A stretch of DNA of 38,319 nt from Candidatus Heimdallarchaeota archaeon (GCA_021399345.1 JAAFKI010000076.1:1-38319), one strand, 5' to 3'; numbered from the stretch's first letter, positions 1 to 38,319 are shown. Numbers and translations are program-made. The notes: generated from the sequence alone by a model not told the origin.

Positions 1-147
1 CTTCTCAGCAACATTGGTTCCTTCAATTGTATCATGATCAGTAATAGAAAATAGCTTTAGACCTTCTTGTTGAGCTAATTCAAGCAATTCTTCCGGTGAG
101 TAAATACCATCAGAAAAATTGGAGTGACAATGCATATCAATTTTCGT
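1..147 (-). CDS. PHP-domain metal-dependent phosphoesterase, N-terminal part (runs off the window)
   Basis: Manual translation of the minus strand from 147: TKIDMHCHSNFSDGIYSPEELLELAQQEGLKLFSITDHDTIEG, carrying the PHP D-x-H-x-H-S..SDG and TDHD motifs. Absent from the ORF track; start codon uncertain (ACG at 147 proposed). Confidence 0.85.
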
Positions 148-150
148 TGT

Positions 151-564
151 TTACACCTCAACACGATATAATTTCTTCAATAGAAGGTCTAATTCTTCGA
201 AAATCTGATATGTTAAAAAGATAATCAAGATTACCCATGCTAAAGCTATCAGAATGTAACTAAAATATATCTGGTTTTCAACTACAAAAGAAATACCAAT
301 CATAATACCTTCAAGAGCTAATAATAGTGGAATTGTAAATGCAAATAATGGCCACCAACTGATTTTTCTTTGAACTTTAAGATTTCCATCTCGTTGATGA
401 ACAAAGAATTTGATAAATGCTACAGGAATAGCTACTTGACAAGCTAAAGTGATTTGTTTCTCTGTTTTTTTCTTAACTTTTAGGGTATTTCTTTCTCTAG
501 AAATAGCATCAATCATTTCTATAAATTCGTGATCTTTCAGAGCTAGATATTCGTACTCTTTCAT
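151..564 (-). CDS. hypothetical membrane protein (2 C-terminal TM helices)
   Basis: 137-aa ORF with two hydrophobic stretches, tightly packed between pcp and the PHP gene. Confidence 0.7.
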   Translation of the reverse strand: MKEYEYLALKDHEFIEMIDAISRERNTLKVKKKTEKQITLACQVAIPVAFIKFFVHQRDGNLKVQRKISWWPLFAFTIPLLLALEGIMIGISFVVENQIYFSYILIALAWVILIIFLTYQIFEELDLLLKKLYRVEV

Positions 565-568
565 ATTA

Positions 569-1210
569 TCATTTCTCAGATTTTTTTATGTGCTTAATTG
601 TTGAATCGATAATGATCCCTAGAGCTTTCGTTGTTAGTTCCAATGACATTGAAGGAAGTTTTTTACCAACAACTTGTTCAGGTAAAGATGGAACATGAAC
701 AAATCCTGCAGAAATATTTAGGTTTTCATTATTTATAAAATGCATTAAATGGAAGAAAATCTGATTACATCCATATGTACCCGCGCTATTAGAAATATTG
801 ACGGGAATTTTACTTTCTTCCAAATCTCTTTTAATGTGTTGTAAAGGTAATGTAGAAAAATATCCTGCTGGAGCATTTTTTGATAGTATTTCGTTTTTTG
901 GGGATTCTCCACAGTTGTATGTTGATTTGATTACATCTGCTATATTAATTGCTACACGTTCTAGAGATATTTCATGTCCGGATGATTGCCCTGTACAAAT
1001 GACAGCCAAAGGTTGTTCATGTTGGATCAGTTGCTCTATAGTTGTTCGAATCTTTTTATATCGTAAGGGAATTTCAAAGACTTTTACAGTATATCCCTCT
1101 ATTACTTTATCTTCAAACTCTCTACATGCTAGTATAGAAGGATTAATTTCTGAACCCCCAAATGGTTCAAAACCTGTCAGTAGAATAGTATCTGTCATTC
1201 CAATCACCAA
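569..1210 (-). CDS. pcp: pyroglutamyl-peptidase I (peptidase C15)
   Basis: ILLTGFEPFGG..NPS, LERVAIN (Glu), SAGTYGCN (Cys) and GFVHVP (His) motifs. The true start may be the second Met (MTDTILL). Confidence 0.95.
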   Translation of the reverse strand: MVIGMTDTILLTGFEPFGGSEINPSILACREFEDKVIEGYTVKVFEIPLRYKKIRTTIEQLIQHEQPLAVICTGQSSGHEISLERVAINIADVIKSTYNCGESPKNEILSKNAPAGYFSTLPLQHIKRDLEESKIPVNISNSAGTYGCNQIFFHLMHFINNENLNISAGFVHVPSLPEQVVGKKLPSMSLELTTKALGIIIDSTIKHIKKSEK

Positions 1211-1374
1211 AGTATTAGACCTATGCAGTTATAGTTTCATATTATACTAATATTTTAAGTTTCTTTAGATTTATATGAAATGTTCTGATTCTATGATATT
1301 TCTAAAAATCATTTCAATCTAAAGGTTTTTAAAACTATTTTCCAGATTTCTGATTGTTATAAAGGTGTAAAATA

Positions 1375-2208
1375 ATGGCTGAAAGTGAGCTTCTAAAAAT
1401 ATCTGGTGTTGGACCCAAAGCTGCAAAAACATTAGAAGATTGTGGTTATAATACAATAGAAAAATTAGCTAAAGCAACATCAGACGAATTATCTCAGTTG
1501 CCAGGCATTGGTAAATCTACTGCAGAAAAGATTGTTGAAAGTGCTAAAGAATTTAAGCCAACAGCTAAGGTTCCTACTGCTAAAAAACCTGTTACTAAGG
1601 TTCCTACTGCTAAAAAACCTGTTACCAAGGTTCCTACTGCTAAAAAACCTGTTACTAAGGTTCCTACTGCTAAGAAGCCTATAACAGAAAGTAAAGATAA
1701 AGTAATTCCTAAACCAAAGGTTTCTAAAACAACTCCAAAAGCAGTAGTAAAGAAAACTGAACCTAGACCTTCTGTAAGGCCGCCTGTTACAAAAGCTCCT
1801 GTAAAGAAACCGGTAGCTGTCAAACCTTCAGTTTCAGAAGCTACAAGAAAAGCTATAGAACAAGGTACTCACGCATTTACAATTAAAAAGAAGAGAACTA
1901 AGAAATCTAAACCAAAGAGGTTAGCTAAAATTTCTACCACATTTGGTGTTGTTACCAGAATTTTACATGATGGTGCAGGAAAATCTAAGAATAGAACTGT
2001 TATCATGAAACTCTATGAAACTGAGATCCCATTAGAAAAATATCTTGGCAGAAAAGTTAAAATCAATTTCCCAAACTCTGAGAGACATCTTATAGGAACC
2101 ATTTCAAGACTTCACGGAAAAAGCTCTTCGCTTGATAAAACAGTTGTAGTTAGATTCTCACGAGGTGTGAGCCCCCATATTATAACTGCAAGAGGAACGT
2201 TCCTTTAG
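1375..2208 (+). CDS. helix-hairpin-helix protein with Lys/Pro-rich linker and C-terminal ribosomal protein eL33 (L35Ae)-like domain
   Basis: Two HhH motifs (ISGVGPKAA, LPGIGKSTA). The C-terminus (KYLGRKVKI..IGTISRLHGK..VVVRFSRGVSP) resembles the L35Ae pattern GKKV..G.I.R.HG..V.A.F...LP. GGTG SD-like site 7 nt before the ATG. Confidence 0.7.
   Translation: MAESELLKISGVGPKAAKTLEDCGYNTIEKLAKATSDELSQLPGIGKSTAEKIVESAKEFKPTAKVPTAKKPVTKVPTAKKPVTKVPTAKKPVTKVPTAKKPITESKDKVIPKPKVSKTTPKAVVKKTEPRPSVRPPVTKAPVKKPVAVKPSVSEATRKAIEQGTHAFTIKKKRTKKSKPKRLAKISTTFGVVTRILHDGAGKSKNRTVIMKLYETEIPLEKYLGRKVKINFPNSERHLIGTISRLHGKSSSLDKTVVVRFSRGVSPHIITARGTFL
1567..1686 (+). repeat. 30-bp in-frame tandem repeat, about 4 copies (KVPTAKKPVT)
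   Basis: aaggttcctactgctaaaaaacctgttact repeated at 1567, 1597, 1627 and 1657; the last copy diverges at its 3' end. Confidence 0.95.
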
Positions 2209-2250
2209 AATAGCCATTAATCTTAAAAAGGGATATTACCTTATTTTCAT

Positions 2251-2616
2251 ATGGCAAGAAAAAGAGACCTTCAGAGATGGGCACAAATATTGTCCTACAC
2301 TGGAGGAGTGTTATTTGCTCTAGGCGCTGCTCTTTTATTTCTTAATCATTTTCTTCCTTCACCCTACTTACCAAATGTCGTTCAAGATTTGATTGTGAAA
2401 ACGGTTCTATTTACTGTTCCATTAACTACTATAATCTTGGCTATTATTGGTGTAGTTTTAGGTGCTGCTATAATAATTTTAGTAGGAGCTGAACCTCCAG
2501 ATTTGGTTACTGGTATCATACTAATTATCATTGGAATATTTGGTTTGGGGATTCCGGGACTATTTTCAGTAATTGGTGGAATATTATTTATTATTACTTC
2601 TACCAAAAAACGATAG
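2251..2616 (+). CDS. small Gly-rich membrane protein (about 4 TM), paralog 1
   Basis: Basic N-terminus then hydrophobic helices; shares W..IL...GG.L at the start and IGGILF.I at the end with the next ORF. Confidence 0.8.
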   Translation: MARKRDLQRWAQILSYTGGVLFALGAALLFLNHFLPSPYLPNVVQDLIVKTVLFTVPLTTIILAIIGVVLGAAIIILVGAEPPDLVTGIILIIIGIFGLGIPGLFSVIGGILFIITSTKKR

Positions 2617-2652
2617 TATTTCATTTTTTTGTATATATTTATAAACAGAAAA

Positions 2653-2660
2653 TTTAAATA
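2653..2660 (+). promoter_or_regulatory. putative archaeal TATA box, probably a leaderless transcript
   Basis: TTTAAATA preceded by purine-rich AGAAAA (BRE-like), 20 nt before the ATG at 2681. Confidence 0.45.
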
Positions 2661-2680
2661 TAAACCATATTATTTCGCTT

Positions 2681-3040
2681 ATGGCAAAGAATAAGAAACT
2701 CGCAAATTGGGGCTCTATCCTTGCTATAATCGGTGGAATTCTCCAAGTAGTTGCTGGTGTTTTGATGTTAATCTCATCATTAGCTGCTGCATTGGGAGGA
2801 TTTTTTGAAATATTCAACAAGACTAATTGGTTTGGTGGATTGTTTGGTGGAGATGTACTAATAACTGCCATCATCATTATTATTGTAGGTGTACTTACAA
2901 TCCTCTTAGCTCTTGGACGTTTTGGATTATCTTACATCGTTATAGGTATAATACTAATAATTCTTGGAGTACTCGGAAGCAGTCTTGCAGGATTATTAAT
3001 ATTAATAGGTGGAATTCTCTTCTTAATAGCAGGTTTGTAG
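2681..3040 (+). CDS. small Gly-rich membrane protein (about 4 TM), paralog 2
   Basis: MAKNKKLANWGSILAIIGGIL...LIGGILFLIAGL; collinear with 2251..2616. Confidence 0.8.
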   Translation: MAKNKKLANWGSILAIIGGILQVVAGVLMLISSLAAALGGFFEIFNKTNWFGGLFGGDVLITAIIIIIVGVLTILLALGRFGLSYIVIGIILIILGVLGSSLAGLLILIGGILFLIAGL

Positions 3041-3047
3041 AATCTGC

Positions 3048-3070
3048 TTCTTCTATTTTTTTTCTCTTTT
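3048..3070 (+). terminator. putative oligo-T archaeal terminator
   Basis: Pyrimidine/T tract (ttcttctattttttttctctttt) directly after the stop at 3040. Confidence 0.4.
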
Positions 3071-3113
3071 AGAGTTTTTACAATAGTTTTTATATTTTGA
3101 TTCTCCTCTTTAA

Positions 3114-6101
3114 TTGAAGATTATGTCAGATACAGGTAGATCCAATCCTTCTCTATATTTAGGAAAAGAACATTCTACAGATGAAGATGTATTTTTGCCT
3201 CTAAAGGCTTTAAATAAACACATATGTGTTTTTGGGCAAACAGGATCCGGCAAAACAGTCGCATGTAAAATACTTATTGAGGAAGCTGTGAGACATGAAA
3301 TTCCTGCAATTATTATTGATCCTCAAGGCGATATAAGTTGCTTGGCTATGGTTGAAGATTATGATAAACTGAAACCTTATGGCATTTCAGAGGAGTTTTA
3401 CAATGAATACAAAGATAAGGTTGAGGTTGTAATATTTACACCTGCTTCTGAAAAAGGCATTCCTCTTTCAATAAATCCTCTTATAATGCCTCCTCAAGAA
3501 TTGGACAAAGAAGAGAAAATTTTAGCTATAGATGGTATTGCTACAACTATGGTTAATGTACTCGGATACAAAATTAATACGGAAAAGGGAGGAGCAGTAA
3601 AAGCTTATTTGGTCTCTCTTTTTGATCAGTGTTTAGAAAAAGACATATTGATAGCTAACTTTGAGATGTTAATTGATTTGATTAGAACAGAAGAAGCATA
3701 TCTATCGGAAAGTATTAGGACTTTACTATCACAAAAAGAGAAGGATTCACTAATAAAAAGAATAAAATCGATTAACGTAGGAGCTTCTTCTCTTGTATTC
3801 AATCTAGGACCAAAATTGTCTGTTCAGAATCTGATTCGTCCAACTAATCCAAATAAAATCAGAATTGCTATTATTTTTATGAATACTCTTTCAAACCTAA
3901 GACTAAGGGAACTCTACATTACAACCCTAGCTCAAAATCTTTACACTTACATACGCTCTAATCCATCTACAGATCCTCAACTTATTTTTTACATTGATGA
4001 ACTGGCAGGGCCACCTCAACTAATTCCACCTCATCCAAAAAACCCTCCTACAAAACAGTGGTTACAGCTTCTGTTCAAACAAGGTAGGAAATACGGTCTA
4101 TCTATGGTAGTAGCAACTCAGAATATAAGCGATGTAGATTACAAATCCTTTGGTCAAGTGAGCACTTTTCTTTTTGGTAGATTTGTCACTCCTCAAGATT
4201 TGAGAATAGTTGATAAAATGCTTCAATCTCACCCTGAAGCTAGATTCATAGTAGACCAATTGCAAAAATTTAGGAGTGGAGAATTTTACATTCTTTCACC
4301 AGATAATTTCAGTGCTCCAGTACACATTATTACAAGAAGACTCTACTCAGTTCACCAAACCCTTTCAGATGAAGATGTAGCAAAAATGTATGAATATCCA
4401 CCTACAACCTTATGCAAACAGATAGGTGATTATGATCATGATATTGACTCTGTGGATTTTGAAGATATTGAAAAAGAACTCAATTTAGAAGATTTAGAAA
4501 AAGAATTATCAGCTATTAGAAAATTTACCAAAACTACTAGTTTGCTTGATCAACAAGTAGATCTTATTGATGATGAAGACAATGCAGTTGAAGAAGAGAT
4601 AAGAAAAGCAACTGAAGAAATCGAATCTGAGGAGAAAGATGAAATTGAAGAAGAATCTGACATCTCAGTCTTAGAACCTATTGATCTAACCAATGTAATC
4701 AAGTCAATGAAAGAACAGTACTTGAAGTATGAGCCAGTAGAGTTCAAAGAATTATTGGAAAAATTCTTTGGAACTAGGAAAATAAACTATTTAGGAACCG
4801 AGAGTCTCAATCTTGCATATATTCCCTTTTTGTATCTAGATTTTCAAATAAAGGCAAAGAGAAGAGTTAAGGTTAATTATGCTAATGCTGAAAGATGGGA
4901 AAATGCTTCACTTGAACTACCTATTAGAAGGATTTTTCCTTTAATAGATCGAATAGAATTTGGTGACAAAGAAAAGATTTGGGGACAAACAAGTATTCCA
5001 ATTCAAGCTGAAGAAGTATTTGAAGAACTTATTTCAATTCTTCCAATGAAAAATCTAGGAAGTTTATTTTCAGCATCATCAGCTAATATTAAACAATTAG
5101 AAGTTCAAAGAAAACCTGAATCCATTCTTGAATCATTTCATGATGTTCTCCTGATAGATCAAACATTCTATGTTCAAGCTTGGCAAAGTTGTATTAAAGA
5201 AAGACTAGTATCTATTGAGAAAGAACATGAAGCTGAAATACAAAATTGGTTAGAAGAATTAGAGAAGGAAAGAGATACACACTGGAAGGAAATTGATAAT
5301 AAAAGAAATAAAGTGAAACAGTTTTCAGCAAAAATTGAGCAAGCAAAGGCTCTCTATGTTACTCTTAAACCATTGATTGAGGATAAATACAAATTCAAGA
5401 GTAATAACAATATTACTGATTACAACAAGGCAATAGAAACCATTAAATTTGGCCCTGAGGTTGTGAAGAACTTTGTGAAAGATGTGGAAAAAGCAATTGT
5501 TAGAATAAAGGAAATTGACAAAATAACTAAAGAATCACCCAAAGTCAAATTAATTGAAGATAACCTTCGTTTAATAGCTAAGAAGGAATTCATTATTCCG
5601 AAAAGCTCAGAAATACGGGACATCTATGCTGCTTTGATATATATTCCCGTTTCATTAGCTGAAATTACTGTATCCGATGCAAAAGGAAATAAAATTAATG
5701 TTCATGGGATTGCTGAATCTGTTCTAGGTTCTGAGATTCACTTACTATGTGATTTATGTCTCACAAAACAAGCAGCAAAAATGTTATTTGTTTCAACTCC
5801 AGATGTATGTTCAGTCTGTGGAAGCGTTCTCTGTCAAGATCATACAGTTGCAGATAGCATAACACATGAAATAATATGCTCAGATCACGCAGTTGTTTGT
5901 TCATATTGTAAAAATATTGTATCATCTGAAAAGGGGACCAAATGTGCTTTCTGTGATAATCATGTGTGCGATGATCATATCATCAAATGTTCAACCTGTG
6001 GTAAAGTAATATGTAGTAGACATTCAAAAAAGATAGTAAAAAAAGGTGTGTTCAAAGAGGAAGAACAATATAGGTGTCCAGATCATTCTAAGAGGAAGTG
6101 A
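3114..6101 (+). CDS. HerA/FtsK/VirB4-superfamily ATPase (DUF87-type) with acidic linker, coiled coil and C-terminal multi-zinc-finger region
   Basis: HICVFGQTGSGKT (Walker A), IIIDPQGD, IFYIDE (Walker B), QGRKYGLSMVVATQ (Arg finger/sensor of the HerA clade); repeated CxxC..CxxH at the C-terminus. Start may be the ATG at 3123. Confidence 0.88.
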   Translation: MKIMSDTGRSNPSLYLGKEHSTDEDVFLPLKALNKHICVFGQTGSGKTVACKILIEEAVRHEIPAIIIDPQGDISCLAMVEDYDKLKPYGISEEFYNEYKDKVEVVIFTPASEKGIPLSINPLIMPPQELDKEEKILAIDGIATTMVNVLGYKINTEKGGAVKAYLVSLFDQCLEKDILIANFEMLIDLIRTEEAYLSESIRTLLSQKEKDSLIKRIKSINVGASSLVFNLGPKLSVQNLIRPTNPNKIRIAIIFMNTLSNLRLRELYITTLAQNLYTYIRSNPSTDPQLIFYIDELAGPPQLIPPHPKNPPTKQWLQLLFKQGRKYGLSMVVATQNISDVDYKSFGQVSTFLFGRFVTPQDLRIVDKMLQSHPEARFIVDQLQKFRSGEFYILSPDNFSAPVHIITRRLYSVHQTLSDEDVAKMYEYPPTTLCKQIGDYDHDIDSVDFEDIEKELNLEDLEKELSAIRKFTKTTSLLDQQVDLIDDEDNAVEEEIRKATEEIESEEKDEIEEESDISVLEPIDLTNVIKSMKEQYLKYEPVEFKELLEKFFGTRKINYLGTESLNLAYIPFLYLDFQIKAKRRVKVNYANAERWENASLELPIRRIFPLIDRIEFGDKEKIWGQTSIPIQAEEVFEELISILPMKNLGSLFSASSANIKQLEVQRKPESILESFHDVLLIDQTFYVQAWQSCIKERLVSIEKEHEAEIQNWLEELEKERDTHWKEIDNKRNKVKQFSAKIEQAKALYVTLKPLIEDKYKFKSNNNITDYNKAIETIKFGPEVVKNFVKDVEKAIVRIKEIDKITKESPKVKLIEDNLRLIAKKEFIIPKSSEIRDIYAALIYIPVSLAEITVSDAKGNKINVHGIAESVLGSEIHLLCDLCLTKQAAKMLFVSTPDVCSVCGSVLCQDHTVADSITHEIICSDHAVVCSYCKNIVSSEKGTKCAFCDNHVCDDHIIKCSTCGKVICSRHSKKIVKKGVFKEEEQYRCPDHSKRK

Positions 6102-6673
6102 ATTATATTTCATCAAAACCACACAAAAAACCACTACTTGTGATAGTACTTGCAGGACTTCCGGGAACAGGTAAGTCTACATTAGCAAGAAAACTAACAA
6201 GAAAATATAACCTAGAGCATATAAGTACAGATTCTGTTAGAAAAAGAATTTTTAGAGATGTAAGACGGAATACATTTGGCAGGGGTTCTTATAGTAATAG
6301 ACAAAGAATGATAGTTTACGATACAATCTATTATGTGCTTTATACACTTTTGAAAAATGGCGTGGGGTGTGTTTTAGATGGAACTTTTTATCAAGAAAGG
6401 CTTCGCAGCAAAGTCGGGAGAATCTGTACAAGATTTGACGCTACGTTTGTTCTTGTAATAGTTGATTGTCCCGATGACATAATCAGCAAAAGGTTCAAAG
6501 AGAGAGAGAAAAGAACTAGACGAACCCTAAGTGATGCAGATTCACAAATATATGAGAAATTCAAGAAACTATTTGAGCCTACAAAACTTCCACATATTAA
6601 AGTTAATATGGCTTTAGAACATAATGAAATATTAGAAAGGATTAACGATGCTATCACAGGAAAAGATACTTAA
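6098..6673 (+). CDS. P-loop kinase (AAA_33/COG0645-like)
   Basis: VLAGLPGTGKST, STDSVRK, VLDGTF and LSDAD motifs; GTGA overlap with the upstream stop. Confidence 0.85.
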   Translation: MNYISSKPHKKPLLVIVLAGLPGTGKSTLARKLTRKYNLEHISTDSVRKRIFRDVRRNTFGRGSYSNRQRMIVYDTIYYVLYTLLKNGVGCVLDGTFYQERLRSKVGRICTRFDATFVLVIVDCPDDIISKRFKEREKRTRRTLSDADSQIYEKFKKLFEPTKLPHIKVNMALEHNEILERINDAITGKDT

Positions 6674-7637
6674 TAATTTGCACAAATCATCATTTTATCC
6701 ACATGAAACCAACAAGGATATTCAGATGATTGAAACCCATATTAGTTGGGTTTTCTTAACTGGCTCATATGTATATAAAATGAAAAAATCACTCAAATTT
6801 GGCGATATTCTAGATTTTTCTACAATTGAAAAAAGGTTTCAAGCATGCAAAAATGAACTTTTTTACAATAAGCGCTTAGCTCCTTCTATTTACCTGGAAA
6901 TTGTTCAAATTAATGATAATTTAGAATTTTCCACTGAAGGTAAACCATTAGAATATCTAGTAAAGATGAAGCAATTACCTCAAGAAGATTTGTTATTAAA
7001 TAAGGTTAAAAATAATGAAGAACTATCTGAAGTAATCTTCATTAAACTGGCAAAAATAATTGCTGAATTTCATAAGAAAAACACTATTCATCCTGAATTT
7101 TCTTTATATGAAAATATATTTGAAAAATGGGATGAAAATTTCCGTACAACAAAAACTTATCCTGACTTTCCACTGGATTCAGATTTAGAAACAAGAGTGT
7201 ATGATTTTTTGGAGAAAAACAGAAACTTCTTTAACGAACGCTCCAAACAGGGGAAAATTGTAGAAGGTCATGGAGATTTAATTCTAGCAAATATCTTCTA
7301 TTCCAAAGGAGAAATCATTATTTTTGATTGCATTGAATTCAATGAGATGCTCAGAATCCAAGATATTCTTGAAGAAGTTGCATTCCTCGCAATGGATTTA
7401 GATTTTCACCGGTTATATGATTTATCTGCATTTTTTATGAAAGAATATCTTGAAGGAATCAATAGTGATTTTACATCTGAATCTCCAATGGTTAACTTTT
7501 ACAAATCTTATAGGGCATATGTAAGGGCAAAAGTCTATTACTCTCAAGTTCTCCAAGAGGAACCAGGAGAAGCAAGAGACAAGGTTATAGCATTGTCAAA
7601 AAAGTATATGAAATTAGCTTCTTCATATAATTTTTAG
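6648..7637 (+). CDS. aminoglycoside phosphotransferase/kinase-like protein (COG2187-like)
   Basis: IETHISWVFLTG..YKMKK, LDFST.EKR, EGHGDL..NI, FDCIEFN, AFLAMDL and YRAYVRAKV signatures. Confidence 0.88.
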   Translation: MLSQEKILNNLHKSSFYPHETNKDIQMIETHISWVFLTGSYVYKMKKSLKFGDILDFSTIEKRFQACKNELFYNKRLAPSIYLEIVQINDNLEFSTEGKPLEYLVKMKQLPQEDLLLNKVKNNEELSEVIFIKLAKIIAEFHKKNTIHPEFSLYENIFEKWDENFRTTKTYPDFPLDSDLETRVYDFLEKNRNFFNERSKQGKIVEGHGDLILANIFYSKGEIIIFDCIEFNEMLRIQDILEEVAFLAMDLDFHRLYDLSAFFMKEYLEGINSDFTSESPMVNFYKSYRAYVRAKVYYSQVLQEEPGEARDKVIALSKKYMKLASSYNF

Positions 7638-7659
7638 ATTCAAAAAGAAGGCATTGTGA

Positions 7660-8502
7660 ATGGTAAAGCTTGGATGTCATGTTTCAATATCTAAATCGGT
7701 AGATCTAGCTTTTGATCGAGCTAAGGATAAAGGATGCGCTGTTTTCCAAGTTTTTGTTAAAAATCCCAGAGGTTGGGCAGCAAAAATTCTATCTGAAGAG
7801 GAGATAAGTAGGTTCAAAAATAATCAGTCAACTAAGAAGATTTATCCAAACTTTGCCCACATTTCTTATCTTCCTAATCTTGCATCGCAGAATTCTGAGA
7901 TGTATAAAAAATCAATTGACTGTTTTTCTATTGAAATTGAAAGATGTAAAATTTTAGAAATTCCTTATTTTGTTGTTCATGGAGGATCATATAAAGGGGG
8001 AACTTTGGAACAAGGTTTAAACACATATGTACAATCCATATTAAAAGGAATTGAAACTTCTGAAGGCAAAGTTACAATTCTAATTGAGAACTCATCAGGT
8101 GGAAAGAATTCCTTAACAGGTTCGTTCGAAAATATTGGTAAGATTATGACTGAGATTAATGATTCACATGCAGTGCAGGTGTGCTTTGATACATGTCATG
8201 GATTTGGTTCAGGATATGATCTTAGGGATTCTAAATCTGTACATAAAACTAAGGAAATTATAGAGGACAATATAGGTCTAACTAGCATAGCTTTGATTCA
8301 TGCTAATGATTCTCTAGGAGAGTTGAATTCATTCAGAGATAGACACGAGCATATAGGTTTAGGTTATATAGGTGAAGAGGGATTTAGAACACTGATAAAT
8401 GATAAAGATTTCAATCAAATTCCATGGATATTAGAAACTCCTATTGATGAAAGGAGAAATGATTTAGGTAATTTAGCTTACCTTAGATCCTTAATAAAAT
8501 GA
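7660..8502 (+). CDS. nfo: endonuclease IV (AP endonuclease)
   Basis: GCHVSI, FQVF..NPRGW, AH.SY..NL, IEN, CFDTCH, HANDS, DRHEHIG.G.IG and LETP zinc-ligand motifs. Confidence 0.95.
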   Translation: MVKLGCHVSISKSVDLAFDRAKDKGCAVFQVFVKNPRGWAAKILSEEEISRFKNNQSTKKIYPNFAHISYLPNLASQNSEMYKKSIDCFSIEIERCKILEIPYFVVHGGSYKGGTLEQGLNTYVQSILKGIETSEGKVTILIENSSGGKNSLTGSFENIGKIMTEINDSHAVQVCFDTCHGFGSGYDLRDSKSVHKTKEIIEDNIGLTSIALIHANDSLGELNSFRDRHEHIGLGYIGEEGFRTLINDKDFNQIPWILETPIDERRNDLGNLAYLRSLIK

Positions 8503-8517
8503 AGAAATTGATGTAAT

Positions 8518-9102
8518 CTAATTGAATGGTGGAAAGGCTACATTGAAGATTATTGTGAATAAAATAGCTAATCCTATAGTATATAATCCTGCAAGAAATG
8601 CTGGAGCTATTTCTGGAATTCTTTTCTCTCCAGGTCGAATATCAGTATCAATAAATTTTCCTGTTTTTTCATCAAGAGATTGACCTGTTGCCATCTCACT
8701 CACTATCTTCTTCTTTTTCAGAACTTGTATTTCCTGTTTAACTTCATCTAAGGTTTTTGCCTTTTTACGAAACTTATATTTAATAAATAACCAGTAAGTT
8801 TGCATCATATCTAAGGAAGTTGAAAAACCATATAGAAAAGCTGAAGCTCCATAAATAAACAAGAATAATATTGTTGTACTCAACGAACTACTTGTAAATC
8901 CTAATCCTAGTAAAACTCCTGTTAGCATTGCAGAAAACCAGAGAATGGAAGCTAACAACCAGGAAGATAGGGGCATTTTCATCATTTTATCGTAAAGGAT
9001 TCCTGTTTTTGATACATCAAAGGAATATCCACAGTAAGAGCATTTGTATACTCCTCCTTCAGTAAGTTCAATGTCTGTTAGTTTGCAGAATCTACAGTTC
9101 AT
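8518..9102 (-). CDS. membrane protein with N-terminal zinc ribbon (about 3 TM)
   Basis: CRFC..YKCSYCG, then two hydrophobic helices, a basic loop and a C-terminal TM; GGTGA SD-like site upstream. Confidence 0.75.
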   Translation of the reverse strand: MNCRFCKLTDIELTEGGVYKCSYCGYSFDVSKTGILYDKMMKMPLSSWLLASILWFSAMLTGVLLGLGFTSSSLSTTILFLFIYGASAFLYGFSTSLDMMQTYWLFIKYKFRKKAKTLDEVKQEIQVLKKKKIVSEMATGQSLDEKTGKFIDTDIRPGEKRIPEIAPAFLAGLYTIGLAILFTIIFNVAFPPFN

Positions 9103-9197
9103 TAATTATCACCATATAATACAAAGAAAATAAATTCAAAGTCTTTATATTCTTTACGGAACTACCCTCTTTTTGTTATATAAAATTCTTTCCCTTG

Positions 9198-10106
9198 CTA
9201 TGCTAATAGTGATTTAATGAAACCCGCTAGTTTCTCCTTATTCAGCTTTTCTTTGTTTGTGGAAAAATATTCAGTAATAAGAAAAGCTAATCTTCTAGCT
9301 TCAGGTAATGTTTGCTCATTATCTACAGCTATAGAAATAACATGATCTTTCTCTTCACATATGAAGTAGAAGTAAGGATCAACTTTGATAACTTTGAATT
9401 TATCATGACCAAGAAGTTCATTAGTAAAACCGCTCAATGCATTTAGATATCCAACAAACATTCTCGAATCTTCAACAATGTTGTCTGGATCAAAGAGGTG
9501 TAGAATGTTTCCGTCAACATCTGTAATTAAGAGTGCATTTGGTGTTACTTTCTGAATGTCGATTAGTTGTTTAACCCTACTTACAAACCATTTCATTGCA
9601 TATTCCGTGTTTTTAGCTTCTCTAAAGGATGTCTTAAAGAATTGAAAGGAGAGGTTCTGATACTGAGACATTTTTGTGAGATTTAGAACTTCAATAATTT
9701 CTTCAAGATTCATTGCTTTTTGTAAGTCAGATTTATTAGCTACGAACATTATTACTTTGTCAGAATAGTTGCCTTGCAGCCATTCATCAACCATTATCCA
9801 GAACCATTTAGAAGCTTCTTCAAGCTGTTTTCTATCTGAGGAATCGAGAATAAAAATAATCCCCACAGAAGTCATAACGTATGATTTCCAGATTGTAGAA
9901 CGGAAGGACTTTTGTCCTGAGATGTCGAAAATACTGAAATTTATGTTGCTAATTTTTATTTCTTCAAAATTAACACCAACAGTAGGTTTTGGTCTTGTGA
10001 ATCTACCCTCTTTAATCCAATTCACGAGAGTTGTTTTTCCAACATATGGAAGTCCAATTATGGTTATTGGGATTCCATTTTTGCTCAACTTCTGAATATC
10101 TTCCAT
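9198..10106 (-). CDS. Arf-family small GTPase fused to a C-terminal longin/roadblock-like domain
   Basis: G1 GLPYVGKTT, G2 PTVG, G3 DISGQ, Arf-like FR..W..Y, G4 NKSD. The last ~120 aa (ALLITDVDGNIL..GYLNALSGFTNEL..VISIAVD) follow the longin beta-beta-alpha-beta-beta-beta-alpha pattern. Confidence 0.85.
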   Translation of the reverse strand: MEDIQKLSKNGIPITIIGLPYVGKTTLVNWIKEGRFTRPKPTVGVNFEEIKISNINFSIFDISGQKSFRSTIWKSYVMTSVGIIFILDSSDRKQLEEASKWFWIMVDEWLQGNYSDKVIMFVANKSDLQKAMNLEEIIEVLNLTKMSQYQNLSFQFFKTSFREAKNTEYAMKWFVSRVKQLIDIQKVTPNALLITDVDGNILHLFDPDNIVEDSRMFVGYLNALSGFTNELLGHDKFKVIKVDPYFYFICEEKDHVISIAVDNEQTLPEARRLAFLITEYFSTNKEKLNKEKLAGFIKSLLA

Positions 10107-10137
10107 TCTCTCTCGAAGAACTATCTTTCTGAAAGTT

Positions 10138-12432
10138 TTAAAGATTGAGGAGGAGGTAATCCAGAATTGAAATTATCTCTGAATAAGGAGCTGGTTGTCT
10201 TTTCCTTCTATCCCTAATTGCTTTGCTGTTCTCTCGACAGAACAAAGAAAATGTATATATCATCTGAGGCATTTCTTTCTGTTCTTCCAGATATTCTGTT
10301 ATTTTTCCTAGTGTCTCGCTGACTTCGTAAAAGTTCTTGCTTGATTTAGTATAGTTACTTGAAGCCTTAGATGGTTTCTTTACAATAGCGTAAAGTTCAC
10401 CAAGAATGATCCCTTGTAAACCCTCATACATCTTTTTGATAACAGGTCCAAAGATATTTCTTCTTTTTACAAAATCCCAGTTGATTTCATTTCCCTTGAT
10501 GGAAACATTTTTGCTTGTTGCTATTAATTCTTGAGTATCTAATAATATAAGATCAATTAATTCATGAAATTCAGTCATTTCTGCAAATTGCTTCTCAACT
10601 GCTTCAGCTAGAAATTCTGGTAATTCCTCAGATTCAATTGTAACTCCTATCATCTCTTCGATGAAATTTCTAACTACATTTTTGTATGTACTTTGGAGAC
10701 CTAGTGTTAACAAATTTGATTCAGTTACTATTCCCACAGTTTTAGTCTCTATCATCCTTTCATTAATCAGGTTTTTTAATTCCTTTTCTTGTTTCTTTAT
10801 ACCAACCATGCTTTGCTCTGCTTTCTTGGCAAAATAATGCGCTCTAGAACGTAAAATTAAGTCTAGAACAATATTATTATCTGCAAACAAATAGACCTTA
10901 TTTTCAGAAATCAATGACTTAACGTAGTATCTTATAGAATGAACTTTCTTTCTTTGGTTATCCCTCTCAGGTATAAAAGATGGTAAAAGTTCAATGGCTT
11001 TTTCCAAATATGAGAGCTTCTCGTCAAGTTCTTGTAACTCAGCGAAACTTGCTCTAGGGTTCTCATCATTAACCTTGAGAAAAGATAAATGAATTTCAGA
11101 GAGAGCTGAACTCATAGATTTTAAAGGAAAGCTAAATTGAGAAACAAGTCTATCGATCATGTTCAAATGGGATAAATCCTGCTGGAGTAGTTCATTTATT
11201 ATTGTTGAGGCTGAAGAATATGCTACACTAACCCCATAAATGTAGGGTAATGATCCTGTTCCTTCTATTTCACCAAGTAATTTTTCTATGTCAACACATG
11301 CTTGAAGAGCCTCTTCTGTTTTTTGTTCATATAATTTTTCAACAATAGTAGTGTGTTTTAATCCTAATTTGGTTAAAATATGTAGAATTTTTAATTCTGA
11401 TTCCTCTTGCTGATATTGTTTGTGTATTTTTTGTCCTTCAGGATTTTCTGTTTGTTCTAGAAGAACACATGCCTTCTTATATTCTTTCAATGCTTTTGCA
11501 TAATATTCAGAAGCATGCTTAAGATCCCCACTCTCTAATGCACCATTTGCAAGTAATTTAAAGTGCTGTACGAGAGAAAGAGAACTATGAGCTTCAACTA
11601 TTGGTAAAAATTCCTTTTGAATTGTTATTGCTCGATTTCCTTGAGTTTCAGGGCTTTTGCTCCAAATCTCAACAGTAGTCTCAAAATGTTCTTTAGCATG
11701 ATTCAATATGGATATTTCACTTATAGGATCAGTCCACCAGAAATCTTGTGCAGCCTTCTTAGATACATCAATTATATTTGAAAGTAATGTAACTCCTTGT
11801 AAATAATCATATTCACTTTTAACCATTAATACGCCTAAATCTTTATCACTATCAGGAAGACTATCGTAAATCGGGAGAAGTCTTTTCATATTTTCTAGTT
11901 GAACTAGTGGCATTAACACATTCAGCATATCACCTATAATTGGAGCAGGAGTCAAGCTGGGGGCACTTGCTTCAGGAATCTCATTATTCAGTACTCGATA
12001 GAGAATTTTGTCAATAGATTTTTTTGCAGTAATGTAATATATGTATTGACTAGTTGAAGGAGAAAAACCAAAGACTCCTCTATTTCTCACTTGAGAATAA
12101 ACATACGTAAGTACACCTAATTGCAGCTCAAATTGATTAAGAGCCATTAGTTGGTTAGAGAAATCACCATAAAGAAGATGATGAAGTGGTAAAGGATTTG
12201 TGTTAGATTTCTTTACTTCAAGAAACACGTCATATATTCTCTCAATAGCCATATCCGCCAAACTGTTGATTGATGATAGGTTTTGAGCACATGATTCTGC
12301 AAAGATAACCCAAGCTGTAGAAATTTCCTTAGGTTCATCTAAGGCTGTAAATGAGCGATAAAGGTCATCTCTTTCTAATTCCATTTCTACAAATTTATTA
12401 AAAGGTCTAGTGTCTAGCAAAGAAAGATGCAT
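10138..12432 (-). CDS. large all-helical (TPR/alpha-solenoid-like) hypothetical protein
   Basis: 764 aa with amphipathic helical patterning and TPR-like segments (GDLKHASEYYAKALKEY, KASSNYTKSSKNFY); no catalytic motif seen. Confidence 0.65.
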   Translation of the reverse strand: MHLSLLDTRPFNKFVEMELERDDLYRSFTALDEPKEISTAWVIFAESCAQNLSSINSLADMAIERIYDVFLEVKKSNTNPLPLHHLLYGDFSNQLMALNQFELQLGVLTYVYSQVRNRGVFGFSPSTSQYIYYITAKKSIDKILYRVLNNEIPEASAPSLTPAPIIGDMLNVLMPLVQLENMKRLLPIYDSLPDSDKDLGVLMVKSEYDYLQGVTLLSNIIDVSKKAAQDFWWTDPISEISILNHAKEHFETTVEIWSKSPETQGNRAITIQKEFLPIVEAHSSLSLVQHFKLLANGALESGDLKHASEYYAKALKEYKKACVLLEQTENPEGQKIHKQYQQEESELKILHILTKLGLKHTTIVEKLYEQKTEEALQACVDIEKLLGEIEGTGSLPYIYGVSVAYSSASTIINELLQQDLSHLNMIDRLVSQFSFPLKSMSSALSEIHLSFLKVNDENPRASFAELQELDEKLSYLEKAIELLPSFIPERDNQRKKVHSIRYYVKSLISENKVYLFADNNIVLDLILRSRAHYFAKKAEQSMVGIKKQEKELKNLINERMIETKTVGIVTESNLLTLGLQSTYKNVVRNFIEEMIGVTIESEELPEFLAEAVEKQFAEMTEFHELIDLILLDTQELIATSKNVSIKGNEINWDFVKRRNIFGPVIKKMYEGLQGIILGELYAIVKKPSKASSNYTKSSKNFYEVSETLGKITEYLEEQKEMPQMIYTFSLFCRENSKAIRDRRKRQPAPYSEIISILDYLLLNL

Positions 12433-12518
12433 ATGATAATATATCTTTTAACTTCAATAAGTGTTTTGCAGAATCTTTTATACAAAAAATCTAAATATTA
12501 ACTCTCTAAAACAAAGAT

Positions 12519-13604
12519 GTGAAACCTATAGATTATATTAAAAGGCAAAATATGATTACTGATGTTCTAAAAAATGAAGAAATAGATATGCTGATGGTTC
12601 CTCCTTCAATTAACTTCTTCTATTTGTTTAAAGGGTATTTGGGATTGAGTGAGAGGTTGATTTGTGGGATTCTTTCATCTTCAGAGGATCCTATACTAAT
12701 AGCTCCTTCATTTGAAAAGGAGAACATGCAAATTCAGACTACATTTGGTGAGATAGTAACATGGAAGGAGGAAGAAAACCCATATTTAATTCTAAAGAAA
12801 GCTCTTTCCTCTAGACCAAAGAAGATTGCTTTAGAACCTTCTACTCCTTTTGAAATTTATAAGAGATTGATACATCAGTTCCCAGAAGCTGCTTTTGTTG
12901 ATGCAGGGCCAATAATAAATGAGTTTAGATCAGTAAAAACTGAAGAAGAGATTCAAAGAATGACAAGGGCTTCTGAAGATACAGCTGCCGGTATAGCTTC
13001 GGCCCTTGGGGTTATTCAAACTGGCCAAACTGAATTGGAAATATTGAAAATTGTACAAGAACAAATGGCGCTTATTTCGGGAGAGATGGGATGGGCATTA
13101 GTTCAAATTGATGAAAACAGTGCTGTACCACATGGTAAGCCATCAAAGAAGAAACTGAAACAAGATAGTGTGATTCTTGTTGATGCAGGGACAACATGCG
13201 ACCATTACTTTGCTGATATAACGGTCACAAGTGTTCATGGAAAACCATCACAGGAGTTCCTTGATGTGTATAGTATAGTTGAGGAAGCCAATAATAAAGC
13301 TCTTGAAGTTTCCAGATCGGGGGTTCCAGCAGAACAAGTAGATTTTGCAGCAAGGGAAGTAATTGAAAAAGCTGGATATGGACAGTACTTTACTCATAGA
13401 TTAGGTCACGGTTTAGGGTTACAGGTACACGAAGAACCCTACATTGTCAAAGGAAATAAGAACCCATTGGTTTCAGGAAATGTTCATACAGATGAGCCTG
13501 GAATTTACATTCCTGGTAAATTCGGTATTCGAATAGAAGATGATGTCTTAGTAGGAACTAAATCTAGGCGATTAGTTGAATTCGATAGATATTTGTGGAA
13601 GTAA
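12519..13604 (+). CDS. pepQ: Xaa-Pro dipeptidase/aminopeptidase (M24B)
   Basis: Creatinase-like N-domain; RSVKT.EEI, VPHG, DAG..YFADIT, HRLGHGLGL.VHE.P, DEPGIY and GIRIEDD. Confidence 0.93.
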   Translation: MKPIDYIKRQNMITDVLKNEEIDMLMVPPSINFFYLFKGYLGLSERLICGILSSSEDPILIAPSFEKENMQIQTTFGEIVTWKEEENPYLILKKALSSRPKKIALEPSTPFEIYKRLIHQFPEAAFVDAGPIINEFRSVKTEEEIQRMTRASEDTAAGIASALGVIQTGQTELEILKIVQEQMALISGEMGWALVQIDENSAVPHGKPSKKKLKQDSVILVDAGTTCDHYFADITVTSVHGKPSQEFLDVYSIVEEANNKALEVSRSGVPAEQVDFAAREVIEKAGYGQYFTHRLGHGLGLQVHEEPYIVKGNKNPLVSGNVHTDEPGIYIPGKFGIRIEDDVLVGTKSRRLVEFDRYLWK

Positions 13605-13605
13605 A

Positions 13606-14379
13606 ATGAATTACAAAAACTATGATCAAGTTGCTAGTGTATATGATTTTACACGCAAAATTCCAAACGAATCAATTCAGTTCTTTAAAGAAAAAATATA
13701 CTCATTTTTGGATAACAAATACAGCTCTTCCAATTACAGGATTCTATCTATAGGCGTGGGCACAGGGAGAATTGAATCTTTTATTACTTCTCCAAAACAC
13801 AGTCTTTATGGAATTGACATCTCTACAAAAATGCTGCAAGAGTTCAAGAAGAAAGATACTTCCCCTCCTTGCTATCTTATACAAGCAGATGGTCTATTTC
13901 TGCCCTTTAACAAGAATTTTCACTTAATCACAGCAGTTCATTTTGTACATCTAATCAAGAATTATGAGCAGTTTATTAGTGAAATATCAAAATCTACTAG
14001 TACATTATTAATTGGAAATGCTTTTACTAACGTACTTGACCATCCGTATTATCTCAAATTTAGAGATCTATTGATAGAAAATCAGTGGACAGAACCAAGA
14101 TCTGATGATACTGTTGTTAAGGATTTTCAGCATTTTATGACTGATAAAGGATTTAAACCAAAAATGCATGTATCAAAAGTTGCTGCAGAAATAAAAAACT
14201 TAGAAATTGTTGATAGTTTAATAAAAAGATATTTTACAAGTATGAGGGATATTGATAAAGAAATTTTTAAAAATACAGTAGACGATTTTCAGGAGTATCT
14301 GTTAAGTAGTAATGAGAAAATAAGTGGACTACATTCAACTTATTCTATTACTGAGCTATTCTTTTACGAACTTAATTAA
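13606..14379 (+). CDS. class I SAM-dependent methyltransferase
   Basis: YDQVASVYD, ILSIGVGTGR (motif I), YGIDIS..ML, ADG..LPF. Start moved from TTG 13576 to ATG 13606, just after the pepQ stop. Confidence 0.88.
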   Translation: MNYKNYDQVASVYDFTRKIPNESIQFFKEKIYSFLDNKYSSSNYRILSIGVGTGRIESFITSPKHSLYGIDISTKMLQEFKKKDTSPPCYLIQADGLFLPFNKNFHLITAVHFVHLIKNYEQFISEISKSTSTLLIGNAFTNVLDHPYYLKFRDLLIENQWTEPRSDDTVVKDFQHFMTDKGFKPKMHVSKVAAEIKNLEIVDSLIKRYFTSMRDIDKEIFKNTVDDFQEYLLSSNEKISGLHSTYSITELFFYELN

Positions 14380-14558
14380 CTTTCCAGTTTCTTTTTTCTA
14401 TTTTTCTTTCTTAAGTCCGCAAATGTTATCAAACGGATTAGTTTTACAATTATAACTATTACAACTACAAGAGAACCAATACTTATTGCAAATGAAAGGG
14501 CAATAGGGACTATGATTAAACCTGCTAAGATACCACCTATAATCTTGAGAGCTTTCAT
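14376..14558 (-). CDS. small hydrophobic protein with basic tail
   Basis: 60 aa, long hydrophobic stretch then KKNRKKK; fills the space between genes. Confidence 0.55.
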   Translation of the reverse strand: MKALKIIGGILAGLIIVPIALSFAISIGSLVVVIVIIVKLIRLITFADLRKKNRKKKLES

Positions 14559-14611
14559 GTCTTTCTTTTAAGAGCTCTTGCTTTTATATTTTTCCAAAGG
14601 AAGATGATTTT

Positions 14612-15985
14612 TTAAGGTAAATCATGTTTGTAATGTTTATCTGACTCTAAATACTCTTTTCCATTGAAAATTAGGTATTCGGCATGGACATCATGAATAT
14701 CGCCATATTTTTGATACCAGGGGGATGTCCCCAAGAAAGCCCATTTTTCTGCTGTTTCTGGAAGTATTTTCAGCTTTCTCACATCTTCCTCAGAGTTCTT
14801 TAATGATTCTATTAGAGTCAGAGAAGCTGTTAATATTACAGCTGTGGGGGTTCTTCTAATAGATGAATGATTCCATAGTCTGGTTTTTTTTATTATTATA
14901 TTCACGATTTCGTTTGTGAAAATTTCATTACTAATTTTTGATTTATTAAGGAGTTTTTCAATGATATCCTTAAGCTGCATTTCACTGAAAGGATACTCTT
15001 TAACAATATCATAGATATCAAAATTAGTTCGAGTAAATTCAGGAATGTCTTTACCACCTGAAATAATCCAAAAGAGAACATCTAAATCTGGAAATCTTTT
15101 CCTCAATTTCTCCTTTAGTAGTTCTACATTTATGTCAACTTCATCTAGAAATAGAATAAATTTTGAATTTGAAGCATGAGTAGCTACCCACTTACTAACT
15201 CTGTCTGCATCATTTTCAGGATTAAATTCTATTTCTTTGTACTTTCCAGTATCATCTTTCCAAAACTCTGATCTGTAAATGAAAGGTATTTTTAACTTCT
15301 TACACTCTTTCATAAGAGAATAAATAATTTGAGTTTTTCCAGATCCTCCATATCTGCCATAAATATGCGCGTTATTTTCAGGTTGAATGTTATCCCTAAC
15401 TTCCAGAATTTGTTCCTCAAGTATTTTTACTATTGAATGCTCAACTGTGAAATTATGTCTCATCCAGCAACATTCTGGATCTATTAAAGGTTTGAATTTA
15501 GGGAATTTACTAGCAATTTCCTTTGCTTCGTCATGAGTTAGACCTATGTTAATCTTTACCATATCTTCCTCTTTATGCATAAAAGGGATTTTAGGTATGA
15601 TGTCACTCCCATAGAGAAGTTTTCTGGTTTTTTTCAGATTTAGCTGATCTTCAGGCATTAAACAGTGATTATTCTTAATGTTGATATACCAAAGATTAGC
15701 CATTGTTCGGATATAGCTTCTTGAAAAAGATGAAGCAAAAGAAACCCCACCATCCCACCCAAAATCATCTTGTAGTTTATCATAAACTAAATCTAAGAGT
15801 AGAAGATTCTCTAGACTATAATCTTCATCATTTATAATGATTACAATACCTCTCTTATCCTTAGACCATTTGTCGAAAAAAGCCATCTCTTTGCGAAATT
15901 CATAGATAGCCACCACTTCTGGAACAATTGCTAGTACTTTCTCAATGAAGGAGTTGAGAAGCTCTTCTCTCTCACTCATTTGCAC
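14612..15985 (-). CDS. degenerate nucleotidyltransferase-like N-domain fused to a P-loop (AAA-like) ATPase
   Basis: HIYGRYGGSGKT (Walker A) and ILFLDEVD (Walker B). The N-terminal part (VVAIYEF..GIVIII..KLLYGSDIIPKIP) parallels the neighbouring NTase-like ORF. Confidence 0.6.
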   Translation of the reverse strand: MQMSEREELLNSFIEKVLAIVPEVVAIYEFRKEMAFFDKWSKDKRGIVIIINDEDYSLENLLLLDLVYDKLQDDFGWDGGVSFASSFSRSYIRTMANLWYINIKNNHCLMPEDQLNLKKTRKLLYGSDIIPKIPFMHKEEDMVKINIGLTHDEAKEIASKFPKFKPLIDPECCWMRHNFTVEHSIVKILEEQILEVRDNIQPENNAHIYGRYGGSGKTQIIYSLMKECKKLKIPFIYRSEFWKDDTGKYKEIEFNPENDADRVSKWVATHASNSKFILFLDEVDINVELLKEKLRKRFPDLDVLFWIISGGKDIPEFTRTNFDIYDIVKEYPFSEMQLKDIIEKLLNKSKISNEIFTNEIVNIIIKKTRLWNHSSIRRTPTAVILTASLTLIESLKNSEEDVRKLKILPETAEKWAFLGTSPWYQKYGDIHDVHAEYLIFNGKEYLESDKHYKHDLP

Positions 15986-15989
15986 GCAC

Positions 15990-16889
15990 TTACAAGTTTT
16001 CTATTATATTTCTTAACTCCATAAAAACTCTACTATAATTAGCATATCCACTATCAACTTTGAATAACTCTGTTAATTTAGAGATTGATACACCTTTAAC
16101 AGAAAAAGCCTTTTCTAAGGTGAATAACAATAAATCTCTGCTGTTTTCAACAACCCCCATAACACTTGAGAGAGAAATATTTCTCTGTCTACAACTAGCA
16201 ACTTCTACAACAAAGTCTCCAAGTTTTCCAAAATACTCATTAGAAAACCAATAAGCACCTTTCATTTTCCCAATAATATCCTTTTTTTGGATAGAGTAAA
16301 GGATTCCAGGTAGAGTAAGTATCCAATTTGTCGCAAGGTCATAATTAGGAGAACTAGAATATTGGAAAGGATACAATTTGGTTATTTCCTCAAGTTTAGG
16401 GATTTCTGTTAAAAATTGGTGCCAGAAGCATTCCAATGGAGGAATTGGAAAATTCTTCCTTAAATCTTCACCATAAAGAACTTCTCCTTTATTCATAATT
16501 AGAAAATCATCTTTCATTGACAAGGGATACTTACTAATTAGTTCTTGTTGAAGGTTACGAACAATCATTCCTTCAAAATCTTGATGTGATATTCTAGGAT
16601 TTTCGAGCATTTCTATAGGAACAAAAACAACTTCCAGAATTTTCGCAAAATCCTTATTCATACTTTCAAGTTTTTTGATAATATTGTCTAATTCATCGAA
16701 ATCTTTTTCCCAGAGCGATCGTTCTAAGATAACAATAATATCAATTGTACTATATCTCTTTGAAAAATCATCTAAAACGATATCCCCGAATAGAATAAAA
16801 GACCTAGTTGCTAAAGAAGTAGCAGTGTATTCAACGAAAGTTTTGATGAATCTAGGTAATTCAGGATACCTGTCATAGGTGACCTTCAT
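15990..16889 (-). CDS. Pol-beta-superfamily nucleotidyltransferase-like protein (AadA/ANT-like architecture) with altered catalytic motif
   Basis: ILFGDIVLDDF..YSTIDIIVIL versus the consensus hhGShA.GDF...SDhDhh; GEVLYGED; helical C-domain with IIGKMKGAYW. Confidence 0.7.
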   Translation of the reverse strand: MKVTYDRYPELPRFIKTFVEYTATSLATRSFILFGDIVLDDFSKRYSTIDIIVILERSLWEKDFDELDNIIKKLESMNKDFAKILEVVFVPIEMLENPRISHQDFEGMIVRNLQQELISKYPLSMKDDFLIMNKGEVLYGEDLRKNFPIPPLECFWHQFLTEIPKLEEITKLYPFQYSSSPNYDLATNWILTLPGILYSIQKKDIIGKMKGAYWFSNEYFGKLGDFVVEVASCRQRNISLSSVMGVVENSRDLLLFTLEKAFSVKGVSISKLTELFKVDSGYANYSRVFMELRNIIENL

Positions 16890-16982
16890 AGATTAGTATT
16901 TGTGTATTTCAATATTAGCTTTTCGAGAGTGACAGCTCAAAAATGAGAATAAAAGGAAGGAAAAAAATAGAAAGAAAAGAAA

Positions 16983-18791
16983 TTATACAGTATCGATTAC
17001 AAATGTTTCCCAGCCTGTGAAGGCAACACTTACGATATACAGTGATATTGTGAATGTTACTGTAGTGGGTTTATCACCATAATCAAATTGTATAGTTATG
17101 TGATGGTCTATTGCATCTGTGATGTTCATTCCACCTTGTACTGGAGCTACATTGTACTCAGCATCTTCAGCATAGGGTCCTCCAGCTGAATCAAGCCAAT
17201 ATTGACCAAATGTATCATCATAAACTGTATACAATAGATCGATTCTACTACTGCTTTCCCAATTGATTTTTATTTTCTCGATTGTGAGTGTAGTTGATGG
17301 AATCAAACTTTCAACATAGAAACTTAGTAATCCTCTTCTTCTAAAGAAGAACCCACCTCGTCCATCTGTTGCAGTTGCTCCATAAATACCTGCAACATCA
17401 TTATCAACTTCAACTAGATCAAGTATAGCTGAGTTTCCATTATTATTGGAGGATGAGTCATAAACTTGAGTAACAAGAGTATAGTTATCATCTGGAAGAA
17501 CAAAAGTATTGAATTCTAGTACCCATTTCTTCTCGAAAATGTTGTAACTTGCTTCTTGACTAACACTTTGTTGATATAAGTAGTAATAATCTGAGCTAAG
17601 ACTAAAGAAGTATACATCAAATCTAGAAGTATCGATTCCTGAAGCGTCATCTGCATATACTTCTATGAGGATATCTTCCGATTCATGAGTGTCATTAGCA
17701 GGAGAGATGAAGTATGTAGTGGGACCAAAAATATCAACTAAAGCGAATGATTCTCCTGAACTGTTCAAATTACCAACTTCATCTTTAACGTATAATGTAA
17801 CAGCAAAATCATCTTCTGCCATTGTAGCTGTTTCTGCACTTGTAATTAAATAATCAGTTACTGCTGTGGTAGTTGATGTAAATAGTGTATCAGCACCATA
17901 TGCATCCCCAGATAAAACTAGTGTCTGATTAACTAATTGAGCACCGCTTAAATCATCCCAAACCCATGAGATTTGAAGAGCTTCCCCTTGATTTAATGAA
18001 CTAGCATTCAAGCTCAGTGTAACACCAAGTGCATTATTATCTATGTTGAATGTGTTTTTGATAACTGAAGATTGTCCGAGCGAATCATTCACATAAAATT
18101 CTATTGCATATCCACTATCATCTGTGTAACTTGCTGAATCTATATTATAAGCCAAGGGTTGATCATTAAGAAGAATTGTTTGATCTGTGTCTATGAAATC
18201 ATAAGTAACTCCTGATGGTTTAAACCCTCCAGAAGTTATAACTTGAGGATCAATAATTCCTTTAACCCAACTTCCATTTATTGGATTAAAGACAGTCATT
18301 ACTAAAGGGTCGATTCTTACAGCAGAATTCAAGTTTTCTTGAGCTACCGATGTAGTTCCATCGGCATATGTTAACATGAGTCTGAATACGTTATCACCTA
18401 CAGCTATAACGCTTGAAGAATCAAACGAAATGGCTATATCAGCTCTAGCAGTAACATCCATCGTTAGTGGCAATTCCTCTACCACTAAATAGGAATTATT
18501 AATTACTGTCCTATCAGCAAGAACATCATTATCTATTGTTAGGGTAATGTTATTAATAGTAGCACTTGCTGACCCCGTATTCTGTAAAGTTATATAAACT
18601 AAATCTGCGACATCGTCTCCATCACTATCAAACCATTGAGTTGTGATAAAATTCACACTTGCACTCCCTTTCAGTAATGGAACGACAATAAAATACACCA
18701 TGGCGCTAGCTGCTACTACTAAACTAATGAGTAGAACTGTAGCGATAACTGGTGAAACTGCTCTTTTTGCCTTTCTGAAATTAATCTTCAT
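16983..18791 (-). CDS. large archaeal type IV pilin-like/adhesin surface protein with Ig-like domains
   Basis: Class III signal peptide KRA|VSPVIATVLLISLVVAASAMVY, LQNTGS pilin motif, acidic Ser/Thr beta-rich body, many N-x-S/T sequons. Confidence 0.85.
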   Translation of the reverse strand: MKINFRKAKRAVSPVIATVLLISLVVAASAMVYFIVVPLLKGSASVNFITTQWFDSDGDDVADLVYITLQNTGSASATINNITLTIDNDVLADRTVINNSYLVVEELPLTMDVTARADIAISFDSSSVIAVGDNVFRLMLTYADGTTSVAQENLNSAVRIDPLVMTVFNPINGSWVKGIIDPQVITSGGFKPSGVTYDFIDTDQTILLNDQPLAYNIDSASYTDDSGYAIEFYVNDSLGQSSVIKNTFNIDNNALGVTLSLNASSLNQGEALQISWVWDDLSGAQLVNQTLVLSGDAYGADTLFTSTTTAVTDYLITSAETATMAEDDFAVTLYVKDEVGNLNSSGESFALVDIFGPTTYFISPANDTHESEDILIEVYADDASGIDTSRFDVYFFSLSSDYYYLYQQSVSQEASYNIFEKKWVLEFNTFVLPDDNYTLVTQVYDSSSNNNGNSAILDLVEVDNDVAGIYGATATDGRGGFFFRRRGLLSFYVESLIPSTTLTIEKIKINWESSSRIDLLYTVYDDTFGQYWLDSAGGPYAEDAEYNVAPVQGGMNITDAIDHHITIQFDYGDKPTTVTFTISLYIVSVAFTGWETFVIDTV

Positions 18792-18920
18792 ATATATACC
18801 TCTAAACGGTCACTATACATACTACAATTTTGAAGGTAATAAATTTTATTGAAGTCCTAGTTAGAAAATATACATAACGAATGACTTATATTTCCACTTT
18901 TAACATCGGCAATTGAGAAA

Positions 18921-19574
18921 ATGACCCAAGAAAAGAAAATTACTGTAAAAAAACAAGCATATTTAGTAAATGATGAAATAGCAGATAAAATTAGACACAT
19001 AATGAAGGAGAAAGACAAACTATTTTTCAATATAATGGGCAGTATAGGTGCTGGAAAGACACTTCTTCTTGAACGAATAGCTGAAAAACTAACTCCACAT
19101 TACAAGATTTTTGTTATAAATGGTGATGTAGCAACAACTATCGATGCGGATAGAATAGCCGCAAAAGGTGCTACGACTGTCCAAATTAACACAGGTGGAG
19201 GGTGTCATTTAAGTGCAAATTTAATCCAAAAGGAACTAGATAAAATAAATATTGATGATTATGATATCTTTTTTGCTGAAAACGTAGGAAATCTTATCTG
19301 TCCTGCTGCATGGGATGTGGGGGCACAAATGAATATAGTTGTGGTCAGTATAACTGAAGGTGAGTATGTAATTAAGAAGCATCCAATTATTTTCAAAGGT
19401 GCAGCTATAGCTGTGATCAATAAGTGTGATTTAGATGGATTAGGTTTTGATTCTGGTAATTTAGTTGAGGATGCTGGCAAAATCAAATCTGACATGAGGG
19501 TTATTTGTACTAGTGCAAAAACCTCTTTGGGTCTAGAATCTTTAATCGAAGCATTAGGTATACAATTACCATAG
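18921..19574 (+). CDS. hypB: hydrogenase nickel-incorporation GTPase HypB
   Basis: NIMGSIGAGKT, GDVAT..DA, QINTGGGCHL, ENVGNLICPA, SITEGE..KHP and NKCD. Confidence 0.96.
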   Translation: MTQEKKITVKKQAYLVNDEIADKIRHIMKEKDKLFFNIMGSIGAGKTLLLERIAEKLTPHYKIFVINGDVATTIDADRIAAKGATTVQINTGGGCHLSANLIQKELDKINIDDYDIFFAENVGNLICPAAWDVGAQMNIVVVSITEGEYVIKKHPIIFKGAAIAVINKCDLDGLGFDSGNLVEDAGKIKSDMRVICTSAKTSLGLESLIEALGIQLP

Positions 19575-19584
19575 GTTGAGTAAA

Positions 19585-19956
19585 ATGCATGAATATAGTC
19601 TTGCATCAGCAATAGTGGAGCAAGTAAAAAAAATTGCACTTGGACATAATGCAAGCAAAGTCAAAACTATAACAGTATCTGCTGATCCTTATGAAATGGT
19701 TATACCTGATTTACTAAAAGAAGCATATGGTATTATAACAGATGAACTTGAATTATTCAAAGATTCAAAATTGGAACTACTTATATTGCCTGCAGAAATA
19801 ATTTGCATCGATTGTGATCACAAAGGAGAGCCTTCAATAGAGGGAGATGATGAGTTTGCGTACAATTTTAAGTGTGCAAAATGTGGTTCCAGAGACACCC
19901 ATCTCAATATAAGACATCTAACTATTGAAACAGTTGATTTGGAAATCCCCGAATGA
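19585..19956 (+). CDS. hypA: hydrogenase maturation nickel metallochaperone HypA
   Basis: MHEYSLA nickel-binding N-terminus (hence start at ATG 19585 rather than TTG 19576) and two CxxC motifs (CIDC, CAKC). Confidence 0.93.
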   Translation: MHEYSLASAIVEQVKKIALGHNASKVKTITVSADPYEMVIPDLLKEAYGIITDELELFKDSKLELLILPAEIICIDCDHKGEPSIEGDDEFAYNFKCAKCGSRDTHLNIRHLTIETVDLEIPE

Positions 19957-20049
19957 AATACTCTAGCCTTTTTCTCTAGGTAGAATAATACTCTGAAAGA
20001 ATTGCAACCTTAACATAAGCGTTTTCTTAAAATATATGACTTCCATATG

Positions 20050-20057
20050 TTTAAATA
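20050..20057 (+). promoter_or_regulatory. putative TATA box for the membrane-protein/RING operon
   Basis: TTTAAATA 26 nt before the ATG at 20084, spacing compatible with a leaderless or very short-leader mRNA. Confidence 0.4.
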
Positions 20058-20083
20058 GCACATTAGTTCAGCTTACTAGATAG

Positions 20084-22660
20084 ATGAAAGCCGAAAAAGA
20101 AAAACGGATTCATTCAGTACTGTCAAATGTATTCTATTACACATTCGTTTCTCTTGTTATTGCTATTTTAATTATCTCCTTAGTTCTAGAAAATTCTGAT
20201 TTAGTTCTAAATATTCTATTTATTTCTTTGCTAGTTAGTACGGTTGTTATTGTTTTTTACTTGACAGTACAGATGTTAAGGTATAATATCAGTGTCAATA
20301 AAAAAGCACAGATAGGAATATTCCTGATTGTAGTAGGATTTTTGCTTATACTATTTTCTACAGGTAAGCAGATAACTTTAGGTGAAAATTTCATCCTAAA
20401 TATCCTTGGATCGACATTCTTTGTTTATTGGGGAATTGGTTCAATTGTAGCAGGAATAATGGTAGAATTAACCTTTTTAGATCAATTTATTTGGGATATG
20501 ATTGAAAAACCTCTGGTATTTCTCTGGAAAAAACTTGTTTCATTTGTTAAATGGTTTGTAGAACACTGGAAAAATATTGTACTCTATTCTTTGGATATAA
20601 TTTCTTTAGGTGGTATTGTAACAATTGCTATTTTATGGCCAACAGACTGGTCAACAGAATGGTGGAAAATAGTTATATTTTCAGTATGTTGTGTTTACCC
20701 TATCGTACATCACTCAAAGCGAATTTGGCGAGTGATTAAATATGTAGCGGTCGACATCTTCTATGAATTTTTCAAGACTCTATTTATTGCTCTAAAAGAA
20801 GCTCTGAAAGCAATTTGGGATAAAATCGTTTCCTTCTTTGTATTTATTGCTGAGCATTGGTGGACTATTCTTAAAGAAATTCTTCGTTTAGCAGGAGTAG
20901 CGGGTGGTGCATCATTCATTTACTATGGTTTCGATTTACCACAGTATGTCTATTTCATATGGATTGGTATTGCAGTAATTGTTTTCAGTCAATTATTTAC
21001 AAGAAAAGTGGTTCTACAGGGAATTTGGAATGCTTTTGTCAGTTTAGTTACTTTCATTTGGGATAAAATCGTTGCATTTGCTGATTTTGTATGGAGTATA
21101 ATTGATGCAATATTCTTATTCATAATCGAACATTGGTGGACTATTCTTAAAGAAATTCTCCGTTTAGCAGGAGTAGCTAGTGGTATAGTTTTGATCTATT
21201 TTGGACTTAAGCCAGGAGGTTTTGAATACTTAGTATGGTTAGGTTCAATTGCTATAATAATAAGCGAAGTGTTTACAAGAAAGGCTGTACTAAAGAAAAT
21301 CTGGGATATATTTTCTCAATTCTTTATATTCATTTGGGAAAATATCATCAAACCATATTATAAACGAATAATAAATGAGACAATCAGACTCATATTTACA
21401 GGCGCAGGTGTATTTGCACTCTATCTTGCTTTTACTGAAGGATACCAGTACTTGTTCTATGTTGGATTCCTAACAATTTTATTGGCTGAAATAATACTCA
21501 GGAAACCAGTTCTACTCAAACTAAAAGAAATAGTAGTTAATCTCTCTTTATTCTTCTGGGAAATTATACTCATTCTGAAAGAACCCTTCCTTGCTCTGTG
21601 GAATAAGTTTGTTGCATTCCTTAAGTTTTTGAAAGAGCATTGGATAAAAGTTATTCTTTACACACTAGATTTTGCTGCTTTAGTATCTATTCTTTACTTC
21701 TCTGTTACATTTGAAGCTGAACAAGCAGACACTTGGTGGCATATTCTGATTCTGACTGCTTGCAGCTTGTATATACCTTGCCATCATTACAAGACAGTTT
21801 GGAAGGTTTTGAAATTCATAGCAGTGGATATATTCTATAATCCGATTGCAAAAATTATCAGCGTAACAAAAGATTTCTTTGTGAAAATATGGGAGATAAT
21901 TGTAGAGATTTTCGCATTTATCGCTGAACATTGGTTGGTTATTCTGAAGGAGTTTATACGTTTTGTTGGGATGATAGGTGGATTTGTACTTATCATCTAT
22001 GGTGATAGAAACCGAGAATATTGGTATTGTATTATTTTAGGAGTATTTAGTGTCGTTTTCTTTCAATTACTAACTAGGAAGAAAGTTATGATCAAATTCT
22101 ACGAATTCTTCAAAGCTCTAATAGAACTATTAATTGAACGTAGAGTGCTAATCTTTAGAATTCTTGGCTTAGCAGCTGTCATTACTGGAATTGCTATTGG
22201 TTTCGAAAGAAATTGGGGATATGATGCGTATTTATCATTATCAATTGGTGGAACTTTCCTCCTATTCTCCCATTTCATTTTCCACCCTAAGAAATTTTTG
22301 GAGTTTCTTAAGAAAATTCCCGAATTTTTTAGCAATATATTTGTTACAATATGGTTGACCTTGAAGACTGTTTTTGGATATGTAGGTGATAATTTCCTGA
22401 CATTACTTTTGCTGTCAGTTGCACTTTTTAGTATAGCTTATGGATTTGATTTGCTACTTACATTTATTAAACCAGAGATTGATTTTATAGGAATATTTGA
22501 AGGCTTGGCCTTACCTATTAGGATGTTCATTGGAGCAGGATTGATAGTAATGGCTTCAGTAGCAATTATTATCCTTAGAAGGCGTGGAGAACTTAAGAAA
22601 CTAAAAACTGGGCGCTCAAAGAAACTAGCAGATCAAATTGAGGAGTTGTGGAAGAAATGA
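20084..22660 (+). CDS. large polytopic membrane protein built from internal TM-hairpin plus amphipathic-helix repeats
   Basis: 858 aa, very hydrophobic and Trp-rich; recurring EHW, LKE..R..G, FTRK.V and HH...W.V.K..AVDIFY blocks. Confidence 0.85.
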   Translation: MKAEKEKRIHSVLSNVFYYTFVSLVIAILIISLVLENSDLVLNILFISLLVSTVVIVFYLTVQMLRYNISVNKKAQIGIFLIVVGFLLILFSTGKQITLGENFILNILGSTFFVYWGIGSIVAGIMVELTFLDQFIWDMIEKPLVFLWKKLVSFVKWFVEHWKNIVLYSLDIISLGGIVTIAILWPTDWSTEWWKIVIFSVCCVYPIVHHSKRIWRVIKYVAVDIFYEFFKTLFIALKEALKAIWDKIVSFFVFIAEHWWTILKEILRLAGVAGGASFIYYGFDLPQYVYFIWIGIAVIVFSQLFTRKVVLQGIWNAFVSLVTFIWDKIVAFADFVWSIIDAIFLFIIEHWWTILKEILRLAGVASGIVLIYFGLKPGGFEYLVWLGSIAIIISEVFTRKAVLKKIWDIFSQFFIFIWENIIKPYYKRIINETIRLIFTGAGVFALYLAFTEGYQYLFYVGFLTILLAEIILRKPVLLKLKEIVVNLSLFFWEIILILKEPFLALWNKFVAFLKFLKEHWIKVILYTLDFAALVSILYFSVTFEAEQADTWWHILILTACSLYIPCHHYKTVWKVLKFIAVDIFYNPIAKIISVTKDFFVKIWEIIVEIFAFIAEHWLVILKEFIRFVGMIGGFVLIIYGDRNREYWYCIILGVFSVVFFQLLTRKKVMIKFYEFFKALIELLIERRVLIFRILGLAAVITGIAIGFERNWGYDAYLSLSIGGTFLLFSHFIFHPKKFLEFLKKIPEFFSNIFVTIWLTLKTVFGYVGDNFLTLLLLSVALFSIAYGFDLLLTFIKPEIDFIGIFEGLALPIRMFIGAGLIVMASVAIIILRRRGELKKLKTGRSKKLADQIEELWKK
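20855..21177 (+). repeat. intragenic 47-bp direct repeat (20855-20901 and 21131-21177), 1 mismatch
   Basis: cattggtggactattcttaaagaaattct[t/c]cgtttagcaggagtagc, 276 bp (92 codons) apart. Confidence 0.92.
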
Positions 22661-24198
22661 GTAAAGATAAAACCCATTTGAAACCTAAGGATCAGAAAGT
22701 TCCTGCTCTGACTACTATGTGGATAGGATTGATAGTTGGACTACTGGGGCTGATAGGAACAATGATTACTGGACTCGCTGAAAGTGAGGAATGGCTCTTC
22801 ATGTTGTTTATAGGTGTGTTAGTCGCTGGTTTCTTCATTCTCTTCTTCTCAATAATCTTGCGTCGAATTAAGAGAAAAGGTATAGATTATTTCGTTCTTG
22901 GAGCAATAACTGCATATTTAGGATTTCTCATGCTTGCTCTACCAACAGTAATTTACATAATTACATTCAAAATGGAAGATTTTGGAATCGAACCTTACAT
23001 TTTCTTTGTAATTATGGGTTTTGGTGTTCTTTTGATTATCTTTGGATTTTTCATAGAAGCCTACGATCTTAACGAGAAACTTCTAGAATTATTTAGAAGG
23101 ATAGGTGAATCCCTAAGAAAAATGCTTCAGAGAATTAAATGGAAGTTGGTATTATCTCCCTGGAATTTTTTATCGATAGCAGGAATAATAGTTATCGTTC
23201 TTACAGCTGTTGATGTATTGCCCTTGTACATCTACTACCTAATTGGAGGAGGTTTGATCTTGATAAACATCATTATTCACCTAAGAAGAGAAATAGCTGA
23301 AATGCTCAAAGATTTAGGCAAGATTTTGCTAACACTTTTACAATCATGGTGGAGAGGAATAAAATACATACCTAAACTAATAGTTAGATTAGCTAAATTT
23401 CTTTATGATCCTGAAAGATTCAAAAGAATGGTTAGGTGGGTTAAAGCTAAACTTATAGCAATCTTCACTTGGATTGGCGAAGCATTCAAATTTATCTTTG
23501 TTCGGAATTACCTTCTTCTCTTTGTTTTAGGGATAGTAATATTCTTCTTACTCTTCTATAAGGTGGATAATGTGGGCTTGGAAGTTAGTTTATCCATATC
23601 TGCTTTGGTTTGTGGAGTTGCAATAATCAAACCAATAATTGATTGGAGAGAAAATTTTGGGGAAGGGATAAGTAAAGCTAGATTATTTCTATACAAAACA
23701 GGTCAAAAATCAAAGAAAATCTTACGCATCAGAAGTATAACAAGATGTCCACATTGTATGAGACCAAATCCAATTACTAGACGAGAATGTTGGAACTGCA
23801 AGAAAGACATGCCAAGATGTTTAATCTGTAACAATATAGTCGAGAGAGAGACAGAAATTTCTAGATGTAAATCGTGCGATAATATATTCCATGTGAAGCA
23901 TTTGAAGACTTGGTTGAGATTTAACCCCAAGTGTCCAGTGTGCCATCAAGAAATGAAAAAGATAAAGACTGAAGTGTTTAAACCCCCATTAGAAGAAGAT
24001 CAAATAACAGAAAATTTTGATAAACAATCTATAGATACTATCCCTGATACTGAAGATTTAACTCAAGGAGAAATAGAGAAACTTGAAAAACTTGAAGTGG
24101 AATCAGCGTTCGTTACATGCAATCACTGTAAAAATAAAGTTTCATCAGTTGCAAAGTTCTGTTCTATTTGCGGTAATCCTATGGATCCGGAAGAATAA
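22657..24198 (+). CDS. multi-pass membrane protein with zinc ribbon, RING finger (putative E3 ligase) and terminal zinc ribbon
   Basis: About 8 hydrophobic helices, then CPHC..CWNC, then CLIC-x12-CKSC-x4-H-x2-H-LKTWL-x5-CPVC, an acidic linker and CNHC..CSIC. ATGA overlap with the upstream stop and a GAGGAG SD-like site. Confidence 0.85.
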   Translation: MSKDKTHLKPKDQKVPALTTMWIGLIVGLLGLIGTMITGLAESEEWLFMLFIGVLVAGFFILFFSIILRRIKRKGIDYFVLGAITAYLGFLMLALPTVIYIITFKMEDFGIEPYIFFVIMGFGVLLIIFGFFIEAYDLNEKLLELFRRIGESLRKMLQRIKWKLVLSPWNFLSIAGIIVIVLTAVDVLPLYIYYLIGGGLILINIIIHLRREIAEMLKDLGKILLTLLQSWWRGIKYIPKLIVRLAKFLYDPERFKRMVRWVKAKLIAIFTWIGEAFKFIFVRNYLLLFVLGIVIFFLLFYKVDNVGLEVSLSISALVCGVAIIKPIIDWRENFGEGISKARLFLYKTGQKSKKILRIRSITRCPHCMRPNPITRRECWNCKKDMPRCLICNNIVERETEISRCKSCDNIFHVKHLKTWLRFNPKCPVCHQEMKKIKTEVFKPPLEEDQITENFDKQSIDTIPDTEDLTQGEIEKLEKLEVESAFVTCNHCKNKVSSVAKFCSICGNPMDPEE

Positions 24199-24357
24199 TG
24201 GGGAAACTAAAAAAGGTATAAAGTGGTTTAGGCAAACTTCTCTCAACTTGCAGTGTTATTAATGGGCAGTTCCCACTTTGTATACATTTAAAAGCATAAA
24301 GAACAATATTTTGAATTAGAACCGTTTAGAGGTTAATATAGAAATTATCAAAGAGGT

Positions 24358-25347
24358 ATGATTATGGTAGAAGTATTAGAGTGGCCCCTAGGTAGAGGCG
24401 ACGAAATAATGTATAGACACCCTCGTGATACAATCAACTGGGGAGATCAAGTAAATGTCCTTCCAAACCAAGTAGCAGTTTTCATAAAAGATTCTGTAGT
24501 TTATGACGTGCTAAAAGGTGGAAGACACTTCATGAAAACAAAGAATATTCCACTGTTGACAACTTTCCTGTCAAGAATTGTTGGTTTTGATAAAAGTCCA
24601 TTTAATTGTCAAGTGATTTTTGTCAATCTAGCAGATTTTCAAGGAAAATTCGGTGGACGTTCACAAACACAAGAATTAGCACCTTTGCAATTCTTCGGGG
24701 ATTATTACTACAAAATTGACAATATACAAAAATTCGTTTTTGAAATCGCTGGAAATAGAAGTATTTACACGACTGCATCATTTAATGAATTTTTCAGAAC
24801 ATTTGTTGTTGAATCAGTAATCAGTAAACTTTCCGAGAAAAGCATAACAGATGTAATGTCAAATTTGGGTAAAACATCAGATTTCATTGAAGATGAAGTG
24901 AAAGGCGACCTATTAGAAATGGGAATAAAACTGAAGAACCTCAAATTCGGAGGAATCGATACAACACCTGAATATAGAGATCGTTTATTCTGGATGCGTT
25001 CTGGTGTCGCTGCACAAGATATTCAACAATACGCAGGTATGGCTAAAGTTGTAGAAAAAATGCCTGAAGGTGGTAGTGGTTTAACTGGAGCTGTTATGAT
25101 AAACAACCTTTTCTCAAGAAGCGAACTAAAACAAGCTGATAAAATAGAGAAAAAAGGTGAAGTAGAATCAGCATTCATTACTTGTAACCAATGTAAAAAC
25201 AAAGTTTCACCAGCTGCAAAATTCTGTGCTAATTGTGGAGACCCAACAGACGATGAAAAGAAGGGTGAAGTGAAGTTCTGCACTGAATGTGGAGCTAAAA
25301 ACGCACCTGATGTTAAGTTCTGTGGAAATTGTGGACATAAATACTAA
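24358..25347 (+). CDS. SPFH/Band-7 domain protein (YdjI/COG4260-type) with C-terminal double zinc ribbon
   Basis: VLEW..IMYRHP..I.WG.Q..V...QVAVF....GRH...T.NIP.L....SPF..QVIFVN, typical of the YdjI-like Band-7 subgroup; four CxxC motifs at the C-terminus. Confidence 0.88.
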   Translation: MIMVEVLEWPLGRGDEIMYRHPRDTINWGDQVNVLPNQVAVFIKDSVVYDVLKGGRHFMKTKNIPLLTTFLSRIVGFDKSPFNCQVIFVNLADFQGKFGGRSQTQELAPLQFFGDYYYKIDNIQKFVFEIAGNRSIYTTASFNEFFRTFVVESVISKLSEKSITDVMSNLGKTSDFIEDEVKGDLLEMGIKLKNLKFGGIDTTPEYRDRLFWMRSGVAAQDIQQYAGMAKVVEKMPEGGSGLTGAVMINNLFSRSELKQADKIEKKGEVESAFITCNQCKNKVSPAAKFCANCGDPTDDEKKGEVKFCTECGAKNAPDVKFCGNCGHKY

Positions 25348-25348
25348 A

Positions 25349-25378
25349 TTTCTTCCCTTTTTTTTATTTTTATTTTTG
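25349..25378 (+). terminator. putative oligo-T terminator
   Basis: Long T-rich tract (cccttttttttatttttatttttg) just after the SPFH gene stop. Confidence 0.5.
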
Positions 25379-25546
25379 TGTGTTTTCATTCCATTTTTTA
25401 GATTTCAATTACATAATAAGTATCTATAAACTAGACTTTCATTCTTTTTTTTGAATTGCTCGCTCTGTTTAGTTCCCAAAAAAAGAACTACTCCTAAAGC
25501 TTGAAATCCATATATGATTGATACTATGAAATTTGTTTTCTGCAAT

Positions 25547-26269
25547 CTAACCAACTATTTCTCTTTTAGATTGACGTTTGATATAAAGATAGGCACCAAT
25601 ACCTTGAAGACCATAAACAAAGATTTGGATGAAATTAAATAAAGTATTACCTGCTCTTCGACCTATTTTATCAAGTTCCCCTCCCTGAACAAATCCTATA
25701 ATTACTGTTATTGCTAAAGCTACTGCAGCTAGCATCAAGGCCACAAAAGAATATGCATTTATTTTAGGAAATTCCTTTTCTTTGAAGAAGACAATAATGT
25801 ATAAAATAACACTAATGAAGAAAAATACTGGAAAAATCGTTAGAAGTTTTTTATGGATGGGATAGATTGTATCTGTTGCAGCATAAGCTAATGCAAAATA
25901 AGAAATCGAACAAATAACTCCAGAAATGCTACCAAATATGCTTAACCACTTTGTAACTTTTTTCTTTCTGAAGAACCTCCAGATAACAGAGAAGTAAAGT
26001 GCTATACTTATGCAAATTAGATTTATTGCAATTATTGATAACGCACGGGATAGAGAATTAGATTCTCCATTTTGTGCTGTAAACCTTCCTAAATCACTGA
26101 TAGCATTATAAAAGAAGCTAAAACCTTCTGTTGTGGAATCACCAATACTTCCACCAGGGTAATAATATATTGATAACCCCGTTAAAATTATCCATAGAAA
26201 AGAAGAAATAGTGAGAAAAATGAAAATATATTTTTGAATATCTCTTTCAATTAAATGAATTCCTTTCAT
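25547..26269 (-). CDS. DUF998-like membrane protein (about 6 TM)
   Basis: YYPGG..FSFF.NAISDLG motif and a His after the third helix (YPIHK). Confidence 0.65.
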   Translation of the reverse strand: MKGIHLIERDIQKYIFIFLTISSFLWIILTGLSIYYYPGGSIGDSTTEGFSFFYNAISDLGRFTAQNGESNSLSRALSIIAINLICISIALYFSVIWRFFRKKKVTKWLSIFGSISGVICSISYFALAYAATDTIYPIHKKLLTIFPVFFFISVILYIIVFFKEKEFPKINAYSFVALMLAAVALAITVIIGFVQGGELDKIGRRAGNTLFNFIQIFVYGLQGIGAYLYIKRQSKREIVG

Positions 26270-26440
26270 AGATTTGCAAAATGGTTCCTTGTTAATTTAA
26301 AATTTGCTATTAGAATCTTATTTTGCTTAATTTATTCTGAATCAGAATTCTATCTTAAGAATACTAGCTTTTTGCTAATTCTCAACATATACTTTTTGAG
26401 AAATATGTATAGTTTTTTAGAAACATCAATATTATATCTT

Positions 26441-26734
26441 TTATTGTGCTCTTAATTTGTGTATAAATTCCAGATTGGTATGATCACTTTGAATTCTATC
26501 TTCAACCGGATAACATTGAACTTTAGCTGCTTCCCTAAGACTAGTTTGATTATCAAGAGAGCAATTACAAACATTTCCTTTGAAATAAGGTGTTCCTTTT
26601 TTATTAGACATTATTCCACCAGTTGAAACCTCATATTTATCTACACAATAAATGCATTCTGAGACTTCACATCTTCTGAAACGAACCCCAAATTGATTAA
26701 TGAAAATTGTTTCCTTTTCATTTTTCATCTTCAT
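26441..26734 (-). CDS. small Cys-containing hypothetical protein
   Basis: 97-aa ORF with six Cys (C..ECIYC..CNC..C) in an otherwise empty interval. Confidence 0.5.
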   Translation of the reverse strand: MKMKNEKETIFINQFGVRFRRCEVSECIYCVDKYEVSTGGIMSNKKGTPYFKGNVCNCSLDNQTSLREAAKVQCYPVEDRIQSDHTNLEFIHKLRAQ

Positions 26735-26872
26735 ACATTAGACCTAGTTCATGAACAAAAAATCTTTTTTATATACTAATGTATGACGCGGGTAAAACAT
26801 CCGACAAAACTAGTTTTACAAGCTTTGATTTTTTACATAAAGTTTAATTAAAACAAGCGTTATTGATAGTTT

Positions 26873-27970
26873 ATGGTATTCAAATGGGGACCAACATTTT
26901 ATTTGTTAGGTATAATTTTTATTGCAACAGCTTTATTTGCAATAGTAATTGGAATTACAGCAAAAAAGATCGATTTTAGTGATAGGTTGTTCAGTTTAAA
27001 AGATAGAAAAACACTGTTACCAAGGAGACCTATAAGAGACAAAGCTTCAGCTGCTTTTGAGGATTCTGAGGAAATCGAAAGCAGAAAAATGAAAAGGAAG
27101 GAAAAATCGAAAAGATCTAAAAAAAGCTTACCCTCTCCTCGTCCTTCTAGTTCGAAGAGGATGGAAGATGTTGAACCGGTTAAGGCTGGGGAATACTATG
27201 AAGAGATGGCTGATAGAGGTACATTAGCTGGTAGAGAACACGCGCCTAAATATGATGATGAAGCAGAAGAAGCCGAAATGCTAAAAGAAGAAGACGAAGT
27301 TGAAATGCTAGGTGAACGAGAAGAATCAGCAAAAATGGTTGATGAAGACACTCTTGGGGAAGCAGCTGAAAAAGAAGTATTTGAAGGGTTTTCTAGGGAT
27401 TTATCAATAATGATTCCAAAGAATATGTGTTTAGATGAGGTATTTCGTCTTAAGATAACTTTAATCCGAGATGAACAGTTTGATGACAGAGTAGTAATTG
27501 AGGAGATAACAGTTGACAAAGAATCTGCAGAGTACTTCTCAATGAATGTGACTAAATTAGGTGAAAAGGTCATTGAAGCTACCACAAGAATACATGGGTT
27601 AGAGAAAGGCGCATTGATTGTTAGACCTATTGCAATTGGTCATGTTGCATCCTTAGCACCACAACAAAGAATAGTTTATTTTCATCCTGAATTGGATGAA
27701 ATTGTGGTTGAATTCTTTATCACTCCTACTAAATGGTCAAAGGATTTAGACAGTAACATCAAAATTGAATTTGAACAGAACTATCGTATACTAAGAACAA
27801 TTGACATCCCAATAAAGATTTACAAACGTAAAATGGAAGCAATTTTCGGAATAAACATTTCCAAATGGCAAACTATTGTTTTATTTGTTTATTCTGCTCT
27901 TGGAACATTATCTGGTTTGATAAGTTTCTTCTGGGAACCATTTGATCTTTGGATTAGAAGTCTATTTTGA
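26873..27970 (+). CDS. hypothetical membrane protein: N-terminal TM, charged disordered linker, beta-rich domain, C-terminal TM
   Basis: Hydrophobic residues ~8-30, Lys/Arg/Ser-rich then Glu-rich low-complexity segment, alternating beta-strand pattern, hydrophobic C-terminus. Confidence 0.75.
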   Translation: MVFKWGPTFYLLGIIFIATALFAIVIGITAKKIDFSDRLFSLKDRKTLLPRRPIRDKASAAFEDSEEIESRKMKRKEKSKRSKKSLPSPRPSSSKRMEDVEPVKAGEYYEEMADRGTLAGREHAPKYDDEAEEAEMLKEEDEVEMLGEREESAKMVDEDTLGEAAEKEVFEGFSRDLSIMIPKNMCLDEVFRLKITLIRDEQFDDRVVIEEITVDKESAEYFSMNVTKLGEKVIEATTRIHGLEKGALIVRPIAIGHVASLAPQQRIVYFHPELDEIVVEFFITPTKWSKDLDSNIKIEFEQNYRILRTIDIPIKIYKRKMEAIFGINISKWQTIVLFVYSALGTLSGLISFFWEPFDLWIRSLF

Positions 27971-28109
27971 GTATCGTAATCGCTCCTTTTTCTTTCTTTT
28001 TTACAACAGCTTTTAATAGAGCATTCTTTGAAATTATGGAGAAAAATATGGTCTTTGCTGTGAATTAAACACTTACTTATGTAATTTACACCAAAAAGAG
28101 TTGCGTGAA

Positions 28110-28877
28110 TTAGAGAAGATATTCAACAGCAATAGGATGTATTTTTGAGAATGTTGCTTGTTTAGATTTCATATATCGTATTAATCGTTCAAGCATTTGG
28201 ATGCGGTAAGCGTGACCGATACATGCTGGATGACACGTAAGAGTGTATACTCTACGACTATCCTCCATATCCTTAATTACCTGTAATGCATCAAATTGCG
28301 ATTTCCATGTTTCAAAAACAGCTGAAGGTGGTTGTTGAAGTTGCTCAAAAAGAATCCAATCATCAAGAAACCATTCGACAGGAAATTCAACTAAATTTCT
28401 AGGTGATTCAGGTACGGAGTAGATATAAGGTCTATCTTCATCCATTAAGGAAGAATCAAAGACATATCCCATTTCTGAGATTATTGTAAGAGTATACTTG
28501 GATAATTTCCAATAGGGAGCTCTGAATCCTTTAATTTTTCCTGCCAAATCCTCAAGAATTTGATTAGTATGTTCATGAACTATAGTTTCCTCATTAAACT
28601 CAAGTGTGTCCAATTCCTCATGTAAATATCCGTGAGCAGCAATCTCATGGCCATCAGCAATAATGTTTTGAATGGTTTCTGGGTATTTTTCAGCAACCCA
28701 ACCACAAACAAAGAAAGTAGATTGAATGTTATATTTTTTGAGCAAATCTAAAATCCTTGGTACTCCTCTCTGTATTGCAAATTGTCCTTTTGAGATTTTG
28801 ACAGGATCTTCTCCTTTTCTGATTTGAGAACTTTCAGCATCTACATCAAATGTTAAACACACAGAAATTTCATTCAT
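28110..28877 (-). CDS. polysaccharide deacetylase (CE4, PuuE/HpPgdA-like)
   Basis: CLTFDVD, GVPRIL.LL, TFFVCG, GHEIAAHGY.HE, GFRAPY, FDSS, LDDW and HP..IG. Confidence 0.92.
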   Translation of the reverse strand: MNEISVCLTFDVDAESSQIRKGEDPVKISKGQFAIQRGVPRILDLLKKYNIQSTFFVCGWVAEKYPETIQNIIADGHEIAAHGYLHEELDTLEFNEETIVHEHTNQILEDLAGKIKGFRAPYWKLSKYTLTIISEMGYVFDSSLMDEDRPYIYSVPESPRNLVEFPVEWFLDDWILFEQLQQPPSAVFETWKSQFDALQVIKDMEDSRRVYTLTCHPACIGHAYRIQMLERLIRYMKSKQATFSKIHPIAVEYLL

Positions 28878-28940
28878 GCAATTATAATGTGTTTTAACAA
28901 AAAAAAGTGTTGTCCACAGAGATTGACCCTTGATTTCATT

Positions 28941-29420
28941 TTAGTTCGAATAAATTTCTTCATCTGTCCATCCTGTGGATCTTTTGAATAGCCAAATTAT
29001 TTGACCTAAATGTCTAAGTTCATGGTAAATAAAACCTAGAATAGCTGTTTGACGAGGTTTTTTTCCTCTGAATGTCTCTATTATTTCTTCTTCCTCCTCA
29101 GATTGTAAATATGAGAGTCTCTGTTTGATAATGTCAGAAACAAGAAGGAAGGCATCTCTAAGATGATCAATACTCACATCATTATCTGAAACTTGACCTG
29201 GATTAAGAGCAATTGCTGGTGGTGTTAATTCTTCTCCACCTGGAAGATTGCGCAGTAACCAATAATTACTCATTAAAATGTGTCTAAAAATCAATTCAGA
29301 ACTCCATGTTCCTTTAGTTTCTTTAAAGCTGAAATGTTTATTCGCTACTTTGGTGAATCGTTCCAAAATATGTGATCTTTCCTCCTCAAGTATAGAATAA
29401 AGCTGAATTAAAGGGAGCAT
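28941..29420 (-). CDS. DinB/YfiT-family four-helix-bundle protein
   Basis: WS...IFRHI and HELRHLGQI His triad. Confidence 0.85.
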   Translation of the reverse strand: MLPLIQLYSILEEERSHILERFTKVANKHFSFKETKGTWSSELIFRHILMSNYWLLRNLPGGEELTPPAIALNPGQVSDNDVSIDHLRDAFLLVSDIIKQRLSYLQSEEEEEIIETFRGKKPRQTAILGFIYHELRHLGQIIWLFKRSTGWTDEEIYSN

Positions 29421-29511
29421 GAATCTGATGTTGAGAGAGGGTTAATAAGGTTTTTTCCAAAAGAGGAGAGATAAGATTATAAGCTTCTTTACAATCAGAA
29501 AATCGATACTA

Positions 29512-30216
29512 ATGTCAGAGGAATTTGATTTTGATAAGTACTGGCTTAGCAAATTCTCTAGTTGCATCGAAGAAATAGCTGGGCGTGAAATTAGAACTTC
29601 TGTAATGGAAGGGTGCGAAGAAATCTCCGCCCAGTCAACTAGGCAAGAAGTTTTTGATTGGTCTAATGAAGCCATGCATAGACTCTCTGAACTTGTTAAT
29701 AATGAAGAAAAAATCGCTATCATGACAGGTTGTGCATGTCGTTATTCAACAAAATCATTAGAGAAATATCAGAAATTATATGCTAGAACTAAGGATTTGA
29801 AACTTGTTCACCAAGAGTTTCAGAATGAATTTGAAAGTTTTCTGGAAACAAATCTAAAAATCGAAGATAAGTATAAGAAAGAGATTCTTAGTAGAGGAAT
29901 GGGAACAGCGGGTAAATTGCAAGGTAACAAAATTATTGCTACCAAAATTCCCAAAAGTGCATTTATCAAAGATTGGTTTGAAGAAACTGATCCTCTAAAA
30001 AAACGTGCAATATTCTGCCATTGTCCTAGAGTGCGTGATGTTCTAGATAATGAATCCAACAAACTTCCTGAACACTATTGCTATTGTGGTGCAGGTTTCT
30101 ACAAAGGTATATGGGAAGACATCCTTCAGAAAGAAGTTAAGGTGGAAGTTCTTGAAACAGTTATGCATGGTGGTGATGTCTGTAAAATTGCTATACATCT
30201 TCCAGAGGATGTATGA
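29512..30216 (+). CDS. Cys-rich protein with V4R-like C-terminus (DUF6144-like)
   Basis: GCAC, FCHCP, YCYCGAGF...WE..L...V.VEVL.TV..GGD.C.I.I pattern. Confidence 0.65.
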   Translation: MSEEFDFDKYWLSKFSSCIEEIAGREIRTSVMEGCEEISAQSTRQEVFDWSNEAMHRLSELVNNEEKIAIMTGCACRYSTKSLEKYQKLYARTKDLKLVHQEFQNEFESFLETNLKIEDKYKKEILSRGMGTAGKLQGNKIIATKIPKSAFIKDWFEETDPLKKRAIFCHCPRVRDVLDNESNKLPEHYCYCGAGFYKGIWEDILQKEVKVEVLETVMHGGDVCKIAIHLPEDV

Positions 30217-30267
30217 AAGATGAGCATAGTTTTTTAAATCATTCATTTTTCTTTGTTTTGAGATTAA

Positions 30268-30987
30268 ATGGAAATAGCTAGTCTTATTCTGCTTATCATA
30301 TTTGCTTTTGTCTCTTTTATACACTTGCTAGGAGAACTTTTGGTTGATTTTGGAAAAGATCAATTTGTTTTAGCTAGGTTTATAACAAAACCATTATTGA
30401 TGCCACTTTTATTGGCATTTTTTGTATCGTCTCTTTTGAATTTTTCAGTGTATGAAGTTTGGTTTGTAATAGCTTTAGTCTTTGGATTTCTAGGGGATGT
30501 TTTCTTAATGATACCTGATCCTGATAAGAAACTTCTCGGGTTGAAACTTGGTCTTAGTGCCTTTTTGTTAGGGCACATTTCATATATCGTGGCTTTTATT
30601 ATCAATGTTCGAGGATTTATTTTATGGCAATGGTGGGGTATGTTCTTAGCTTTACCATTTGTTGGAGCAGCTTCAATTGCGCATCCTTACATAACTAAAA
30701 ACACAGGAAAGATGACTAAAGCTGTTACTGCATATATCTTTATTATTTGTTTAATGTGTATCAGTTCAACATTTCTGTTTCTACCTAAAGGATGGCCCAA
30801 TTATCAATTAGGGGCCATAATCTTGTATCTCGGAGCTTGGTTATTTGCAGTTTCTGATTTTTCCAATGGAATAAGGAGATTTGTTAAAAAATTCAGATAT
30901 GAAAGATTAGTAACAATGTTTTCCTATATTTCTAGCCAATTACTAATTGTTCTAGGTTTTATAATTTGGTTGAACGGAAGTCTCTGA
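30268..30987 (+). CDS. YhhN/TMEM86-family membrane protein (lysoplasmalogenase-like)
   Basis: TKPLLMPLL, GDVFL, GL.AFLLGH.SY, GA.LF.VSD and Y..SQ motifs. Confidence 0.9.
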   Translation: MEIASLILLIIFAFVSFIHLLGELLVDFGKDQFVLARFITKPLLMPLLLAFFVSSLLNFSVYEVWFVIALVFGFLGDVFLMIPDPDKKLLGLKLGLSAFLLGHISYIVAFIINVRGFILWQWWGMFLALPFVGAASIAHPYITKNTGKMTKAVTAYIFIICLMCISSTFLFLPKGWPNYQLGAIILYLGAWLFAVSDFSNGIRRFVKKFRYERLVTMFSYISSQLLIVLGFIIWLNGSL

Positions 30988-31002
30988 TTTCTTAAAATGC
31001 TC

Positions 31003-32241
31003 TCATTTACTCATTAAAAGAATAAGTGTCGACCATCCAAAATTGTTAGCTCCTCCACCTTCACCCGTTATTGGATTATAAAATTCTCTAAATCCTGACT
31101 TATCGACTAATTCTCTTGTTTTTTGTGCAAGCTCATCAGCTAGTGAATTTTCATTATGTTTTTTCAATCCTTTCCAGATGAAGAAATTAGTATTAACCCA
31201 AGTAGGTCCTCTCCAGAGTAACTGGATGTTGTTAGGATTGAAGGATCGCTCGGTCATTGACACGGTTGGTACAGGGTAAGTTGACCAATATTCTGTTCTA
31301 TTAGTTAAATGAGTTATCAGACTATCTTTGATGTCCTTGGGAATATCCAACATCAGCGGTAGTAGGGCTGTAATCGTATTAACATGGATTTGCTTATTAT
31401 TGCTTGCATTCAAATTTATATCAAAAAAAAGTTCCTCTTTTTCATTCCAAGAATTTTGTATCAAGCTATCTAAAACAGCTTGTGATTTTTCCTTTAATTC
31501 TTTAGCAGCATCTTTAAGGCTGTATTTGGCTAGAACCTCGCTAAAAGCTTCCATTCCAAACGCGTATAGCGTGTTTGTTAAAACACATTTTACTTTAAAA
31601 GTAGATTTTTTTGCGATAATTTCTTGATTCCACTCATATTTAGCTGATTCTTTCAAGAGTGCTCTCATACGTTTCCATTGATGAAATCGCATTAATCTCT
31701 TATTTGTTAATTCTAAATCGAATTTAGGGGATGAATCTAAACCGCTCTCCCAAGGATGAATGATTGAAATTAAGTTCATCTTCTCTGGGTCTCTCACTTT
31801 AGCTAAGTAGTTATAATGGGAAAGAATACCTTCTATAATTTCTTTCTTGAATTCAGTACCTTTTTTTGCTAGCTTATGAACTGTATATCCGATTAAAGGT
31901 GGTTGAATCAACTCAGAGTAAAGATCAGTAAGATATAGTTTATCAAAAATCCACCAATAAATGTTCTTAATTTTTTTCCAAAAGATCATGTGTGGAATAA
32001 ATTGTTTTTCATCCATCCCAAGCATTAAGCTGTTAATTTCTTGAATAGCTCTAGATTGTTCTCCTAATTCTGACCAAACTAGGCTATGAAGGCATGAATC
32101 CCAAAACCACTGTTGATCATAAGTTCCAGGACTTGGTGCGGTGTAAGTGATTTCATGCAGTAGATCGTTTCTAGATATCTGTTTTTGAATTGTGTTCTTG
32201 GATAAAAGATCTCTAACTTGGTCCGCAAGCAAAATATTCAC
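31003..32241 (-). CDS. GH63-like (alpha/alpha)6 glycoside hydrolase (mannosyl/glucosylglycerate hydrolase or trehalase-like)
   Basis: Y..QWFWDS, PHM, QPP, HPWESGLDSSP, WRGPTW.N.N, FREFYNP..G.G.G...FGWS. Confidence 0.88.
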   Translation of the reverse strand: MNILLADQVRDLLSKNTIQKQISRNDLLHEITYTAPSPGTYDQQWFWDSCLHSLVWSELGEQSRAIQEINSLMLGMDEKQFIPHMIFWKKIKNIYWWIFDKLYLTDLYSELIQPPLIGYTVHKLAKKGTEFKKEIIEGILSHYNYLAKVRDPEKMNLISIIHPWESGLDSSPKFDLELTNKRLMRFHQWKRMRALLKESAKYEWNQEIIAKKSTFKVKCVLTNTLYAFGMEAFSEVLAKYSLKDAAKELKEKSQAVLDSLIQNSWNEKEELFFDINLNASNNKQIHVNTITALLPLMLDIPKDIKDSLITHLTNRTEYWSTYPVPTVSMTERSFNPNNIQLLWRGPTWVNTNFFIWKGLKKHNENSLADELAQKTRELVDKSGFREFYNPITGEGGGANNFGWSTLILLMSK

Positions 32242-32302
32242 TGTATAGACATTTCTTTTGAATATATGACTTTTTTTGAATAAAAGAAAAATAAAAAGAA
32301 AG

Positions 32303-33775
32303 TTAGTAGCTTCTTGCTACATAAACTGTTTCATGAGCTGGATTGCCACAAACTACACATTTTTCGAATTTGTGAGTTTCAGCATCAGTTCTCTTACCTC
32401 TTACTTGAGCCTTGACTTCTTTTTCAATAATTTCAGCGCATGGTTCACCATCAAGATCAATTGAACAGAATCCAGTACAAGCAATTTTATTTTCACCGAT
32501 AATTTTCTTGACTTCCTCAACTGTATTTGCTATTTCTACTTGTGATTCAAACTGAATGGAATATTTTTCCTTTAGCAGTTTAGTGAAATTTTCGGCATAA
32601 TTTTCTATATACTTATTCAACTCATCTTGCTTTACTCTTATCTTCTCTCCAGAAATCCTATTTACAGCTACAATTTGGTTATTTTCTATATCCTTAGGAC
32701 CAATTTCAATCCTTAGAGGTACTCCTTTCAATTCCCATTCATTGAATTTTTCTCCTGGATTTACGTAGTCTCTATCATCAAGTTTGATGTATGCATTATC
32801 AATGAGATCATCAATAAGATGGGTTAATTCTCTGGCTTTATCTAAAACCAGTTCTTTGGTATCAGCTCTGTAAATAGGAATTATTACAATTTGAATAGGC
32901 GCTAAGTCCCATGGAAGCACTAAACCTTGATCATCACCAAGTAAAGAGATCATTGCTCCATAAATTCTACTTATTGCTGGACCATAGCAAGTGATGTATC
33001 CATATTTCTCTTCATTGTCTTCATCCATAAATGTAACATCAAATGGTTTAGAGAAATTTTGTCCTAACAGATGTGTTGAAGGTAATTGTAATACTCTTCC
33101 TGAATCCATTAAAGCATCAGCAGCATATGTGTGAACAGCTCCAGCAAACTTATCCCATTCTGGTCTTTGGAAAAAGATGATTGGAATAGCAAATTCATCT
33201 TGAAGCATTTCATATGTTGTTTCCATGTCCTCAATGACTTGTTGTCTAGCTTCTTCTTCTGTTGCAAAAACATCATGAGATTCAATCCAATGAAACTCTC
33301 TGGCTCGGAAGAAAGCTCTAGTGTCCCCACCTTCGAATCTGAAAACTTGCCCAGAGACATATCTCTTGAAAGGTAAGTCATTGTAACTTCTTATCCATAG
33401 CGAATACATTTGATAAAGAGCAGTTTCACTAGTTGGTCTTAAAGCCAGTTTTTCTTCTAGTTTCTTCTCTCCACCGTGTGTAACCCAGAAAACTTGAGGT
33501 GAAAAACCTTCAACGTGATCTGCTTCCAGTAAGAAGTTTCTTTCCGGTATTAAGGTAGGCATTATTAACGGCAGATGCCCCTTCTTTTCGAGACATTTTT
33601 CGTATTTTTCATACATTCGTTTTATAGAGACAGAAGCCCAAGCTCGATAAGGAACAAGACCTTTAATGTTATAGCGTATATCTGCTAGTTCTGCCTTTTG
33701 TATTAGTTCTGTGTACCATCTAGAAAAGTCCTCACTTTTCTTAACCGAAATACCTTTCATCTTTTCTTTTGACAT
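32303..33775 (-). CDS. proS: proline--tRNA ligase, archaeal/eukaryote-like type
   Basis: FS.WY, LALRPTSET, VFRFE..TRAFFR.REF.W.E.H, EKFNEWELKGVPLRIEIGPKD, C-terminal zinc domain ending ARSY. Confidence 0.97.
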   Translation of the reverse strand: MSKEKMKGISVKKSEDFSRWYTELIQKAELADIRYNIKGLVPYRAWASVSIKRMYEKYEKCLEKKGHLPLIMPTLIPERNFLLEADHVEGFSPQVFWVTHGGEKKLEEKLALRPTSETALYQMYSLWIRSYNDLPFKRYVSGQVFRFEGGDTRAFFRAREFHWIESHDVFATEEEARQQVIEDMETTYEMLQDEFAIPIIFFQRPEWDKFAGAVHTYAADALMDSGRVLQLPSTHLLGQNFSKPFDVTFMDEDNEEKYGYITCYGPAISRIYGAMISLLGDDQGLVLPWDLAPIQIVIIPIYRADTKELVLDKARELTHLIDDLIDNAYIKLDDRDYVNPGEKFNEWELKGVPLRIEIGPKDIENNQIVAVNRISGEKIRVKQDELNKYIENYAENFTKLLKEKYSIQFESQVEIANTVEEVKKIIGENKIACTGFCSIDLDGEPCAEIIEKEVKAQVRGKRTDAETHKFEKCVVCGNPAHETVYVARSY

Positions 33776-33922
33776 AGTATCAAGTCTCAGAAAGAAAAAG
33801 GCTTTATTAGTTTTTCAGTTGATGGAAAATTTTTGCAAAACGTATTTATTCATATGTTCATCTATTCTAACATTCATTAATTCACTAACCCGAGCTTATG
33901 AATACACAAGAGATGGTATAAT

Positions 33923-34834
33923 ATGGGTAACATGCCTTTCCATAACAAAGAATCAATTCAGTTGTTTATTCTCGAATCTTTAGTAGAAATATCTAATCTC
34001 CATAAAGCATTAGATCACCCTACAAGACTAGAAATACTCGCTAGATTGCTAACTGAACCTATGGAATTTGGTGATCTACAAGAAAAACTGAGAATAGCTA
34101 AAACTTCACTAGCTAACCACCTTACAACTTTAGTTGATTGTGGTTTAGTTGAAAAAAGAGAAAGAGGATTTTACCAGATTTCTTTTGATGGAGAAGATAT
34201 TCTTACAAGTTCTGCTAAAACTTTTCTAGAGATAAAAGTCAGAGAACAGGAAAAGCTTGAAACCCTTAGATTACGTTATGAAGCGTTAATCAATAAATAC
34301 ACAGTATTAGGTAGTGAAATAAAAATGTTTAAAGAAAATGATTTCAAAATAGTTAATTTACCGGAAATGAAGGTTGTATCCTTCCACGCTATGGGTGAAT
34401 TTTTAGGCGACCCTGAACCAAAAGCAGGGGAAAAACTGTATTCATGGGCTGAACCACAAGGACTATATGATAAACCAGAAAAGCATAGAGTATTCGGTTT
34501 CAATAATCCTGATCCAAAATATGATAAAGAAAGTGGAACGTTTATCATTAACAAAGAAAATCCATATGGTTATGAATTTTGGATGACCATTGATGATGAT
34601 TTTGAAGTTGATGGTAATTTGACAGTTAAAACAATTCCTGAAGGTTTATTCGTGACTAAGAGTTGTGTTGGAGTACATGATTTGGGAAGAGCTTGGAAAG
34701 AATTAGGTGACTGGGTTAAGGAAAGTAAAGAATACAAATTTGCACCACATCAATGTTTGGAAGAAAATACTAACCCTAAAGTAAGTGATGGAAATAAAAT
34801 CCCGTTCATTCTATACTTCCCAATAAAGAAATAA
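33923..34834 (+). CDS. ArsR-type wHTH regulator fused to a GyrI-like effector-binding domain
   Basis: KALDHPTRLEIL..LANHL..L...GLV (ArsR); KIVNLPEMKV, VFGFNNPDP, YGYEFW, AWKEL..WV and QCLEE (GyrI-like). Confidence 0.88.
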   Translation: MGNMPFHNKESIQLFILESLVEISNLHKALDHPTRLEILARLLTEPMEFGDLQEKLRIAKTSLANHLTTLVDCGLVEKRERGFYQISFDGEDILTSSAKTFLEIKVREQEKLETLRLRYEALINKYTVLGSEIKMFKENDFKIVNLPEMKVVSFHAMGEFLGDPEPKAGEKLYSWAEPQGLYDKPEKHRVFGFNNPDPKYDKESGTFIINKENPYGYEFWMTIDDDFEVDGNLTVKTIPEGLFVTKSCVGVHDLGRAWKELGDWVKESKEYKFAPHQCLEENTNPKVSDGNKIPFILYFPIKK

Positions 34835-35132
34835 AAAGGAAAACTTTCCTTTCTTTTTTTCAAGAAGAATAAAACCATGTAGACATTTCCTATTTTGAAC
34901 TGTAGATGCAGCAAAAATGTATTTCTTCAGCCTGATGTAATGCAAAAGTGTAATAATGAGCACACTAGAGCAATCTCGATTATATGTGTGGAAACATACA
35001 CACATAAGGTTTTTGTCGGGAAATTAAGTGAAATCCCCTAAATATATGCAGATAGTATTTTTAACCAACCAAAAGGCATATAATAGAGTTCAATTACTAG
35101 TAGTAATTAGAGTAAAAAGCATGGTGTCTTAA

Positions 35133-35711
35133 CTGGAAACAAAAAAATTTAAAATAGCGCTACTTGGTGAAGGCGCGGTCGGAAAGACGAGTTTGCGGAA
35201 AAATTTTATAGGGGAAGGATTCGATCGCGATTATCAAATGACTTTAGGCGCTGATTTCGCTACCAAAGTGTTGCATGTTGATGACTACGAAGTTACATTA
35301 ATTCTCTGGGATCTTGCTGGTCAGCCTCGATTTTCAGCTGTTCGTGAAGGATTTTACAAAGGAGTTAGAGGTGCTCTTCTAGTCTTTGATTTAACTCGTC
35401 CTGATTCGTACGAACACCTTTCAGATTGGGTTAGAGAATTACTTAAGAATAATCAAAATAGAAAAGTTCCTTTAGTTTTAATCGGGAATAAAAACGATTT
35501 ACGTGGTTCATTATACAATACCATTCCTGCTGAATATGGAGAGAAATACGCAAAATCACTCGCAAATTGGAGTGGATATAACATCCCTTACATTGAAACT
35601 TCTGCTAAATTTGGAGACAATGTTAATGATGCTTTTCAGATCTTAGTCAGCGAAATCATAAAGAGTACTCAGACTGAAGCGATTCATCATTACTTACGTG
35701 GAGAACTTTAA
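35133..35711 (+). CDS. Rab-like small GTPase
   Basis: In-frame extension upstream of the track start gives FKIALLGEGAVGKTSL (G1); TLGADF (G2), WDLAGQ (G3), FYKGVRGALLVFD, GNKND (G4), ETSAK (G5). Start proposed at CTG 35133. Confidence 0.92.
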   Translation: METKKFKIALLGEGAVGKTSLRKNFIGEGFDRDYQMTLGADFATKVLHVDDYEVTLILWDLAGQPRFSAVREGFYKGVRGALLVFDLTRPDSYEHLSDWVRELLKNNQNRKVPLVLIGNKNDLRGSLYNTIPAEYGEKYAKSLANWSGYNIPYIETSAKFGDNVNDAFQILVSEIIKSTQTEAIHHYLRGEL

Positions 35712-35713
35712 TA

Positions 35714-38065
35714 TTATTCTTTCCAAAAACTTTCTATCATTTTGGATAACTGGTTTTTATTGTTTATTAGCCTTATATCCTGCCACGCTTCAGGAAAGAG
35801 CTTTGTATAGGTATTTGTTGAATATCTATCCCCAATTAGAAGAACCACTCCTTGATCCTTTTCTGTTCTAATAACTCTACCTGCTGCTTGCATCACCTTA
35901 TTCATTCCAGGAAAAGTATAAGCAAATAAGAATCCCTTGCCATTTTCTTCATCAAAATAGTCCTTTATGAGATTTTGTTCTAGACTTATTTTAGGTAATC
36001 CAACTCCTACAACAACTGCACCAGACAATTTTTCACCAATGAGATCAATACCTTCCCCAAATATTCCCCCCATCACACAAAATCCAATCAGTGGTGTTCT
36101 TCCAAAGTCTGAGAATTTTTCTAAAAATTCTTCTCTTTGCTGTTCTGTCATTCCTTGGGTTTGAACTATAATTTCAGTTCCTTCTTTAATTTTCTCAAAT
36201 TCTTCTAAAACATTCTCCAAATAAACATATGATGGAAAATAAATTAGATAATTACCAATCTTAGGTTTAGTCACTCTAAGAATGAGTTCAGCAATTTCTT
36301 TGTAAGATTGGTCTCTATGAACATATCTAGTAGAGATGTGATCTGCTAGCATTAGAGCTAAATTTTCCTTTGGAAAGGGTGATGGTAGTTGCATCTTAGT
36401 GCTTCCTTTATCTCCACCAAGAAGATAAGCAAAATAATCTAAAGGTGTTAAAGTGGCTGAATAGAAAATTGCCGTATTTCCTCTATTGAGTGCCTTTTTT
36501 AACAATTTTGATGGATCTATGCAGTATAATTTAATCATCACATTGCTTCTATATTTTCTAAAGTATGTTACATAATGGCTGTCATATTCTTCTGCGACTC
36601 GTAAGAAATTTCTAACATCAAAAAACAACTCCAACAATCCCTCTCTGAAATCTGTGGGATTGTTCAACTCCAACCAATCTGAAGTTAAGCTTGAGAATTT
36701 TCTTAACATCTTGAGAAGTTCTTCGTCTGGTAATTCTTTTTGAACGATGTAAAAATGTTCTTTCTCCTCACATCTTTTTCTAGTTCTAATCATATATTGG
36801 TTGATTTTATTCAGAATTTTAGCGATTTCAGGTATTTCCTCTTTAGTTGCTCTTCTTAGTTTCAGAATAGGTTTCTTCAGAAGTTCTGCTGAGAACATCT
36901 TTCTGGCTCTATCTACCAAATTATGAGCTTCATCAATTAAGAAAGTATAATCTCCTTTTTCCTCAGCAAAGAAACGTTTGAGAAAAACCCTTGGGTCAAA
37001 TGCATAATTATAATCGCAGATTATACAATCAGACCATAGAGCTAAATCTAAAGACAACTCAAAGGGACATACTTTGTGTTTCATAGCATATTCTTCAATT
37101 ACAGACTTTGTAAAAGCTTCTTCTTGAAAAATATCTTTGATAGCAGTATTTACTCTGTTGAAGTGTCCTCTAGCAAACTCACAGTAATTTGGGTCACACA
37201 TGTCATTCTCTTTAAAACAGATTTTTGCTTTAGCTGTGATTGAAACAGATTTCAAACTCAAACCTGCTTTCCTAAGTATATCTAATGTTTCTTCTGCTAT
37301 AAATCGTGTAGTCGTTTTTGCAGTGAGATAAAAGATTTTAGAGTCAAAGCTAGTCCTCAGTAGTTTTATTGAAGGATAAACAGCTCCAATAGTTTTGCCT
37401 ATTCCTGTAGGAGCTTGACATAGAAGTTTATTCTTTTCTGAAAGAACCTCTTCAACAATTTTAATCATCTTTTCTTGACCTTTTCGAAAGGATGGAAATG
37501 GAAAAGATAGATTCTTAATACTTGAACTTCTCTTTTTCAGCCAATTTGACAAAATAACGGCCCATTCTAAATATTGATCAATGATGTTTAAACAGAACTT
37601 TTCGAGTTCTTGGAGAGTATATTTAATTGTGAATAATTTGATCTGTTTGGTATTAATTTGATAATATGTCAGCTGAACATTAATTTCTTCCATTTTATGT
37701 TTTCTAGCATACAGAAATGCATAGAATTTTGCTTGAGCCCAATAGTTCTCATTTGATTCTTTTGATAAACCGATAAAATTCTGTGATGTGCTTTTGATTT
37801 CTTCAATGAAAGTTACACCTTCTTTCTTAAAAACACCGTCAATGCGACCTCTGAGACTTATAATTGCTTTTTTTCTTACAATATCTTCAGCAATATGAAC
37901 TTCTTTTTGGTAGTCTTTCCCTCTTGAACCTTGAATCTTCTGATGTACTTTGGTCCCTTCGACCAATCTAGACTGACTGAAGAATCCATATGAAATATCT
38001 CCTTTTCTGAGTACATATTCCACTAAATTCCTAATAGATGTCTGAATAATGGTCTTATCTTCCAT
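35714..38065 (-). CDS. DinG/XPD-family Fe-S helicase with N-terminal PD-(D/E)xK nuclease domain
   Basis: G..VH...Q, GRIDG..IEEIKS, QA..Y (nuclease); FRKGQ, APTGIGKT, four Fe-S Cys (ICF..C...YC..CPF), DEAHNL, SATL, FGEGID, QAAGRVIR. Confidence 0.93.
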   Translation of the reverse strand: MEDKTIIQTSIRNLVEYVLRKGDISYGFFSQSRLVEGTKVHQKIQGSRGKDYQKEVHIAEDIVRKKAIISLRGRIDGVFKKEGVTFIEEIKSTSQNFIGLSKESNENYWAQAKFYAFLYARKHKMEEINVQLTYYQINTKQIKLFTIKYTLQELEKFCLNIIDQYLEWAVILSNWLKKRSSSIKNLSFPFPSFRKGQEKMIKIVEEVLSEKNKLLCQAPTGIGKTIGAVYPSIKLLRTSFDSKIFYLTAKTTTRFIAEETLDILRKAGLSLKSVSITAKAKICFKENDMCDPNYCEFARGHFNRVNTAIKDIFQEEAFTKSVIEEYAMKHKVCPFELSLDLALWSDCIICDYNYAFDPRVFLKRFFAEEKGDYTFLIDEAHNLVDRARKMFSAELLKKPILKLRRATKEEIPEIAKILNKINQYMIRTRKRCEEKEHFYIVQKELPDEELLKMLRKFSSLTSDWLELNNPTDFREGLLELFFDVRNFLRVAEEYDSHYVTYFRKYRSNVMIKLYCIDPSKLLKKALNRGNTAIFYSATLTPLDYFAYLLGGDKGSTKMQLPSPFPKENLALMLADHISTRYVHRDQSYKEIAELILRVTKPKIGNYLIYFPSYVYLENVLEEFEKIKEGTEIIVQTQGMTEQQREEFLEKFSDFGRTPLIGFCVMGGIFGEGIDLIGEKLSGAVVVGVGLPKISLEQNLIKDYFDEENGKGFLFAYTFPGMNKVMQAAGRVIRTEKDQGVVLLIGDRYSTNTYTKLFPEAWQDIRLINNKNQLSKMIESFWKE

Positions 38066-38319
38066 TGCTAACTCTCACTCGTATAATTCTCACACAATTC
38101 TTCAGTTTTTCAGGTTATGTTAAGTATATGTTTTCGATATAAAAATAATTAAGAATCTTCTTCATTACAATTGCAGATTCAGAACAGGCTTCAGAGAATT
38201 CATATGTTTTCTATTATTATTCTCTAGAGCATATTCTTATGACATGAATTTTGTACAAATTCTTTAGAAGTGCCTGAAGCACATCATGGGGACGCCACAT
38301 CCCCTCCTACACCGCCCAC

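Follow-up and report, generated by a model that had tools for sequence, protein, structure and literature searches.

A Conserved Gene Pair Encoding a Repeat Membrane Protein and a Predicted Membrane-Embedded RING Ligase in a Candidatus Heimdallarchaeota Archaeon

Results

The window (the whole stretch of DNA analyzed, 38,319 bp from Candidatus Heimdallarchaeota archaeon GCA_021399345.1, JAAFKI010000076.1) contains a locus of three open reading frames, all on the plus strand, at 20084-22660 (858 aa), 22648/22657-24198 (516/513 aa), and 24358-25347 (329 aa), here called genes 1, 2, and 3. A preliminary description had grouped them as an ERAD-like module of a repeat membrane protein, a membrane RING ligase, and an SPFH scaffold; its three co-oriented genes and the ATGA coupling of the first two were both recovered. 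The ATG of gene 2 lies over the TGA of gene 1 (22657..22660, + strand), indicating translational coupling, and the two genes overlapped or abutted, by 0 to 14 bp, at 16 of 16 orthologous loci inspected. A TATA-box-like sequence, TTTAAATA (20050..20057, + strand), lies ~27-30 nt ahead of the gene 1 ATG and is probably the promoter of a two-gene operon of genes 1 and 2, whose mRNA, judging from the position of the box, is likely leaderless or has a very short leader. In the window, hypB and hypA precede the gene pair; in G028, from a sister genus, the preceding genes encode a NiFe hydrogenase large subunit and HycI.

Gene 1 (20084..22660, + strand) encodes an 858-aa polytopic membrane protein composed of repeats of a transmembrane hairpin and a cytoplasmic amphipathic helix. 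Residues 132-450 aligned with residues 487-788 (32% identity, E 5e-53), and residues 244-330 with residues 336-422 (51% identity). A Pfam search assigned the protein to no family, and sequence searches recovered its relatives in Heimdallarchaeaceae only; by hhalign, the upstream partner in families f2 and f3 of the order was homologous to it (probability 97.2%, E 2.9e-11).

The membrane domain of gene 2 (22657..23745, + strand) has eight transmembrane helices paired into four hairpins, which are separated by long amphipathic helices (AF2 models, pLDDT 77.7 and 79.0). Its conserved motifs include G-F-x2-E-x-Y-D-L-N, and R70, G82, G89, P96, G123, G130, L138, N139, and S167 are invariant. The transmembrane region had no match in Pfam, a model of this region alone gave nothing below E 0.1 in Foldseek (generic helical-bundle matches only), and no fold relative was found among solved or ESM Atlas structures. 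The ESM Atlas feature search returned nothing usable for genes 1 and 2, and PADLOC matched none of the three locus proteins. A VIA alignment of model residues 10-134 to residues 133-266 of HRD1 (9uav_B) was rejected as evidence of homology (Z 8.9, rmsd 6.5 Å, not co-linear, tied with de novo bundles). The gene 2 membrane domain is similar to, and possibly paralogous with, gene 1; hhalign gave 84% probability (E 7e-6) for this relation, a suggestive value but not one relied on with sequences so biased toward transmembrane segments. When residues 600-858 of gene 1 were paired with the gene 2 membrane domain, complex prediction scored 0.20 against a mark of 0.32, a result that weighs neither way.

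After the membrane helices, gene 2 carries, in order, a CxxC-x10-CxxC ribbon, a RING finger, and a C-terminal ribbon, and in a positive-inside reading of the model the RING would face the cytoplasm. The first ribbon (23746..23799, + strand) lies directly before the RING, and its C364, C367, C378, and C381 are invariant in 22 orthologues and kept in more distant members. The RING finger (23818..23943, + strand), recognized by sequence pattern, profile matches, and predicted fold, is a C4-H-H-C2 variant, C-x2-C-x12-C-x2-C-x4-H-x2-H-x3-W-x6-CPxC, in which the spacing is that of a cross-brace, ligand 4 is Cys, and ligand 6 is His; all eight zinc ligand positions are invariant or at least 90% conserved (22 orthologues plus 15 more distant members). 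Pfam zf-RING_2 (PF13639; cutoff, 27.3 bits) scored 24.3 bits on the whole window protein and 29.8 bits in a six-frame search of the genome, and most orthologues among those listed carry it. The family profile matched the RINGs of the solved RING-H2 ligases Arkadia, RNF165, RLIM, and RNF38 (E 1e-7 to 3e-8), as well as those of synoviolin (2e-5 to 3e-4) and AMFR (1e-3 to 6e-3), and the ZnF-RING tandem matched C-terminal domains in subunits of GATOR2 and of IFT-A (E 1e-5 to 1e-7). The AF2 RING (local pLDDT, 85-92) superposed on RNF165 (5ulk_C) with a TM score of 0.81 and an rmsd of 1.2 Å over 46 columns, and on gp78 (2lxh) with a TM score of 0.59 and an rmsd of 2.5 Å. At the positions of E2 contact, the family has I/V two residues after the first Cys, an invariant W419, P427 (at least 90% conserved), and K/R/H after the eighth Cys; this linchpin is His in the window protein, not Arg or Lys. 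The model and the sequence pattern thus agree with the approximately eight helices and the RING with conserved Trp and CPxC first described. The genome encodes seven C4H2C2 RING proteins, of which only gene 2 is polytopic.

Most genomes of the genus carry a full-length orthologue of the transmembrane RING protein, as do three further genera of the family (one of their genomes has a truncated form) and families f2 and f3 of the order. At every locus, the gene upstream of the RING orthologue, overlapping or abutting it, encodes a protein of 500-950 aa with 11-21 transmembrane helices; homology of this large partner was established by sequence or profile in three families of the order. The same arrangement is present in a Hodarchaeota-labeled MAG and one unlabeled metagenome contig, with the partner recognized there by position and transmembrane helix count only. 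The genes around the pair are entirely different in f3 (P2-domain protein, TPR, pyroglutamyl peptidase), the Hodarchaeota-labeled MAG, and the metagenome contig, and all of these keep the overlap. The pair was not found in G008, G010, and G019 of the same genus, and G012 retains only a gene 1 remnant with in-frame stops; being missing from several genomes of the genus, the pair is dispensable. Class-level genomes (f5 and f6) also encode this type of ZnF-RING, but most of the proteins that bear it are soluble and the large membrane partner is missing, so within the genomes sampled the pair does not extend across the class. Genes 1 and 2 form a single unit that is both coupled and conserved.

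Gene 3 (24364..25347, + strand) encodes a soluble SPFH protein of the YdjI type with a C-terminal double zinc ribbon (residues 273-328). The conserved start is the ATG at 24364, not 24358, and is preceded by GAGGT at 24353-24357. Band_7_1 was the best family (71.8 bits; cutoff, 24), and no hydrophobic segment or transmembrane helix was found, in keeping with the earlier assignment to the YdjI rather than the erlin type. The PspA link known from Bacillus had no counterpart in the genome, where PspA_IM30 reached at best 16.7 bits against a cutoff of 33.9 (genome 88.6% complete). A box upstream of gene 3, TTTAAAAG (24287..24294, + strand), is conserved in position at 12 loci of the genus, whether RING, FTR1, GT2, or another gene precedes it, and is likely gene 3's own promoter.

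Many genomes of one genus, and of that genus only, have the RING and SPFH genes side by side. In G001, G023, and G016, a GT2 glycosyltransferase gene on the opposite strand stands between them, joined in G001 and G023 by an FTR1 iron permease gene; in the sister genera represented by G028 and G029, the two genes are on different contigs. The SPFH gene of G027 to G029 lies near hypAB and homologues of the window genes at 14612-16889. Most f3 genomes have the pair and no SPFH orthologue, f4 and f6 genomes have the SPFH gene and no full-length RING orthologue, and G008 has kept the SPFH gene without the pair. Gene 3, probably transcribed from its own promoter, is a genus-specific neighbor outside the conserved unit. 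Of the proposed synteny, the pair held across the order and beyond, whereas the SPFH gene was adjacent in one genus only. Its membership as a third module component was not sustained, given that one-genus adjacency, the interruptions, its own TTTAAAAG box, and its other neighbors in the sister genera.

The closely similar zinc ribbon reported for the RING and SPFH proteins was confirmed: the C-terminal ribbon of gene 2 is 68% identical in amino acids to the SPFH ribbon over 43 residues (E 1.9e-11). At the DNA level, 24086-24170 and 25151-25235 are 82% identical over 85 nt, far above chance; the gene 2 cassette (24086..24198, + strand) copies the first SPFH ribbon, and the stretch matching it inside the SPFH gene (25151..25235, + strand) is the source. 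Most RING orthologues end near residue 445-470, without the C-terminal ribbon, which is present in the closest relatives only; G006, G009, G013, G018, and G024 retain it on the RING gene with its Cys ligands. Since all SPFH orthologues carry the ribbon, copying went from SPFH to RING. Judged by these alignments, the gene 2 ribbon is a recent local copy of ~85-110 nt onto the RING 3′ end in one subclade, and any role given to the shared ribbon is conjectural.

The host genome has two matches to ubiquitin, two to E1-like ThiF (adjoining both ubiquitins), four to E2 (UBC-like), and, elsewhere than at the locus, two to ESCRT-III Snf7. The ubiquitin, E1, E2, and ESCRT components that the preliminary description had proposed to look for in the host were thus all found.

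Discussion

Genes 1 and 2 probably encode a membrane-bound ubiquitin ligase, as read from their sequences. The account that we favor as likely is that the two genes, as one translationally coupled operon, specify a RING complex embedded in the membrane and predicted to be a ligase. In the arrangement that we infer, gene 1 would form a scaffold of repeated transmembrane-hairpin and amphipathic-helix units, and the eight-helix membrane domain of gene 2 would place the zinc-ribbon and RING tandem on the cytoplasmic face. There, the RING would recruit a ubiquitin-charged E2, one of the four UBC-like candidates, and ubiquitylate membrane or membrane-proximal proteins, which would then pass to ESCRT or to Cdc48/proteasome. 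Counting against this account are the zf-RING_2 score of the window protein, which is below the cutoff, the match of the tandem to GATOR2 and IFT-A domains, the dispensability of the pair within the genus, and the His in place of Arg or Lys at the linchpin. The SPFH gene would be a separate transcription unit that came to adjoin the pair in one genus. Of the ubiquitin-linked membrane module first proposed, the RING with its E2-contact residues and the host cascade stand, but the SPFH scaffold does not.

A single membrane quality-control complex of all three proteins, with the SPFH protein as a scaffold or cage for the RING ligase and the partner of that ligase, as in erlin-RNF170 or HflK/C-FtsH, is improbable. 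It would account for the many genomes of the genus in which the RING and SPFH genes adjoin, and a binding partner shared by the two proteins would fit the copied ribbon, kept with its Cys ligands in several species; there is also precedent in Bacillus subtilis YdjI, which is recruited to the membrane via YdjG/YdjH (PMC8581546). However, that adjacency is confined to one genus and is itself broken by GT2 and FTR1 genes in G001, G023, and G016, and in G028 and G029 the RING and SPFH genes fall on different contigs. The gene contents point the same way (f3 mostly with the pair and no SPFH gene, f4 and f6 with the SPFH gene and no full-length RING gene, G008 with the SPFH gene and no pair), as do the SPFH gene's own conserved promoter-like box and the lack of a PspA match above the cutoff in the genome. 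The SPFH part of the ERAD-like idea can be dropped, which spares effort on a three-protein complex.

Two other readings concern the pair itself. It could be a membrane-shaping or scaffolding complex in which repeats of hairpins and amphipathic helices wedge into one leaflet and bend or organize the membrane, with the ZnF-RING as an assembly module like those of GATOR2 or IFT-A and not a catalytic E3; we consider this unlikely, though the least so of the alternatives. ZnF-RING domains of GATOR2 and IFT-A have mainly an assembly role, and the gene 2 ZnF-RING is co-linear with the C termini of WDR24, MIOS, WDR59, WDR19, and IFT122 (E 1e-5 to 2e-7). Both proteins, moreover, are made almost wholly of short hairpins, whose outer loops are tiny, and of long amphipathic helices that lie on a single face, a build that presumably resembles reticulon- or REEP-type shaping proteins. 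Against this, the RING alone compares best with active monomeric or dimeric RING-H2 ligases, the E2-contact Trp and Pro have been kept over deep divergence, as has the basic linchpin position, and the genome has a complete ubiquitin cascade. Membrane-shaping and ligase roles are not mutually exclusive. Far less credible is that the two genes have unrelated functions and overlap through compact-genome packing, gene 2 being a zinc-binding membrane protein outside the ubiquitin system, for example, in metal handling, next to hypAB. The hypB/hypA genes before the pair in the window and the NiFe hydrogenase large subunit and HycI genes in G028 would suit such a role, but the overlap is kept throughout while the flanking genes differ in f3, the Hodarchaeota-labeled MAG, and the metagenome contig, and the RING ligand and E2-surface pattern is conserved.

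The components known from Asgard archaea include ubiquitin, E1, E2, soluble RING proteins, and ESCRT parts that bind ubiquitin; to our knowledge, no tagger of membrane proteins is known in these archaea, and the literature searched described neither a polytopic RING protein nor ERAD for this group. The pair is a concrete candidate for this tagging step and may be analogous to the polytopic ligases that serve ERAD and endosomal sorting, to which no homology was detected. Tentatively, we propose that it may be an archaeal membrane-integral ubiquitin ligase complex with a transmembrane fold unrelated to any family of eukaryotic E3s and a ZnF-RING of the type later seen in GATOR2/SEA and IFT-A. 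If this is true, the tagging of membrane proteins with ubiquitin, as an input to ESCRT sorting or to extraction and degradation, is older than the endomembrane system of eukaryotes.

Among known systems, Erlin1/2-RNF170 resembles the locus in idea only, as an SPFH protein beside a membrane RING ligase: gene 3 is a soluble Band_7_1 protein and not an erlin, the linkage is not conserved, and the gene 2 RING is C terminal after eight transmembrane helices, with no RNF170-type domain found by Pfam. The erlin-like ERAD parallel first drawn did not hold, given an SPFH protein without a transmembrane helix and a RING protein without an RNF170-type domain; with a membrane domain that has no detectable Hrd1 relation, "ERAD-like" is, for this locus, an analogy at best. 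YdjI of B. subtilis is a soluble SPFH protein with a C-terminal zinc-finger motif that needs YdjG/YdjH for membrane recruitment (PMC8581546). The PspA-YdjGHI (SamGHI) system is thus like gene 3 in its soluble Band_7_1 protein with a C-terminal zinc motif, and gene 3 likewise neighbors membrane proteins, one with a zinc ribbon; it differs in that the genome has no PspA above the cutoff, the SPFH adjacency is genus specific, and Pfam shows no relation between the membrane proteins and YdjG/H.

With Hrd1/synoviolin and gp78/AMFR, gene 2 shares approximately eight transmembrane helices followed by a cytoplasmic RING of the RING-H2 class and, in our reading, a dedicated membrane partner. However, its transmembrane domain has no detectable sequence or fold relation to theirs, and it differs in its long amphipathic insertions between hairpins, C4-H-H-C2 ligands, and ribbon before the RING. 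As partner it has a protein of repeated hairpins rather than Hrd3/SEL1L or Der1 (neither Hrd3/SEL1L nor Der1/derlin lies beside the pair at any locus inspected), and there is no ER. The best RING matches, Arkadia/RNF111, RNF165 (ARK2C), RLIM, and RNF38 (TM score, 0.75-0.81; rmsd, 1.2-1.9 Å), share the hydrophobic residue after the first Cys, the Trp, the CPxC, and the basic residue after the last Cys. Their ligand 4 is in C-x-H where that of gene 2 is the Cys of a CxxC knuckle, their ligand 6 is Cys where that of gene 2 is His, and they are soluble whereas gene 2 is membrane embedded. In GATOR2/SEA (WDR24, MIOS, WDR59) and IFT-A (WDR19, IFT122), the domain stands with a beta-propeller or alpha-solenoid, neither of which gene 2 has, its tandem being set on a polytopic membrane domain; the ribbon followed by a RING with CxxC-x4-HxxH-x3-W is common to all of them and co-linear over ~70 residues.

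The region held three open reading frames, all on the + strand: gene 1 (20084-22660; 858 aa), a repeat membrane protein; gene 2 (ATG at 22657, end at 24198), a membrane protein with ribbon and RING; and gene 3 (24358/24364-25347), an SPFH protein (Band_7_1, 71.8 bits) with two zinc ribbons at the C terminus. Source names of close homologues placed the organism in Candidatus Heimdallarchaeaceae. The preliminary description read the three as a candidate ERAD-like module; the co-orientation and the ATGA sequence, in which the gene 2 ATG overlaps the gene 1 stop, were confirmed, and the interpretation was half right. Genes 1 and 2 (the pair) are conserved together in Asgard archaea and most likely encode a RING ubiquitin ligase bound to the membrane and its repeat-hairpin partner, whereas neither the SPFH scaffold nor the parallel with ERAD was supported.

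Most genomes of the genus carried a full-length gene 2 orthologue; such orthologues also occurred in three other genera of the family (truncated to a C-terminal fragment in G025) and in two other families of the order (f2 and f3). Directly upstream, in 14 of the 14 loci fetched, was a gene for a 500- to 850-aa protein with 11 to 21 transmembrane (TM) helices, overlapping or abutting the gene 2 orthologue by 0 to 13 bp. Homology of these partners to gene 1 was detected with phmmer within the family only; profile comparison extended it to the f2 and f3 partners (97.2%; E, 2.9e-11). Overlapping upstream genes (899 and 951 aa, ~20 TM helices) likewise accompanied two more distant gene 2 members, of which one comes from a Hodarchaeota-labelled MAG. 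Genes flanking the pair varied by lineage (hypAB in the window; hydrogenase and HycI in G028; P2-domain, TPR, and pyroglutamyl peptidase genes in f3), which argues that selection acts on the pair and not on its neighbourhood. The window also contains a pyroglutamyl peptidase gene (Peptidase_C15; 569-1210), ~19 kb away from the pair, and several f3 genomes have one no more than 4 kb from theirs (locus L031, 11793-12395); this is probably coincidence. The pair was absent by search from five genomes (G008, G010, G019, G027, and G030), and its patchy occurrence marks it as accessory. A congeneric genome, G012, had the SPFH gene but no RING orthologue, and what was left of gene 1 was an 87-aa remnant (C187:153-398) interrupted by TAG and TAA stops in frame, which suggests that the pair is decaying there.

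The gene 1 protein belonged to no family in Pfam or NCBIfam, and sequence searches recovered relatives from Heimdallarchaeaceae only, always annotated "hypothetical." Residues 132-450 and 487-788 form an internal repeat (32% identity; E, 5e-53), with units of ~90 aa, up to 51% identical, each consisting of a TM hairpin and an amphipathic helix. Repeat number is labile, as orthologues range from about 500 to 950 aa. Codons 257-275 and 349-367 (adjacent units) share a 57-nt stretch at 93% DNA identity, a sign that a unit was recently duplicated or that gene conversion took place.

The AF2 model of gene 2 (alignment of 22 orthologues; pLDDT, 77.7) showed four hairpins, giving eight membrane helices with long amphipathic helices in between, followed by a zinc ribbon, the RING, a disordered acidic linker, and a second ribbon. 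Basic loops (e.g., after TM2) and a basic N terminus predict, by the positive-inside rule, that ribbon and RING face the cytoplasm. The finger is C-x2-C-x12-C-x2-C-x4-H-x2-H-x3-W-x6-C-P-x-C, with a hydrophobic residue at the first Cys +2 and K, R, or H directly after the last Cys; its ligands, Trp, and Pro were invariant or at least 90% conserved among orthologues and distant members, even at 20% overall identity. The Pfam RING score of the window protein was borderline (24.3 and 29.8 bits; cutoff, 27.3). The family profile matched solved RING-H2 ligases (Arkadia, RNF165, RLIM, RNF38, and EL5) at 1e-7 to 3e-8, and the modelled RING fitted RNF165 (TM, 0.81; rmsd, 1.2 Å). This C4-H-H-C2 variant occurs in 7 proteins of the host genome, the gene 2 product being the sole polytopic one. 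A host protein of ~690 aa (C169:162971-164992) carries the same ribbon-RING tandem; its orthologues (~690 to 699 aa) occur in nearly all relatives. It is thus conserved far more widely in the class than is the membrane pair, and this ZnF-RING type may have had its ancestral home in it.

Ubiquitin and E2, for which the preliminary description had suggested a search, were both present in the host genome (88.6% complete): it gave four matches to UBC-type E2 and encodes two ubiquitins, both adjoining an E1-like ThiF. The refutation that the preliminary description had tied to their absence thus does not apply, unlike two others that it listed, namely lack of conserved linkage (here of the SPFH gene) and separate transcription of that gene, which is likely. 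One cluster (C123, about 64.4-71.8 kb) holds two Snf7 genes, an E2-like gene, an E1-like ThiF, and ubiquitin; another (C136, about 29.5-34.9 kb) holds E2, a RING protein, ubiquitin, and an E1-like ThiF. No PspA scored above the cutoff in this genome.

Three-gene synteny was not conserved across relatives, and gene 3 was accordingly dropped from the proposed module. SPFH orthologues adjoin the RING gene only within the genus, and in G001, G023, and G016 an opposite-strand GT2 glycosyltransferase splits the two, with an FTR1 iron permease in addition in G001 and G023 (inserts at L042 5904-8521, L043 2892-5521, and L044 2864-4474). In the sister genera checked (G028 and G029), RING and SPFH genes are on separate contigs. 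In G027, G028, and G029, the surroundings of the SPFH gene include homologues of 14612-15985 and/or 15990-16889 of the window, of its 602-aa pilin-like gene, and of hypBA; since sister genera share this neighbourhood, the pair appears to have entered it, already in place, in the genus of the window. In f3, most genomes carry the pair and lack an SPFH orthologue; genomes of f4 and f6, further groups compared, have SPFH and lack a full-length RING-gene orthologue. In 12 genus loci, the 100 nt leading up to the SPFH start codon were conserved regardless of the preceding gene. This stretch includes a TTTAAAAG box ~70 nt ahead of the ATG and a GAGGT six nt ahead of that codon; in family-level loci, TTTAAAAA boxes occupy a similar position, and the alignment set the true start at 24364. 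This conservation argues for a promoter of its own, from which gene 3 is likely transcribed separately from the pair, although transcription may also read through from the RING gene.

The tandem genes 14612-15985 (ATPase_2-like) and 15990-16889 are conserved SPFH neighbours in sister genera (L047, L048, and L049): both homologues are co-directional just upstream of the SPFH gene in G029, as is that of 15990-16889 in G027, and that of 14612-15985 is convergent to it in G028. Should the SPFH protein have a partner encoded in its operon, these genes (14612-16889) would be better candidates than the RING pair.

The close similarity noted between the ribbons of genes 2 and 3 was upheld: over its final 43 residues, the gene 2 protein matches the first SPFH ribbon at 68% identity (82% DNA identity over 85 nt). 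All SPFH orthologues have this ribbon; among gene 2 orthologues it is restricted to the closest (at least 70% identical), the others ending about 50 to 70 residues earlier. This distribution indicates that the ribbon was copied a single time, the RING gene receiving it from the SPFH gene ~1 kb downstream, and it is probably functional, as copies that have diverged retain its Cys ligands. It is the sole indication that the two proteins are connected in this subclade, weak but not negligible, because the soluble YdjI-type SPFH protein of Bacillus subtilis requires membrane proteins for recruitment (PMC8581546).

The gene 2 TM region matched nothing in Pfam or Atlas searches, and its TM-only model (pLDDT, 79.0) had no Foldseek match in PDB with E of <0.1. 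The best VIA scores (Z, about 9) were de novo bundles, with which an HRD1 chain tied (Z, 8.9; rmsd, 6.5 Å; not co-linear). The TM-domain profile matched just 70 cluster representatives among 1.84 billion; those with names (5 of 10 looked up) were all Asgard (Hod-, Hermod-, and Promethearchaeota), and most matches scanned against Pfam bore zinc ribbons or RING. Hrd1 homology is therefore unsupported, and the likeness to ERAD is an analogy of layout alone. Beside the membrane RING ligase preferred here, the main alternative is a structural, membrane-organising role for the pair with the ZnF-RING as an assembly module, which we consider unlikely; it draws on GATOR2 and IFT-A subunits, whose C-terminal ZnF-RING is co-linear with the gene 2 ribbon and RING (1e-5 to 2e-7).
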